Assembly: GCA_965112735.1 (NCBI GenBank)
Contig: OZ218954.1
Location: forward strand, 4,030,001-4,094,000
Source: Phaeosaccion multiseriatum
Taxonomy: Eukaryota; Protista; Ochrophyta, other classes
Direction of reading: 5' to 3'
DNA: 64,000 nt
Part shown: piece after piece, positions 1 through 64,000 of the stretch
Numbering within the stretch: position 1 is the stretch's first letter
Layout of the letters: each line of letters opens with the position of its first letter
The notes under the pieces: model-generated
The model's database searches: none
Told to the model about the DNA's origin: nothing
What the model saw: only the letters and a program-made list of their open reading frames with translations
Program-made: the position numbers and the translations under genes

Positions 1-334
1 CCAGCCTTGAGTAGTATGCTCACAGACTCAGGACAAGCAGCTGCTGCGGCACAGTGCAAGGCGTAGCTATCCTCTACCCTGGCCCCATGCCCCAGCAGGT
101 ACGACACGATTATGGGTATACTTTCGTTCGATGCATCTCTCTCAGCTACACGGTGGGAACACGCAGCTGCAGCTAAGGGAACAAGGGCATAGGCCTACAC
201 ATCATCTTTGTTCACACCTCCACCCTCCTCCACGAGCTTCTGAACCAAAGCGAAGTGGCCCTTCAATGTAGCTTGGACCAGCGCGGCCCTGCCATGGTCC
301 TCCTCATCACTCATGTCAATGTCCAGCAAACACT
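1..334 (-). pseudogene. Ankyrin-BTB family paralog, disrupted: in-frame TAG, 5' end separated by an insertion, runs off the window start
   Basis: Closely matches 4238-4570 of the intact paralog (LVQATLKGHFALVQKLVEEG...YALHCAAAAACPESVSILLKAG). In-frame TAG at 197-195 (NKDDV*AYALVP). Confidence 0.85.
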
Positions 335-570
335 TTTACTCATCACCGCCGTCGGACAACCCCGCGAAATCCTCTCTTTCTTCCTCTTTAAGGGCCGTTC
401 TTTTTAGTCTCGGCTCGGCACTAAATCACGGCTCGGCACTAAAACGTACGCCTGTGCGTCTTGCCCCGCCCAAGCCACACAACACAGAGTAAGGCCGGAA
501 GAGGAGCGAAAGGGAAACTCAAGCCAAGCCTGTTGCCAACCAGTCCAGTCGAGAACAACAAGCAACGACG

Positions 571-1857
571 ATGAGCGCACTCGAGGAGCAGCGTAGGGTG
601 CTAATGGCCCTCTTCTTGGCCACGGGCGGCGAGAGGTGGAGCAACAACAAAGGATGGAATTCGGACTTACCTCTGGAGGAGTGGTACGGGGTGGTCGTGG
701 AGGGCGGGTACGTCCAGGCGCTCCGCCTCTCCGGGAACAGGCTGGTAGGGAAGATCCCGTCTGAGATTGGCGGACTCGGGCGGCTGGCCTATCTAGATCT
801 CTCGCAGAACAGGGACCTTAATGGAAACATTCCGGCGCAGGTAGGAGAACTCCGTGAGCTAACCTATCTGCGGCTCTCCTACTGCGACCTCAGCGGGAGC
901 ATTCCACCGGAACTCGGGAATCTTACTCAGCTGGCCTATCTGGACCTCTCGGATAACAAAGAGCTTAGTGGCAACATTCCGGCGCAGATAGGAGACCTCC
1001 GTGAGCTAACCGAGCTGCGTCTCTCCAGCTGCAACCTCAGCGGGGGTATTCCACCGGAGCTCGGGAATCTTACCCAGCTGGCCTATCTGGAGCTCTCGGA
1101 TAACAAAGAGCTTAGTGGCAACATTCCGGCGCAGATAGGAGACCTCCGTGAGCTAACCTATCTGCGGCTTTTCGGCTGCAACCTCAGCGGGAGCATTCCA
1201 CCGGAACTCGGGAATCTTACCCAGCTGGGCTATCTGAACCTCTCAAGGAACAAGAAGCTTAGTGGAAACATACCGGCGCAGGTAGGAGACCTCGGTGAGC
1301 TAACCGTTCTGGAGCTCTACAGCTGCAACCTCAGCGGGAGCATTCCACCGGAACTTGGGAATCTTACCCAGCTGACCAAGCTTGACATTTCCTTCAACAA
1401 TCTCAGCGGCAAGATACCCTCTGCGCTTGGACTCCTGAGCCAGTTGCTGTCACTCCGTGTTGGCTCGAACCAGCTCCGCGGCCAGCTGCCCTCTGCGCTT
1501 GGAAGTTTGAGCCAGCTTACTGAACTCTCCCTCAGCAGCAACGAGTTACGTGGAACCATTCCGCGAGAGCTTGGAAGCCTCAAATGGCTGCGCAGGCTCA
1601 ACCTCTACCCAAACGACTTCCATGAGGAGAGGTTGGAGCTACATGACCTACAGCAGAGGTGGGCAGCGTACGTCGAGTGGGCGCAGAGTGGGGCTGCCAC
1701 ACCAGCAGAGGCGGCAAGCACCGTGAGAGGTCTGAAAGTGCCGCTGGAAGAACTGAATGCTCTGCAACAGAGGGTGGGAGATTTGATGGCAAGGCTGCAA
1801 GAGAGAGACAATGAGGTGAAGACACTCACAGCGAGACTGCTGCTCCGCGACCCCTGA
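571..1857 (+). CDS. Intronless leucine-rich-repeat protein (N-cap, ~12-13 plant-type LRRs, C-terminal coiled coil), no signal peptide
   Basis: 428-aa ORF. N-cap RVLMALFLATGGERW..NKGW...EWYGV, repeats LxxLxLSxNxLSGxIPxELGNL, heptad tail LEELNALQQRVGDLMARLQERDNEVKTL. Confidence 0.93.
   Translation: MSALEEQRRVLMALFLATGGERWSNNKGWNSDLPLEEWYGVVVEGGYVQALRLSGNRLVGKIPSEIGGLGRLAYLDLSQNRDLNGNIPAQVGELRELTYLRLSYCDLSGSIPPELGNLTQLAYLDLSDNKELSGNIPAQIGDLRELTELRLSSCNLSGGIPPELGNLTQLAYLELSDNKELSGNIPAQIGDLRELTYLRLFGCNLSGSIPPELGNLTQLGYLNLSRNKKLSGNIPAQVGDLGELTVLELYSCNLSGSIPPELGNLTQLTKLDISFNNLSGKIPSALGLLSQLLSLRVGSNQLRGQLPSALGSLSQLTELSLSSNELRGTIPRELGSLKWLRRLNLYPNDFHEERLELHDLQQRWAAYVEWAQSGAATPAEAASTVRGLKVPLEELNALQQRVGDLMARLQERDNEVKTLTARLLLRDP
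784..1371 (+). repeat. Four 147-bp coding tandem units (LRR doublets of 25+24 aa)
   Basis: Unit starts ctggcctatct/ctgggctatct at 784, 931, 1078 and 1225; the next register is at 1372. Confidence 0.9.
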
Positions 1858-2324
1858 CGTGCTACCTGCTACCTGCTCTACCGGCGCATCAGCCGGTCTT
1901 GACCTGCTACCGGCCAGCCGGCCGGACCTGGGCGGCGTCAGTCGGCTTGTTCGGCCAATCCCTCACAGGTAAACTGTCGAGATCTGCACGGGACATTATA
2001 GAGGCGTGAAAGGTATTTTAATTTTAATTAATTAATTAATTAATTAACTAATTAAAAAATAAATTTATATGCATGGTACTGTCCTACAAGTAAGCCCCTC
2101 GGGTAGATGTGTAGGCAGCGGACATCCCCTCCCCACCCTAAGCTCCCTCGGTCCCGCAGGCAGGCTCTCCAGAGGGTAGGAGTACGCAGAGCCCAGCAGC
2201 GTAAGAGTCCGTAGAGAGAGGGAGGGAGGTCCAGGGGGAGGTTAAAGTCACGCCCCATGAGCACCTCCTCTACACCATTGGGCCAAAAGGACCACATGCT
2301 GATTGAAGCGTGGGCCAAAAGCGA

Positions 2325-2520
2325 CCTTCTTCAGCAATGTTGTCCTCTCAGAAAGAGCGTGGAGAGGGGTGCTGTCCTGCCTCCTCTTCAGCGAGTCAAA
2401 GTCGATTGGAGAGCACGGCTGCAAGGACAAGCGAAAGCTCGTCCATACCAACGCCCTTCAGCATCTGCGTGGAGGTGGAATACCCCCACTTGCCTACCCA
2501 CCAGTTTCAGTTTCAGTTTA
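2325..2520 (-). pseudogene. Displaced 5' end and promoter remnant of the disrupted ANK-BTB copy
   Basis: 2352-2458 matches 4642-4749 (ELSLVLAAVL..IDFDSLKRRQD.TPLHAL) with small indels; 2460-2520 matches upstream sequence 4882-4948. Confidence 0.8.
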
Positions 2521-2555
2521 TCAAGACCTTCCTTCCTTTTCCTTTCCTCCCCCCG

Positions 2556-2775
2556 TTTGTACGGAGACTACGGTGGATAGAACCCTCTACGTTCTAGGGT
2601 CGGCGCCCCCCGGGGAGCTGGAGGGAACTCTATAAAGTCAATAAACGCCCACCCACCGCTGCAGCCACCGTGGCACCTTGAGGAGAAAGAGGGGAAAAAA
2701 TAAAAGTCAGCAAAGCCTTTACGAGCTTATGAGCGTATTTATTGAACGCAGGAGGGGGATTATCCAACAGCTCCT
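2556..2775. repeat. 3' flank of the ANK-BTB unit, duplicated at 5018-5237
   Basis: Near-identical ~220 bp (gtttgtacggagactacggtggatagaaccc...) downstream of both genes, defining a ~2.46-kb tandem unit. Confidence 0.9.
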
Positions 2776-4827
2776 CTACGGGCCCTCTCTGCTTCGCTTC
2801 CTCGGCGGCTCGTCGTTCGCCTCCTTGGCCAGCTCGAAGCCGTACAGAGTCATGAGCGCCTTCACCTCCCTCGACATGGCCTCGATGCAGAAGAAGCCCG
2901 CTGCCTGCAGAGCCTGCTCCGCTCTCAACTCGTCAAACAGTTTCACGAGCTCCCTCTTCCTCTTTGCTGATGGCTCACTACTACTCCCACCGTCTCTTCC
3001 GTCACCGCTACCACCGACCGTCTCAGAGCTGCTGCTACTGCTCAGCTGCCCATGGCGCCCTCGGGTAAGCAGGCTCTTGATGCTACCCGTCATGACGAAC
3101 TGCACCACAGCTGCAAAGCCCTTCTCGGTAAAGTCCACTCCGTCAAACGTCACCTCCAACTCGTCCTTGGCCTTGCCCTTGATGCCCATGAAGCCCCGCC
3201 CCGCCGGGTCCAGTATGGTGGGGAGACTGCCTGCCGCCGTATCATGCCTGTCCGGGCCGTCAGAGCTCCCTCCCTCCCCGTCAGTCTTGTTCATCAGCAG
3301 CTCCATGAGAGGTATGTTCAGTGTGTACTGCGTGTCCTTGCTCTTCCCCGTCGTCCTGTCTACCAAGCGCACTCGCACCACACGGCCCTCCTTGGCGGCC
3401 TCCGAGTATGCAGAGCCGGAAGAGATGTGCCCAGCTATGGTGTTGCAAACACGAGCAGCAGATTCGTGTGCAGCTCTTTCTTCGCTCCAGCATGCGGCAA
3501 CGACATCCCCACAATCGCTCTCTCCAGCCAGGGCCATGACTGGCTTGGTGACGGCAGCGCCCATCTCCAGCAGGAGTGCCGCCACCTTCTCCCTTTCTTC
3601 CTTCGATCCTGACCACCCTCCACACCCAAACAGGGCTGGGATGTTGTCGCCCTTTGCAGGAGACAAGCACACCATCAAGGGGCTGCTCCCACCGTCAGTG
3701 AGAGCATCGACCTCAGCCCCAGCCTCCAACAGGAGGTACACAAGCCTCATGCTGCCCAGTGCCGCTGCCAGGTGAAGGGGTGCAATGTTGCCGTCTCGCT
3801 TGGCGTTCACATTGGCTCCCGCGTTGATCAGCTCGGCAGAAGCATCCACCCTCTTGGACGCCAGGGCAGTGTGGAGCGGCGTGTCCTTAATGTGATCAGC
3901 AGCGTCGAGGGAGGCACCGAGGCGTACGAGCGCTTTCACACAGGTGGACTTGCCCTCCATAGCAGCGTCGTGAAGAGGAGTGCGCTGATGATAGTCCTTC
4001 GCGTCCACCTCCAGCCCTCGACGGAAGAGGTCGTCGATGAGTTCACTGTGACCGGCAGCAGCGGCGTGGTGCAGGAGAGAGCGATCGAGCTCGTCCTTCA
4101 CGTTCAAATCCGCTCCTGCCTCTAGCAGCAAGGACAGGGCCTCCAATCTCGCGCTGGTGCTGCCCCCGTTCCCTGTCCCACAGCAGTGCTGGACTGGTGT
4201 GATGTCAAGCTCGTCGTCTGGCTCATTCACCTCGGCCCCAGCCTTGAGTAGTATGCTCACAGACTCAGGACAAGCAGCTGCTGCGGCACAGTGCAAGGCG
4301 TAGCTATGCTCCACCCTGGCCCCATGCTCCAGAAGGTACGACACGATTATGGGGTCACTTTCGTTCGATGCATCCTCATCAGCTCCACGGAGGAAACCCG
4401 CAGCTGCAGCTAAGGGAACAAAGGCATTAAAATCGTCTTTGTTCACATCTGCACCCTCCTCCACGAGCTCCTGAACCAAGGCGAAATGGCCCTTCAATGA
4501 AGCTTGGACCAGCGCGGTCCTGTGATCACCTCCACCTTCTCCTCGTCTCGCATCAATATCCAGCCCACACTCCTTCAGCAACTTCACGCTTCCCCGCATC
4601 TGCAACCCCTTCTCCTCCATGGTGATCTTGTCCATCTCAGCAAGAGCGTGGAGAGGCGTGCCGTCCTGCCTCCTCTTCAGCAAGTCAAAGTCGATCGTGG
4701 AGAGCACGGCTGCAAGGACAAGCGAAAGCTCGTCCACACCAATGCCCTTGTTTCCCCCAATCTCGTTGCTGCTGCTCCCATCACGCCACTCGTGAATCCG
4801 CTGCAGCGCTTCCTCCATAGTCACCAT
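2776..4827 (-). CDS. Intronless ankyrin-repeat protein with C-terminal BTB/POZ-like domain and terminal NLS-like motif (copy 1)
   Basis: About 9 ANK repeats (TPLHxAA..G...V..L...GA). BTB-like EVTFDGVDFTEKGFAAVVQFVMTG...AEQALQAAGFFCIEAM. Ends PPRKRSREGP. ATG at 4827 aligns with the paralog starts. Confidence 0.88.
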   Translation of the reverse strand: MVTMEEALQRIHEWRDGSSSNEIGGNKGIGVDELSLVLAAVLSTIDFDLLKRRQDGTPLHALAEMDKITMEEKGLQMRGSVKLLKECGLDIDARRGEGGGDHRTALVQASLKGHFALVQELVEEGADVNKDDFNAFVPLAAAAGFLRGADEDASNESDPIIVSYLLEHGARVEHSYALHCAAAAACPESVSILLKAGAEVNEPDDELDITPVQHCCGTGNGGSTSARLEALSLLLEAGADLNVKDELDRSLLHHAAAAGHSELIDDLFRRGLEVDAKDYHQRTPLHDAAMEGKSTCVKALVRLGASLDAADHIKDTPLHTALASKRVDASAELINAGANVNAKRDGNIAPLHLAAALGSMRLVYLLLEAGAEVDALTDGGSSPLMVCLSPAKGDNIPALFGCGGWSGSKEEREKVAALLLEMGAAVTKPVMALAGESDCGDVVAACWSEERAAHESAARVCNTIAGHISSGSAYSEAAKEGRVVRVRLVDRTTGKSKDTQYTLNIPLMELLMNKTDGEGGSSDGPDRHDTAAGSLPTILDPAGRGFMGIKGKAKDELEVTFDGVDFTEKGFAAVVQFVMTGSIKSLLTRGRHGQLSSSSSSETVGGSGDGRDGGSSSEPSAKRKRELVKLFDELRAEQALQAAGFFCIEAMSREVKALMTLYGFELAKEANDEPPRKRSREGP

Positions 4828-5237
4828 TACCAACGTATAAAGAGCTGTCGAGGTCGGGTCATTCAAATTTGGTAGAAATGCGCATCTGTGATTTTGCGTG
4901 GAGGTGGAATGCCCCCACTTGGCGTACCCACCAGTTTCAGTTTCAGTTGATTAGCCCATCCGGGGGGGGGGGGGGCGAGTGCTTCAGACCGTAGACCCGC
5001 GCTTGCTGCACGGGGCGGTTTGTACGGAGACTACGGTGGATAGAACCCTCTACGTTCTAGGGTCGGCGCCCCCCGGGGAGCTGGAGGGAACTCTATAAAG
5101 TCAATAAACGCCCACCCACCGCTGCAGCCACCGTGGCACCTTGAGGAGAAAGAGGGGAAAAAATAAAAGTCAGCAAAGCCTTTACGGGCTAATGAGCTTG
5201 TTCATTTAACGCGAGAGGGGGATTATCAACAGCTCCT

Positions 5238-7313
5238 CTACGGGCCCTCTCTGCTTCCCTTCCTCGGCGGCTCGTCGTCCGTCTCCTTGGCCAGCTCGAA
5301 GCCGTACAGAGTCATGAGCGCCTTCACCTCCCTCGACATGGCCTCGATGCAGAAGAAGCCCGCTGCCTGCAGAGCCTGCTCCGCTCTCACCTCGTCAAAC
5401 AGTTTCAACCCCCCCCCCCTCCTCTTTCCTGCCTCTTCACTGCCACTCCCACCATCTGTCTCGGAGCTGCTGTTACTGATCCCACTGATGCCACCCCCGC
5501 TATCCGTGCTCAGCTGCCCATGGCGCCATTGGGTAAGGAGGCTCTTGATGCTACCCGTCGTGACGAACTGCACCACAGCCGCAAAGCCCTCCTCGGTAAA
5601 GTCCACTCCGTCAAATGTCACCTCCACCTCGTCCTTGGCCTTGCTCTTGATACCCATGAAGCCCCGCCCCGCCGGGTCCAGCATTGTGGGGAGACTGCCA
5701 GCAGCCGTGTCATGCCTGTCCGGGCCGTCAGAGCTCCCTCCCTCCCCCTCAGTTTTGTTCATCAGCAGCTCCACCAGGGGTATGCTCAGTGTGTACGGCG
5801 TCTCCTTTCTCTTCCCCGTTGTCCTGTCTACCAAGCGCACTCGAACCACACGGCCCTCCTTGGCGGCCTCAGAGTAGGCAGAGCCGGAGAAATGCCGAGC
5901 CACCGCATTGCAAACACGATCAGAAGCAACTCTTGCTGCGCTTTCTTCGTTCAAGTACTCGACCACGACATCCCCACAGTCACTATCCCCAACCAAGGCC
6001 ATGACTGACTTGGTGACGGCAGCGCCCATCTCCAGCAGAAGTGCCACCACCTTCTCCCTATCTTCTTTCCACCCTAGCAGACGTCTGTACTGATCTTGGT
6101 GGGCGATGAGGGCTGAAGTGTTGTCACAGATTACAGCTGGAGACAGGCACCCCATCAAGGGGCTGAACTCCTTGGTGGTCAGTGCGTCGACCTCAGCCCC
6201 AGCCTCCAACAGGAGGTACGCAAGCCTCATGCTGCCCAGTGCCGCTGCCAGATGAAGGGGCGTAATGTTGCCGTCTCGCTTCGCGTTCACATTAGCTCCT
6301 GCGTCGATCAGCTCGGCCGCAATGTCCATCTTCCCGTACTGCAGGGCACTGTGGAGCGGCGTGTTGTGCGTGGAATCAACAGCCTCGAGGGGGGCGCCGA
6401 GGCGGATGAGCGCCTTTAAGCAGGTGAGCTCGCCTCGGTAAGCAGCGAAGTGAAGAGGAGTGCGCTGAGCAGAGTTCTCCAGATCCACCGCCAGCCCTCG
6501 ACGAACCAGCAAGTCGATGAGTTCACTTTGACCGGCGGAAGCAGCACAGTGCAAGAGAGAGCGTCCGTTCCCGACCCTCGTGTTTACATCAGCGCCTGCC
6601 TCCAGTAGCAAGGATAGGGCCTCCACTCTCTCGCTGGCGCTGCCCTCGTACAGCTCCCGACAGCAGCAAAAAAGGATTGGTGTGACGCCACGTCCTCCAC
6701 TATCTCGCTCATTCACCGCGGCCCCGGCCTTGAGTAGTATCCCCACAGACTCGGGACATCCCGCTTCTGCGGCACGGTGCAAGGCGTAGCTGCCCTCCAC
6801 CCTGGCCCCATGCTTCAAGAGGTACGAAACGATCGCGGGGTTACTTCCCCACCGTGTGTTTCCAAACCTGGAAGGGTCCATACCACTAGCAGCTGCAGAC
6901 AAGGGAACAAGATGAAGACCATTACCACGAAGATAGCATTTGTTCACATCTGCACCCTGCTCCACGAGCCCCTGCACCAAGGCGAAATGGCCCTTCAATG
7001 AAGCTTGGACCAGCGGAGTCATCCCGTATTCCTCTCCTCCTCGTTTTGTATCAATGTCCTGCCCGCAATCCTTCAGCAGCTTCACGATGCCCCGCATCTG
7101 CACTCCCTTCTGTTTTAAGTCACTCTTGTCCATGTCGGCAAGAGCGTGGATAGGAGTGTGCCCTTGCCTGGTTGAACGGGAGTTAAAACCAATGTTTGAG
7201 AGCACAGCGGCCAGAACGAGCGAAAGCTCCTCCACACCGACGTCCTTCCCCTGACTACTCCTCCGATCACGCCACTCTTGGATCCGCTGCAGCGCTTGCA
7301 CCATGGCCACCAT
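5238..7313 (-). CDS. Intronless ankyrin-BTB/POZ protein (copy 2)
   Basis: 691-aa ORF, paralog of 2776-4827 with the same architecture. Confidence 0.88.
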   Translation of the reverse strand: MVAMVQALQRIQEWRDRRSSQGKDVGVEELSLVLAAVLSNIGFNSRSTRQGHTPIHALADMDKSDLKQKGVQMRGIVKLLKDCGQDIDTKRGGEEYGMTPLVQASLKGHFALVQGLVEQGADVNKCYLRGNGLHLVPLSAAASGMDPSRFGNTRWGSNPAIVSYLLKHGARVEGSYALHRAAEAGCPESVGILLKAGAAVNERDSGGRGVTPILFCCCRELYEGSASERVEALSLLLEAGADVNTRVGNGRSLLHCAASAGQSELIDLLVRRGLAVDLENSAQRTPLHFAAYRGELTCLKALIRLGAPLEAVDSTHNTPLHSALQYGKMDIAAELIDAGANVNAKRDGNITPLHLAAALGSMRLAYLLLEAGAEVDALTTKEFSPLMGCLSPAVICDNTSALIAHQDQYRRLLGWKEDREKVVALLLEMGAAVTKSVMALVGDSDCGDVVVEYLNEESAARVASDRVCNAVARHFSGSAYSEAAKEGRVVRVRLVDRTTGKRKETPYTLSIPLVELLMNKTEGEGGSSDGPDRHDTAAGSLPTMLDPAGRGFMGIKSKAKDEVEVTFDGVDFTEEGFAAVVQFVTTGSIKSLLTQWRHGQLSTDSGGGISGISNSSSETDGGSGSEEAGKRRGGGLKLFDEVRAEQALQAAGFFCIEAMSREVKALMTLYGFELAKETDDEPPRKGSREGP

Positions 7314-7878
7314 AATAACGCCTTATAGGGGGAAATATACTTCGGGGAGGCCAGCGGAGGATTTGGCATCTGTGATTTTGCGGGTTGAATGTTGAATGCC
7401 CCCACTTGGCGGCTCGCCCTCCTCTTTCGGGTAGAGCAATGTACGATATCAGTAACGCGTTCAGCCTACCCTGGGACGGTAATGGCCTCGACAAAATGTG
7501 GCACAAAATGTGGCACAAAAGGGGGCCCGTCGGCCCTCGCCCCACGCCCTCCCCCTCGGCCCCGGTGGGAGCGAAGTGGCGCAATCCATACGATACTCGC
7601 GTGACAACAAGAATAATATGTAGCAGTGAAGGACACTGACGTGTAGCCGCACGATCACAAGTGGGTGCACGGTTTGGATCTCCGTGGAGTACGCGCAGAA
7701 ACTTCGATACAGTGTCCCATTTGTGGGTGTTCGATATAATATCGAGATACTCTACATTGTATTGATCTTAAGCTCACATCAACCACAAAGATCAAAGACA
7801 TGAAATACATTTCTTCTCCCTTCCTCTTTTCACCCACCTCCTGACCACCTCTGACTCTGCAAACAAATACACCGCCAT

Positions 7879-8030
7879 ACACTCATTCACTCACTCACTC
7901 ACTCACTCACTCACTCACTCACTCACTCACTCCCTCACTCACTCACTCACGCGCTCACTCACTCCCTCCCTCCCTCCCTCACTCACTCACTTACTCACTC
8001 ACTCACTCAGTCACACACACACACTACACT
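7879..8030. repeat. (ACTC)n / (AC)n microsatellite
   Basis: Direct reading. Confidence 0.9.
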
Positions 8031-8175
8031 CATATTCCGCCCAAAGCAGCACCAAAAAGAAGCCCCATTGACCCATTGAAGTAGTCACTCGACTATTATC
8101 CCCCCCCAAGGGGAGGGATTCAGTCTCGAGCACGCCGACATTCTACGTCGAACAAACACATCGATATTCTTTTGG

Positions 8176-11100
8176 CTATCTCGACACTGAGCCCGACACC
8201 AGGTCCTTCTTGTTGATGAGAGTGCCCCCGCTCTTGACGTAGCACACACCGCTGGCGTAGTCATATGTGAAGGTGGAGCATCTGTCTTCTTCATGACACA
8301 CCTCGCAGCACTGCGGCACGAGGAAGGAGGTGGGGGAGGGGGGAAGGGGGGGGGGAAGCAGAGGGGGGGAGGGAGGGGAGGAGAGACAGAGACTGAGACA
8401 AAGACAGAGAGAGAGACTGCGACTGGGACAAAGACAGAGACAGAGAGAGAGACAGAGGCGACTGCCTGGACCGAGCAAGCACACCAGTCGGAGTCAAGAG
8501 GCAGAATGCGAAGGATGCGGCTCTGCCCCTATGCCTTTAATATAAATCAGTCCCTGCCTCGATGTCTCCAAAGGTGTCACTTCCACTCCGCCGAGAAGAC
8601 ACACTCCCCCAGACTGGCACTGAAACTGACACTGGCACGAACTGGCACTGAAACTGCCCCGGAAACAAAGAAACTGACACTGGCCATTGTTACGATACCT
8701 CCAGATGGTCTGCGGCGAGAACGTAGAGGATGTCGGCTCCCTTGTAGTCGAAGCCGATCTTCATGTCTTTGCAGTGCCTGGTGTCGGGGGCTGGGAGGAA
8801 GGGAGGAGAGGGGAGAGAGGGAGGCAGGGAGGGAGGGAGGGAGAGGGGTGTTTAGCAGTGTATTTAAGCTGTGACGAGAAGCCTCTTCAGGCCGGTGTCA
8901 GAGGGGAGGGGGAGGGCGATTAGCCGAGTCTGTCCTCCATGATTCCCATATGCTGACAGTTTTCATGTTCAAGTGGGTGGGTAGCTGCGGTGAGCTGTCT
9001 GCTTACCTGTCTTGGGCATGAGCACATTGGGCCTCCCCTGAAGACCCAAAGACAAGCAGCGACAGCAACAGCGAGGAGCAAGGGAGAGGAGAGGGCAGGA
9101 GGGCGAGAATAAAAGGCACAAAAGGCGCAGCAAACGGGCGTTGAGAGGCAGGGGTGTGAGAAAGGTGAGTCAGATTTCCCCCCCCCCCCGATTGACTATT
9201 GACTACAGACTAACGACTAAAGATTACAGACTGCAGACGCTTCGTTCGGCTCATAAGGTAAGGTGTGGTCCTTGTGAGAGCAAACGCGAGTTGCGATGTG
9301 TTGTTTCTGCTTTGACGTTCCTCCCACTTCCCTTTGTCTACCCATCCCTTCCCTTGTCGTTTCTCTCCTATCCTCTCCCCTCCTCTCTTCTCTTCTCTTC
9401 TCTTCTCCTGTCCCCCGTTCTCCCCTCCTCTTCCTCCTCTCCTCGCCTCTCCTCTTTTCTTCTCTTCTTTTCTCTCCTCTCCCCTCTCTCCCCTCCTCTT
9501 CCCTCCCCTCCTGTCCTCTCCTCTCCCCCCTTCTCCCCTCTTCTCGCCTCCCTCTCCCTTTCTCTGCTCTCCCCTCCTCTCCTCTCCTCTCCCCTCCTCT
9601 GCTCTCCTCCGCTGGTCCTGACACCTCTTACCGAGCAGCGCCCCTCGGGTTCTGAGGAGCAGTCGTAGGCAGTGAGGCGAGCAACACGCATGGGCTCGTA
9701 TCCGAAGGCGGCCAGGCCACGCTCTCCTGCTCAGGAGGTGATGGCAGTGGATGGGGAGTGGAGGGAGGGAGAGAAGGACGGACGGAAGGAGGGAGGGCGG
9801 GGAGAGACGGAGGGACGCAAGGAGGGAAAGAGGGAAATTACAGGGAAGGAGGGAGGGAGTGAGGACAGGGCCGTGGATCGATCGAGCTGCTTCCGACCAC
9901 CGCGGATGGCAGTGGATGGGATGAACCAGACGAGTCCCTTACGTAAGCCCTTACGTACCGTAGCGCTGCAGCTCCTTGCCCAGGGCGGGGTCCTGCTGCA
10001 CCTTGGCCTTCCACTTGCCGAAGCGCTGAAGGGCAGGGCGGGTATGGCAGTGGATGGGGAGGGGGGGGGGGGGTGGTGGTGCTGGTCATGGACTATACGC
10101 GGTGGTTACCCTGTGTTGTGCGATTAAAGGCTGTATTGTGCGTGGGCAGAGAGAGACAGAGAAGAGAAAAGAGGGAAGACAGCGCGCGTCTATGCGTACG
10201 CCCCTGCCCCTACCCCTGCCCCTGCCCCTCGTCCTACCCCTCATTCCAAACTGCCTGACGCCGGCCTCCTGTTGCTCGAGTGCGGCTCTGACCCAAACCC
10301 CCTCCCTCCCCCCTCCCCTCTCCTCCCTCCCCTCCCTCCCTCCTCTCCCACCACCTCTCCTCCCTCCCCTCCCTCCCCCCCTCCCCTCCTCCCTCCTCAC
10401 CTCCCCCCAAACGCCCCACCCACCTGAGTGACTCCAGCCTTGCCGTTTCTTGAGTGCGATCCCATGTCCCGATTGGCCTCGTGGGCGATGCAGCACAGCG
10501 CTTCGTCAGAGAGTCCTGACCCCACGAACTCGGAGACGTCCTTCAGAGCCGCGAACTGGACATGCCATTGACATATTTGCACATTCATTGACATATTGGG
10601 ATGGTATTGCATGAGGCAGGGGTGCATGTGTGCATGGTGGGTGGATCTCCCTCCCTTCGTCCTTCCCTCCCTCCCTCCCTCCCTCCCGCCCATAAACCTC
10701 TAACATACCCATATACCTTGGTAACGGGGTCGCTGAGGAGGTCTTCTGTGTGTAGGAGCAAGTAGTCGAAGCTGCTGCCGTCCCTGCGCTGCTTGGCCCA
10801 CTCGAACAGGTCGACGTTCCACTCGTTCCACAGACGCATCGCCTTGGTCTCCTTGCGCAGGTGCCCTGTGCACACGCGTACACATACGCACGCACGCAGA
10901 GAGAGAGAGAGAGACGCGTATGGGCAGATACGGACAGTCAGACACACACACACGCGTACACGTGCAAGGTGGAACGGAGCACAGATTCACTCTACGGGCA
11001 GGCGTCATATGCCACGAACTTGTATCACCAACTGCTGCACGTAAACTTACCTTGCTGAGGGAAGTTGATGTCGTAGAACTTCTCCACAGGGCTTTGATTG

Positions 11101-12682
11101 CCGCTAAAGGCGAGGTCCCTCCCATCCCTGACGACGTGTAGGAATCGAACCCCCGACCAGGCCTCGTGAAAGAAGGGCACGAGGAGCATCGACACAGGCG
11201 CTTTGAGCCCCCACGTCACCAAGCTCGACGCACCACGGAGCTTGCGGCTCGATGTGACCATGTGGTCCTTGAGGACGTTAACGGCGTTGACGGTTTCGTC
11301 ACGCACCCCCCTCGGGAGGGACGCGACGTCATAGGCCGCGGACTTGGCTTGCTCCAGCACCGGATTCACAACTGGCGGCCAGCCCCCCTGGGTGTGGGTG
11401 TGTCCAGATGGCAGCAGGTGAGAGAGGAGGGGGAGGGCACATACATACACTCTCTCTCTCTCACACACACACACACCTATACTCTCCCCCCCTCCCCACA
11501 CACAGACTCACATACGCATACTCACCCACACACACATGTACACACACTCATACACATACACACGTACACACACACACACACTCATACACACACAAACACA
11601 CAAACACACACACCCACACACAGACACACACCCACACAAACATACACACCCACGCGCGCACACACACACACGGACCTTCTTCATGTACTGCGCGTGGACG
11701 TCCATAGTGCCCTCATCCTCGACCACCATGGCCACCCCGAGCTTCTTGAGCAGCGCCACGACGCTCCTGGTGCCTGACCCGTCCGTGCCGCCCACCACGA
11801 GAGGCAGAGCCTGCTTCACCAGCAGCCCGTCCTCAGAGACAAGAGACGGGCGAGAGGCCCCGGCCTTGAACTGAGGGGCCCCGGGCACACCTCCTGCCGC
11901 AGCCAGGGCCAGGCCCGCAGAGTAGGCAGCGGCGTGCTGAGTGTTGCCGTCGCTGCCCGGGGGGGGGAGGGCGGCGGCGGCAGGTGGTGGTGGTGGTGGT
12001 CGTGGCAGTATAGCAGTTGGTGATACAGCAGCAGGGTGGGGGGCGACGGGCGCTCGAGGGTGCGGCAGAGGCGGAGGCTCCTGCTGATCTTGTTTTGATG
12101 ACGTACTGGCCTTGGCGCCACCCTGTCCCTGCCCCCGCCCCCCCCCCTCTGTTGCTGCTGCTGCTGCTGCTGCTATATCACCAACTGCTGCCCCTGCAAC
12201 AACCGCCTTGCCAGTGCCGGCGCCAGTGCTTGCGGCCAGTGATGCCGCGGTGTCGGCCAAGGTCGCCAGCTTCTTCCTAAGCCTCGCCTCCTCCTCTCGG
12301 GCTGTGCTGAGCTCACTCGCAAGGCGAGCCCGACGCCCCTCGAGTTGCTTCTCCGTCTCCGTTAGCTCGGAGATGGTCTGGGGGTGGGGGAAGCAGACAG
12401 ACAGAGAGAGAGAGAGAAGAGGGAGAGAGAGAAGAGAGAAAGAGAGCGAGAGGGAAAGGGAGAGAGAAAGGGAGGGCGAAGGAGAGAGAGGAGATTAAAC
12501 GCGAGGGAAAGAGAGAGAGGGGGAGACAGACACACAGAGAGAGAGAGTGGGAGGGCGAGAAAGAGAGAGAGAAGAAAGAAGGAGAGAGGCAGTTCGTTGT
12601 TCTCCCAATACTTGATGGACCTGCCACCACCACCCCTACACCCCACCCCCGCAAAACCCCTATCCACCTCCACTCTCTCGAC

Positions 12683-12751
<69 letters not shown>

Positions 12752-13406
12752 TACACACACACATCCCCCCCTAAGGTTGATTCCTATCAGTCAATGAAGC
12801 CTGCTCCCTCGGCGGCTGAACTGACCCTCTCCTACCACCACTTCCTGCCCTCCTCTCCCTCCGTGGCGCAAAAACCTCAAGACTAAGCTTAGAATAGTCT
12901 TCACACACGAGTCTATAAGGAGTAGACCGATACAAAAGAGAGAGAAAAAGAAGCAGTTTGTCTCTTGTCTGACCTGATCTACCCCTGCGCCTCCCTCCAT
13001 CGTCCCTACTGCTCACCTGCCCGTGAAGCACCCCATCCAGCTTCTCCACGCGCAATCCATGCCCCCACCCTCCCAACCTTGAGCCATGCGAGGCGATCGT
13101 TGCTGTTGCTGCGGCGGCTCGTGTGTCTAACACCCTCGCCTGTACCATGAACAAGACAGCGCACCCGCTGGCCAGCAAGGCCACGACGGGCCACCTGGAG
13201 GAGGTCGCCCCGCCGCAGCCGCACAAGCCGCCACCGCTATCGTCATCATCCCTTACGTCCCATCCCCGGTCTCCCCGCCCTCCCCGGCCGCCGCTGCTGC
13301 TTCTGCTGCTGCTCCTGCTGCTCCTCCAGCTGCTGCTTCTACTCCCCATACTCCCGCTGCTTCCCCTTCTGTGGAGCGGAAGCGCTCCGCCTCTCAAAGG
13401 CGCCAT
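8176..13406 (-). CDS. Type II membrane sulfotransferase (Sulfotransfer_3-like) with C-terminal PAN/Apple domain; 10 exons
   Basis: Phase-compatible GT-AG exons 13406-13017, 12377-11676, 11387-11051, 10865-10717, 10555-10424, 10025-9959, 9726-9632, 9037-9007, 8790-8699, 8310-8176. TM segment PVVALLASGCAVLFMV; motifs LVVGGTDGSGTR, WGLKAP, FLHVVRDGRD; PAN pattern C..DYKGADI..CCEVC...CSTFTY...CYVKS. Confidence 0.85.
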
Positions 13407-14360
13407 TGCTTCCCACCACCGATCTCTATCTTTTTGCTCTCCGTTTCATGTGCCACTGATCCCACTGGAGGATTCTGATTTTTGGCTCGCTTAGCCGTCA
13501 CCGCTGTCGACTTCTTTAGCCCTCACCAGCGCAGCATTAGCATCCGCACCACCACCAGCAGTAGCGCAATCGCGTGAAGGAACAGGGACTTACTGCAAGC
13601 ACGCTCGAAGCTCTTCGGAAGAAAATCACGGTAATAAGTCAGCAATCGTGAAACCGCGGGGGAAGGGATGGGAACGGATCATCCCATCCCCTCTCACTGA
13701 ACAGGAGATTCAGAAGGGCAGATACGCTGAGCAGGAAGAAGGGAATCTCCTGATTGGTAAGACGGGAAGGAACCATCCACCTGAGTCTGGCAGCGATTTC
13801 TCTTCTTGGGCCGAGCAACAGAAGCACCACAGCAAGAGTGCGAGGGACACGACCTGCCCATTTGATGGGGTCTACTCCTTGACCGGGCCGCTGCTGCGAT
13901 GGTCTTCGCTACGGAAGGAGGGGCACCTCTGTGGAGCGCGAGGGGCATGGAACAGGCTCGGCTCAGAGAGTGATTTCGCAAGGCAATCGTCGATTATTTG
14001 CGTACCGAGGAGTCGATATGTCGCGAAGGAGGGCGAGCGGCGGCGACATGGTGGTAGGCGCAGCCATTGGAGGGCCTGCAATAGGTAAGCGAGCCCTGGC
14101 TTAATGGGGTGATAATGAGATGCGAGTACCGTATTCTCCACTCCAAGGACTGGGTCTCTCCCTCCCTCCCTCCCTCTCTTGATCGATCGATCCATCGGTC
14201 GATAGACTCTCTCGCTCTCTCTCGCTCATCTCTCGGCCTCTTTCCCTCCCCCCCCCCCCTCTGCGTTCTGTGTTTTTTTGCCACCCTGGACTTTCACCCT
14301 AAATGCACCCCGGTAGGAGGCGCCCCTTCCCTCCGTAGAAGCCCGGAAGCGTCCTCTCGA

Positions 14361-15274
14361 ATGGGGCGCCATCAGCAGCAGCAGCAGCAACAGCAACGAA
14401 GACCCTCCCCGACGGTCTACACTCAGCGCCGCAGCGCCTCCGAGCAGAGAGGAGCCTCGGGCACAGGGGCTGCCATTGCCGGAAAGACCATCGTGCTCAT
14501 GGCAGGAGAGGTACTGGCAGCAGGAGGACCAGCAGCACCAGGGGGAGTGGGAGGGGCGAGGGCCCAGCAAGAATGGGGAGCGGGAGGAGGGGGAGAGAAG
14601 GAAAAAGAGAGAAGGAGAGGCCCGCATTGTCAACAGCACGGGAGATCTATCTCTCATTCCGAAGGTGGACATGTTGGAATGGAACCCTCGTCTGGCCTTG
14701 CAGCGGTTGCTGGGACGGGGGGAGGAGGCAGCAGCAGCCCTCTGCGAAGGGCTTCATCCTCGACCGCCGCTTCTGCTGTGTCACCAGTTGGTGCGGCTAC
14801 TGCTACTGTATCACCAACTGCTGCTGGTGCGACTCCTCACACCCCACGAAGACGGAGCTCCGGAGGGGGGGGAGGAGGAGTGGGTGCTACGGGAGACGGA
14901 GTGGGTGTGATTGACAGCGGTCTACGAGGAGGAGGAGCACGAGGAGGAGGAGCACGAGGAGGAGGAGGGGGAGGGGGGGGAGGAGGAAAAGGAGGAGGAG
15001 GAGGAGGAGAGGCTTCCACCACCAAGTTGCCTGCTACGAACATACCACCAACTGCTACGGTTGTTGTGGCACCTGCGGCTGCTGCTGTGTCGACTCGCAG
15101 TACGCCCGTGCGAAGAGCGAGCAATGCCTCTTCGCCGAAGTCTGCAGCAGTTGGTAATACAACGGGAGCAGCTGGAGGAGGAAGTGGAGGATCCGGACGG
15201 ACAGGTGAGTCGAACAAGGGAAAGCGAGTGGAGGGAAACGCGTTACTTCCGACTTTCACGGACTAGCACCCACC

Positions 15275-15313
<39 letters not shown>

Positions 15314-15821
15314 TCGCCTTCTCCGAGCGAGTCGCTATTCCGTGGCGCCAACTCCTCCTCCTCCTCCTCCTCCTCCTCCTCCTCCTCCTCCTCCTCCTCC
15401 ACCTGCAGAGAGTCAGCTTCAGTACCCTTTCGAGGGTCGATCGAGTGTTGTAGCAACAGCGGCCGCCGCAGCGAGAGCCACGGCGGAGGCAGCGGCACGT
15501 GCATCTGCTGCCATCGCTGGGGTGGGCATCGCAGGCCTCCCTGCTCGTCATCTGGGGGCCGGACTCACAAATGGCGAGGCAGGGGCTTCTTCTGGGGCAG
15601 AGGGGGCATTGCATGGGGCAGGGGCAGGGGTCTCCGCGTCGGGGGGTCGGGCTAAGGAGGGAAACACTCAGCCTGCTTCAGCTGAGGAGAAGCAGCAGCA
15701 GCAGCAGCAGGAGCAGCAGCAGCAGGAGCAGCGGAAGCAGCAGCAGGGGCAGGGCACTGGGAGGAGGATTGGAGGAGGGGCAGAGGCCAAGGGGAAGGGG
15801 GCGGACGGAGACGGAGGGATA

Positions 15822-15852
<31 letters not shown>

Positions 15853-18800
15853 GAGGAGGAGGAGGAGGAGGAGGAGGAGGAGGAGGAGGAGGAGGAGGAG
15901 AGCAGGGATCAGCAGCAGCAGATAGAGAAAGAGGTGTTGCTCGAAGCGCAGGAGCAGTAGAGGCAGCAGTAGAAGTAACAGCAGGAGGAGGGGGAGGGGG
16001 AGGAGCAGGAGGAGGGGTAGGAATAGCAGGAGGAGGGGGAGGAGGAGTGGGAAGGGGAGGAGGAGGAGGAGGAGGAGGAGGCGGCGGGGTAGACTGGGAC
16101 GCAAGGGCGAGGAAGGAAAAGGAGAAGAAGCGAAGGTCCGCCCTCGGATTGGGGCGGGCGCTGCCCCGGGGGGGAGGAGGAGCGTCAGGGGGAGGAGGAG
16201 GAGGAGGAGGCGGTGGTGGTGGTGGTGGTGGTGGTGGCGGTGGTGGTGGTGGAGGAGGATATGGGGGAGGGGGAACAGCAGGCGACAGCAGAGGGGGCGG
16301 TGGAAGCGGAGGTGAGTTTCTGGAGTAGAAGTGTGTTAATTGGTTGTTCAGCGCAGCAAAGCGCGAGGAAGGTGTGTGTGTGTTGTGTGAAGGCGCGCGT
16401 GGGTTTTTGTGCTATCGCCACTCCACGAGGATATGGACAGAGATGTGTGTGTGTGCGCGCGCGTGTGTCTCTATTTGCAGAAATTCTGAAGTCGAGCATG
16501 TGCCTTCTCCCTCCCTCCCTCCCTCCCTCCCTCCCTCCCTCCCTCCCTCGCTCGCTCAGGCCAAGATCTAGTGCTCGCTATGGAGGAGCCCGGTAAGTAC
16601 GAACGAATGCGCCAACTCGGCAGGGGCTCCTTCGGAGGCGTTGCCCTCGTCAAGAGCTCCAGAGACAACGCGCTGTTCGCTATGAAGACGTTGCCCTGGG
16701 GGGACTCGAGGGAAAGCAAGGAGAGGAACCAGGCATTGGGAGAGGTGAGGGAGAGGGGGAGGCAGGGGGAGGGCAAGAGGAACGGGAAGGGGGAGTGGGG
16801 GAGAGAGTGGGAGGAGGAAGGGGACGGGGGAAGTGAGGGTCAGGATCAGGATTGGAGTGAAGCCGTGGCTCATGGGGCCCACCCATTGGCTTATGGGGCC
16901 CTCCTATGCACTCTCCTGACACCCCCTCCTCCTCCGAAACAGGTCCGGCTGATGCGAAAACTGCATCACCCTTGCGTTGTGGCTCTGTGCGAGGCCTTCC
17001 TCTCTTCGGACAGTCGCCTGTTGTGCATCACCATGGACTTCTGTGACTCCGGAGACATGGCACGGACGCTGGCGAGGGCGAGGAAGCAGTCAGCACTGCT
17101 CAGTGAGAAGAACATTTTGCATTGGTTTGCGCAAGTGTGTCTCGCATTGCACTGCTTGCATAAGGAGGTAGGTGACGGAGGGAGGGAGGAGGAGGAGAAA
17201 GAAGAGAGGGGGGGAGGGAGGGAGGGAGGGAGGGAGGGAAGGAGGGAAGGAGGGAGGGAGGGAGGGAGGGAGGGAGGGAGGGAGGGAGAAAGGAGAGAAA
17301 GGAGAGTAAGGGGAGGGAGGGGAGGCGGAGGGGAGGAGAGGAGGGGCAGTGCTTGCAGAGATTGGAAGGGACTCGAAGACCGGCTATTCGTGGGGCGGAT
17401 GGCACTCGAAGGCGCCATGCCATCCCCTCCCATCCCCCGTCATCCAATTCCATGCCCCTCTTGCGTTTCTTGTCCCTCCCTCATCATCACCTTCTCTCTC
17501 TTCCTCTCTCTCTCTCTCTCGCTCTCTGTCTGTTTCTTCTCCTCCCTCCTCCTCTCTCCGCCTTCCTTCCTCCTCTCCCCCCTCCCCACCTTCACTGCCA
17601 TCACCCGTATGACCGACAGCTTCACATGTTGCACAGAGACGTGAAGCCTGCCAACCTCCTCTTCACGGAGATGAAGACGCAGGGCCTCGTCAGGCTCGCG
17701 GACTTTGGGGTGCGTGTATAACATCTTATCTTCTCTTTTCTTATCTTACCTACTCTTCATTATGAGGATCTGTCTTACCCTCAAAGATATCGTACTCACA
17801 CCGCTGCTCCTCCTCCCCTGCCTCCCCCCTAACCCCCTCCTCACAGCTGGCGAAGAAGGTAGATGTAGACAGCCCCGGCTTCAAGAACGAGGTGGGCACG
17901 CCTTACTACACGTGTCCGGAGATGGTGCAAGGCTTACCCTACGGCCTGCCATCCGACGTGTGGAGCCTCGGAGTGGTGCTGTATGAGATGGCGGCGCTGA
18001 AGGTGCCCTTTAGACATAGAGACATTGTGCACATGGTGCAGGAGGTGAGTTTGAGCTTGAGGTGCATGTGTTTTGTGAAGTTGGGGTTGGAGTGGGCCAT
18101 CCCCCGGTGGGCCGGTATCGTATCACTAACCGCCGCCACCGCTACTACTGCTGCTGCTGCTGCTGCTCGCCTCGTGAAACAAGCAAACAAACACCTGAGC
18201 AATACCCCAACGCGACACCCACCGCATCCCATCCCACCCCATCCACTGCCGTCTCTTCTCTCCCATCCACTGCCATCCCAGGTGAAGAGCGCATGCCCGG
18301 AGCGACTCCCCGCCCGCTACAGCGACGGCCTATGGCAGTTGGTGCTCTGGATGCTCGCCAAGGACCCGCAGCTACGACCCACACTAAGCGAAGTACTCTA
18401 CTCTCCTCTGGTGCTGAGGGCTACAGAGGCCTTCATTAAAGGGTATAGGCCATTTTCGCAGGCGGAGAGGGTGAGGAAGGTGGGGGTGCAGACATTAGTG
18501 AGGCAGGTGCGGGCATGTGTGCGGATGAGAGAGGAGGAGGAGGAGCAGCAGTGGTTGGCGATGCAGCAGGAGGACGGGGGCGAGGGGAGAGAGGGGGCGG
18601 AGGGAGAGGGGGAGGAGGAGGAGGAGGAGGAGGAGGGGGAGGAGGGGGAGGAGGTAGAGCAGCAACGAGGAGGAGGGGGCGCTTCTGGGACTGATAGCGA
18701 GGAGAATCAAGGGGAGGAAGGGGCAGCAGGAGGAGGAGAAGGAGGAGAAGGAGGAGAGAGAGGGAGAGGGAGAGGGAGAGGGAGAGGAGGAGGAGGAGGA

Positions 18801-20987
18801 AGGAGAGGAAGAGGAGGAGGATCAGAAAGACCACCCCCCGGAATGGTCCCAAAGGCGGTGTTGGCGTGGGCCGGGGGCGATATGGCTTCCTTCGAGGGGC
18901 TGGAGTGGCACACGGAGAAGAGGAGACAGGCTTCGCAGCGGCTCTACACGGCTCAGCAGGGGCACCCTCCCGCTTCGACGGTGGCGGCGGCGGCTGACGC
19001 TATAGTTACAGAAAAGCAGCAACGGAACATGGCAGCTGATGGCGTTACAGAAATAGAGGATGGCACTGGAGGGACGGGTTTGAGCAGCAGCCTGAGCCCT
19101 CCTTGTCGGCGGCAGACCTTCACCATCTCCCCCGGGGGAGGAGGAGGAGGTGTGAGTGGCAGTGGCTGTACCTCAGGGGGAGGGGGAGGAGGAGGAGGAG
19201 GCTCTTCAACAAGAGCGGTGATGAGTTGGGCATCGGCTTCTGCCTCAGCCTCTTTTGTGGGCGCTGACACTGAAACTGAACCTGAGGCTGACGAAGAAGC
19301 TGAAACTGAAACAGAGGCTCTGGGCGGCGGGTTCGGGGAGAATGGAGAGGGGGAGGAGGAGGAGGGTTTCCGTCTCGAGGGGGAGGCCGAGGAGACCGAT
19401 GGATGTGAGCAGCAAGGGGGGGTTGCTTCCCTCCAGCCCTGCTTAGGTCAGAGCGGGGGGGGAACTTGTTCGCGTGTTGGTAATCCGGCACCCGTGCAGC
19501 GTCGATATCACAGCATCGCGCACACTCTCCCCAGGGGCAGGGATGCAAAGGGTTTGCTGGGGTTATGTAGAAAAAACAGTAGCTTAGGAGGTGGAGGAGG
19601 AGGGGGAAGGGGCGGGGAAGAAGTGCTAGAGGAAGGAGGAAACGAAGAAGACAAACAAAAAGACGAAGAGGAAGAGGAAGAGGAAGAAAATGGAGAAGCA
19701 GCAGCAGCAGCAGCAGAAGGAGAGCGAGCAGGAGGAGGACCGGGAAGTGCGACGGTTACAGCCGTCGCGTATCCGGCGGCACGCGTTGTCCGACGACGGA
19801 CGCTCCACGGGTACGCCGCGGTGTCGACCGAGTCCGCTCTCAGCGAGCCTCGGACTCGTCCAGGTGCCCCCACGCTGGAGGCGCATGCAGCCACATGTTC
19901 CCCTACCTTGGGGGTGGGGGCCCAGGGGGGCGATGGACATGTTTCCGAAGCGGCAGGAGAGGGAGAGGGAGAGGCAGGCGGAGGAGGGTCTCTTCCGAGA
20001 GCTCTCCCAGAGCAGCACTTGGTGATACAACAGTCCTTGCCTGTGTCCACTCTCGATACCGCTACGGCTGCTGCTATATCACCAACTGCTCCTGCCGACC
20101 CCGAGATTGAGACGGGCGCGGATAGCGAAGATGCTCTGGCTCCCGAGCAACAACATCAGCTGTTGGTGATACAAGGGCAAGGGCACGAGGACTCGGAAAC
20201 GCAGGTGTTCGGTGTTGGAGAGGAGAGACTCCTCGAGCTTGAGTCTCTCTCTCCTGATCGCTTTCGGGGTGGGCAGGCCAGGGCCGGTGCCTTCTGTGAG
20301 TCGTCTGTGGAGCTGTTACTCGGAGGCAGCAGCAGCAGGATGTCGACTTGGAGCCCCTCTCCCTCGCCCACAAAGGGGAGAAGGGGAGGAGGAGGAGGGG
20401 GAGGGGGAGGGGCGGGAGGAGGGCCTTCGAGTCTGGAGAGTAGGGGCTCCGTCGGAGAAGGGCTGTCCACGTGGGGCAGCCGAGCAACGCTGGGCTCAAG
20501 GGAAGCAGTTGGTGATACTGGAGTTGGTGATACAGCAGCTGATGGCGACGGCGGTAGTGCTGAGACGCTCCCAAGTGGGGCTGCTAAAGAAGGATCAGTA
20601 GGAGCTTTGGAATCCGTAAGAGGTAGAGTCACAGAACGGCAGGGCGGCACAGCAGCAGTTGGCGACTCAGCAGCAGCAGTTGGCGAGACAGCAGCAGGCA
20701 GCGGAGGAGGAGGAAGGTGTGCGCAGGTCCCCGGGGGGTATGATGGCGGCGGCAGCAGCAGGACCAAGAGCAACAGCAACAGCTCCAACAGTTTGGCGAG
20801 CCAGAGTACCAACGCGAGTACTTCATCTCGACCCGAGGGAACAAGCCGGCTAAGGGCGGAGCTCGACGAGGCCCTGGAGATGTCCAAGGTTATAGCGGAG
20901 GACAGCCCATCGGCTGCCTTCCCTGCTGCGGCATCCCTTGGATCACCAACTGCTGCACCGAGCTCTCCGTCCCACTTAGTCGTGTAG
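14361..20987 (+). CDS. NEK: NIMA-related (NEK) Ser/Thr kinase with very long low-complexity N- and C-terminal extensions
   Basis: Kinase exons 16560-16744, 16943-17167, 17620-17709, 17847-18044 and 18282 onward (GRGSFG, FAMK, ILHWFAQVCLAL, HRDVKPAN, DFG, GTPYY.CPE, SDVWSLG). Upstream exons 14361-15204 and 15409-16311 splice in frame (phase 1). An alternative ATG at 16580 is possible. Confidence 0.85.
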
Positions 20988-22320
20988 CAGTCAGTGTCGG
21001 CAAGTCTGTCAGTCAAGCGGGCAGTGGTCTTAGATTAGAGGGAAGTTTTGGACGGCTTTAATTAAACCATCATTTCGTATGTGCGTACTTAACTCACCAT
21101 CGGTAGCCCTAGGGGGCAGCACCAGCGGCCTCGAACTCGGTCCTCGCCATGCCCTCTCCTTTCTTTGTAACAAGCTATGTATAAACGGGAGAGTGATACA
21201 GCTATGAGAGCGGTGTCAATCTCCTTCCTTTCGTATGAGAACTATACTAAGCTAAGGCCTCTCCCCTCTCTACCTAGTGTGTGTGTGTGCGTGTGTGTAT
21301 GTTTGCGTACCACGTGTGTATGTGTGTGTGCGTGTGCGTGTGCGTGCATGGTACCGCCGGTTGCAGCTCGAGCAGCCTTGCCATAGATAGCGTTGTAAAT
21401 CGCATCCTCGCCAAGGAGAGCATGTAAAGAGTACCAAATCGGCGCATGGTCATGAGGTAGAGCCTCGCGTTGTATCTGGCCCATATCTATCGTCATACCC
21501 TCTCTTCCCCCTCGATCGAGGGTCAGGATGACGACGAAAAGGGGCCCTTCACACTTGTAAATTCTCTCCCTCACTCTGTAGCTCCTGAAAGGACACTTCG
21601 AGTTGCCCAGCACTCAGCAGACTATGTATCCCTCAAGTCTTCTCAAGGGTTTCATATCTCGTGGTCTGCTGGTCGCACACGCTCCTCCCTCTCCTCACCA
21701 TTTTTGAGGTGAACACTGCTGCCATTAGTGTTTCCATCTCGCCTCACCCCTTCTGCTCCACAGCACCTGCAATCGCACTCTTAGCTGCTCAACGTCGACT
21801 TCCATATGTGGGTCGCAGTCTGCTCAAAGCCATTCCTCCCTCATGGGCTCTTGCTCGCACACGCTCTTCCCCCACTCCCCCCTTGTTTGAGGCCCAAATT
21901 CCCGCCAAAGCAACGGACATTTCAGCTCCACATGTTAGCCCGCTATCTCCTAAGACCGCGCTCCCAGCTTCACATCGGCTATTTGACTACATAATCCGTA
22001 TTCAGCCCGAAGATAATCACCTCTTGTGTGAGCTACGCCTCTCTCTTTCTCCCTTGTTAAGGGGCAAAGATCTCGTCAACATAGCAGCACATTTCACCTC
22101 CTAAATCGCTCTATACAGACGCAACAATCAGACTTTAAGCTGCTCAACATCTATAATGCTGTCTTTGCCTCAGATCTCCCGAAGCGCTTCGCCTGTGGTG
22201 CTCTGTAGCGTGCGTAATACCTCTTTTCCTGAGCCCACTCGAATTTTGGTTCTACTGATTTTCTACTGACATTTATTGGGGTTAATTGACATACAAGGGG
22301 GGGGGTTATTTATTGACTTA

Positions 22321-22716
22321 CTGTGATTTCGCGGTTGAGTGGCACTTTTTACGCCCAATTACGCCCCATTAATTTTTTTTTACGCCAAATGACGACTTTT
22401 TTTACGACGTTTGACGACGTTTGACGACGCTTTAGCCCCCTATTTGACGCCCTTTTACGCCCTTTTACGCCCTTTTACGCCCTCTTCCGTGATTTTTTTT
22501 TACGTGATTTTTTTTTGCCGAAATTAAGGCGAATTAAGATAAAAGGGCGTCAAAGAGCGTAAAAGGGCGTAAAAGGGCGTAAAAGGGCGTCAAATAGGGG
22601 GCTAAAGCGTCGTCAAACGTCGTCAAACGTCGTCAAAAAAGTCGTCATTTGGCGTAAAAAAAAATTAATGGGGCGTAATTGGGCGTAAAAAGTGCCACTC
22701 AACCGCGAAATCACAG
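22321..22716. mobile_element. MITE/foldback element, ~160-bp terminal inverted repeats, TA target duplication (Tc1/mariner-type)
   Basis: TA|ctgtgatttcgcggttgagtggcactttttacgccc... pairs almost perfectly with ...gggcgtaaaaagtgccactcaaccgcgaaatcacag|TA. Internal 10-bp subrepeats (cccttttacg; gacgtttgac). Confidence 0.85.
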
Positions 22717-24432
22717 TAACCGGAGGATTTATTTCTTCTCCCTTCCCCCTCTCCTGACCCAAGGGGGAGTAACAGCCCCCCCCGCTGGCCCCAGGCACAC
22801 ACACCCACACACACCCACACACACACACACCCTCAGCCTTCCCCGGGGGGCACGTCCTTAACCCTGACGAGGCCCTGCAAGGGGCGGGGCCTCCACTTCC
22901 TTGGCCTTCCCCCCCCCCCCAGGGGGGGGGGAGCTGCACTTTGAAGGCAGCGTTGATTTGAGGAGGTGGTCGGAAAGACAGCATCCTTTGTGTGTAGCAG
23001 GAGCGACTGGTGGAGTGAGTGAGTGCGTGTGTGAGTGAGGGAGTAAGTTCGACGGGGGGGGGGTTGTTGGGGCGTGCTATCCGCCAGCCGGCGCGCTATC
23101 CGCTATCGGCCGGCGCCAGCCGGCACGCTATCCGCTATCGGCCGCGGCCGATAGCGCGCTATCGAGAATGTGGGCGATAGTGTGTCAGGGGTCGAAGTAA
23201 GTGGGTGGGTGAGTGAGTGAGTGACTGAGCGAGTGGCTGAGTGACTGAGTGACTGGTGACTGAGTGACTGAGTATAATTGAGTGACTGAGTGAGAGAGTG
23301 AGCGAGTATGTGAGTGAGTGGGTGGGTGGGTGGGTGAGTGGGTGCGTGCGTAACTGAGTGAGTGAGCATGTGACGAAGGTAGAGTAAGGACAAGGAGGAG
23401 CGCCAGGACGCGCTAACACAGCTGTTGACAGGTGCCTTGTTGGACTTGCAAGAAGGACCACGACCGACGCGCTGTGTGAAGTGACGAGACAGCAAACCAA
23501 TGAGCTATTCTTATTATTGTGCAAATTGTTCCAAAGCCTGGCTTCAACGCACACGTAAGGTACTACTTCGAAGTACTACGTAAGATACTGCTCCGCCAGC
23601 CTCGCCCCGGCCCTTCCCTCCAGCAGCACGCCAAGAGATGACGCAGGACAATGGCAGAGGAGAAAGAGGGGTAGAAACATGGCCCCCGTCTTACAGCGAG
23701 CCGCACCCCTCACCTCCCCTCCTCAGACGCGGTCGTTCTCACATGTTGGCCGTCCAAATTCCCCTCGGTGAGGGCGGACAGAAACCCTCACTGGGTCGAC
23801 CGCCGAGTGTCACGACCCCCTTCCCTCGGGCGCTGTACAAACAGCTGCTGCTGCTGCTGCTGCTGCCTCTCTGCTGTGCCCACCCGTAGTACTACAACCA
23901 AAATCACACTTGCGGTGTGCGTAGAATCAATCGCTTCCGCCTCGCCCTCCCCCCTCTCCCTCCCCTCCCCCCCGCCTCGCTCCCATTCTTCTCTCCTCTT
24001 CTCCCGCTGCCTCTCCTTCGGCCGGGTAGGGGGGCAACCCCTCCCGCGCTCCTCTCCTCTCATGCTGCCGCAGCTGCTCCGATTCCGGTCCAATTCCCTC
24101 CGATTCCGTTCCGCTGCCGCACTGCTCCGTTTTTCTAATCGTGCACTCCCTCCTCCTCCTCCTCCTCCTCCTCGCACTCCTCCTCGCACTCCTCACAGCA
24201 AGGCCAGTGGTAGGCCTGCGAGCTCACAGGCCCTACCCCTCTCCCCTGTCAGGCAGAAGAGCCGAGCAGCAGCACTGTGTTCATCAACTGCTGCTGCTCC
24301 TACTGCTTCTGCTGCTGCTGTACCACCAACTGTTGAGGCAGCCGCCCAGTCTCTCCCCCTCCTCCGTCTCGCGCTATTCCCACTCCGCCCTCCACCCCTC
24401 ATCCACCCAGAGGCCGCCGCCGCAGCAGCAGC

Positions 24433-26708
24433 TCAGATGAACTGCGCGAGCCACTTGAAGCCGTCTGCGTACCCCATTCGTTTAACGACAGAGCACATGT
24501 ACAGCTCAATGGGTCGCACGCCCGTGTCGTTGGGCTTTGCGTCCTTGCCGTATGTGTCTGGAGAGAGAGAGAGAAGAGAGAGAGAGAGATGGGGTGAGAA
24601 CGGGACCCATTGACTGGCCTGGCTGACTTGACTCGCTGACTGACTGGCTTATTGACTGGCTGACTGACAGTGTCGCCTCAGGAGCTGATTCAAGGTCACG
24701 GCAACAAGCCTCCCCTAACGTGTGGTACGACGGTGCGTGTCGTCATGCTGTATCATCCCCCTCCAGCCGCCCTCCCAACCCCACCCCCCAAGTCCACTCA
24801 CCAAACAGCCCCAGGGCATACCGCAGGTCCTCCTCGCTGACTGCCCTGTTCATGTCAATCTTGTTGCCCAGCACAAGGAAGGGAACGTTGTTGAGCGACT
24901 CATCCGTGAGGAGAGCGTCGAGCTCTCTTTTCGCCTCGGGGAAGCGCTCGGGGTCCCATGCATCTACAAGGAACACCACTCCATCCACTTAGGAGGGGGT
25001 AGCGCAATAGCGGGGGGTGGGGTGGGGTGGGGAGAGTGGGGAGTGAGTGAGTGAGGAGGGGGGTGTGCTTAGCGAGTGAGTGAGCAGAGTGAGGGAGAGG
25101 TTTGTTTCAGAGATAAGATTATGAAAAGATGTTGCTGAGGATACTAATGATGACGACGACGACGATGATGATGATGGTGGTGATGATGATGATGATGATG
25201 ATGGTAGGGGTTAAAGGTAAGGCGGCGGGTGAGGGGGGCAAAAGCGGACGAGGAAAGGATGAACACGAAAGGTACCCCTCTCGACGTTTCGTCTCTGCTA
25301 TACTCTCTGCTGCACTCTACGCGTGCATGCAGAAGGGACTCAGCAGCACAGAGGGCAAACATCGGAAACATTCTGTCTCCTTCACATTCTCTGCACGCTG
25401 GCGAATGGGACATATAACTCTCTGTCACCGTCCCACTCACCGTCTCATTCACTCACGCACTCACTCACTCACTCACTCAACCCTTCTCATTCTCTCTGAT
25501 TCATCCACTCCCCCCCTCTTTCCCTGCCTCACCTGTCGTAAAGTAATCTTTCCAGAGTTTCCGCGCCGTTTCATGCCCGCCCAGGTCGAACGTCTTGAAG
25601 CGAACCTGCCAGCAGGGCGGACCAGTTGGAGGCATACAGGTTTAGTCACATCACATCAGAAGAGTTGGCGGAACCACAGCAGAGTGGAACATACTGACTA
25701 CCCCTGCTATATCATCAACTGCCGACCCACTCACCTTGCCTACGATGAGTTCGTCTTGGTTGGGGTGCAGGGTGGGCTGATGCACCTGCACACGGTTCTC
25801 CTTTAGCATGTGCAGCAAAGTGGTCTTGCCGGCATTGTCCAGCCCCAAGAACAGGATCTTCCCGCTCTTGTAGTAGAAGCCTATTGCACATGCATGAATA
25901 GCAGAAAGAAGGAAGTAGAAGAGAAGGAGCAGGAGGAGGAGGAGGAGGCAGCAGAAGAGAGGGTGTCAGCAGCAGTAGCAGCAGTAGCTGCAGCAACAGT
26001 AGTAGCAGCAGCGGTGCCGGCACTATTCACTCTTCCGTTCGTCACAGAGCACACACACAGACTCGTCAAAGCTCTTCTCGTGAGGTTTCCCCGCCCCCTT
26101 TCCACACACGCACACACACACACACACTCCCTGCACGCCCCCACCCCCATCTCTCTCAGCGCTTTGCTCCTTTCCTCCTCTGCAAAGACCCCCCTTCTCT
26201 CTCTCGACTCTGCACTTTTAAGCCTGGCCATCCTACCGGGTGGCCAACACGGGCGGAAACGCCCCCCCCCGAATGAAAAGTGTTCTGTCCAATGCCATGA
26301 CCGATAGGGTGGGGGGCCCTTCTCTCCTCTGCCATCTTCGATAAGCAGCAACAATAGCGGATGCTCTGCCATGCCGATCGATCGCACTTGTTGCACACAC
26401 AGGTTCTACTACTAATTTGCCCTCCCGCCACGCGACTTTGGGCATCCACGGAAGGCTTCTCTCACTCCGACAGCACCAACAGCGGGACCGTAAGCTGCCC
26501 TGATAGTGATATAAAGCTCTTCGTACCATCCACCCCGCTGCTATGACTACTCCTGTTCCTGCTGCGTTGCTGGGCTTTGGGCTTTCCCGGGGCTTCCAGG
26601 TCATGCCTTCGAGGGAAGGAACACCGGGAGGAAGGATACGACAGTCAGTGGATTGCTTCACTCACCTAGCGACGCCAACACGTTGTAGAACCAATCTACG
26701 AAGAACAT
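24433..26708 (-). CDS. SAR1: Small COPII GTPase Sar1; 5 exons
   Basis: [15 protein letters not shown]|[33 protein letters not shown]|[20 protein letters not shown]|[20 protein letters not shown]|[27 protein letters not shown]. Exons 26708-26666, 25880-25735, 25605-25533, 24987-24802, 24557-24433. Confidence 0.96.
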
Positions 26709-27068
26709 GGCTGCTGTCCTCTTCCTGCTGCTGCTGTTGCTGCTGCTATAGTGCTTTTCTGGACACTAACGCGGTCCGCTATCGTTCCTCCCTCCCACAC
26801 AAAAATTCGCTGCTGTTTAAGAGTTCGCCTCCCTCAATCCCTCCCCCGCCGCTGCACCCCCTGCAGAAGTGTCAGACAAAGCGTCTCGTTGGTAAGCCCT
26901 TCCGCTGACAGCTCCTCTATAATAGCTGGTTTCCTTGTCAAATTTATTCTCACGTCGACGACCTAACCCCCAGCATTCCCCGGGGTGGATGTCTCATGCT
27001 GACTTACTTTTGTTTGACAAAGAAGGTGCTTACTAATGTGTCAGGTACATTTGGCTGACCTACATGTA

Positions 27069-27452
27069 TCAAGGCAGTAGCTCCCGGAGCATTCTCTTCT
27101 CCTCCTTGTCCTCTTCTCCTCCCTCAGCTACTGCTCTTCTCTCCGGCCCCCGTGTGTGCAGTGGCACCCCCCACCGAGACTTCCGCCCGCCCTCCCTACC
27201 CGAAGATGACACGGGTCCTGGCTGGTACCCCCCCCCCGAGCGTGCCCCAGCCTCTGAGGCCCCTGCTTGGAGCGGTCCTTTCTCACTCGAGGGCGACATA
27301 CCGAGGGCTCTTCGCACCAAGTCATGTCCTCCCCCTCCCCCACCTCCTTCTCCCCCCCCTCCTCCTGCTCCTGTTCCTACTCCTCCTCTTGCTGCTGCTC
27401 CTCCTCCTCCTCCTCCTCCTCCTCCTCCTCCTCCTCCTCCTCCTCCTCCTCT

Positions 27453-27486
<34 letters not shown>

Positions 27487-29018
27487 GCTGCTGCTGTTGA
27501 TGCTCGCTCATGGATGGCACCCCCCCCGGCATCATTCTTCCTCTCAACCCTTGGTCGCTTCTTGCCCCCTGTGGAAAGAGCGCCCTCCTCCCCACCCGGG
27601 GGGGGGGCTCTACGACTGCTATCACCACTACTACTACTGCTACTACTGCTACTACTACTACTGCTTCTACTGTCGCTACTCGCACTTCTCCTTCTTCTTC
27701 GCTTCCTGTCCGCCTTCCTCCTGCTGCTTGTCCTCCCTCGCCCCCGCCCCTCTTGCTCCTGTCTCTGCCCCTCCTCCTCCTCCTCTCTTCTCCGTTGCCT
27801 CCTCATCTTCATTTGTCCCAAGTACGCATCGACCTTCTTCTGATGCAGCTTTGGCGCGCAGTTCCCACAAACTCGTACTTTAACAAGCTCGCTCTTGACC
27901 TCTCCCTCCTCCTGGTACCTGCACACAGCCACAGAGAGGGGCACATCACACACACACACACACATACGCTTGGCGTGAGCACAGCACGGAATTGCGTCCA
28001 CTCGTACACTCACTCACTGAAGGAAGGAAGGAAGGAGGGCAGGAAGGAAGACAGGAAGGAAGAAGGAAGGAAGGAAGGAAGGAAGGAAGGAAGGAAGAGC
28101 ATAGTATTGCTGTCGTTGCGACCTAACTCTACGCCAACACCACGCCTGAGCCTGACAAGCCTAATCAGACAACACAGGCTACCTTAAGGTAGGCCTATGG
28201 TAGGCATATGATAGGCCTACGATAGGCTGGATTGGAGACTGAACCTTAATGACACTGCTCGGAAACAGCACCGCACCGCACCTGAAGTTGAGCTCGTAGC
28301 TATGCAGGTTGAGCCTCTCGGAGCAGGCCTTGTTCCCACACTCGTACTGGCCCTACAACGGCACCAAGCGGCATTCACCACACACGAAATGGGGCAAGCA
28401 TGGACAGTCAGCAGAGCAGAGCAGCCACAACAAGAGGAGGAGGAGCAAGAGGAGGAGGAGGAAGTAAGATCTGGGCCTCCTATCTATCAATCAAGACACT
28501 ATACATTCTGTGATCGGTCACTCCACTCCTAAATCCGCCTCTCAACACGCAGTCCCCCCCCCGCCCAAACGCACCTTCCCCGAGATAACCTCCTTCTCCG
28601 TCCTCCAGCGCAGCCCCACCTTCCCCTCTCTGTAGCGAGAGAGGTCTGCAAGGGCATACTCCTTGAACAGCCGGCTGTAGTACCTGAGGGCGAGGGGGAG
28701 GGTTGGGTGTGGCAGGGGTGGGAGGCTAAAGACATGGATGGTCGTGTCGTATTGGTGCTGACTCCTCTGTCTCATGTGCCTGTCTCGCTCTCTCGCTCTC
28801 TCTCCCTCCCTCTCTCAGACCTCCCTCTCTCTCTCTCTCTCTATCTATCTCTCTCTCCCTCCATCCTTCTTTGTGTATACACCTACTCACTCCTCACCTG
28901 TTGGCTAGTCTCCTCTCCCAGTCTCCCGAGGCGTGGTCCTGCTGCTCGTCCCGCACAAACTGAGAGAGAGAAAATGTGTGACAGGCAGGAGGGAGAGAGA
29001 GCGGGAGAGACAGAGATA

Positions 29019-29060
<42 letters not shown>

Positions 29061-29448
29061 CAGAAACGGGAGTGAGAGGCAAGAGAGGGAGACGGTGGTG
29101 TGTGTGAGAGAGGGTTAGAGAGGGATGAGGGGCAAGAGAGAGAGACAGAGGTGCGACAGGCAGGCGCGATATGAGACAGAGGCGCACGCACTAAGGGAGG
29201 TGATTACAATCTGTACAGAGAGTTACTCTGGGGCGAACCTGATGTCTCCGTCGGAGCACATCCAGGTCAGTCTCCGGTGGGGGGAGAGGAGCCTTTCCAG
29301 CCCTGAAGGGAGAGGAAGGGAGGTATCAAGAGAAGGAAAGGAGAGAGAGATGGGAGAAGAAAGGTGGTGCCCCCTCCTTCCCTCTTCCCTTGCCTCTCTC
29401 TCTCTCTTACCTTCGAAGGAGAGCGAGGTGTCTATCGAAGCTCGACAT
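27069..29448 (-). CDS. FRA10AC1: FRA10AC1 homolog (splicing-associated), multi-exon, low-complexity C-terminus
   Basis: ETDLDVLRRRHQ|FVRDE..WERRLA|YYSRLFKEYALADLSRYREGKVGLRWRTEKEVISGK|GQYECGNKAC..LHSYELNF|RYQEEGEVKSELVKVRVCGNCAPKL. The start codon is tentative. Confidence 0.88.
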
Positions 29449-29874
29449 CGTCCACTTCTTCCTCTTACCGGTGCTCAGGGCGTTCGATTAGGCTCGTGGA
29501 GCGCAGTTGAACGGTTTAGAGAGTGGAGAAAGAGGGGAGGGAGGAGGGAGCCCTTTATGGCCCATAAGACCCCAGATGATCCCCAGATTTCCCTCCACAG
29601 GAGGAGGGATCGAGGAGGAGGATGAAGCAGAAGGAGCTCGTTGGCTCTGGCTGCTGAGGAGGAAACACCTTTGCGTAAAGCAAGGCAGGAGAAGACTCTT
29701 TGCAGCCACGGAACCACCTCCCTCCTCCCAAAACGCAACAACTCTTTGTGACCTAACACCCCTTCGAGAGGAGAGGAAGCCGAGGGTTGAGGCCTGGGTT
29801 GAGGTGGGAGAGAGAGAAGTTCAAGAAGGCTTTTGCTGAGCTTCACGCGTCACCACTAGATTTTGCCAGTTCTG

Positions 29875-31397
29875 ATGAAGGCGACGATGACATTAGCATT
29901 ACTGCTGCTGTCTCACTCCCGGGTCGTAGCCAGAAGTCTCGTGGGTCCAGCAGCAGCAGCGGCAGCAGGGCGGGATGGGGGAGGAGAGGGCGTGGGTGGG
30001 CACAGGTCCATCAGCAGCAGCAGCAGTAGACGGCGCAGCAGCAGCGGTACGGGAACAACGAGTAGGTGTGGATGCTCTGCCTTTGTTGGGCCGCTGGGGA
30101 TGGGCGGCAAGGCGGCGGCTGGGACGGCAGGGCCTCGTCGAAGGGGCTCTGCTCGGGATAGTCGGCAGCACCAAGCACCGAGACGCCATGTAGAACGCGC
30201 CTGGTTCAGCAGTAGTAGAAGTAGCAGCAGTAGTAGTACTACTAGCAGTAGTGGTGGTGGTGGTGGTGGTATTGATCGCACCATCACCCGGAGGCAGAGG
30301 AGGAGAAACCTTCGGATGTCTACCTCTTCGTCCCTAGAAGGAGTAACAGCAGCAAGAGCCGCAAGGGCACCAGTAGCGGCAGCAGCAAGAGCACCAGCCA
30401 CTCTGGAGGACTCTGACAGAGAACAAGAGTGGTATGGTGAGGAGGAAGGCGACCAAGACGGAGAAGGCAAGGAAGAAGAGGTAGAAGAAGAGGAAGAGCT
30501 CCAACAGATCCTGGCGGAACAGGAGAAGGAGCAGGCACTACTCGACGCGGAGAAGCAGACAGCGGTGGAGAAGCGTATGAGCCGTCTGAACCGCAAGAGC
30601 CGCATGCGGCTGACCTCCACGGGGGGGCTCAAGGGTCTGCCTGTTGCTGCCCTGCCCGACGAGCTCCTGGCTCAGGCCCTGAGGAAGTCCAAGAAGGTAC
30701 AATGTGTTAGAGAGGGAAGGAGGGGGGAGAGGGAGAGAAAGAAGCGAGTGGTGGAGAGAGGGGGGGAAGAGTGGAGAGGAGGAGAGTGAGCGAGTGCGTG
30801 TATGTTGTATGTATGTGTGAATGTGTCTGTAGGCTCTCGCCTCCTTCCCACAAGCTCCCGCCCCCTCCCTCCCTCCTCCATCCGCCCCCCCCCCCCCCCA
30901 CTGCAGATTCGCCAGGACCCAGAGATGAGGAATGCGCGTGCCCGCTCCAAGAAGTGGGTGGCGCAGAGGATGGACGCTATGGCAACGGGGGTCAGTCAGC
31001 CCCTCAAGCACATTGTCAAGCAGTACGAGAAGCAGGTCGGTAGGGAGGGAGGGAGGGATGGGAGGGATGGGAGGGATGGGAGGATACAACGCAGGAGGGC
31101 TAAATCGATACCGAAGACTTGTCAGTGGTCACCAAGCTCGTTGCTCATCCATGCACCCCCCAGTCCCTCACTCAACCCCCCCCCCCCCTACGTACCACCA
31201 ACTGTGTCACCGTACAACCAACTGCCGTATCACCAACTGGTGCACATAGCTGCCCATCCTGCACCCCTTCGAGGCCACTCTGGCGGACCTCACTGTTCGC
31301 TCTCGCGAGAAGGTCGGGGCAAAGTCTCTGGGGCAGGTGCTCAATGACGTCAATGAGCTCAGGAAGGAGGCACTCGTCATCGGCAAGGGCAAGGCGC

Positions 31398-31436
<39 letters not shown>

Positions 31437-31485
31437 GGAGACCTTCATTGACAAGCGAAAGGTGCTCGTGAGTGTGTTGAGTGTG

Positions 31486-31523
<38 letters not shown>

Positions 31524-33348
31524 TGTATATGTGTGTTACCAATCTCCTCAACTGACTAACCGACCCCCCCCCCCCCCCCAGCTGGCAAAGCAGGCCCTGA
31601 AGAAGACGGAGGCCCTCGGTGTCATGGACGAGGGCTTCGCAGAGATGGAGGAGCTCTTCAGGGACAGTGGGTATGTCATTAACGATCTCATTGAGGTAAG
31701 CAAGTACGGGATCGGAAGACGGGCTCCTCTGCCTCTGTGTGCGTCTTAATGTCTGTCCGTCCTCCCACCCCCGTTCTCCTCTTCACTCTTCCTCCGGCTC
31801 TTCTCCTCCCCTCTATCTCCTCCCCCCTCTCCCCTCTTAACCCCATCCACTGCCACCCCCTTGCCCCCTTGACAGGTGCAGAAGGCCTTACGCGGCATCC
31901 CTATCGTGAAGCTTGACGTGCCCACCGTTGTGCTCGTGGGGGCGCCTAACGTGGGCAAGAGCACCATCGTTAGGGCCATCTCCTCAGGTAGGCACGTTGG
32001 TGATACAGTAGGAGGAAGCAACAAGTATTGCTCAGAAGATGAGTTCGAGGGGATGGTTCATGATCAGAGTAGCTGCAGAGAGAAGGATAGGGGTCGGAAG
32101 GGGAAGTTTGGATTTCGTTGCAATGGAAGGGCGGGAGACCAACCACCAACGAAGTCACCAGTCAGGCTCCACTCAGCTCACTCAGCCCACTAACCTCACT
32201 CACCTCACACCACCCCCCCCCTATGCTGTACGCCCGCCACACCCCCCACCCTCCCGCTGGGACGGATGAATCGAAACGCAACTCCCATATCTCTCTCCCA
32301 CCTCCCTCTTGCTGGTCTGCAGGCACTCCGGAGGTGAACAATTACCCCTTCACCACCCGCGGAATGTCCCTCGGACACATCGTGCACCCCGAGACAGGTG
32401 GGCGATGGCAGTGGATGGGACGCCCGAAGACAGGGATGGCAGTGGATGGAGGCACCAGAAGGGGGGGGTTGGCAGTGGATGAGGGAGGGTCCGACGGATC
32501 CTATTCGCTACTGGCCAGGCCTCCCCGACCACACTCGGTCACTCACGCACTCACTCTTCCTCACTCAAGTGACTTCCTCACCCCTTCACTTCACTCACTC
32601 TTTACTCACTCACTCATCGACTCAGGCTTGCGCTATCAGTGTATGGACACCCCCGGGGTGCTGCGCCGCCCCGACGCCGAGCGCAATGAGATGGAGGCCC
32701 TGACGCTCGCCTCCATGCAGCACCTCCCCACCGCAGTCATGTTCGTGCTCGACCTCACTGGCAGCAGCGGGGAGCAGGTGAGTTAGGTCCACGTACTTCC
32801 TCACGCACTCAAGCATGCATGAACACACGAACGAACGAGCGAGCGAGCGAACGCACGCACACACACACACACTGCCTCACTTACTCACTCACGCACACAC
32901 TGCCTCACTTACTCACTCACGCACACACTGCCTCACTTACTCACTCACGCACACACTGCCTCACTTACTCACTCACGTACACACTGCCTCACTTACTCAC
33001 TCACGCACACACTGCCTCACTTACTCACTCACGCACACATGCCCTCACTCACTCACTACCCATTTACCCCATCCCCACCCCACCCATATGCCCCTCTACC
33101 CCTACCCCCAGAGCTCTCTCCAGAAGCAGCTGGAGGTGCGTAACGAGCTCCGCAGCCGCTTCCCCCGGCGGCCCTGGGTGGACGTGGTGAGCAAGGCCGA
33201 CCTCCCCTTTGCGGCGGAGGCGGACGACATTCTTGCTCAGATGCCGGAGGGCTACGTCAGAGTGTCGGTGGAGGAGGGGACGGGCGTGGAGGAGCTGTCG
33301 GAGAGGGTGCTGGACATGCTTGATGTGTTGAAGGCGATCATCTTTGGC

Positions 33349-33400
<52 letters not shown>

Positions 33401-33471
33401 CGGGTTCCAGTGGTGGCGGTGGTGGTGGGGGTGGTGATAGTGATAGCAGCGCCAGCCACAGGCAGCAGTAG
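29875..33471 (+). CDS. NOG1-family (Obg-like) GTP-binding protein, probably the organelle/plastid-targeted type; multi-exon
   Basis: LHPFEATLADL; G1 GAPNVGKS; G2 NYPFTT; G3 DTPG; EMEALTLASMQHL; G4 SKAD; hydrophobic N-terminus MKATMTLALLLLS. Confidence 0.88.
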
Positions 33472-33693
33472 AAAGGGGCAAGAGAGGACATCGAGTGTGC
33501 CTGCCCAGCTGTCCATAGGCTTGCCTACTTCGGCACCTACGAAAACAGAAAGGGGAAAGGGATGGTGCTGCGGGGTGATGAGTTGGGAAAGTGGGGGCGT
33601 TCCACCTCCACGCAGAATCACAGATGCGCTTTCTTTCAAAACAAAACAAAACAACAAAACAAACAAAAACAAAAATCTTTTCTTGGGGTGGGA

Positions 33694-35715
33694 ATGGTGA
33701 GTACTGAGGAAGCGCTTCAGCGGATTCACGAGTGGCGTGATGGGAGCAGCAGCAATGAGATTGGGGGAAACAAGGGCGTTGGTGTGGACGAGCTTTCTTT
33801 TTTGCTGGCAGCCGTGCTCTCAACGATCGACTTTGACTCGCTGAAGAGGAAAGGCCGCACGCCTGTCCACGCTCTTGCTGAGATGGACAACGTCGCCATG
33901 GAGGAGAATGAAGTGCAGATGCGGGGAAGCGTGAAGCTTCTGAAGGAGTGTGGACTGGACATTGGTGCGAGTCAAGGAGGAGAAGATGATGAGGGTGAAG
34001 GATATGGACGAACTCCGCTGGTCCTGGCTGCACGAAAGGGCCGCTTCGCTTTGGTTCAGGCGCTTGTGGAGGAGGGTGCAGATGTGAACAAACGTGATCG
34101 GTCTGGCTGTGTTCCCTTGGCTGCCGCTGCGAGCTACTTGAGCGAAAGTCACCCCAAGATCGTGTCGTATCTCTTGAAGCATGAGGCCAGGTTGGAGGAC
34201 ACCGAAGCCCTGCACTGGGCCATGTCATCCTTTTGTCTCGAGTCCGTGCGGGTGCTACTCAGGGCCGGGGCCGAGGTGAACGAGCTGAATGAAGATGGCC
34301 ACGCAAGAACACCAGCCCAGATCTGCTGTGAGGGGCAGGGCAAGGGCGCCGAGAGATTGGAGGCCCTGTCCTTGCTGCTAGAGGCAGGAGCTAATTTGAA
34401 CGTGAAGGATGAGGATGGGGGATGTCTTTTGCACTTGTGTGCTGAGGGAGGTCACATTGAACTCATCGACGAGATCGTCCGTCGAGGGCTGGAGGTGGAC
34501 ACGAAGAACTCTGATCAGGACACTCCTCTGCACGTCGCTGCCTACAGGGGCAAGTCCACCTGTGTGAAGGCGCTCATCCGCCTCGGTGCCTCCCTCGACG
34601 CTGTTGATTCCGAGAACGACACGCCGCTCCACTTGGCTCTGAAATACGGGAGAATGGACGCTGCTGCCGAGCTAATAGACGCAGGAGCAAACGTGAACGC
34701 CAAGCGAGACAGCAACACTACACCCCTTCACATAGCAGCGGCACGGGGCAGCATGAGGCTTGTGTACCTCCTGTTGGAGGCCGGAGCTGAGGTCGATGCT
34801 CTCACTGACGGTGGGAAAAGCCCCTTGATGGTGTGCATGTCTCCTGCAGAGGAGGACATAAGAAACTTTGATGTATGTGGGTCCTTGCGAGGGAGGAAGA
34901 AGGTGGCGGCACTCCTGCTGGAGATGGGTGCTGCCGTCAGCAAGTCAGTCATGGCCTTGGTTGGAGAGAGCGATTGTGGGAACGTCATTGAAGCGTTCGT
35001 CAGTACCGCGAGAGACGCACAAACTGCTTCTGATCGCGTTTGCAACACCATAGCTGGGCACATCTCTTCCGGCTCTGCCTACTCTGAGGCCGCCAAGGAG
35101 GGCCGTGTGGTGAGAGTGCGCTTGGTAGACAGGACAACGGGAAAGAGGAAGGACACGCAGTACACACTGAGCATACCCCTGATGGAGCTGCTGATGAACA
35201 AGACTGCGGGAGAGAGAGGGAGCTCTGACGGCCCGGACAGGCATGACACGGCTGCAGGCAGTCTCCCCACCATGCTGGACCCAGATGGGCGTGGCTTCAT
35301 GGGCATCAAGGGCAAGGACAAGGACGAGGTGGAGGTGACGTTTGACGGAGTGGACTTTACCGAGGAGGGCTTTGCAGCTGTGGTGCAGTTCGTCACGACG
35401 GGTAGCGTCAAGAGCCTTCTTACCCGAGGGCGCCATGGGCAGCTGAGCAGTAGCAGCAGCTCCGAGACGGTCAGCGGCGGTGAGGGAAGAGGAGGTGGGA
35501 GTAGTAGTGAGGCATCAGGAAAGAGCAAGAGGGAGCGCGTGAAGCTGTTTGACGATGTGAGAGCGGAGCAGGCTCTGCAGGCAGCGAACTTCTTCTGTGT
35601 GGAGGCCATGTCGAGGGAGGTGAAGGCGCTCATGGCTCTGTACGGCTTCGAGCTGGCCAAGGAGGCGGCGGACGATGCACCGCGGCCCAGGAAGCGAAGC
35701 AGGGAGAACCCGTAG
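33694..35715 (+). CDS. Intronless ankyrin-BTB/POZ protein (dispersed copy 3)
   Basis: Paralog of 2776-4827 (MVSTEEALQRIHEWRDGSSSNEIGGNKG...); same BTB-like C-terminus; ends PRPRKRSRENP. Confidence 0.88.
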   Translation: MVSTEEALQRIHEWRDGSSSNEIGGNKGVGVDELSFLLAAVLSTIDFDSLKRKGRTPVHALAEMDNVAMEENEVQMRGSVKLLKECGLDIGASQGGEDDEGEGYGRTPLVLAARKGRFALVQALVEEGADVNKRDRSGCVPLAAAASYLSESHPKIVSYLLKHEARLEDTEALHWAMSSFCLESVRVLLRAGAEVNELNEDGHARTPAQICCEGQGKGAERLEALSLLLEAGANLNVKDEDGGCLLHLCAEGGHIELIDEIVRRGLEVDTKNSDQDTPLHVAAYRGKSTCVKALIRLGASLDAVDSENDTPLHLALKYGRMDAAAELIDAGANVNAKRDSNTTPLHIAAARGSMRLVYLLLEAGAEVDALTDGGKSPLMVCMSPAEEDIRNFDVCGSLRGRKKVAALLLEMGAAVSKSVMALVGESDCGNVIEAFVSTARDAQTASDRVCNTIAGHISSGSAYSEAAKEGRVVRVRLVDRTTGKRKDTQYTLSIPLMELLMNKTAGERGSSDGPDRHDTAAGSLPTMLDPDGRGFMGIKGKDKDEVEVTFDGVDFTEEGFAAVVQFVTTGSVKSLLTRGRHGQLSSSSSSETVSGGEGRGGGSSSEASGKSKRERVKLFDDVRAEQALQAANFFCVEAMSREVKALMALYGFELAKEAADDAPRPRKRSRENP

Positions 35716-35948
35716 TTGTCCCACCAATTTTTCTACTTACGATAAGAGTAATACCTGGGTGGGCGGACACACCCGTTTAGCGGACAGCGCCTACCCCTCC
35801 CCCCCTCCCCCCCTTTTTTCTTCTTCTTCTTTAGCCACTACTGGTGCCGCACTTGCCTCCCTGTCTTAGCCCTGCCTCTTACGAACACATTGACACCTTT
35901 AGAAGTCGGAAGTAAGTTAATTATTTGATAGTATTACGTACGCGACCC

Positions 35949-36287
35949 TCAATTTTCAATTTTCACCTCTTCTCCCCTCCTCTTCCCCTCCCTCCTGGGG
36001 CGCTTCAGCGCTCTGCCCGCTCGAGATTTGGCACCCGAGACTAGTGCCACGTCGTCGTTCTCCTCTTGCCCTCTATCTCCTTCGTCTGATTGTTTGGCCT
36101 CTCCTTCGTCCACCGGTACGCCTGTTCCCTCCTCCTCATGCATCGCCTCCAGCGCCGACCGACTGTCTTCGCCTCCCTCTTTGCTCATGACGCTCTCGGC
36201 CCATCGTCCACTCGCAGCCATCATCTTGTCCGGCCATTGCAATGGGGGCAACGCTGTAGCCGGAACAGCAGCGGCAGCAGAGGCCAT
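35949..36287 (-). CDS. Hypothetical 112-aa acidic protein with a basic C-terminal NLS-like motif
   Basis: ATG-initiated ORF with coding-like composition; no recognisable domain. Confidence 0.3.
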   Translation of the reverse strand: MASAAAAVPATALPPLQWPDKMMAASGRWAESVMSKEGGEDSRSALEAMHEEEGTGVPVDEGEAKQSDEGDRGQEENDDVALVSGAKSRAGRALKRPRREGKRRGEEVKIEN

Positions 36288-36392
36288 GCGCAGGCGGTGC
36301 AGGAGAGGATGAAATTTGGGGAAATATTACTTTTAGTACCTTACGTAAGTACGTCACGTAAGGGAATTGGGTGTCTGTCCGCTGGGGAAATG

Positions 36393-36830
36393 TCGGCCCC
36401 GTGCACGCCTAGCGGCCTAGGCCTATTTGGGAAAATTGCCCGGCCTAGCGAGGGCCGTAGGCCCTCGGCCTATTTTTATGCCGCCGCCTAGGCGGCCTAA
36501 GCGGGGCGGAGGCCCGCGCGGCCTAGGGTAGACGCCAGCCAACCATTTCATTGCATGGGATTGGAGGTGAGGAGTAGACTTGGTTCGTGTTGTCTCTTCC
36601 GCCTCGCTGGCCCTACGAGGAGTGCAGACCTACAGGTGTGCTGCTACCCACTGGCTGGGCGGCACCACGCACGCGCCCACGGTCACTGGGAGGCTGCCTA
36701 GAGGCGGGCTATATAGGCCGCCTAGGACTGAAAAGTGAGCGGCCTAGAGCGGACGGAGGCCGCCGGCCTAGGCCTAAATCGGCCGAAGGCCGAGCGGCTT
36801 AGCAAAACCGCTAGGCATGCATGGGGCCGA
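36393..36830. mobile_element. MITE-like element with 23-bp imperfect TIRs and many internal GGCCTAG motifs
   Basis: tcggccccgtgcacgcctagcgg (36393-36415) versus ccgctaggcatgcatggggccga (36808-36830), 21/23 complementary. No clear TSD. Confidence 0.65.
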
Positions 36831-37301
36831 GAAGGAGCGGTGCGTGCAAAAGTAAAGTTCGAGCAAATTGAAACTAACGAAACTGTGTATTGAGGGTTGT
36901 GGGAAGGAGCGTTCGCTCGTATTAAATAATCAAATCAGAGGTAGGAGTTGCCTTTGTTGTCCCTCTCGTCTCCAAGTGCGGGTACCTGTGGTAGAAGAGG
37001 AGGAGAGGATGTTCAAAGAGCGGAAGCAACGAGGTGCATTCCACGAGCAAAAGATGAGACTGCAGCCGCGGAACAGCAGCACGACCCCCGAAGTAAGAGA
37101 AATATGTCGCAGCTAGCCCATGGGTGCCAGCCATGATTGTTGATGGAGAGAACGTGATACGTCCGTCCACCTTTGACTTTCCCCCCGGCTCCATCTTTGT
37201 TGTGGTCCTCTCGACCTTCTCCTGCTGTACTACTTGTCCCCCCCCGCTACACCATGACGCCATTATGATGCTCGATCTCCTTTCCTCCTCTTCACTACCA
37301 G

Positions 37302-38489
37302 GCGCATCGTCTTTGGCTAGCGCTGAACTGCTCCCAAAGCGTGTCTAAGATCAAATCAATCGTGAGAGAGATGGTCGGAAAGTTCGGCGCTGAGTCTCTT
37401 GAGCAGGCCATCGACGGGAAGCAGGGAGGCGTCACCCCTCTGGTCATGGCTGCTTCGCAAGGGCGCCGCGACGTGGTGGACATGCTGCTGGAGCAAGGCG
37501 CCAAATGCAGCACGAGGGGAGGCGGGCCCGCCGCGAAGCGGAATACGCCTCTAACAATGGCTGTAAGGGCGCGCAGGGGCAGTGTGTCTGTGATGAAGGC
37601 ACTGTTGGAGGCCGGAGCGTCACCCGATGAAGCGGATGAAAGGGGAGTGACGTGTCTACTCATCGCGTCTGGCTATGGTTTATTCCCGGCCATGGACTTG
37701 CTCTTGTCATTCCACGCCAACGTCGACAGAGCGGATTTGGCGGGACACACCCCGCTCATGGCGGCGATCGATTACGAGCAAACCAAGGCGGCGAACAAGC
37801 TGTTATCGGCAGGGGCGGCTGTAGACCTCGCGAACATCGACGGTCAAACTGCCCTCCATATGGCCTCCGGAGTAGGGCTCCATGGGGTGGTGGACAAACT
37901 CATTCTAGCAAAGTCGAGCATCGACATTGCTGACAAGGATGGGGAAACGGCTCTGCATATTGCCTCGATGGGAGGGCACGCCCGTGTTGTCAAGAGCCTT
38001 GTCAGCGCCGGTGCGAAGCTCGATTGCAAGAACAGCAAGGGGGCGATTCCCCTCTACCTTGCTGCTCAAGCCGGGCACAAGGCCATCGTCAAACTCTTTC
38101 TTGACGCGGGCCCGCACCTGATTGATACCCCCAAGTACGACGGCTTGACTCCCCTGATTGGCGCCCTTTGGTACAACCAGCAGGGCACGGCGGTGCAGCT
38201 GCTCGCTGCCGGAGCTTCGTTGGACCATATTTGTGTCGGGCTCGCCTTGCAGTTGAGCCCCAAAGCAACAGAGCTCCAGCAAAACCTCCGGGCGGCGAGG
38301 AAGGCACTCTTTGCGCAGCAGAGTGTGTTGGATATGATGCGCTCCTGCGATCCGTCCTTTGGCGACAAGAGGGAGAGAGGGGTGGGGGTGCCGCTTCGGA
38401 AGAGGAAGGCCAAGAGGGGAGCAGGTGTGGTCCTGTCCGCCGAGTCGCTACTCACCATGGCGTCTGAAATGGGGCATGAGAGGGACTGA
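37302..38489 (+). CDS. Ankyrin-repeat protein (unrelated to the ANK-BTB family), ~8 repeats; upstream exon likely
   Basis: TPLVMAASQG, TPLMAAI, TALHMASGVG, TALHIASMGGH, PLYLAAQAGH. In-frame CAG acceptor at 37299-37301; first ATG at 37371. Confidence 0.8.
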   Translation, partial: AHRLWLALNCSQSVSKIKSIVREMVGKFGAESLEQAIDGKQGGVTPLVMAASQGRRDVVDMLLEQGAKCSTRGGGPAAKRNTPLTMAVRARRGSVSVMKALLEAGASPDEADERGVTCLLIASGYGLFPAMDLLLSFHANVDRADLAGHTPLMAAIDYEQTKAANKLLSAGAAVDLANIDGQTALHMASGVGLHGVVDKLILAKSSIDIADKDGETALHIASMGGHARVVKSLVSAGAKLDCKNSKGAIPLYLAAQAGHKAIVKLFLDAGPHLIDTPKYDGLTPLIGALWYNQQGTAVQLLAAGASLDHICVGLALQLSPKATELQQNLRAARKALFAQQSVLDMMRSCDPSFGDKRERGVGVPLRKRKAKRGAGVVLSAESLLTMASEMGHERD

Positions 38490-39371
38490 AAGGGGCTGCG
38501 GTTGGTTGGTGGGTTGGTTGGTGGATGGCGTGCGGGCGGTTCTTGGGCTACTATCAAGACTTTTGCTCCTCGTTGTGAGAGGTGAAGGAGCGAAGAGGGG
38601 ATTGTGTCGTGAGGAGGTCCCCCTCGCCCCCCCCCCCCCTTTTCCACTTTCCAGAGGTGCGTGTGACTTTCTGCTCAGCGTCCAGAGTAGCCATAGGCAA
38701 GGGAGGCACAATAAAGCCATCAGAACCTCAAACAACCTGTATCCTTCAGAGTTAGCGGCGCCCACTATCCCAGGTATTACTCTTATGAAAATGAAGAAGT
38801 GGTCCCGAGATTGCTGACTTGATGAACACACCCCGCCCTTCCCCTCCCTCCACCCCCCTTGTTTGTCTCAAGGAGATTAGAGGTACTGGTAAGCCATGAG
38901 CTTTATTTTAGCACTCGATTTTCGTAAGAATCGCCCGTTTTGAGATCGGGCGGCAAGGGGGAGTGCTCTTGCAGAAATACTGACAAGTAGGGAAGGGCAA
39001 AAGCGATAAAAGCCGAAAGGCTATGGATCGATAGGCATCTCAAAGAGCTACACGAAGAGCTATAGCGCTTCTCCCAGCGTCATTTTGCTACATTTGTCCA
39101 AAAGTTTATTGGGGGTGATTTGGGCAAATCGAGTGTTAACAAACCGGAGATATCCCCGACTATGGAACCTCTCCGGCTTGTTGAGCACGCTCATGAGCCC
39201 CACGGCACGATAGAGCTCATGGCCTTCCTTCTAATCTTCTTGAGACAAAGGAGGGGGGTGGAGGGAGGGGAAGGGCGGGGCGTGTTCATCAAGTCAGCAA
39301 TCTGAGAAGTGCCCTCGTCAGCAAGCTTGGGCTGCTCTCTCCGTATTCAAGGCATTCGTGGCGAGGAGTTA

Positions 39372-39644
39372 CGCAGGAGGATGCTGAGGGCCCAATGCTT
39401 GAAGGGCAATGCTTGAAGGGAAGGGCTAAACGTCGTGAAGGTAACGTGACTTCACAACCAGTGTCACGTATAGGCGACAAGGGCAATGCTTGAAGGGAAG
39501 GGCTAAACGCCGTGAAGGTCACGTGCCCTCACCACCAGTGTCACGTATAGGCGACTCGGAGAACCCCGTGACACTGGTTGTGAAGTCACGTTACCTTCAC
39601 GACGTTTAGCCCTTCAAGCATTGGGCCCTCAGCATCCTCCTGCG
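39372..39644. mobile_element. TA-flanked MITE-like element with ~80-bp inverted arms and an internal ~78-bp tandem duplication
   Basis: TA|cgcaggaggatgctgagggcccaatgcttgaaggg...ccagtgtcacg pairs with cgtgacactggttgtg...cagcatcctcctgcg|TA; direct copy at about 39479-39555. Confidence 0.75.
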
Positions 39645-39910
39645 TAGCCTCTACAGTCACCTAGCTCCACTCCTCGTCCGGGAAGACGTTCGAAGAAAAG
39701 GTGGACGGCTGGCTGTGGCGCGTGCAGCCGGAGCCGAGGCTATGACCAGAGTCCTCTCCAGCCCCCGCCCCCCTCGTTGGCGTCACAGTTGGAGTTTCTG
39801 GACCCACACACACACCTCCCCGCCGCCTTGTGCCGCCACCCTGCCCTGCCCTGCCCGGCTCTGTCCAAAGCCCTCAAGCCTTTCCTGCTGACCCGTCAGT
39901 CCCTGCCGCA

Positions 39911-40831
39911 TCACACTTTTCTGAAGTCATACACACAGTCCCTCAGTCCGCCGCTCATGCCCCGCAGGCTGCTCACTCCCTTCTCCAACAGCGTCGCCAG
40001 CGCCATGAGCCCGATGCCCCCCAGGGGAAGCCACATAAAGGAGGGGCTCGATACGTGCTCTTTGAGGAAGATCGAAGTCCAAAAGACCCCTTGCAACAGG
40101 GCGAGGCCGTACCCTACTGCCCTGTCTCTCCTCTCGTGTGAGATCTGCTGTCGCCGTTCCTCCTCCTCCTCCTGCTGCTGGTGCTGCTGCTGCTGCTCCT
40201 GTTGCTGTTGTTGCTGCTGCTGATCCCCCCCACCCCTCCCGTTCAATATGCCCTCCCTCAGTAGGACCGTTCCGATCACTGCTCCGATTTGCAGCGCGCC
40301 CATGTTTCCGGACGATGGCGAGCCCGAGACGATACGCCGGGATAGGCACAGGAGGAAGGAGAGCGACAAGTAGGAAAGGAGGAAGGCGAACGCGGGAGCT
40401 GTGCCGTGTAGAACGACGCGGTGCTCAAGGGACAGCGGTTTGGTGAAGTGCAGCACGATGATGTAGAGGAGGCAGCACCCGATGATAAGGCACAAGAGCG
40501 CGTAGACCTGTTTGATCTTGAGGATGTTGCCCTCCGCTTCTTTCTCCAGTTTGGCAATCAGAGCCTCTTGCTCTGAAACAGGTTGGCGAGAGTGGAGGGG
40601 GGGAGGGGGGGTGATGTGCAGGAGGGCAAGAGGGCGAAGGAATGAAGTAAGTGAGAGTTCAGCCGGCCAAAGAAGAGAGCGGACTGGTAAACGCCGCATC
40701 AGACAGACGAGTCCCAAGGTGGCCAAGGAAGAGAGCGGACTGTAAAAAGTACCTTGCGAGTCCATGGGCTGTACCTCCTCTTGCCCTCCCTCCCCACGGC
40801 CAACCTCTTCCTCCTGTCGTCTTCTCCTCAT
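39911..40831 (-). CDS. Small multi-pass membrane protein; 2 exons (40831-40753, 40572-39911)
   Basis: In-frame GT-AG join MDSQ|EQEALIAKLEKE; several hydrophobic segments; C-terminus YDFRKV. Divergent from ettA across ~150 bp. Confidence 0.7.
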   Translation of the reverse strand: MRRRRQEEEVGRGEGGQEEVQPMDSQGTFYSPLSSLATLGLVCLMRRLPVRSLLWPAELSLTSFLRPLALLHITPPPPLHSRQPVSEQEALIAKLEKEAEGNILKIKQVYALLCLIIGCCLLYIIVLHFTKPLSLEHRVVLHGTAPAFAFLLSYLSLSFLLCLSRRIVSGSPSSGNMGALQIGAVIGTVLLREGILNGRGGGDQQQQQQQQEQQQQHQQQEEEEERRQQISHERRDRAVGYGLALLQGVFWTSIFLKEHVSSPSFMWLPLGGIGLMALATLLEKGVSSLRGMSGGLRDCVYDFRKV

Positions 40832-40984
40832 CTCATCACGAGGTGTGATTGTCAACAGAAGTGAGTGTGTTGGCTCTCCAACGCCATCTGTCAGCCGCTC
40901 CAGGTCGCACATTTTCTCGGGCTCGCTCCTCGTTGATCATTCAAAGAAGGGGAAGGGCGAGTTGACAGAGGAGAACGCGAAGAG

Positions 40985-42847
40985 ATGCTGCGACAGCAGA
41001 CTATCGCATTGGTGGGATGCTACTGTTTGGGCTCCACCGCGGCCTTCTCCTTCCTCAGTGCGCCAATGCTCACAGGAGGCAGCGGCAGAAGCAGCGTTGC
41101 CTCTGCTGGGGCAGGACGGTCCTGCAGCAGCAACAGCATCTTTGACGCCTCTGCTTCTCCCAGCTGCGAAAGTAGAGGCGGGAGGCGGGGCGAGGCGCTT
41201 ATGTACAGTGCCTTTGCCAAGAAGGGGGGCAAGAAGGGCAAGAAGGGCAAGGGAGGCGCAGGGAGGGGAGGAGGTGCGTGGTAGTTTGACTTGCTCCCCA
41301 CGATCTGGAGTCGGAGACTCAAAATCGCGGAGGCCTTGCTCTGTACATGGCTGTGGTACTGCCGCACGGATAGGTGCAGCTGTTGAGCATCACTGTCATG
41401 GTTTTGAGTCCGGTCTCAGATCACCTCTGCACCTTTTGGGAACAAGTGTATACTCTGAATCCTCAACTGCGGCGACGCGACTCCTCAACGTGCTTCCCTG
41501 TTGCAACTTGCACCTTGCATCTCATCACAGGAGGCAAGGGCAAGTCCACTCCGAAGCCGAAGCCCTCGGCAACAGTGGACACGTCTCGCAAGGATTTCAT
41601 TTATCAAATGAATGGGCTCACCAAGGCACGTACCAACCATACCCAATGAGTGGCAAGCACCCAAGGAGTGAATGAGTGGACTCAGATTTGCCAAAGGATT
41701 GAATGAGTGGGCTCAAGGCAGAACAAAATGAGTGAATGGGTGGGCTCATCACGGCAAGTGCCGAATGAGTGGACTCCCACAAAGACAAGCAGCAGAGCCA
41801 GCCATCCTCGCCGGGGAGGAGCGCCGTTGAGCGCGCTCGAGGGTGTTGGCGAGGGAGCAGTGAGTCGAAGGGACAAAGAGAGAGAGAGCCGAGCTTCTTT
41901 ATCTGTACCCGATCCCACCCAACCCTCGCTGCCCAGCTGCTGCCGACTAGCCTGCGTCTGCTCCTGTCCCCATGCCTCTAACCAACCCCCTCCCTCTCCC
42001 TCCCCCCCCCCCCTCCCCCTCTCTCCCTCACCCTCCCCTCCTCCTCTCTGCCCCTGCACACTCAGACCTACGGTGGCCCCAAGGACGGCGGTAAGGGGGC
42101 AGTGCTCGAGAACATCAACTTGTCATTCTACCCCGGAGCAAAGATCGGAGTTTTGGGTAACAACGGGTCCGGTGAGTTTCGGTTTCACTTCCAATTCAGT
42201 CTGTCCTTGTTCGAACCCTAGCATTGTCCTGTCTGTCAGATTGGATTGGCTCTCCCTCCGGGACTGCGAAAGTGTACTCCACGCTGCGCAGCGCAAGTCC
42301 ACGCACTGCATCATTTGACACACCTTCGCGACGTGTCCCATCCCCTCCGTCCCGACCGAACGACAGAGATACCCACTCCTCCCTCCTCTTTCCCTCCCTC
42401 CCTCCCTCCCTCCCTCCCTCCCTTGCCCCCCCAGGCAAGAGTACCCTGATGAAGATCATGGCTGGCTTGGATGAGGAGTTCAACGGGGAGTCCCGCATGT
42501 CCGACTGGGCCCAGGTCCGCCACACGCACGCATCCACACACCCAACACTGTGCCCGCTCACCTACCGACTCACACACTTCATTCAATTCATGAAGTGTTT
42601 TGTGGAATGTTAAATATCTACTCGAACTAAAATGTCGACATCGACTCTCACTCCTGGCTTGCTGTAGGTGGGATATCTGTCACAGGAGCCGTCTTTGGAT
42701 GACGGAGAGTCGGTGGGAGAGAACATCCAGGTGAGTGCGCGGATGTGTTCCCACTCGTGCCTCTGACCCCCTGACTTTGGCTCTGCATATTATGCCTCAC
42801 CCCTGAACCCGAACCCTCCTCCTCACCCTTACCTTTACCCTCAACCT

Positions 42848-42882
<35 letters not shown>

Positions 42883-42895
42883 TCAGCTTCGTCCT

Positions 42896-42964
<69 letters not shown>

Positions 42965-43045
42965 CCTTACCCTCACCCTCACCCTCACTCTCACCCTCAC
43001 CCTCACTCTCAGCTTCGTCCTCACCCTCACCCTCACCCTCACTCT

Positions 43046-43104
<59 letters not shown>

Positions 43105-46100
43105 TCACCCTGACCCGCACCCTCATCCTGACCCGTTGTACTACACTACAACCTTTGCAGGCATCTGTGAAGAAGACAAGGGACCTCCTTGACGCGTACG
43201 CAGATGTGTCTGCAGCCATGACTGAGGAAGGTGAGCGAGTTGGTAATACAGAGGGAGGGAGGGAAGGAGGGAGGGGGGAGAGTGGGAGAGGGAGCGACGG
43301 AAGGGGGGGAAGAGATAGGGAGGGTTTGGGTGAGTGGGGAAGGTGCGTGAGTGAGCGTGAAACTGACTCTCCCCATCCACTGCCATCCCCCTCCCTCCCC
43401 GATCGTCAGGCGCGGACTTCGAGAAGCTAACGGAGAAGATGGACACTTTACAGAACGAAATCGAGGCAACCAACGGGTGGGAGCTCGACCGGATGCTGGA
43501 CAGGTGAGTGGGTGGGCCTGCTTGGGAGGGGATTGGGAGGGTACCCAACTTCCGAATGTTTACATATTTATATGTATGTACTTCTAGTAGTATATATGTG
43601 TGTGTGTATGAGAGATGGAGAGAGAGAGGAGAGAGCAGGAGAGGGGAGAGTGCCGTCTAACGAACTGCTGTACTACCAACTGCTACACTACAGAGCGATG
43701 GATGCGCTGCGGTGTCCTCCCGTGGACGCGAAGGTTGCCAACCTCTCTGGCGGAGAGAGGCGTCGAGTGGCACTGTGCAAGCTCCTCCTCAGGAAGCCCG
43801 ACCTCTTGCTGCTGGTGAGTGCGTGAGTGAGTTGGTGCGTGAGAGCGAGAATGCGAGAGTACGTTTGTGTGTGTGTGTGTGTGTGCGTGAGTCAGGACAA
43901 GACTTTAGAGTGTGTGGGTTCGTGCGTCATCATCCGCTCACTTCGCCCCCCTCTGTCTCTGTCTCTCCTCTAGGCGGACAATACACCCGCTCTTTCCTCT
44001 CTTTGCTCTCTGCTGCTCGAAATAACTCAACCTCACTCGATTTCAATGGTTCGATTGCTAACTCGGGAATTGAAATGTTTGTTTGGTGTCAGGACGAGCC
44101 CACCAACCATCTCGACGCGGAGTCCGTGGCGTGGCTCGAGGACTTCCTCAAGTCCTTCAAGGGCACAGTCGTTGCCATCACTCACGACCGGTACGTAAGG
44201 GTCTGCGTAGGGTCTACATAATATGGCGTACGAAAGGCGATGGGTGACGCGTGTGTTGTCTGTGGGGAGGAGGAGGAGGGTGGCAGCGGAGGAGGAGGAG
44301 AGGAGGAGGGGAGGAGAAGAAAGAGGAGGAGGAGAAGGAGGAGGAGGAGGAGGAGGAGAGCAGACGACACACGCTCCGACACACGCTCCGACACACCTCG
44401 TCCTGTCTAAGCGTCCGTCCGCTCGCTTCTTGTCTCCTCCCCCCCCCTTCGCATACGCCTCCAGTTACTTCCTCGACAACGTGGCGGGTTGGATTCTGGA
44501 GCTGGACAACCGCAAGGGGTATCCCTTTGAGGTGAGAACGACCCGACATCCCGACATCCCGATCCCCCGACGTGCTGAGGTGGTGGTGGTGGTGGTGGTG
44601 GTTGGTGGCGTTTGCCCTTTCTCGCCGTTGAAACGCTTGTCTCCCTCCCTCCCCCCCCATCCACTGCCATCTGTCCCCATGGCAGGGTAACTACAGCGGG
44701 TGGCTGCAGAAGAAGGCCGAGCGCATGAAGGCCGAAGAGAGGTATATCGGCAGAAGCAGACGAATGCAGAGGCGTATGGGCAGGGTAGGGGCAGGCAGAG
44801 GCGTTGGGCAGGGGCAGGCAGAGGCATATTGGCAGAGGCGCCGAAGTAGAGGCATATAGGCGTCCCCTCCCTGATCATCAAGCATGCATGCACACCGGGG
44901 GTGCCCTTTGTATACCCCGGAGCCTGCCCGTGCTCCTCTGCTCTGCCCTGCGCGAACCGTCTGGACTTGCTCGTCCCTCCTCCCCTCCCACCCTCTCGCC
45001 TACACAACCCTCCTCCCCTCTAATTTGCGCCCCCCCCCACCCTCTGTCTTTCCGTCTCTCTCTCTCTATTCTCTCTTTCTTCTCCCTCTCCCTCTCCCTC
45101 TCTCCTCTGTCTCTCCACCTATCTCTCTCTCTCTCTCTCTCTCTCTCCATCCCTCTCTCCCTCTTTCTTGACCGCCCCCCCCCCCCTTCCCCCTTTTCCT
45201 CAGGACCAACTCGAAGCGAGCGCGCAACCTCGCTCAAGAACTTGAGTGGGTCAACTCAGACCCCAAGGCCAGGCAGGCCAAGTCCAAGGCACGAATGTCG
45301 GTAAGTCAATGAGTGGACGAGGAGCACGGATGGCAGGTGGCAGTGGATGCGAGGAGGAGGCAGCAGTAGCAGCAGCAGTTGGTGATGCAGCAGCAGTAGC
45401 GGGGCTAGGCGCAGAGGGGCTGAGGGCCTGCCTCTTTATTACCTTCTGGAGCCCTGGATCACTCGCACTGCGACTGACGACTGAGGCACACAGTAAAGAG
45501 AACACCCGTATTTCCCGACTGACAAGCAAAGCGCACACTCACACTCACCCACACGCACCCACATACGGGCCCACACACGCGCCCACATACGCACCCACAC
45601 AGGCATACGACGAGCTGCTGGCGGAGGCAGAGGAGGCGGACAAGAGGGTCACGCTCGACAACATCTACATCCCGCCGGGGCCCGCCCTAGGCAAGACAGT
45701 GGTCAAGGCTGAGGTGAGGGAGGGAGAGGAAAAGGAAGAGGGAGGGAGAGGGAGGGAGGGAGGATGAGGGAGAGGGAGAGGGAGGGAGAGGAAGAGGGAG
45801 GGAGAGGGAGAGGAGGAGGGAGAGAGAGAGGGTTTGGGTTTGAGTCTGATTCTTTCTTTTAATTTTGGAAGACCTTGTGCCACTACCAATCCACCTTACC
45901 TCCCTTCCTCACTTACCCCCCCCCCCCCCCATCCACTACCGTCCCCAGGGCGTGGCGAAGTACTTCGGTGACCGCATGCTTTACGATGGAGTCAACTTCG
46001 ACATCCCCAGGGGGGCAGGTGTGTGTGTGTTGTGGTGGGGGTAGGATCAAGAGGTCAACCAACCGAAACTGAAACTGTGACTGAAACTTATACTTTCACC

Positions 46101-47901
46101 CTCCCTCCGTCCCTCCGTCCCTACCTCCCTCCCGCTGCTGCCATCCTTCCCCTTGGAGCAGTGGTGGGCGTGATCGGCCCCAACGGAGTGGGGAAGTCCA
46201 CTCTGCTGAAGATGATCGAGGGGACTTTGGAGCCCGACCAGGGGACCATGTCCGTCGGCAGCACCGTCGAGGTGGGTGCGGTTGGGTCCGACAGGTGCCC
46301 CCAAGTTTGGTTGCTCACACGCGGCTCCTCATCTCTCCTCTCCCCTTCGAGGCTGCTGTAACTGCAGTTGTCTTACCCCTCGCCCCCATCCACTGCCATC
46401 CTACGCCTGTGCTCACACGCCGCTGCTCCTGCCCCAATCCGCTGCCATCCTCCGTGCCCATCCACTGCCATCCACAGACCCTGTTTGTGGACCAAAATAG
46501 AGAGGGCCTTGATGATCCCAGCCTGACGGTGTACGACGCGGTGGCCGAGGGCATGGAGGAGCTCAACCTCGGCAGCAGGACCATAAACACCAAGCAGTAC
46601 CTCTCCTGGTTCAACTTCAGGTGGGTGGTGTGGCAGTGGATGGGATGGAGCGGATGGAGGAAGATGATGGCAGTGGATGGAGGTGGAGGATGGCATTGGA
46701 CCATGAAGTGTGAGCGTGTGACTGTACACGTGTACACATCCGTGTATGTGCATTACACACCCCCCTCTTGCCACACTTGTCACTTGTTCACTCATCCTTG
46801 CTCACCCTCGTTTCCCCTTTCGTTCCCTCCCTCCCTCCCTCCCCCAGGGGTGGAGATCACCAGAAACTCGTCAGCATGCTGTCGGGCGGGGAGCGAAACC
46901 GCCTTAACCTTGCCCGGACGCTGAAGAAGCCCGGCAACTTACTCATGCTCGATGAGCCCACGAACGACTTGGGTACGTGTGTGTGCGTGTGTGTGTGTGT
47001 GTGGGGGGGGTGATTGTGTGCGGGTTTGTGATGTGTGTGTTTTATGCTCGATGAGCCTACCACCGACTTGGGCGTGTGCATCCGTGGGTGTGTGTATGCG
47101 TGTGTGCATGTGAGCGTGTGTGTGTGTGTGGGCACGTGTGCGTGTGTGTGTGTGTGGATGTGTGCGTGCGCGCGTGCTTTGATATCGAGTCCCACCCGTC
47201 CACCGCCACCCTTGATATCTAGTCCCTCCCCATCCACTGCCATCCTTGAGAGTGCGTCTCACCCCCTACTGCCATCCTCCTCCTCTCTTCTCAGACGTGG
47301 ACACCCTGCGTGCTCTGGAGGAGGCCATCAGCGAGTTTGTGGGCAGCGCCATCATCGTGAGCCACGACCGTTACTTCCTAGACCGGGTGGCCACGCACAT
47401 GTGAGTAGAGTTAGCACGGGCATACTACCCCCCCCCCCTCTCTCCTTGCATCCCTCCCTTACCCTCTCCTCCCTTCTCGTGTATTCGTGCACCTCTTAAT
47501 CCCGCCTTTCACCCTGCCCCATTTCCTCTCTCCTCTCCTCTCCTCTCCTCTCCTCTCCTCTCCTCTTCTCTCCCCTCCTCCCCTTTCCTTCCCTCTCCTC
47601 TCCTCTCCTTCTCCTTTCCTCTCCCCTCCCCTCCTCTCCTCTCCTCTCCTCTCCTCTCCTCTCCTCTCCTCTCCCTTCCTCTCCTCTCCTCTCCCCTCCT
47701 CTCCTCTCCTCTCCTCTCCTCCCCTTCTCCTTCCCTCCTCCTCCCCTTCTCCTGCTCCCCTCCAGCCTTGCGTTCGAGGACTCTGGTGAGGTGACTTTCT
47801 ATCAGGGCAACTTCGGTGAATACGAGGCGGATCTGCACAGGCGGATCGGTATCACAGAGCCCAAGAGACCCACCTTCAGGCCCATCCCCTCCGTGCAGTA
47901 G
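40985..47901 (+). CDS. ettA: Energy-dependent translational throttle protein EttA (ABC-F, ChvD/YjjK), plastid-targeted; ~19 exons
   Basis: [153 protein letters not shown]. Leader [21 protein letters not shown]. Confidence 0.94.
42810..43130. repeat. (ACCCTC)n hexamer microsatellite in an ettA intron
   Basis: About 50 units, with a repeated internal variant (actctcagcttcgtcctc) occurring twice. Confidence 0.9.
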
Positions 47902-48211
47902 ATGGGATGGCAGTGGATGGATAGCAGTAGATGGACCATCCCCTCCTCGCAGTAGAGTATCATCTCAGAGCTATGATGGATGGGTGGATGGAGGGATGGA
48001 AGGATGGCAGCAGACGAGGGAGCGGAAGGAGCACACACCCGTCTAAAAATAGAAATAGGTATATAAATAGAACTGAAGAGTGATAAGGACCTTCTCCTCC
48101 AGTGTTGTTAGTGCGTCTCTCGCTCTCGCCCTCGCCATCACTCCTCCAGTCGGACCCAGCACGGGGCAAGAGTGCATGTCAGAGACAGGGTGGCCAACGC
48201 CAGCGTGGGCC

Positions 48212-49150
48212 ATGGCGGACGCGATTGCGCGGCCGGCGAGGAGGGTGGTAATCGTGGGGGCAGGGCTCTCCGGCCTCGTGGCCTGTGAGAGCATCGTGGA
48301 GCAGCCAGTACCAAGCGCTCTTGAAGCAGCAGGGAGGGGGCCCGCAAGCAGGAAGGAAGGACTCTCGCCCTCATCCTCGGAGGCGATGGCACCACTCCGG
48401 CGCCATCTGCGCAAGCCGCGGCCTCCGCCACCGCCACCGCCGGAGTAGGAGGGAAGCCTCCCGGGGTAGGGGGAGGGGCTACGGCCGTTGACCTTGGCGC
48501 GGCGTGGATGTGGCCAGAGAGCAATCCCCGCCTCTACGCCCTCTCCAAGAGACTAGGTAGGGCATGAGCCAGAGCAGGCTCTCTCTTGGTCCCATCGCGG
48601 CAGGGTAGCTCCCAAGGAGTTGATTTACGATTTTTTTTAGTTGTTGTTACTGCTGCTGGGGTATCAGGCTGCGTGCTTTGGGTTTTCCCTGTGTGTCGTG
48701 GTGACCCCCCAATCCGTATGGGCACCCAGGCTTCACACACAAAGCCCCTCTGGTACCATCCATGACCAAAACCGTGCCTCTCATTGTTGCTTGGGACAGG
48801 GGTGGAGAGCTTCTGCGACGAGGGAGACCCCTCGCAGCACAGGTTCACAGATGGCTCACACGCGCTGTCGGTGGAGCTGGCCAGGCGAGTGGGGCAGGCC
48901 GGAGGGGGGGGGGGGACAGGACAGGGGGGCAGAGGCAGGGGCCGGGCGGCGAAGGGGTGGGGGTGAAGCTGGTCTTAGGGGTCAGGATGACAACTGTGGA
49001 GCTTGTCCCCGAGGGAAGCAGTGGCAGTGGCAGCGTCCTCGTTTCTTACACGGAGGAGGAGGGGAAAAGAACGGAGCGCAGCAGCAGCAGTAAGACGCAA
49101 AGGTCAACGAGAGCCGATGTGGTGGTGTTTTGCACACCACTAAAGAAATG
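48212..49150 (+). pseudogene. Flavin-dependent amine oxidase-like gene, apparently frameshifted and 3'-truncated
   Basis: RVVIVGAGLSGL (Rossmann motif) in one frame; VDLGAAWMWPE.NPRL (48487) in another; later HRFTDGSHALSVELAR and ADVVVFCTP. No C-terminal half is seen before the next gene. Confidence 0.6.
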
Positions 49151-49222
49151 TGAAAGACGTGTGTGTTTTCCAATAGATCATTCCATTCTTAAAGAGCTTT
49201 GTTAACCTCTAGAATTTCCCTT

Positions 49223-50154
49223 CTACCACTTGCTTCCGCCCTTGTGTCCCTTGCCGCCCTTGTTCTTCTTGCCGCCCTTGTTCTTCTTGCCGCCTTTGTT
49301 CTTCTTGCCGCCCTTGTTTTTCTTGTGAGTGACAAGCGAGGGAATGGGAATGCGTGTGAGTGAGGAAGGAGAGGGGTGGGGGGAACGAGAAAGAGGAAAG
49401 ATGGTGGGGGAAAGACAAAGGGGAAGTAACCCACCTTTCCGTCCTTCTTGCCTCCCTTCTGTGTGAGTGACAACCGAGGGAGGGAGGACATGGGAGAGGT
49501 GTGCGAGTGACAAGGAGGGACAAGAGGGGGAGGGGTTAACAGAGGGGGGGGGGTGGAGAAATGCAAAGAACGTGAAGACAGCGGGAATGGGACACCAATG
49601 AAGCGAAAGCGAGACAGAGTACCTTTCCCCTCTGCGAGAGACAAGCACAACAAGACAAGCGAGAGAGGGAGAAAGAAGGGTGTGTGGTGGTGGGGGGAGA
49701 GACATAAAGAGGTAAGGACCTACCTTTCCCTTGCCCTTTCCCTTGCCGCCCTTCTGTGATGAGAGACAAGCGAGTCATTATAGGCAGTGAGAAGGGGAGA
49801 AGATTTGGGGAAGGGGGGAAGGTGAATGCCAGAAGAGGAGCGGCAGAGAAGGGATAACACAAAGGAAGCGCGCTAAGCTTTAAAATGGTATACCTTGCCC
49901 TTCTTGCCCTTGCCCTTGTCGGAGCTGCTGGAGGAGGAGGAGCTGCTGCTGCTGCCGCCGGAGGAGGACGACAAAGAGGACGAGCTGTCCGGCGAGCTCG
50001 AGTGCTGAGGGGGAGGGGCAGTCCAGGTCCCCAGCCTTCGGGGCTGAAGGGGAGCCTCCTCGCGCGTCTTCAGCTCGTCGTTGGCGGTCTCGGCGGTGGC
50101 CTGGTTGATGGCGAGGAAGGCCAGGAGGGCGGTGCCGAAGAAGGAGAAGCGCAT
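49223..50154 (-). CDS. Secreted Ser-rich/Lys-Gly-rich protein A with RRL motif and micro-exon tail (silaffin-like composition)
   Basis: Exons 50154-49894 (signal peptide, PRRL, poly-Ser, DKGKGKKGK), 49753-49724 (KGGKGKGKGK), 49631-49623 (RGK), 49458-49435 (KGGKKDGK), 49321-49223 ((KNKGGK)x4 GHKGGSKW*). All introns are phase 0 GT-AG. Confidence 0.8.
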
Positions 50155-50358
50155 GGTGTTCAGGTGAAGGTCTTGAGGTAGGCTGTAGGAGTGCGGGTTG
50201 GTTTGTGATCTGATCTCCTCTCTTGGCCCATGGCTGGATATAGCTAACGCCACCCAAAGCAATATTTCATTTTTAACGCGCGGGGTTTTGCAAGAATAAC
50301 AACGCGCGGGCCCGAGCATCTCGAGCAGTTGGGTCTTCGGACTCACAGAATTACTGAC

Positions 50359-50722
50359 TTACTGGAACCCTTTTATTCCCCCCCCCCTTTTATGATATTG
50401 GCTCTCCGACTTCACCACTTTACCACCATCCCTGCCTTTTCCTTTTCCCTTGCCGCCTTTCTGTGAGTGAACACAACAAGAGAGAGAAGAGACGGATGTG
50501 TGTGAGTAAGAACTGTGTGAGAGAGAGACGGAGAGGGGGAGAAGCGCGACGTGCCTTTCCCTTCTGCGAGAGACAAGCGGGGACAAGCGAAAGGGGGGTA
50601 AGAGAGAAGACAAGAGAGAATTGAGATGTATGTGAGTGACAGGCGATAGACCAGCAAGACAAGCGAGAGTGGAGTACCGCAGGGATGTAGCAACACACCT
50701 TTCTCTTTCCCTTGCCGCCCTT
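50359..50722 (-). pseudogene. Orphan 3' Lys/Gly micro-exons of a disrupted family member
   Basis: 50722-50699 KGGKGKRK; 50563-50555 KGK (GC donor); 50460 onward KGGKGKGKGRDGGK. Introns resemble those of genes A and B. Confidence 0.65.
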
Positions 50723-51209
50723 CTGTGAGGGGCAAAGCGAGAGAGAGTGAAGGAGAAGAAGGAGGTGCGTAAGCGAGAGGAAGCGAAGCGAGTCCATTCA
50801 CGAAGGAGCTGCTCACTCGTACGTAGGGTTTCCCCCGGAAGAGAGCGCGATGAGAGCTTAAATTAACTATAACTAAAATTATGTACCACAATCACTGAGA
50901 TATATCTATATACAGTCCATCCTACATACATCTCACCCTTCCCGAGTTACCCAACAGGCTCCATCTCCCATTCTATTCCATTCTATTCCTTTCCATCCCA
51001 TACTATCCGCCCTCCGCACAGAGCGGTGCATATTTTAATTAATGAATTGAAGCCTCCCCACCCCCTAAGGCCTCCCTTGGCTGGCTGGCTGGCTGGCTGG
51101 CCTGCTCTTCTACCATGACAGCACCCTCGGAGTTGCCGCCCCCCAAGTTCACCGCCATCAGCGCACCGTCATCAGACTTTGCCAATTCCTCTGAGATGTA
51201 GCCTGAGGA

Positions 51210-52509
51210 CTAGTCTGTGGCCCAAACGTTAACGTTACTCATCGGTGAGTCCGGGGGGGTGCGCGCTGCAGCTGAGGCTGCGAGGCATCCATTGGAGGGC
51301 AGGCCGAGCTCCGAGCACTCCCCAGGAGGGTTGCTGACGAAGTACGTCGGAGGGCTGTGTTTGCTCCAAGGGCGGCGGGTGAGCGGCATGGGAGGGCGAG
51401 GTTCGTGAGACGGCAAGAAGAAAGTCGTAGGCGGCGAATCCAAAGGGGCGCAGACAGAGCAGAGAGTTAGGCCCGTTTGGGGTGTGTGTGGAACCAGCCA
51501 GGCAATCGGGATGAGCCAAGGAGATGCAGTGCCCTGAGTGGAGGGTGCCTGCAAAGCAAGTGAGAGGCGGCACAAGCGACAACAATCCTGTGCAGCGTGA
51601 TAAGAGATTCGACTGTGCTCACCATGCGCCATCTTCCCCTGGAATGCAGCACGAGGTGGCAATGTCACTGGTGGCGTCGTACGGCCTGTACACCTGAGGA
51701 GGCCAGCCGAGCAAAGAGGTTCAGAGGATCAAGCAAAAGTGCGCGACGGCGTACGTGCCGTGAAAGGAAAAGCATAAGGCTCACCGGCGGTTGGCAGGCC
51801 CGTGCGGTTTCGCAAGTCACTCGAGAGTGGCCCTTGGCACGAACGGAAGAGCAAGAAGCTTCGCCACTGCACACCGCACTCGCGCAGCACGACTGCTCGG
51901 AGTCCTCTCCTTCCAGAGACTCGCACAGATTGATACCCCGAGGAGCGAAGCACGACACGTGCGAGACGCAAAGGGCTCAGGAGGCACCAGTACGGGGCGG
52001 AAGAGCGAGCAAGAGCGAGAGAAAGAGTTGCTTGTCCGACTACTCTCGCAACATCAGTAATGCTTCTTCGTCTCTCTCACCATGCAGCTGTTTGGTCCCC
52101 GGCACAAAGCGGTGGACTGACTCAGAAGAGCTGCGCGAAAGCATGCGAAAGCGTCCTCGCACACCACACGTGAAGTCCCGCTGAAGGTGGTGAGACGACA
52201 GCTGTCCTCCCCGCTGCAGACCACGTTGCAGTTCTCAAAGCTCTTGATGGAGGGCTCAGGGTCCCACACGCTACTGCAGGCATTGGAATCTGCCCCCTCT
52301 GCCGTGGGCAGGAAGGGGACGGAGCAGACGAAGCTCCTGTCTTCCGTGGGGTCGCAGGCGCACGTTTCGTACAGGCCACCAATGGTCGCGTCTTCCCGAT
52401 ACGCGTTAGCATCTCCGGTGAAGTGCACGCACGCCTCTTTGAAGCTGAGGCTGCTGCCTCCCCCGCTGAGGAGGACAAGGCCCAGCGCCGACAGCCGCGC
52501 AGTCATCAT
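51210..52509 (-). pseudogene. Secreted Cys-rich repeat protein, diverged copy 1 (exon-2 acceptor AG>GG, early TAG)
   Basis: Paralog of 52988-54520. Acceptor reads cctcggggtatc versus ccccagggtatc. TAG at 51212-51210 lies upstream of still-homologous MAVNL..VM coding. Confidence 0.6.
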
Positions 52510-52987
52510 TAGGACCTCGTCTCGACTGGATCTTAGCGAGAGCGAGGGGCAGAGAGTCAGGAGACTCGCGAGCCCACCCTCCAGCTATATCAAGCCTGCC
52601 CTCAGTTCCCCTCCCCTTATCGCTATTCTCTCCTGAAATTACTCTTGTTTAGCGCCAACACTTCTTGGGCAACTAGTCGGGCTTCGGAGACTCACAGTTG
52701 TCGAGGGAGGCTTCCAGTCTCACCGCGACATGGACGGCCTTGACTCTCTGAATGCAGTGAGCTGCGCGACAGTGTCTGTAGCGACTGATGAGAAGACGTG
52801 AAGCGAGTCTAAGGCTGCCTCTGGCTTCCTTCCTCGTAAGCAGAGCCAGCGGTGGTGAGGGAGCGAGACGGGAGCCTTTTACATTTTATACAATTAATTT
52901 ACATGAAAGGAAAAGAGAAATTGGATGCTAAATACCTATCCCTCCACCCCCCCATCCTCAGTCCGGTCTTATTAGCTGGCTGGCTTG

Positions 52988-54520
52988 CTACTGTATCATG
53001 ACCACCGTCTCGAAGCCAACTTCCTCTAAGTTCACCGCCAACCGCACTCCCTCCCCAAATACAATGTCATCATCGTCTTCCCCCGTGTAGGGTAGCACAG
53101 TCGGCCCCTCCCAGTAGGATGCCGCTGCCGGCATCTCGGGGCAGCTCTGTGCAGGCAGGCCGAGCTCCGAGCACTCCCCAGCGGCGTTGCTGTGAGCGGC
53201 ACGGGAGGGAGAGATTGGTGGGACGGTGAGTTGTAAGACGTCCACAGCGACTCCAAAGGGACCAGGCAGAGGAGAGGGCGGTGCGGAGTGAAGGGAAGCA
53301 GGTCAGGGCAGTGAAGGTGAGCGAAGGGGAGAACCAAACGCAAGAAGAGAATGAAGTAACCAATGAAGATGAAATTCCCGCGAAGAGCAGGGCCAGTGGG
53401 CACTCCCAGAGAGAATGAGGGAGAGCGCATTCAACAAGAAAGCCTTTTGCGCGTGCTGAGCGGCATCAGGAGACGATCAGCCCCTCCCCAACCCCCCCGT
53501 GTTGTGTGACGGGGACACTGCACTGTGCTCACCATGCACCCTCTTCCTCCGAGATGCAGCACGACGTGGCAGTCTCGGCACTTAAATATGAGGTGCGCTC
53601 CTGCAGAGGATCAGACAAAGTGTTTGAGCGGCGTGCGGGCGTGGCAGCAACAGACAGACACTTCACTCGTCATTCGTAAGCACCCCCCCATCAATGGAGA
53701 GAGGCAGGCAGTAAGCAAGCACTTGCGTACTCCAGGCCCGTGCCAGCGAACCGCTTGGCGAAGTATTCTCCTCACCAGCGCTTGGCAGGCCCGTGCGGTT
53801 TCGCAAGTCACTCGAGAGTGACCCTGGGCACTGATGGAAGAGCAAGAAGCTTCGCCACTGCACATCGCACTCGCGCAGCACGAATCGGAGTCCTGTCTTC
53901 CCTCTCCTTGCAGAGACTCGCACAGGTTGATACCCTGGGGAGCGGAGCACGAGACGCACGAAAAGCAACAGGCAGTTTCAGGAGGCAGCAGCCAGTACGG
54001 GGCGGAAGAGCGAGCAAGGGGTAAGAGAGCAGAGCCGCGTATCGGAATTTTGTAACACTCAGCAATGCTTCTTCGTCTTTCTCACCATGCAGCTGTTTGG
54101 TCCCCGGCACAAAGCGGTGGACTGATTCAGAAGAGCTGCGCGATAGCATGCGTAATCGCCCTCACAAGCCACACGTGAAGTCCCGCTGAAGGTGGTAAGG
54201 TCACAGCTGTCCTTCCCGCTGCAGACCACGTTACAGTTCTCAAACGTCTTGAAGGAGGGCTCAGGGTCCCACACGCTACTGCAGGCATTGGAATCTGCCC
54301 CCTCTGCCGTGGGCAGGAAGGGGGCGGAGCAGACAAAGCTCCTGTCTTCCGTGGGGTCGCAGGCGCACGTTTCGTACAGGCCACGAATGGTCGTGTCTCC
54401 CCGGTACGCGTTAGCATCTCCGGTGAAGCGCACGCACGCCTCTTTGAAGCTGAGGCTGCTGCCTCCCCCGCTGAGGGGGGCAAGGCCGAGCGCTGACAGC
54501 CCCAGCTTCAAGCCAATCAT
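52988..54520 (-). CDS. Secreted Cys-rich CxGxxSC-repeat protein, copy 2 (~287 aa, 4 exons)
   Basis: Exons 54520-54086, 53934-53776, 53600-53533 and 53189-52988 join in frame. Hydrophobic N-terminus; repeats VCSGKDSC, ACEGDYAC, LCRGPNSC, MCSGEASC, TCETARAC. Confidence 0.78.
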
Positions 54521-55974
54521 AATTCACACGTAGTCTGCCCTGGAGCTTAGCGAGAGCGACGTGTGCGGGGGGAGTGGAAGAGACCTGATGGAGGGATGAA
54601 AGTGGGAGGGGGGAAGCAAATCAGCACCAACCTCGATTCCCCTGCGATTCGACAAGGATAGAGGGTCCTCGCGGTCGTGCTACAGAGATAAAAAATAGAA
54701 GTACGAGATAGAATGCCAAGATGAACGGGAGCGCGTATATTGCAGCGAGCTTCCCTGAACTCCCCCTCAGCAGGCGCAAAAACGCAGCGCCTGGCTGCCT
54801 GCAAAATAGACTTACCTTTGCCTGCTCCAAGGATCTTGGTCGTGCGGGTGAGAGACCTTGTGAGGGGGATAAAGCGCAATGGCAGCTCTGGGGGAGCAGA
54901 GCTCGTGTGTGTCGTTAATTTTGTAGTGGTGTTTTGCTCTTCCCCCCAACAGGCAAGAATTAGCGCGAACTGGTTGTCCAAACTTGCGTCGCCAGCCTGT
55001 ATTCTCCTCCCCCCTTTTTCCCTTATCATTCTTGGGGAAAAAATAGGCAAGTGAAAAGGCTATAAGAGCGGTATCGACCTGCACCTTACAGACCCAGTAT
55101 ACACTATCCTTGTCTAAGGTCTACAGCTCTTTGCGCCCAAAAAATGGCTATTTTCTTCTGCTTGGTTTTGCGCGGTCATATGGGGTGGGAGGGGGGTGGA
55201 CTTGGTGGGTGGGGGGTTGGGGGATGGAGACCAAGGGCAATGCAGTGAGAGAAGCACAGAGAGAGAGAGTGAAAGAGGGAGAGGGACAGAGAGTGAGAGG
55301 GAGATGGAGAGAGGGAGAAAAAGAGACGGTCTGACTGCGAGAAAGAGCAAACCGTAGAGGTGTATGGGGAGAGGAGGCTGTGAATGGGACACACACCGCT
55401 TACCAACTCCTGCAGCCCCAGCCAGGGGGGGGGGCTTAGTCAGGCTCGTCGCGTAGAGAGTCATACTTAGCGGTACATTCTGTAACTGTTGCTTATGTTG
55501 CCCTCCAATTTTTTGTGTCTTTACATTGAAAGAAATCGATAGGAGATAGCCATTCAACAGGAGACCTACCACTGGGAGCAAGGCTGTGGTAGTGCATGCA
55601 CTCTCTAAACCCGTTGAGTATTGTCGCGCTTTAGCACAGGACACGCACCCACGCACGCACCCGCTCACTCACTTCCTCCCTCATTCACGTCCTCAACCAT
55701 GTGATGAAGCGGGCACTGAGCTCCGACGGCACGCGATATATGAGAGGGTCTTGCTGGAACTGCAGCAATCGCTTTCCAGGCCGGGGGGCAGCCAGCGCAG
55801 GAGGGTGCACCACCCGCCCTAGTGAGTTTCTGACTGACTGCCCTCCCCTCCCCTCTTGGACCCTCACAAGTGCTGCTTGCTCTGTTAGCGCAGTGCTCGA
55901 TGCAACGAATCTGCGCAAGATGACGGACACAGCGGCGCGGGTTCCGGCGTACGCACACCGCAGACCCTCCGGAG

Positions 55975-56222
55975 GCCTGACGGTGTACGACGCGGTGGCC
56001 AAGGGCATGGAGGAGGTCAACCTCGGCAGCAGGACCATCAGCACCAAGCAGTGCCTCTCCTGGTTCAACTTCAGGTGGGTGGGATGGCAGTGAATGGAGG
56101 AGGCGGAGGAGGAGGATGGCAGTGGATGGGATGGAGCGGATGGAGAAAGATGATGGCAGTGGATGGAGGTGGAGGATGGCATTGGACCATGAAGTGTGAG
56201 TGTGTGACTCTACACGCGTACA
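55975..56222 (+). pseudogene. Captured fragment of ettA (exon 3' part plus following intron; copy of 46521-46736)
   Basis: gcctgacggtgtacgacgcggtggcc...tggttcaacttcag|gtgggtgg plus the intron with atggcagtggatgg motifs; only a few substitutions and one small insertion. Confidence 0.88.
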
Positions 56223-56360
56223 AGGCCAGGAGGGCGGTGCCGAAGAAGGAGAAGCGCATGTGATGTCGGGGGGTTGCAAAGATATACTTAATACGCGCCG
56301 CGCAGCATCTCGAGCAGTTGGGGCTTTGGACTCACAGAATTGTTGACTTACTGGAACCTT
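56222..56360 (-). pseudogene. 5' stub (MRFSFFGTALLA and upstream region) of a disrupted Lys/Gly micro-exon gene
   Basis: 56222-56260 is identical to 50117-50155; 56268-56360 resembles 50280-50372. Confidence 0.8.
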
Positions 56361-56669
56361 TTTTCGATCGGAGCTGATTCCAAGGCGGCTCAAGAGTGGC
56401 TCAAACTAAGATTCACAAGCGGCTTAAACGGCTGGTCATTCGTGCCTCAAGTCTCACTCAACTGCGAAAGCACACTTTCATTTTTAGAGAGAGTGATAAA
56501 GCTACAATAACCATGGTGGTAGGAGAGGGTCTTGATGTCTCACGGGTCGTCCTCTGGAGCAAGGCAACACTTCTACATCAGAGGAATAGACACCAGCTGA
56601 TGACATGGCCTTCCATTAATAGATACGAGCAATTTAATCTGTCAATAAAGAGTTTTCGACCTTACCACT

Positions 56670-58344
56670 TCACCACCACTTTCCCTTTCCCTTGCCGCCC
56701 TTCTGTGAGTGACAAGCGACAAGAGCGGAGCGAAGAGAGGGAGGTGCGTGAGTGAAAAGTGGTGAGAGAGATACAGAGAGACGCATGGCAGGCACAACGT
56801 ACCCTTCCTTTTCCCTTGCCGCCCTTCTGTGAGTGAAAGCAACAAGAGAGGGAGGTGTGTGAGTAAGACCTGTGAGAATATGACAGAGAGAGGATAGAAG
56901 GAAGAGGCGGAACAGACCTTTCTTTTGCGATGCTTCTTTCCCTTCTTGTTCTGATGATAAAGTGAGAGAGAGTGAAGGAGAAGTAGGAGGTGGGTGAGTG
57001 ACAATCTAGACACAATCAAGAAAAGCGAGAGGATAGAAGGAGCGGAACACACCTTTCTCTTGCGATGCTTCTTTCCCTTGGACTTGTCCTTGGAAGAATC
57101 CTTGCTGTCCTTGGAGGAATCCTTGCTGTCCGAGAAATCCTTGCTGACAGATGCTACTGTCCACACAGGCTGAGGCGTGGGCTTTGGAGTGGTTGGGGGA
57201 GGGGAGGAAAAAGAGGGGGTTGTGGGGTGAGGGGAGGAGGAAGGAGCAAAGGTAGAGAGAGAGGCTGAGCAGGATACATGAGGAGGCTGGTCTTCTTCAT
57301 TTGAAGCAGCACGAGGTGCCTGTGCCACGGGCAAAGCATGGAGTCTCTCGAGGCAGTGAATGCATACATCATACCTTTGCGGTCCACACAGGCGTGGGAG
57401 CGGGAGGGACTGGGGCTGGACAGGCGTAGACGTCAAGTCCGTGGTAGGTGCCGGGCGCACGGCAGCCACCAGGGGCTCCAACACAGCCGTCGGCGGAGTA
57501 GTCATCCTGACACTCGCCAGTGGTGTCGGTAGCAAAGTTGCACTCCGGACGGTGCGGGTTGAGGCCTCCCTCCCTGCAGCAGACGTAGCAGGAGGACATA
57601 GGGGCAGGGGTCGGAGCCACGGGAGGGTCCGTCCAGGTAGGCTTGGGCGTGGGAGGAGCCCTCCAGATAGGCGCAGGAGTGGGTACGTATGTGGGCGCCT
57701 TGGTGGGCTGTTGTCGGAGGAGCGAGAGCCGAAAGATTGCAACAGATGCGTGAAGTGGCGCCGCGGGGAGGTGGAGTGGGAGGGGTGAGGAGAAAGTACA
57801 GGCCGGGCGAGGTTTAGCGGTAAGCACCAAGACGAGGTTTCCTTCATTGTAGTCTAGCGGGAATGCGACGAGCATCGGTGCCTCTGAGGAAGTAAATTCT
57901 GACCTTGTAGGTGGGTGCCGGAGTAGGGTGCATCGTCGGGGTGTACGGCGTGTTGTTGATGGGAGAGGGGCGGCCGGAGGGTGGCAAGAGATGCGAGGCA
58001 CACGTAAAGTGCCGCACGAAGTGGAACGACGAGGGGAGGAGGAACAGGCAGAGGCAGAGGGGATCTTAAAAGCGGGGGCTTCTGGTCTTGCTTCTTTTAC
58101 GGTAGCACAGGAAGCACATGGGCCTCTTGGACCATTGCTGCCTTACCTTCATGGTAGGTGCGGGGGTAGTCCCCGTCCAGACAGGCGCGGGAGTGGGTCT
58201 AGACCAGTACCGGCGCCACGGTGACGACCTCAAACTCCTGCGCTCAGGGTCGCGCTCACTCGGCTCGTCGTTGGCGATGGCCTGGTGCATGACCAAGAAG
58301 GCCAGCAGGGCGGTCACGAGGAAGGAGAGCCGCATGATGCTCAT
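56670..58344 (-). CDS. Secreted protein B: signal peptide, RRSLR, PTPAP/Trp stalk, small Cys domain, SKDS repeats, Lys/Gly micro-exon tail
   Basis: Exons 58344(or 58335)-58147, 57707-57375, 57169-57053, 56950-56918 (NKKGKKHRKRK), 56826-56803 (KGGKGKGR), 56702-56670 (KGGKGKGKWW*). All phase 0 GT-AG. Confidence 0.8.
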
Positions 58345-59973
58345 GTGATGACTTTTGACCTTGAGAGGCTTGTGTGTCTTTACAAGGAGTTGTCCCCTGC
58401 CTCCCTTAACGCCATGCCGGCCCAAAATTTTGCTTTAGCGACTCTTCTTGGGCAGTTGGCACTTCGGTGACTGGGGGCATTGGGAAATTGGGGCTTGGGT
58501 CGATGAGTTTGGGGGGCGGGGAGCAGGGGCTGGGGCAGCAGCAGGCGCAGCAGCAGCAAAGAGAGTCGCCCCTCTCACCCCCTCCTCCGCCTCGAACGGA
58601 GGGGCAGCAGCAGGCGCAGCAGCAGGCAGACCATCTCAAGGGATTGCTTGGGCTTGGGCTCGGGCTCGGCGGAGGAGGAGAAGGAGGGGTGGAGGAGGGG
58701 TAGAGGGGCAGGAGAAGATGGGATGGGGGCTCGTCCACGCCCCCTTTCCTTCTTGCACCTCATGCAAGTGGTCAAGGTCAGGGTCAGAGTCAGCCGCCGC
58801 CGCCACCGCCGCCGCAGCAGCAGCTGACCCCTCAATAGCAGCAGCAGCAACAGATGAGTGTTTCTGCAGCAGCTCCAGGGGGGGATGGGAATGGGCATGG
58901 TGCCGCCCGAGATGCCACCACCACCACAGCAACAGGGGAGAGAGCGAGGGAGGGGCATGCAGGAGGTGGTGCTGCTGCGGGAGCGCCGTCCATCGACTTT
59001 GGCATTGCCCCCACGCCCGCAGATTGTAGGGGCAAGGGAGGAGGAGGCATGCAAGGCAAGCAAGGCAAGGCCAAGGGCGACGCAGCAGAGGCGGTGACGG
59101 CACCCAACGGGGCTGCTGCCGCTGCAACTGTGGCGGCCCCGAGGAGGGCCTCCCTCTCGAGCGGAGGCCTCATGATCCCGAGCAAGGCTCTGCTGAGAGC
59201 GAAGAGAGCCTCCACGCCTGCTTCTGCGAGTGCCCCTGCTACCACCACTGCTCCGACGCGTGAGAGAGATTCTTGCGGAGTGGAATTGGGGAGGGGGTGA
59301 CATCCAGACATCCACGCAGGGGTCCGGGAAGGCGGAGGGAAGAACGGGGGCGGGTATCGAGGAGGAAGAAGGAAGCGGTATGGCAGAGGGAAGGTGGCAC
59401 TGTTGCAAAGGTTTGCTTGGGAGGGAGTACGCGACGGAAGCCGAGTGGTGGACTGATTGCAGGGAGGGAAGATGCGAAAGAGGTGGGCGGGTGAGCGAGA
59501 GAGAGGAAGGGAGGCGTAGAGCGAGGAGAGAGCTGGGGCCAGAGCGAGTTGGGGCAAGGTGACTGTGAACGACGGAGAGCGAGATGTTGAGAGAACTGAG
59601 GGGACGGCACGCGCGGTATTATCGGGGGTGTCTAGGTGAAAGTTTGCGTCAGTGACAGAATGCGAAGCAAGCGGAGCTCGTCAGCAAGACCTTGTTGTAC
59701 GTGCATCTCAGAGGGGGAGAGGAAGCGAGGCGGAGAGCGACGAGGGGACGGGGGCAGAAAGAGACGTGACTGAGGCAGTTTGTGCGAGAGAGAGAGAGAG
59801 AGTGACACAGCTGAAGGGAAGGCCCGGGGAACGGTCGTCGAGCGATAGGGAGGGGAGACGTGAGGAGTGGAAACGACGAAGCAAGGGCTGCGGAACGCCG
59901 GAACCACACACACGCACACACACACACGGGGTGCGAAGCAAGCGCGTGGCAGCAGCTCAATAAGAATATTCAA

Positions 59974-60836
59974 TTGACGTCACTGTAGCTCACACTTCTC
60001 AGGCTTCGCCCCGTGCCTAATGCACACGCCTCCGCTTCGGGCCCAGCTGAGACACCCTTCTGTTCTGCACTGCTTCTTCACTCGCGGGGGGGGGGGGAAG
60101 CAGTGCAGCACAGAAGGCTGTGTCAGCTGGGCCCGAAGAGGAGGCGTGCGTAGTTGACGTCACTGTAGCTCACACTTCTCAGGGAATGTGCCTGGCGTGC
60201 GTAGTTGACGTCACTGTAGCTCACACTTCTCAGGCTTCGCCCCGTGCCTAATGCACACGCCTCCGCTTCGGGCCCAGCTGAGACACCCTTCTGTTCTGCA
60301 CTGCTTCTTCACTCGCGGGGGGGGGGGGGAGCAGTGCAGCACAGAAGGCTGTGTCAGCTGGGCCCGAAGAGGAGGCGTGTGTAGTTGACGTCACTGTAGC
60401 TCACACTTCTCAGGGAATGTGCCTGGCGTGCGTAGTTGACGTCACTGTAGCTCACACTTCTCAGGCTTCGCCCCGTGCCTATTGCACACGCCTCCGCTTC
60501 GGGCCCAGCTGAGACAACCTTCTGTTCTGCACTGCTTCTTCACTCGCGGGGGGGGGGGGAGCAGTGCAGCACAGAAGGCTGTGTCAGCTGGGCCCGAAGA
60601 GGAGGCGTGTGTAGTTGACGTCACTGTAGCTCACACTTCTCAGGGAATGTGCCTGGCGTGCGTAGTTGACGTCACTGTAGCTCACACTTCTCAGGCTTCG
60701 CCCCGTGCCTAATGCACACGCCTCCGCTTCGGGCCCAGCTGAGACACCCTTCTGTTCTGCACTGCTTCTTCACTCGCGGGGGGGGGGGGAAGCAGTGCAG
60801 CACAGAAGGCTGTGTCAGCTGGGCCCGAAGCGGAGG
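59974..60836. repeat. Tandem array of ~231-bp units (~3.7 copies), each with a ~54-bp-arm hairpin made of inverted Zn-finger coding sequence
   Basis: Unit starts at 59974, 60205, 60436 and 60666. The minus strand reads KQCRTEGCLSWARSGGVCxRHG and the plus strand reads QCSTEGCVSWARRGGV. Confidence 0.9.
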
Positions 60837-62037
60837 GCGCCTTCAAGATGCTGCTGGTGCTGCTGCTGCTGAGTCTAGCCTTCGTTTTGGCGGGGGTGGC
60901 GGCCAATGGGCCTGCCGGGCGCGGTGGTGTTGGCGACGTGGAGGAGGTGCTGCTGCTGCTGCTGCTGCTGCTGATGCGTTGGGCGATGATGGTGTACTCG
61001 GTTGTGTTGCATGATCCCCCTCCACCGAAGCTGCGGGTGCTGCCAAAGCGGGCAAAGGCAGGGAGCCACTGGAGGCCGATCATGGCGGCGCAGGCTGTCT
61101 CGATGGCCTCAAGGCAGAGAGTTTGGTTCTCCTTGAGGTTGGTGGCGTCTTCGTCCGAGGAGGTGTCACCGTAGGCCGAGTGGAGCTCACCAGCGTGGAA
61201 GATAGTGATGTAGTGGAGGGTGAAGTAGTCGGCGAGGCCCAGGTCCTTGGCGAGGCGGAGGAGGTGCTGCATCGGTCCGCTCGTGCGGTACACTAAAAGG
61301 CGGCCTCCCAAGTACCTGGTGCTGCCAAACTTGCCGCCGAGTGTGATGCCTTCTCCATCTGACACTTGCGAGTCGATGAGGTTCAGCACCTCGCGGCGCA
61401 CTGTTTCAGTGTACTTCCCCTTCATCACCTCTTCCCTCAGCTCCCTGAGAACATCGCCCGATCCCCCTGCTTCACGCCCTGCGACAGATCGTCGCACAAC
61501 CAGAGTAGAGTGTTCACGGAGAGCATGGCCCGCAGAGTGGCGACGGCGTTGGCGTCATTGAGGGCCTGAACAAGCAAGCAAGACAGGAAGGTGTGTTACT
61601 TTTTGGTGGGAGGGGACAGTGTGCGTGTGTGTGTGTGTCATGCACGCATAGTGAGTCATAGAGAGTCACAAACCCACCTTTACTCGCTCCATGACGTCGT
61701 CCACGAGCGGGTGCCGTTCCTCGTCCGAGAGACAAGCCTGCAGTGGGCTCCGCGGGTCAGGGTGGGGGTCGGTCAGGGCCGGCCAGGACTTGAAAGGCTG
61801 CTGAATCCGAATCGTAGGCGGCACTGCCGCCCCGTCACTTGGCGGGGCTCTCTCCCCCTCTGACTTGCTATTGTATGCAGCCCAGGAGGTGCGGTGCATC
61901 GAAGGCCCGCCTCCTCCTCCCGAGGACGCCTTGTCGTCGCCGCTGTCGTCTTCCTTATGTGCAGCGGACAAGCCAGCAACTGCTGGCGGTCGTGGCGAGG
62001 AGGCGGCCTCGTTTGGTGTCTGGTGCGAGGCAATCAA
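60709..62037 (-). CDS. Hypothetical protein, possibly frameshifted, with a putative T5orf172/GIY-YIG-like domain running into the Zn-finger array
   Basis: 262-aa ORF with GKFGSTRYLGGRLLVYRTSGP...EAIE. An upstream exon ends ..MERVK|gtgggt, with an acceptor near 61566; the frame join is imperfect. Confidence 0.45.
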
Positions 62038-62132
62038 CGGCAGCTGCTATGTGAGTATGCCTCTCACAGCCGAAGCAAGCGAAAGAATAAGAAGCACACA
62101 CCAACCGCTTCTCCGCCCCAATTAACTCACCC

Positions 62133-64000
62133 GTCTTATTAGCTGGCTGGCTTGCTACTGTATCATGACCACCGTCTCGAAGCCAACTTCCTCTAAGTTC
62201 ACCGCCAACCGCACTCCCTCCCCAAATACAATGTCATCATCGTCTTCCCCCGTGTAGGGTAGCACAGTCGGCCCCTCCCAGTAGGAGGCCACTGCCGGCA
62301 TCTCGGGGCAGCTCTGTGCAGGCAGGCCGAGCTCCGAGCACTCCTCAGCGGCGTTGCTGTGAGCGGCACGGGAGGGAGAGATTGGTGGGACGGTGAGTTG
62401 TAAGACGTCCACAGCGACTCCAAAGGGACCAGGCAGAGGAGAAGGCCGTGCGGAGTGAAGGGAAGCAGGTCGGGGCAGTGAAGGTGAGCGAAGGGGAGAA
62501 CCAAACGCAAGAAGAGAATGAAGTAACCAATGAAGGTGAAATTCCCGCGAAGAGCAGGGCCAGTGGGCACGCCCAGAGAGAAAGAGGGAGAGCGCATTCA
62601 ACAAGAAAGCCTTTTGCGCGTGCTGAGCGGCATCAGGAGACGATCAGCCCCTCCCCAACCCCCCCGTGTTGTGTGACGGGGACACTGCACTGTGCTCACC
62701 ATGCATCCTCTTCCTCCGAGATGCAGCACGACGTGGCAGTCTCGGCACTTAAATATGAGGTGCGCTCCTGCAGAGGATCAGACAAAGAGGTTGAGCGGCG
62801 TGCGTGCGTGGCGGCAACAGACAGACACTTCACTCGTCATTCGTAAGCACCCCCCCATCAATGGAGAGAGGCAGGCAGTAAGCAAGCACTTGCGTACTCC
62901 AGGCCCGTGCCAGCGAACCGCTTGGCGAAGTATTCTCCTCACCAGCGCTTGGCAGGCCCGTGCGGTTTCGCAAGTCACTCGAGAGTGACCCTGGGCACTG
63001 ATGGAAGAGCAAGAAGCTTCGCCACTGCACATCGCACTCGCGCAGCACGAATCGGAGTCCTGTCTTCCCTCTCCTTGCAGAGACTCGCACAGGTTGATAC
63101 CCTGGGGAGCGGAGCACGAGACGCACGAAAAGCAACAGTCAGTTTCAGGAGGCAGAAGCCAGTACGGGGCGGAAGAGCGAGCACGAGCGAGAGAGCAGAG
63201 CCGCGTATCGGAATTTTGTAACACTCAGCAATGCTTCTTCGTCTCTCTCACCATGCAGCTGTTTGGTCCCCGGCACAAAGCGGTGGACTGATTCAGAAGA
63301 GCTGCGCGATAGCATGCGTAATCGCCCTCACAAGCCACACGTGAAGTCCCGCTGAAGGTGGGAAGGTCACAGCTGTCCTCCCCGCTGCAGACCACGTTAC
63401 AGTTCTCAAACGTCTTGAAGGAGGGCTCGGGGTCCCACACGCTACTGCAGGCATTGGAATCTGCCCCCTCTGCCGTGGGCAGGAAGGGGGCGGAGCAGAC
63501 AAAGCTCCTGTCCTCCGTGGGGTCGCAGGCGCACGTTTCGTACAGGCCACGAATGGTCGCGTCCTCCCGATACGCGTTAGCATCTCCGGTGAAGCGCACG
63601 CACGCCTCTTTGAAGCTGAGGCTGCTGCCTCCCCCGCTGAGAGGGGCAAGGCCGAGCGCTGACAGCCCCAGCTTCAAGCCAATCATGATTCACACGTAGT
63701 CTGCCCTGGAGCTTAGCGAGAGCGACGTGTGCGGGGGGAGTGGAAGAGACCTGATGGAGGGATGAAAGTGGGAGGGGGGAAGCAAATCAGCACCAACCTC
63801 GATTCCCCTGCGATTCGACAAGGATAGAGGGTCCTCGCGGTCGTGCTACAGAGATAAAAAATAGAAGTACGAGATAGAATGCCAAGATGAACGGGAGCGC
63901 GTATATTGCAGCGAGCTTCCCTGAACTCCCCCTCAGCAGGCGCAAAAACGCAGCGCCTGGCTGCCTGCAAAATAGACTTACCTTTGCCTGCTCCAAGGAT
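62133..64000. repeat. Recent direct segmental duplication of 52966-54834 (continues past the window end)
   Basis: Colinear and only sparsely substituted over ~1.87 kb, offset ~9.17 kb. Confidence 0.92.
62155..63686 (-). CDS. Secreted Cys-rich CxGxxSC-repeat protein, copy 3
   Basis: Near-identical to 52988-54520, including introns and splice sites. Confidence 0.78.

Follow-up and report, generated by a model that had tools for sequence, protein, structure and literature searches.

Sandcastle-worm cement and mussel foot proteins are secreted, disordered Gly/Lys-rich polycations whose polyanionic partners are poly(phospho)serines, and the silaffin-type genes of diatoms are intron-poor. Screening for silaffin-like proteins has used an ER signal peptide with RXL after it, KXXK (X = S/G) repeated 1–6 residues apart, and pentalysine clusters, defined as 5 Lys in 12–14 residues (PMC5501833). 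In schistosomes, MEGs encode secreted proteins in which a conventional first exon carries the signal peptide and runs of symmetric exons, all multiples of 3 in length, shrink to 6–9 nt; the genes have expanded by duplicating and are missed by automatic annotation (10.1101/2023.06.21.545858). Alternative splicing is the hallmark of these genes.

Here, in 64 kb of DNA from an alga-like protist (the whole stretch analysed, hereafter the window), we describe two tandem genes, A and B, which, judging by their sequence, very probably encode secreted, floppy proteins with Lys/Gly tails from tiny exons. Our comparison with MEGs is one of gene models and took as criteria symmetric internal exons of ~6–81 nt and 10–20 micro-exons that account for most of the coding sequence. 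As in MEGs, the three internal tail exons of A (30, 9 and 24 nt) and the two of B (33 and 24 nt) are all phase 0-0, and a signal peptide, recognized by inspection, lies in a conventional first exon. Unlike in MEGs, the micro-exons make up only the C-terminal tail (63 of 420 coding nt in A, 15%, n = 3; 57 of 747 in B, 8%, n = 2), the introns measure 91–164 nt whereas those of MEGs reach 5 kb, the host is a GC-rich protist, and neither gene A exon 1 nor the 8-Cys exon of gene B shows sequence homology to trematode MEG proteins in two protein collections.

Like diatom silaffins, cingulins and SFLPs, the predicted proteins have a signal peptide, a short propeptide to RxL, and Ser-rich plus Lys-rich blocks; they also share with them KxxK (x = S/G), pentalysine clusters, PT repeats, Trp-rich variants and the lack of a conserved fold. 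They differ from these diatom proteins in having neither homology nor a known silica link, and in that the Lys block is a terminal K/G tail predicted to be encoded by micro-exons. Protein A recalls the marine bioadhesive polyelectrolytes by uniting a polycation and poly-Ser in a single molecule, an arrangement suited to charge-driven condensation, but A and B have no Tyr/DOPA-rich motifs or homology to those proteins, belong to a different kingdom, and would carry phosphorylated Ser only hypothetically.

Gene A (50154-49223, minus strand) is predicted to comprise 5 exons of 261, 30, 9, 24 and 99 nt, parted by introns of 140, 92, 164 and 113 nt with GT..AG in each, and would encode 140 aa. Its features are as follows.

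50281..50374, minus strand: conserved element 5′ of gene A, with a perfect GTAAGT donor inside
49894..50154, minus strand: gene A exon 1, 261 nt, donor AAG/GTATAC
49724..49753, minus strand: gene A micro-exon 2, 30 nt, KGGKGKGKGK, acceptor CACAG, donor AAG/GTAGGT
49623..49631, minus strand: gene A micro-exon 3, 9 nt, RGK
49435..49458, minus strand: gene A micro-exon 4, 24 nt, KGGKKDGK
49223..49321, minus strand: gene A last exon, 99 nt including the stop, ending KW-stop

Exon 1 encodes the signal peptide (predicted cleavage after ..QATA), an acidic propeptide to RRL, a poly-Ser block (22 S per 29 aa) and then the opening residues of the K/G tail. The last exon consists of an 18-nt tandem repeat encoding KNKGGK (5 copies, 91% matches); its acceptor, CAAG, is weaker, and 9 nt into the exon there is another AAG acceptor in frame. 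The GTAAGT of the upstream element may mark a 5′UTR exon/intron boundary, and a pyrimidine-rich CAG acceptor is present ~30 nt before the ATG. The predicted mature protein has 99 residues, among them 29 K, 26 G and 23 S, with a pI of 10.9.

Gene B (58344-56670, minus strand) is predicted to comprise 6 exons of 198, 333, 129, 33, 24 and 33 nt and would encode 249 aa, with a mature product of 211 residues.

58147..58344, minus strand: gene B exon 1, 198 nt, signal peptide, acidic propeptide to RSL and start of a Trp-punctuated Pro/Thr stalk
~57904..57957, minus strand: relic exon in gene B intron 1, coding-like (..TPYTPTMHPTPAPTYK, then a GT donor)
57375..57707, minus strand: gene B exon 2, 333 nt, Pro/Thr/Trp stalk and 8-Cys domain
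57053..57181, minus strand: gene B exon 3, 129 nt, SKDS-type zwitterionic repeats, then GKKHRKRK
56918..56950, minus strand: gene B micro-exon 4, 33 nt, NKKGKKHRKRK
56803..56826, minus strand: gene B micro-exon 5, 24 nt, KGGKGKGR, donor AGG/GTACGT
56670..56702, minus strand: gene B last coding exon, 33 nt including the stop, KGGKGKGKWW-stop

The relic exon, which corrects the earlier account of gene B, has no in-frame AG acceptor, the homologous position reading CAACAAC and not CAACAG.

Across both genes, all nine introns are GT..AG and phase 0, all eleven exons are multiples of 3 in length, and the Lys/Gly frame runs from the ATG over every predicted junction, unbroken, to KW-stop in A and KWW-stop in B. 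Counting that of the relic exon, 9 of 10 donors read AAG/GT and one AGG/GT; the acceptors of A and B read ..CACAG, ..CGCAG, ..TCAG, ..AAAG or ..CAAG. Each coordinate given in the original prediction checks out; its description of Lys/Gly tails encoded by symmetric phase-0 micro-exons (9–33 nt), of AAG at the end of nearly every exon and of Trp at both C termini is likewise confirmed by the sequence. Retention would bring a premature stop or frameshift for most of the introns, with translation of unspliced transcripts ending 6 codons into intron 1 of A and 26 codons into the first intron of B; the 102 nt of B intron 3, by contrast, divide evenly by 3 and contain no in-frame stop.

This pattern exceeds what chance would yield, given the enrichment of AARGGNGGNAAR and the restriction of K/G candidates to these tails. 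AG/AARGGNGGNAAR has six exact matches inside the tails, each with a pyrimidine tract before it, and a seventh, unrelated one at 41220 on the plus strand; with at most one mismatch, 20 matches occur in the 64 kb, against 1.8 expected. In a scan of the window, candidate K/G micro-exons whose acceptor sits in a pyrimidine-rich context were confined to these tails, as were purine-only K/G islands with AG and GT at their exact edges, set in introns of 74–80% C+T. Tail donors (GTATAC, GTACTC, GTCTGT and others) differ from the GTGAG of all six neighbour-gene introns. A branch-point-like ACTCAC motif stands 34–47 nt before the acceptor in five tail introns and likewise in one intron of an unrelated neighbouring gene, and thus appears to be a general splice signal of the genome.

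A tandem family had been proposed for this locus, and the signal-peptide exons of A and B (63% identity, E 1e-9) show that the two are paralogues. Traces of duplication are also visible within the tails. In gene B, the end of the 129-nt exon together with the start of the next intron recurs as the 33-nt exon with its own intron start, and a TGTCACTCACA block is common to the tail introns, which hold seven of its nine matches in the window, against 1.3 expected. Between cassettes, exon identity is 88–92% and intron identity 60–73%. The original prediction that intron-plus-exon cassettes resemble each other stands mainly for the exon and an acceptor-proximal block, the 20–45 nt that precede the exon; similarity over the whole intron exceeds shuffled controls in two intron pairs only. 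These observations support cassette duplication in the tails.

A broken third copy had also been predicted. Remnants do exist, but as two fragments 5.5 kb apart that are pieces of different age.

56222..56363, minus strand: A-type head fragment, a 97-nt upstream element plus 39 nt from the start of the signal-peptide exon
50407..50776, minus strand: decayed tail fragment of the B type, aligning colinearly with B 57001-56657 (66% identity)
50722-50699 (24 nt), 50563-50555 (9 nt, GC donor) and 50460 onward, minus strand: exon relics of the tail fragment

The upstream element of the head fragment is 80% identical to that of gene A (92% in a 60-nt core) and its 39-nt signal-peptide part is 100% identical to gene A, after which homology ends. 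Ahead of its TGGTGGTAA end, the tail fragment carries 8 inserted nt, which put the sequence out of frame and destroy the WW-stop terminus; its 9-nt exon and gene A micro-exon 3 share an identical acceptor context, GCTTGTCTCTCGCAG. We considered whether both fragments stem from one simple, target-site-like duplication flanking an insertion and rejected this, given identities of 100% and 80% in the head against 66% in the tail.

A run search with the whole 9.6-kb stretch returned only four DNA runs from one sample, and so long a query can hide a small RNA holder. These public DNA reads contain a 98.5%-identical version of gene A that covers all four introns. It lacks, in frame, one 18-nt KNKGGK unit, the sole indel in exons 2–5, and carries four frame-breaking indels (1, 1, 5 and 2 nt), all within predicted introns, an indel pattern that by itself is not significant (p ~0.4). 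Of the 11 substitutions in this contig, 2 fall in the 21% that is coding, one of them changing K to E, so that exons are not depleted. The observed length variation is purely at the DNA level, in the 18-nt unit of the gene A last exon. Splice joints reported from DNA contigs were rejected as cross-mapping among paralogues.

The exons of A and B had no homologue in two protein collections (5.8 billion clusters and 1.84 billion representatives) or in metagenomes, gene A exon 1 matched nothing in either collection, no exon of A or B exceeded the Pfam cut-off, and neither a metagenome protein scan nor an Rfam search gave a match. For the 8-Cys exon of gene B, a protein atlas gave no match, an AlphaFold model (pLDDT 54) was too poor for a fold search, and an exhaustive search gave two matches to giant repeat proteins that we judged spurious. 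Six metagenome matches to the cassette DNA pattern were attributed to chance, since all of them fell in plain coding or purine-rich sequence that lacked CT-rich introns. Even a 691-aa ankyrin ORF of the window had generic ankyrin matches only and no near-identical entry in the protein collection, from which the genome as a whole thus seems to be absent.

The predicted proteins follow a common plan. By inspection, each begins with M-R, a hydrophobic core (..TALLAFL..) and A-x-A ahead of an acidic stretch, which is followed by an RxL site (..QPRRL/G, residues 37–41 in A; ..ERRSL/R, residues 34–38 in B). The homologous signal peptide and short acidic propeptide to RxL would lead into an interchangeable middle, either a poly-Ser block (A) or a Pro/Thr/Trp stalk, 8-Cys domain and SKDS repeats (B), and then into a K/G polycation that ends in one or two Trp. 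Tail net charge is ~+26 in both; K[SG][SG]K motifs number 6 in A (16 KxxK of any kind) and 2 in B (12 of any kind), 14-aa windows with at least 5 K number 54 and 39, respectively, and both products are nearly devoid of hydrophobic residues.

We lean, by a modest degree, towards A and B being intact tandem paralogues whose lineage-specific, secreted and largely disordered products use the micro-exon polycation as an extracellular electrostatic anchor or condenser. We infer splicing, secretion and RxL processing from the sequence, and function from composition. The polycation would be encoded by 9–33-nt phase-0 micro-exons parted by short CT-rich introns; local duplication would create new exon-plus-intron cassettes, and slippage of the 18-nt repeat in the last exon of A would change tail length. 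As every cassette is symmetric and made of AAG/GGN codons, duplication, loss or an acceptor slip would keep the frame. The tail most likely binds polyanions outside the cell, whether acidic or sulfated polysaccharide of the wall, silica, or (phospho)serine blocks from the family itself, which would make the proteins putative wall, adhesive or mineral-matrix components.

A narrower role would make A and B functional analogues of diatom silaffins or cingulins, in which a phosphorylated Ser block and a modified Lys tail would self-assemble after RxL cleavage and template silica. Both genes show all sequence features of the silaffin-like screen, and B adds PT repeats; these features are, however, compositional and not silica-specific, and the protein-collection searches found no homologous diatom protein. 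We regard the silica role as unlikely. The signal peptide, acidic propeptide, very basic product (pI 10–11) and terminal Trp, in a family that is tandem, fast-evolving and lineage-specific, would also fit precursors of secreted cationic antimicrobial or anti-grazer peptides freed at RxL. Yet the products are long (99 and 211 residues) with almost no hydrophobic residues, and a poly-Ser block or a Pro/Thr stalk with an 8-Cys domain would be more typical of matrix proteins than of membrane-active peptides, which leaves this reading highly improbable. It is doubtful, too, that the tails are not expressed as predicted, with A and B truncated after exon 1 or decaying and the K/G islands mere relics. 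The failure to find homologues in protein and metagenome searches, the decayed tail copy nearby (50776-50407), the dead exon within B and the undepleted substitutions in the A tail exons all point that way; against it, every splice site, frame and stop of A and B is intact over nine introns, exon identity exceeds intron identity between cassettes, and decay takes a recognizable form in the acknowledged tail relic, whose donor has become GC, whose frame is shifted by 8 nt and whose stop context is gone.

Exon skipping is uncommon under intron definition, and short introns favour intron-by-intron recognition; with introns of 91–164 nt, constitutive splicing of the A and B exons is therefore what we would expect. 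The minority possibility, likewise doubtful in our view, is that the symmetric micro-exons are skipped or trimmed, yielding graded tail lengths and charges from one gene. As originally predicted, the arithmetic allows every exon to be left out with the frame intact, but this symmetry follows automatically from copying one phase-0 cassette and is no argument for regulation. Any AAG codon could serve as an acceptor in frame (the A last exon has two, spaced 9 nt), donors in the tails seem weaker than neighbouring-gene donors, retention of B intron 3 would keep the frame, and schistosome MEGs offer a precedent (10.1101/2023.06.21.545858); set against these points are the short introns, the premature stop or frameshift that retaining most of them would cause, and a length variation observed only in genomic DNA. 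A splicing-level rheostat of charge and length, operating atop cassette and repeat gain or loss in the DNA, seems very unlikely; if real, it would take MEG-like variation beyond the animals and put it to use in charge-driven wall, glue or silica assembly.

Should the splicing be confirmed, A and B would provide a clear non-flatworm case of a secreted low-complexity module assembled from symmetric micro-exons, with a visible evolutionary route through cassette duplication, 18-nt repeat slippage and frame-safe AAG acceptors. They would also extend the full silaffin ‘grammar’ to a family outside the diatoms, helping to separate silica-specific from general charged-matrix traits. Their present value lies in a gene model that is well defined and testable, not in a demonstrated mechanism, and ORF-based or standard gene finders will cut such proteins off after exon 1.

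The public reads also bear on the size of the family. Depth over the signal-peptide exon is ~6x, which indicates further paralogues, and a 3-nt in-frame insertion in A exon 1 (50105), seen at partial depth and in other contigs only, may come from a paralogue.

Genes A and B, which lie on the minus strand with five and six exons, respectively, very probably represent two real genes whose polycationic tails are encoded by micro-exons, judging from their sequence, and form part of a larger, lineage-specific family. Their anatomy, their paralogy, traces of duplication and a length variant at the DNA level are what has been observed so far. The window is eukaryotic nuclear DNA (G+C 55-63%) with ankyrin, LRR and kinase genes, and its Lys-tail genes are interleaved with another tandem family, encoding Cys-rich secreted proteins without a Pfam match, making the locus a mosaic of both.

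Lys-tail and Cys-rich features of the locus
58344-56670, minus strand: gene B (exons of 198, 333, 129, 33, 24 and 33 nt)
50154-49223, minus strand: gene A, a closed gene model
56363-56222: head fragment, an upstream element and the start of a signal-peptide exon
50776-50407: tail fragment, directly upstream of gene A
54520-52990, minus strand: Cys-rich gene N1
52509-51100, minus strand: Cys-rich gene N2
64000-62130, minus strand: third Cys-rich copy
Tails of A and B: cassettes (an intron plus a tiny phase-0 Lys/Gly exon) of the form CAG-AAGGGNGGNAAG

As modelled, gene A comprises a first exon of 261 nt followed by exons of 30, 9, 24 and 99 nt, separated by introns of 140, 92, 164 and 113 nt that each start with GT, end with AG and lie in phase 0. 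Its 140-aa product has a signal peptide, an acidic stretch ending in RRL, a Ser block (22 of 29 residues) and a 54-residue, near-pure Lys/Gly run that closes with KW and the stop; the mature protein (Lys at 29 of 99 residues) has a pI of 10.9. The predicted 249-aa product of gene B starts with a signal peptide homologous to that of A and an acidic stretch ending in RSL, continues through a Trp-punctuated Pro/Thr stalk, an 8-Cys domain and SKDS-type repeats, and ends in a 30-residue Lys/Arg/Gly tail with KWW and the stop; the mature form carries 41 Lys+Arg against 15 acidic residues (pI 10.0). The two first exons are 63% identical across the signal peptide (E 1e-9). Left unspliced, gene A would run into a stop after 6 codons of intron 1, and gene B after 26 codons of its own first intron.

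The splice junctions of the original prediction are all correct at the coordinate level. The Lys/Gly frame at the end of exon 1, set by the ATG, is preserved exactly in each micro-exon when splicing uses the canonical AG/GT, whereas the same purine islands in the other two frames would read RAARE or GRQGK. Across the window, AG/AARGGNGGNAAR has six exact matches in the A and B tails, each after a pyrimidine tract, and a seventh, at 41220 on the plus strand, that is unrelated to them; allowing one mismatch at most raises the count to 20, compared with 1.8 expected from shuffles. Candidate Lys/Gly/Arg micro-exons between AG and GT with a pyrimidine-rich acceptor, sought on both strands, were found only in these tails, the introns of which are 74-80% C+T. 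Five tail introns contain ACTCAC 34-47 nt ahead of the acceptor; an intron of an unrelated neighbouring gene has it 38 nt ahead of a CTCACAG acceptor, and the motif thus appears to be a branch-point signal in general use in this genome. The relics at the locus act as controls for decay, and their defects are absent from A and B.

Among these relics, a single broken third copy had been proposed. Broken sequence does exist, in two fragments, and their divergence is so unequal that a common origin in one gene need not be assumed. In the head fragment, the upstream element is 80% identical to that of gene A across 97 nt (92% in a 60-nt core) and the signal-peptide exon is 100% identical over its first 39 nt, at which point homology ends. 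The tail fragment is colinear with gene B from the third intron to the end (66% identity, 384 nt): the 24-nt exon is retained, the 9-nt exon shares its acceptor context in full with the 9-nt exon of gene A and has a GC donor, and an 8-nt insertion in the last exon throws the TGGTGGTAA end out of frame. N1 and N2, unrelated to the Lys-tail genes, sit between the fragments. The first intron of gene B contains a dead exon, Pro/Thr coding-like sequence with a GT donor and no in-frame AG acceptor.

Traces of duplication are present in gene B, in which the end of the 129-nt exon and the first ~25 nt of the next intron recur as the 33-nt exon and the start of its intron, with 44 of 47 aligned positions in the core identical. 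The proposed likeness between cassettes holds for exons and for the stretch of intron nearest the acceptor, and nine cassettes align across TCGCT-TGTC(A/T)CTC(A/G)CAG/AAGGGCGGCAAGGGAAA. Over whole introns, only two pairs exceed shuffled controls (z 4.0 and 2.5); the remaining intron sequence would reflect either old divergence or shared composition. Identity between cassettes is 88-92% in exons and 60-73% in introns. The 11-mer TGTCACTCACA, with one mismatch allowed, has nine matches in the window (1.3 expected), seven of them in tail introns, and the shared acceptor-proximal block may have been retained as a splice signal.

Four public runs (X1-X4), all DNA and from one sample, were the only ones that a run search recovered for the locus. 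Over 49000-54900 they differ from the assembly by ~1.5% plus small indels, with 0.74-0.76 of sampled words present, and thus represent another haplotype or strain rather than the very DNA from which the window comes. Short contigs assembled there run across the predicted introns at a depth equal to that of exons, and these DNA contigs contain no splice joints. One of them (49133-49892) spans the four introns of gene A with 11 substitutions and several indels relative to the window. Its frame-breaking indels (1, 1, 5 and 2 nt) and one 3-nt insertion all fall in predicted introns; the sole indel within exons 2-5 is the loss of exactly one 18-nt KNKGGK unit from the last exon. Of the two exonic substitutions, one is synonymous and the other changes Lys to Glu. 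This pattern fits the gene model and is not statistically decisive: just 21% of the span is coding, and chance alone would place four indels outside that part in roughly 4 of 10 cases. Closely similar versions of the locus, whether alleles, strains or a paralogue of very recent origin, differ in the length of the tail encoded in their DNA. On other contigs, exon 1 of gene A carries a frame-preserving insertion of 3 nt (50105), which is present at partial depth only and may come from a paralogue. The signal-peptide exon itself has ~6x the local baseline depth, and several contigs diverge from it into other sequence, indicating that more family members exist.

The original prediction went further, proposing that variable splicing of the micro-exons could tune the length and charge of the tail. 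Its arithmetic, by which exons could be skipped without a frameshift, is right (11 of the 11 exons of A and B are multiples of three), and any AAG codon could serve as an acceptor in frame, such that sloppy acceptor choice would only trim the tail; the last exon of gene A has two such acceptors, 9 nt apart. However, the symmetry is an automatic by-product of copying one phase-0 cassette, and most introns, if retained, would truncate the product or shift its frame. We consider a tunable tail distinctly unlikely. Because introns this short are usually recognised individually, we infer that the exons are joined constitutively.

The products of A and B would enter the secretory pathway and be cleaved after RxL, with the polycationic tail working through its charge. 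Protein A couples a polycation to a poly-Ser block, a potential target of phosphorylation or glycosylation, and thereby has the design of zwitterionic matrix proteins that self-assemble. A and B both pass the sequence screen published for silaffin-like proteins (PMC5501833), with a signal peptide, repeated K-(S/G)-(S/G)-K, pentalysine clusters and RxL, as well as PT repeats in B; because this screen is compositional and the organism has no known silica link, we favour a general anchoring role in a wall, adhesive or matrix and rank silica templating behind it. A and B are a variant on two known themes, micro-exon genes and silaffin-like secreted polyelectrolytes, and are not members of either by descent. 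Searches yielded no match to exon 1 of gene A among proteins of 48-152 aa, only two spurious matches to the 8-Cys exon among 1.84 billion representatives, and no relatives of the Lys-tail family in Pfam, a protein atlas or two metagenome scans. The source genome is apparently absent from the protein collection, and these blanks therefore say nothing on annotation or expression.

The upstream element common to gene A (50374-50281) and the head fragment (56363-56267), on the minus strand, contains a perfect GTAAGT donor, and a pyrimidine-rich CAG acceptor lies ~30 nt ahead of the gene A ATG, which suggests a 5'UTR intron of ~175 nt. The third Cys-rich copy, 98.2% identical to N1 across 1872 nt, extends past the end of the window. 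In the first intron of N2 (~51945, minus strand), ..CCTCGG/GGTATC replaces the ..CCCCAG/GGTATC acceptor of N1 with loss of the AG; N2 may be a pseudogene or use another acceptor. A long, purine-rich (GGAGA)n-type microsatellite (47500-47760) adjoins plus-strand exons of an ABC-ATPase-like gene, called from a motif seen by eye at ~47300-47400. A dispersed repeat with the unit GGATGGCAGTGGATGG and a period of 16-23 nt occurs downstream of gene A (47900-47990) and beside the head fragment (56080-56190), apparently in introns of plus-strand genes.

Follow-up and report, generated by a model that had tools for sequence, protein, structure and literature searches.

Gene A and its genomic neighborhood

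The 64,000-nucleotide stretch of DNA analyzed here (hereafter, the window) contains a predicted gene (gene A) for a small protein rich in Lys, Gly and Ser (Protein A; 21%, 19% and 17%, respectively, with two Trp and no Tyr in 140 aa), along with a paralog, Protein B, and several fragments of related genes (Table 1). The first exon of gene A encodes the signal peptide, a pro-segment, a Trp/Pro unit, a Ser block and the first eight residues of a Lys/Gly-rich tail; the remainder of the tail is encoded by four small downstream exons.

Table 1. Coordinates of gene A, the encoded protein segments and related sequences (window positions unless a contig is named)
Feature	Coordinates	Strand	Description
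Gene A (Protein A)	50154..49223	minus	five exons, 140 residues predicted
Signal peptide, residues 1-21	50092..50154	minus	from sequence inspection and AF2 helix 4-24
Pro-segment, residues 22-42	50029..50091	minus	C-terminal R-R-L (codons 50029-50037)
Ser block, residues 51-79	49918..50004	minus	22 Ser in 29 residues
Exon 1	49894..50154	minus	87 codons from ATG at 50154; 3' border AAG/GT
Intron 1	49754..49893	minus	140 nt, GT..AG
Exon 2	49724..49753	minus	30 nt, phase 0, 10 Lys/Gly residues
Intron 2	49632..49723	minus	92 nt, GT..AG
Exon 3	49623..49631	minus	9-nt micro-exon, R-G-K; identical in the 98% copy (L002)
Intron 3	49459..49622	minus	164 nt, GT..AG
Exon 4	49435..49458	minus	24 nt, phase 0, 8 residues, KGGK and KDGK
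Intron 4	49322..49434	minus	113 nt, GT..AG; acceptor AAG, a less common form
Exon 5	49223..49321	minus	32 codons (49321-49226) and TAG; C-terminal S-K-W
Leaderless Lys/Gly-tail fragment	50359..50722	minus	immediately upstream of gene A, with a Cys-rich gene on its other side
Truncated A-type leader stub	56215..56259	minus	15 codons, downstream of Protein B
Protein B (paralog)	56670..58335	minus	leader with R-S-L, micro-exon Lys/Gly tail
Other leader stubs (three)	contig C5 4095380-4095424, 4106175-4106219, 3949892-3949936		

The putative signal peptide, which was already recognized in the earlier note, combines a basic n-region (Arg at residue 2) with a hydrophobic core of 14 residues and a cleavage box of the A-x-A type (A-T-A) that is followed by Glu at position +1; it is nearly invariant across 10 paralogs. 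The signal peptides of ochrophyte plastid proteins carry an aromatic residue at position +1 after the cleavage site; the Glu in Protein A (Lys in some paralogs) is not aromatic, so plastid targeting was rejected. A nuclear Lys/Gly-rich protein, similar to histones or nucleolin, was ruled out by the conservation of the signal peptide. The pro-segment had been described as acidic and ending in RRL; the RRL end holds (residues 40-42, with G-T-W-T-A-P-P-P, including a conserved Trp, coming next), whereas the acidic character does not, given that five acidic residues face four basic ones (net charge -1). The tract of more than 20 Ser that the same note listed is present as 22 Ser within 29 residues, with a longest unbroken run of 11. 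Ser is encoded by AGC mixed with TCC, TCG and TCT, that is, by both codon families, so the block is not a simple triplet repeat, and an origin by simple slippage is disfavored.

The Lys/Gly tail starts at residue 80 and comprises 61 residues, only one of them Ser, with a net charge of +29. Six KGGK motifs are present in Protein A; four of these belong to KNKGGK units in exon 5 that are encoded by an 18-nt tandem repeat, in accord with the KGGK/KNKGGK repeats reported previously. The DNA pattern encoding KGGK occurs 14 times in the 64,000-nt window compared to 0.84 expected. In the AlphaFold2 model built with an alignment of ten paralogs, only residues 4-24 form a helix, and the rest of the chain is unstructured, with pLDDT near 50; Protein A is thus predicted to be intrinsically disordered beyond the signal-peptide helix. 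Because the C-terminus is not hydrophobic, a membrane or GPI anchor appears to be missing, and the mature protein is likely soluble and secreted.

Several sequences adjacent to gene A belong to the same family. The leaderless fragment immediately upstream of it consists of three micro-exon-like pieces (50722-50699, 50563-50555 and 50460-50359) whose borders resemble splice sites, the middle one being followed by GC rather than GT; this fragment is either the 3' remnant of a B-type gene (see below), which is the reading we favor, or is spliced to the upstream Cys-rich gene. The frame of that Cys-rich gene passes through ATG|GTAGAA near 51110. The leader stub downstream of Protein B and gene A have about 90 nt of upstream sequence in common, and in the ancestral unit an A-type gene probably came after a B-type gene. 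The middle part of Protein B consists of a Pro/Thr/Trp stalk and a Cys-rich exon (57375-57707, minus strand; 111 aa, 7 Cys) that has no match in Pfam. Also on the minus strand, a tandem pair of multi-exon genes (51040-52520 and 52990-54520) encodes Cys-rich products with a signal-peptide-like start; the two share long identical stretches and differ at their 3' ends. Among the large open reading frames of the window that were scanned, the only domains detected were LRR, ankyrin and kinase.

Predicted exon-intron structure of gene A

A single open reading frame covers only residues 1-87 of Protein A, and the tail requires removal of four introns. The tail exons, 9 to 96 nt in length, consist of whole codons in phase 0, and every border is of the AG/GT form. 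In the A-type genes (see below), the Lys/Gly code remains in frame solely when exactly the modeled introns are removed, and all 15 introns of the five modeled A-type paralogs are of the GT-AG type. The 9-nt exon 3 is the least certain element of the model; the frame survives skipping of this exon. A motif similar to TCGCTTGTCACTCACAG recurs at the 3' intron ends of gene A, the upstream fragment and Protein B (minus strand; 49322-49338, 49459-49476, 49632-49647, 49754-49772, 50568-50579 and 56703-56718), and its core has 9 matches compared to about 1 expected. This shared motif indicates that the tail was enlarged by duplication of exon-plus-intron cassettes, whereby the introns were copied alongside the micro-exons.

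A copy of gene A that is 98% identical lies about 114 kb away, on the opposite strand of the same contig (C5). The sole exonic indel between the two is one 18-nt unit and is in frame. The mismatches number 5 in 423 exon columns and 12 in 512 intron columns; at a divergence of only about 1-2%, selective constraint on exons relative to introns is not visible in this comparison. Four public runs from one sample cover positions 48800-54700; all the contigs are DNA, continuous and free of splice joints, for example, across the intron segments 49390-49529 and 49545-49712. From the exon borders and the reading frame, the shared intron motif, the layout and charge kept among the paralogs, the near-invariant signal peptide and the mixed Ser codons, we infer that gene A is spliced, and we presume that it is expressed. 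Contig depth in these DNA runs is about five-fold above the flanks at 49982-50178, the leader of gene A, and loose contig ends at 50117 and 50159 run into paralogous copies; both observations agree with the 15 copies of the leader in the genome that are described below.

A family of paralogs with a conserved layout

When a profile of the leader was run against the 67-Mb genome in six frames, it matched eleven complete leader exons and four stubs of 15 codons each. Nine of the eleven full leaders are located on contig C5 and two on contig C3. Those on contig C5 form two mirror-image groups, one on the plus strand at 3.937-3.966 Mb and the other on the minus strand at 4.080-4.126 Mb, an arrangement reminiscent of a large segmental duplication in inverted orientation, the right arm of which carries additional B-type copies. 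Six members are of the A type (leader, one Trp/Pro unit, Ser block and Lys/Gly tail), of which five could be modeled cleanly; the other five, the B type, combine the leader with a Pro/Thr/Trp stalk.

Between the A-type subfamilies, the leaders are no more than 62-70% identical. Across the five modeled A-type paralogs, the number of exons is 2, 4 or 5, and the repeat unit is KGGK, KGKGKK or RGNKGK. The length, by comparison, stays within 134-160 aa, the Ser run within 11-16 and the tail within 52-66 residues with a net charge of +24 to +32; the order of the blocks, Ser and then Lys, is kept in all five. Conservation of layout and charge despite the turnover of sequence, repeat unit and exon number points to selection on the layout and charge rather than on the sequence itself. 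Within the nearly invariant signal peptide, codon 2 occurs as each of the four synonymous CGN triplets, and the remaining substitutions are conservative. Paralogs contain Ser-Pro-Pro-Pro and, in addition, long Pro/Thr stalks, compared to the single Ala-Pro-Pro-Pro unit of Protein A.

In four of the five subfamilies, an RxL motif (RRL, RSL, RML or RNL) lies shortly before the conserved Trp, on its N-terminal side, whereas the fifth contains only an earlier REL and no RxL at the Trp. This recurrence hints at conserved processing at this position but falls short of proof because the motif is so short. One member, L005 (contig C5, 3937437...), differs from its mirror copy L006 in that the reading frame of the Arg/Lys/Gly tail exon shifts at eight consecutive G. 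This frameshift is due either to decay of the copy or to a homopolymer assembly error; hence some copies in the family may be decaying.

Searches for homologs and the reality of gene A

No relatives of Protein A were detected outside this genome in any of the collections searched. Exon 1 of gene A had no match among 5.8 billion proteins (length range 48-152 aa); a leader profile of 57 positions derived from 10 paralogs had none among 1.84 billion representatives of any length; a Pfam scan yielded only sub-threshold, low-complexity matches; the top score in the ESM Atlas, 0.76, was below the useful level; and exact look-up of the unspliced 93-aa frame returned no record. As far as these collections reach, the A/B family appears to be lineage-specific.

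These observations bear on the possibility that gene A does not work, that is, that it is a low-complexity or decaying duplicate, is unexpressed, or is spliced otherwise than modeled. The public runs found are DNA, and neither of the two large protein collections contains such a protein; family debris is scattered around, namely, the leaderless tail fragment next to gene A and the four 15-codon stubs; one paralog has a frameshifted tail; and gene A and its close copy are too similar to reveal constraint. However, the frame of gene A is intact, the introns of the modeled paralogs are GT-AG without exception, and the exonic indels are in frame. Furthermore, length and charge are kept across diverged paralogs, and the signal peptide shows synonymous variation. 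We therefore consider a non-working gene A quite unlikely; that gene A is a real, lineage-specific gene is part of the interpretation that we tentatively prefer (see below).

Silaffin-like features and the search for silicon transporters

The earlier note ascribed to Protein A a design similar to that of silaffins and cingulins. Two sequence screens for silaffin-like proteins have been published: one, by Scheffel, requires a signal peptide together with Ser and Lys contents of no less than 18% and 10%, respectively (PMC3478156), and the other, a signal peptide, repeated KXXK motifs (X = S or G) at intervals of 1-6 residues and pentalysine clusters (PMC5501833). Protein A passes both, with 19.3% Ser and 25.2% Lys over the 119 residues past the signal peptide, and with four of its KGGK motifs in exon 5 at a 2-residue spacing and any 12 residues of that exon containing 5 or more Lys. 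In addition, RxL is common to the precursors of diatom silaffins, cingulins and silacidins (PMC4557024), and the family conserves such a motif. To this extent, the proposed design stands; the cingulin alternation, in contrast, is absent, and Ser and Lys are segregated. What these comparisons probe is composition and motif rather than function.

If Protein A were a silaffin-type protein, cleavage at RxL would release a chain in which phosphorylated Ser and polyamine-modified Lys of KXXK drive and pattern the deposition of silica, for instance in a cyst, scale or wall. The two screens, the KGGK motifs with pentalysine clusters (PMC3478156, PMC5501833) and the conserved RxL after the signal peptide, as in diatom precursors (PMC4557024), are all compatible with such a role, and the lack of detectable homology is not decisive because silaffin sequences are unconserved even among diatoms. 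However, these screens are purely compositional, and most of the 89 candidates that they yielded in T. pseudonana are uncharacterized. The Ser and Lys blocks of Protein A are separate, and neither KSSK motifs nor Tyr are present. Furthermore, a six-frame search of the 67-Mb genome for the SIT family (PF03842) gave no match, with the same method retrieving 25 exon-level matches to ammonium transporters (PF00909) as a positive control, and a search for CitMHS/Lsi2-type transporters yielded one unconvincing 23-bit fragment with four stops. SITs and SIT-Ls occur in siliceous stramenopiles and are lacking in those non-siliceous ones that were examined (PMC5100055), the latter being the pattern seen here. 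Altogether, a role in silica patterning seems very unlikely.

The search for SIT/Lsi transporters proposed in the earlier note thus turned out negative, with a working control in the case of SIT, and the biomineralization reading found no support: there is no SIT and no homolog, and Ser and Lys occupy different blocks. The wall, adhesive or polysaccharide-binding role that was offered in the same note as an alternative appears to fit better. Plain poly-lysine precipitates silica (PMC4557024), and a silica-precipitation assay cannot discriminate between these possibilities because any polycation, poly-lysine included, scores positive.

A putative role in the cell covering

Taken together, these features lead us to prefer, tentatively and with slightly less than an even chance of being right, the interpretation that Protein A is a secreted protein specific to this lineage, which serves in the matrix, the wall or adhesion and is anchored through the cationic tail. 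Under this scenario, the signal peptide would bring Protein A into the ER, and the short leader would probably be clipped at the conserved RxL before the Trp. The Ser block would probably be O-glycosylated or phosphorylated in the secretory pathway, yielding a hydrated or anionic spacer, and the tail would bind anionic extracellular material electrostatically, be it acidic or sulfated polysaccharide, the cell surface or the substratum. Protein A would then contribute to the cell covering, mucilage or glue instead of forming silica. The sequence features, the family and its conserved layout are observed; secretion, cleavage at RxL, the modifications and the binding partner are what we infer from them.

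The support for a matrix or wall protein is indirect. Relatives with the same leader and tail contain Pro/Thr/Trp stalks and a Cys-rich exon, which are typical of wall or matrix glycoproteins; the neighboring genes encode secreted-type Cys-rich and Pro/Thr-rich products; and the genome encodes carbohydrate-sulfotransferase-type enzymes, at least two of them above the Pfam cut-off, which makes sulfated glycans plausible partners of the tail. The absence of SIT, as in non-siliceous stramenopiles (PMC5100055), points in the same direction. Weighing against this interpretation are the lack of a homolog of known function, the 9-nt exon, the AAG acceptor of intron 4 and the frameshift in L005.

A related but more specific possibility is an underwater glue for attachment that self-coacervates through pairing of a phosphorylated Ser block with a Lys/Gly block of the same or neighboring chains. 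The precedent is Pc-3A of the sandcastle worm Phragmatopoma californica, in which a phosphoserine-rich N-terminus is followed by a Lys/Arg-rich C-terminal block and which undergoes complex coacervation, with Lys/Gly/His-rich partner proteins (PMC9999432). The order of the blocks is identical in Protein A and, as pointed out above, invariant among the modeled A-type paralogs, and disorder is predicted as well. However, the Ser would have to be phosphorylated (a search of the genome for Fam20C-type secretory kinases gave zero matches, which says little because the control was silent too), balancing the charge of 30 basic residues with about 23 Ser would take near-complete phosphorylation, and there is no Tyr/DOPA for curing. 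Such a glue is therefore unlikely.

Precursors of antimicrobial peptides typically follow the order of signal peptide, pro-piece, processing site and cationic C-terminal peptide. Protein A shows this order, and the family has duplicated recently and varies in copy number, as defense families often do, so that one could think of a secreted polycationic precursor from which the Lys-rich tail is freed to act against bacteria or grazers. Against this possibility, the pro-piece, with its net charge of -1, is not anionic; the tail consists almost entirely of Lys and Gly and has no hydrophobic face for membrane insertion; the 29-residue Ser block would have no role; and the relatives with stalks and Cys-rich domains point to structural proteins. 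A defense function hence appears clearly improbable.

If Protein A is indeed made and secreted, the sequence rules that pick silaffins also select proteins in an alga without SIT, which calls for caution in genome-wide screens for 'silaffin-like' proteins and might provide a pointer to a pre-glass role of such proteins. A far-reaching extension of this view is that the 'silaffin grammar' (a signal peptide, RxL and low complexity rich in Ser and KXXK) is older than silica walls and was co-opted later by diatoms, the role in the present organism being organic, with charge-driven self-assembly (coacervation or binding of acidic polysaccharide) producing a covering or glue; we regard this scenario as speculative and unlikely. 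Regardless of the function, the family illustrates how charge and length can persist through changes in sequence, repeat unit and exon number. Given that the two-block layout of poly-Ser and poly-Lys is found in worm cement as well, the family may be of interest to researchers working on bio-adhesives.

Comparison with known systems

The Protein A family is an orphan, the design of which is already known in kind. With the silaffins and silaffin-like proteins (Sil1p, tpSil1-3), Protein A shares an ER signal peptide followed by RxL, a high content of Ser and Lys, repeated KXXK with X = G, pentalysine clusters, and the lack of a globular domain and of a conserved sequence. In contrast to silaffins, which interleave Ser and Lys in zwitterionic units, Protein A keeps these residues in two blocks, without KSSK and without repeated peptides bounded by RxL, and the host genome lacks SIT. 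The resemblance to cingulins consists of the signal peptide, RxL and a KXXK-rich region, and the B-type relatives additionally contain Trp-punctuated segments; however, in cingulins, KXXK regions alternate many times with Trp- or Tyr-rich domains, whereas Protein A, with its two Trp and no Tyr, shows no alternation.

Hydroxyproline-rich wall glycoproteins and mucin-like proteins (extensins, Lys-rich arabinogalactan proteins or AGPs) resemble Protein A, which is likewise predicted to be secreted and disordered and to carry Ser/Pro/Thr segments that are likely glycosylated. In wall glycoproteins, acidic wall polymers are bound by a basic region, and a comparable one is present in Protein A; it is much longer and carries far more charge than that of plant Lys-rich AGPs, and Protein A has no GPI signal.

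The closest described layout appears to be that of sandcastle-worm Pc-3A, by analogy of design and not by ancestry. Pc-3A comes from an animal, its Ser phosphorylation has been demonstrated, and it functions in a glue together with Tyr/DOPA partner proteins, from which Protein A differs by having no Tyr. Pc-3A also meets the Ser/Lys composition criteria that Protein A passes, and, similarly to Pc-3A, Protein A is predicted to be a secreted, disordered protein in which N-terminal poly-Ser is followed by a basic C-terminal block.
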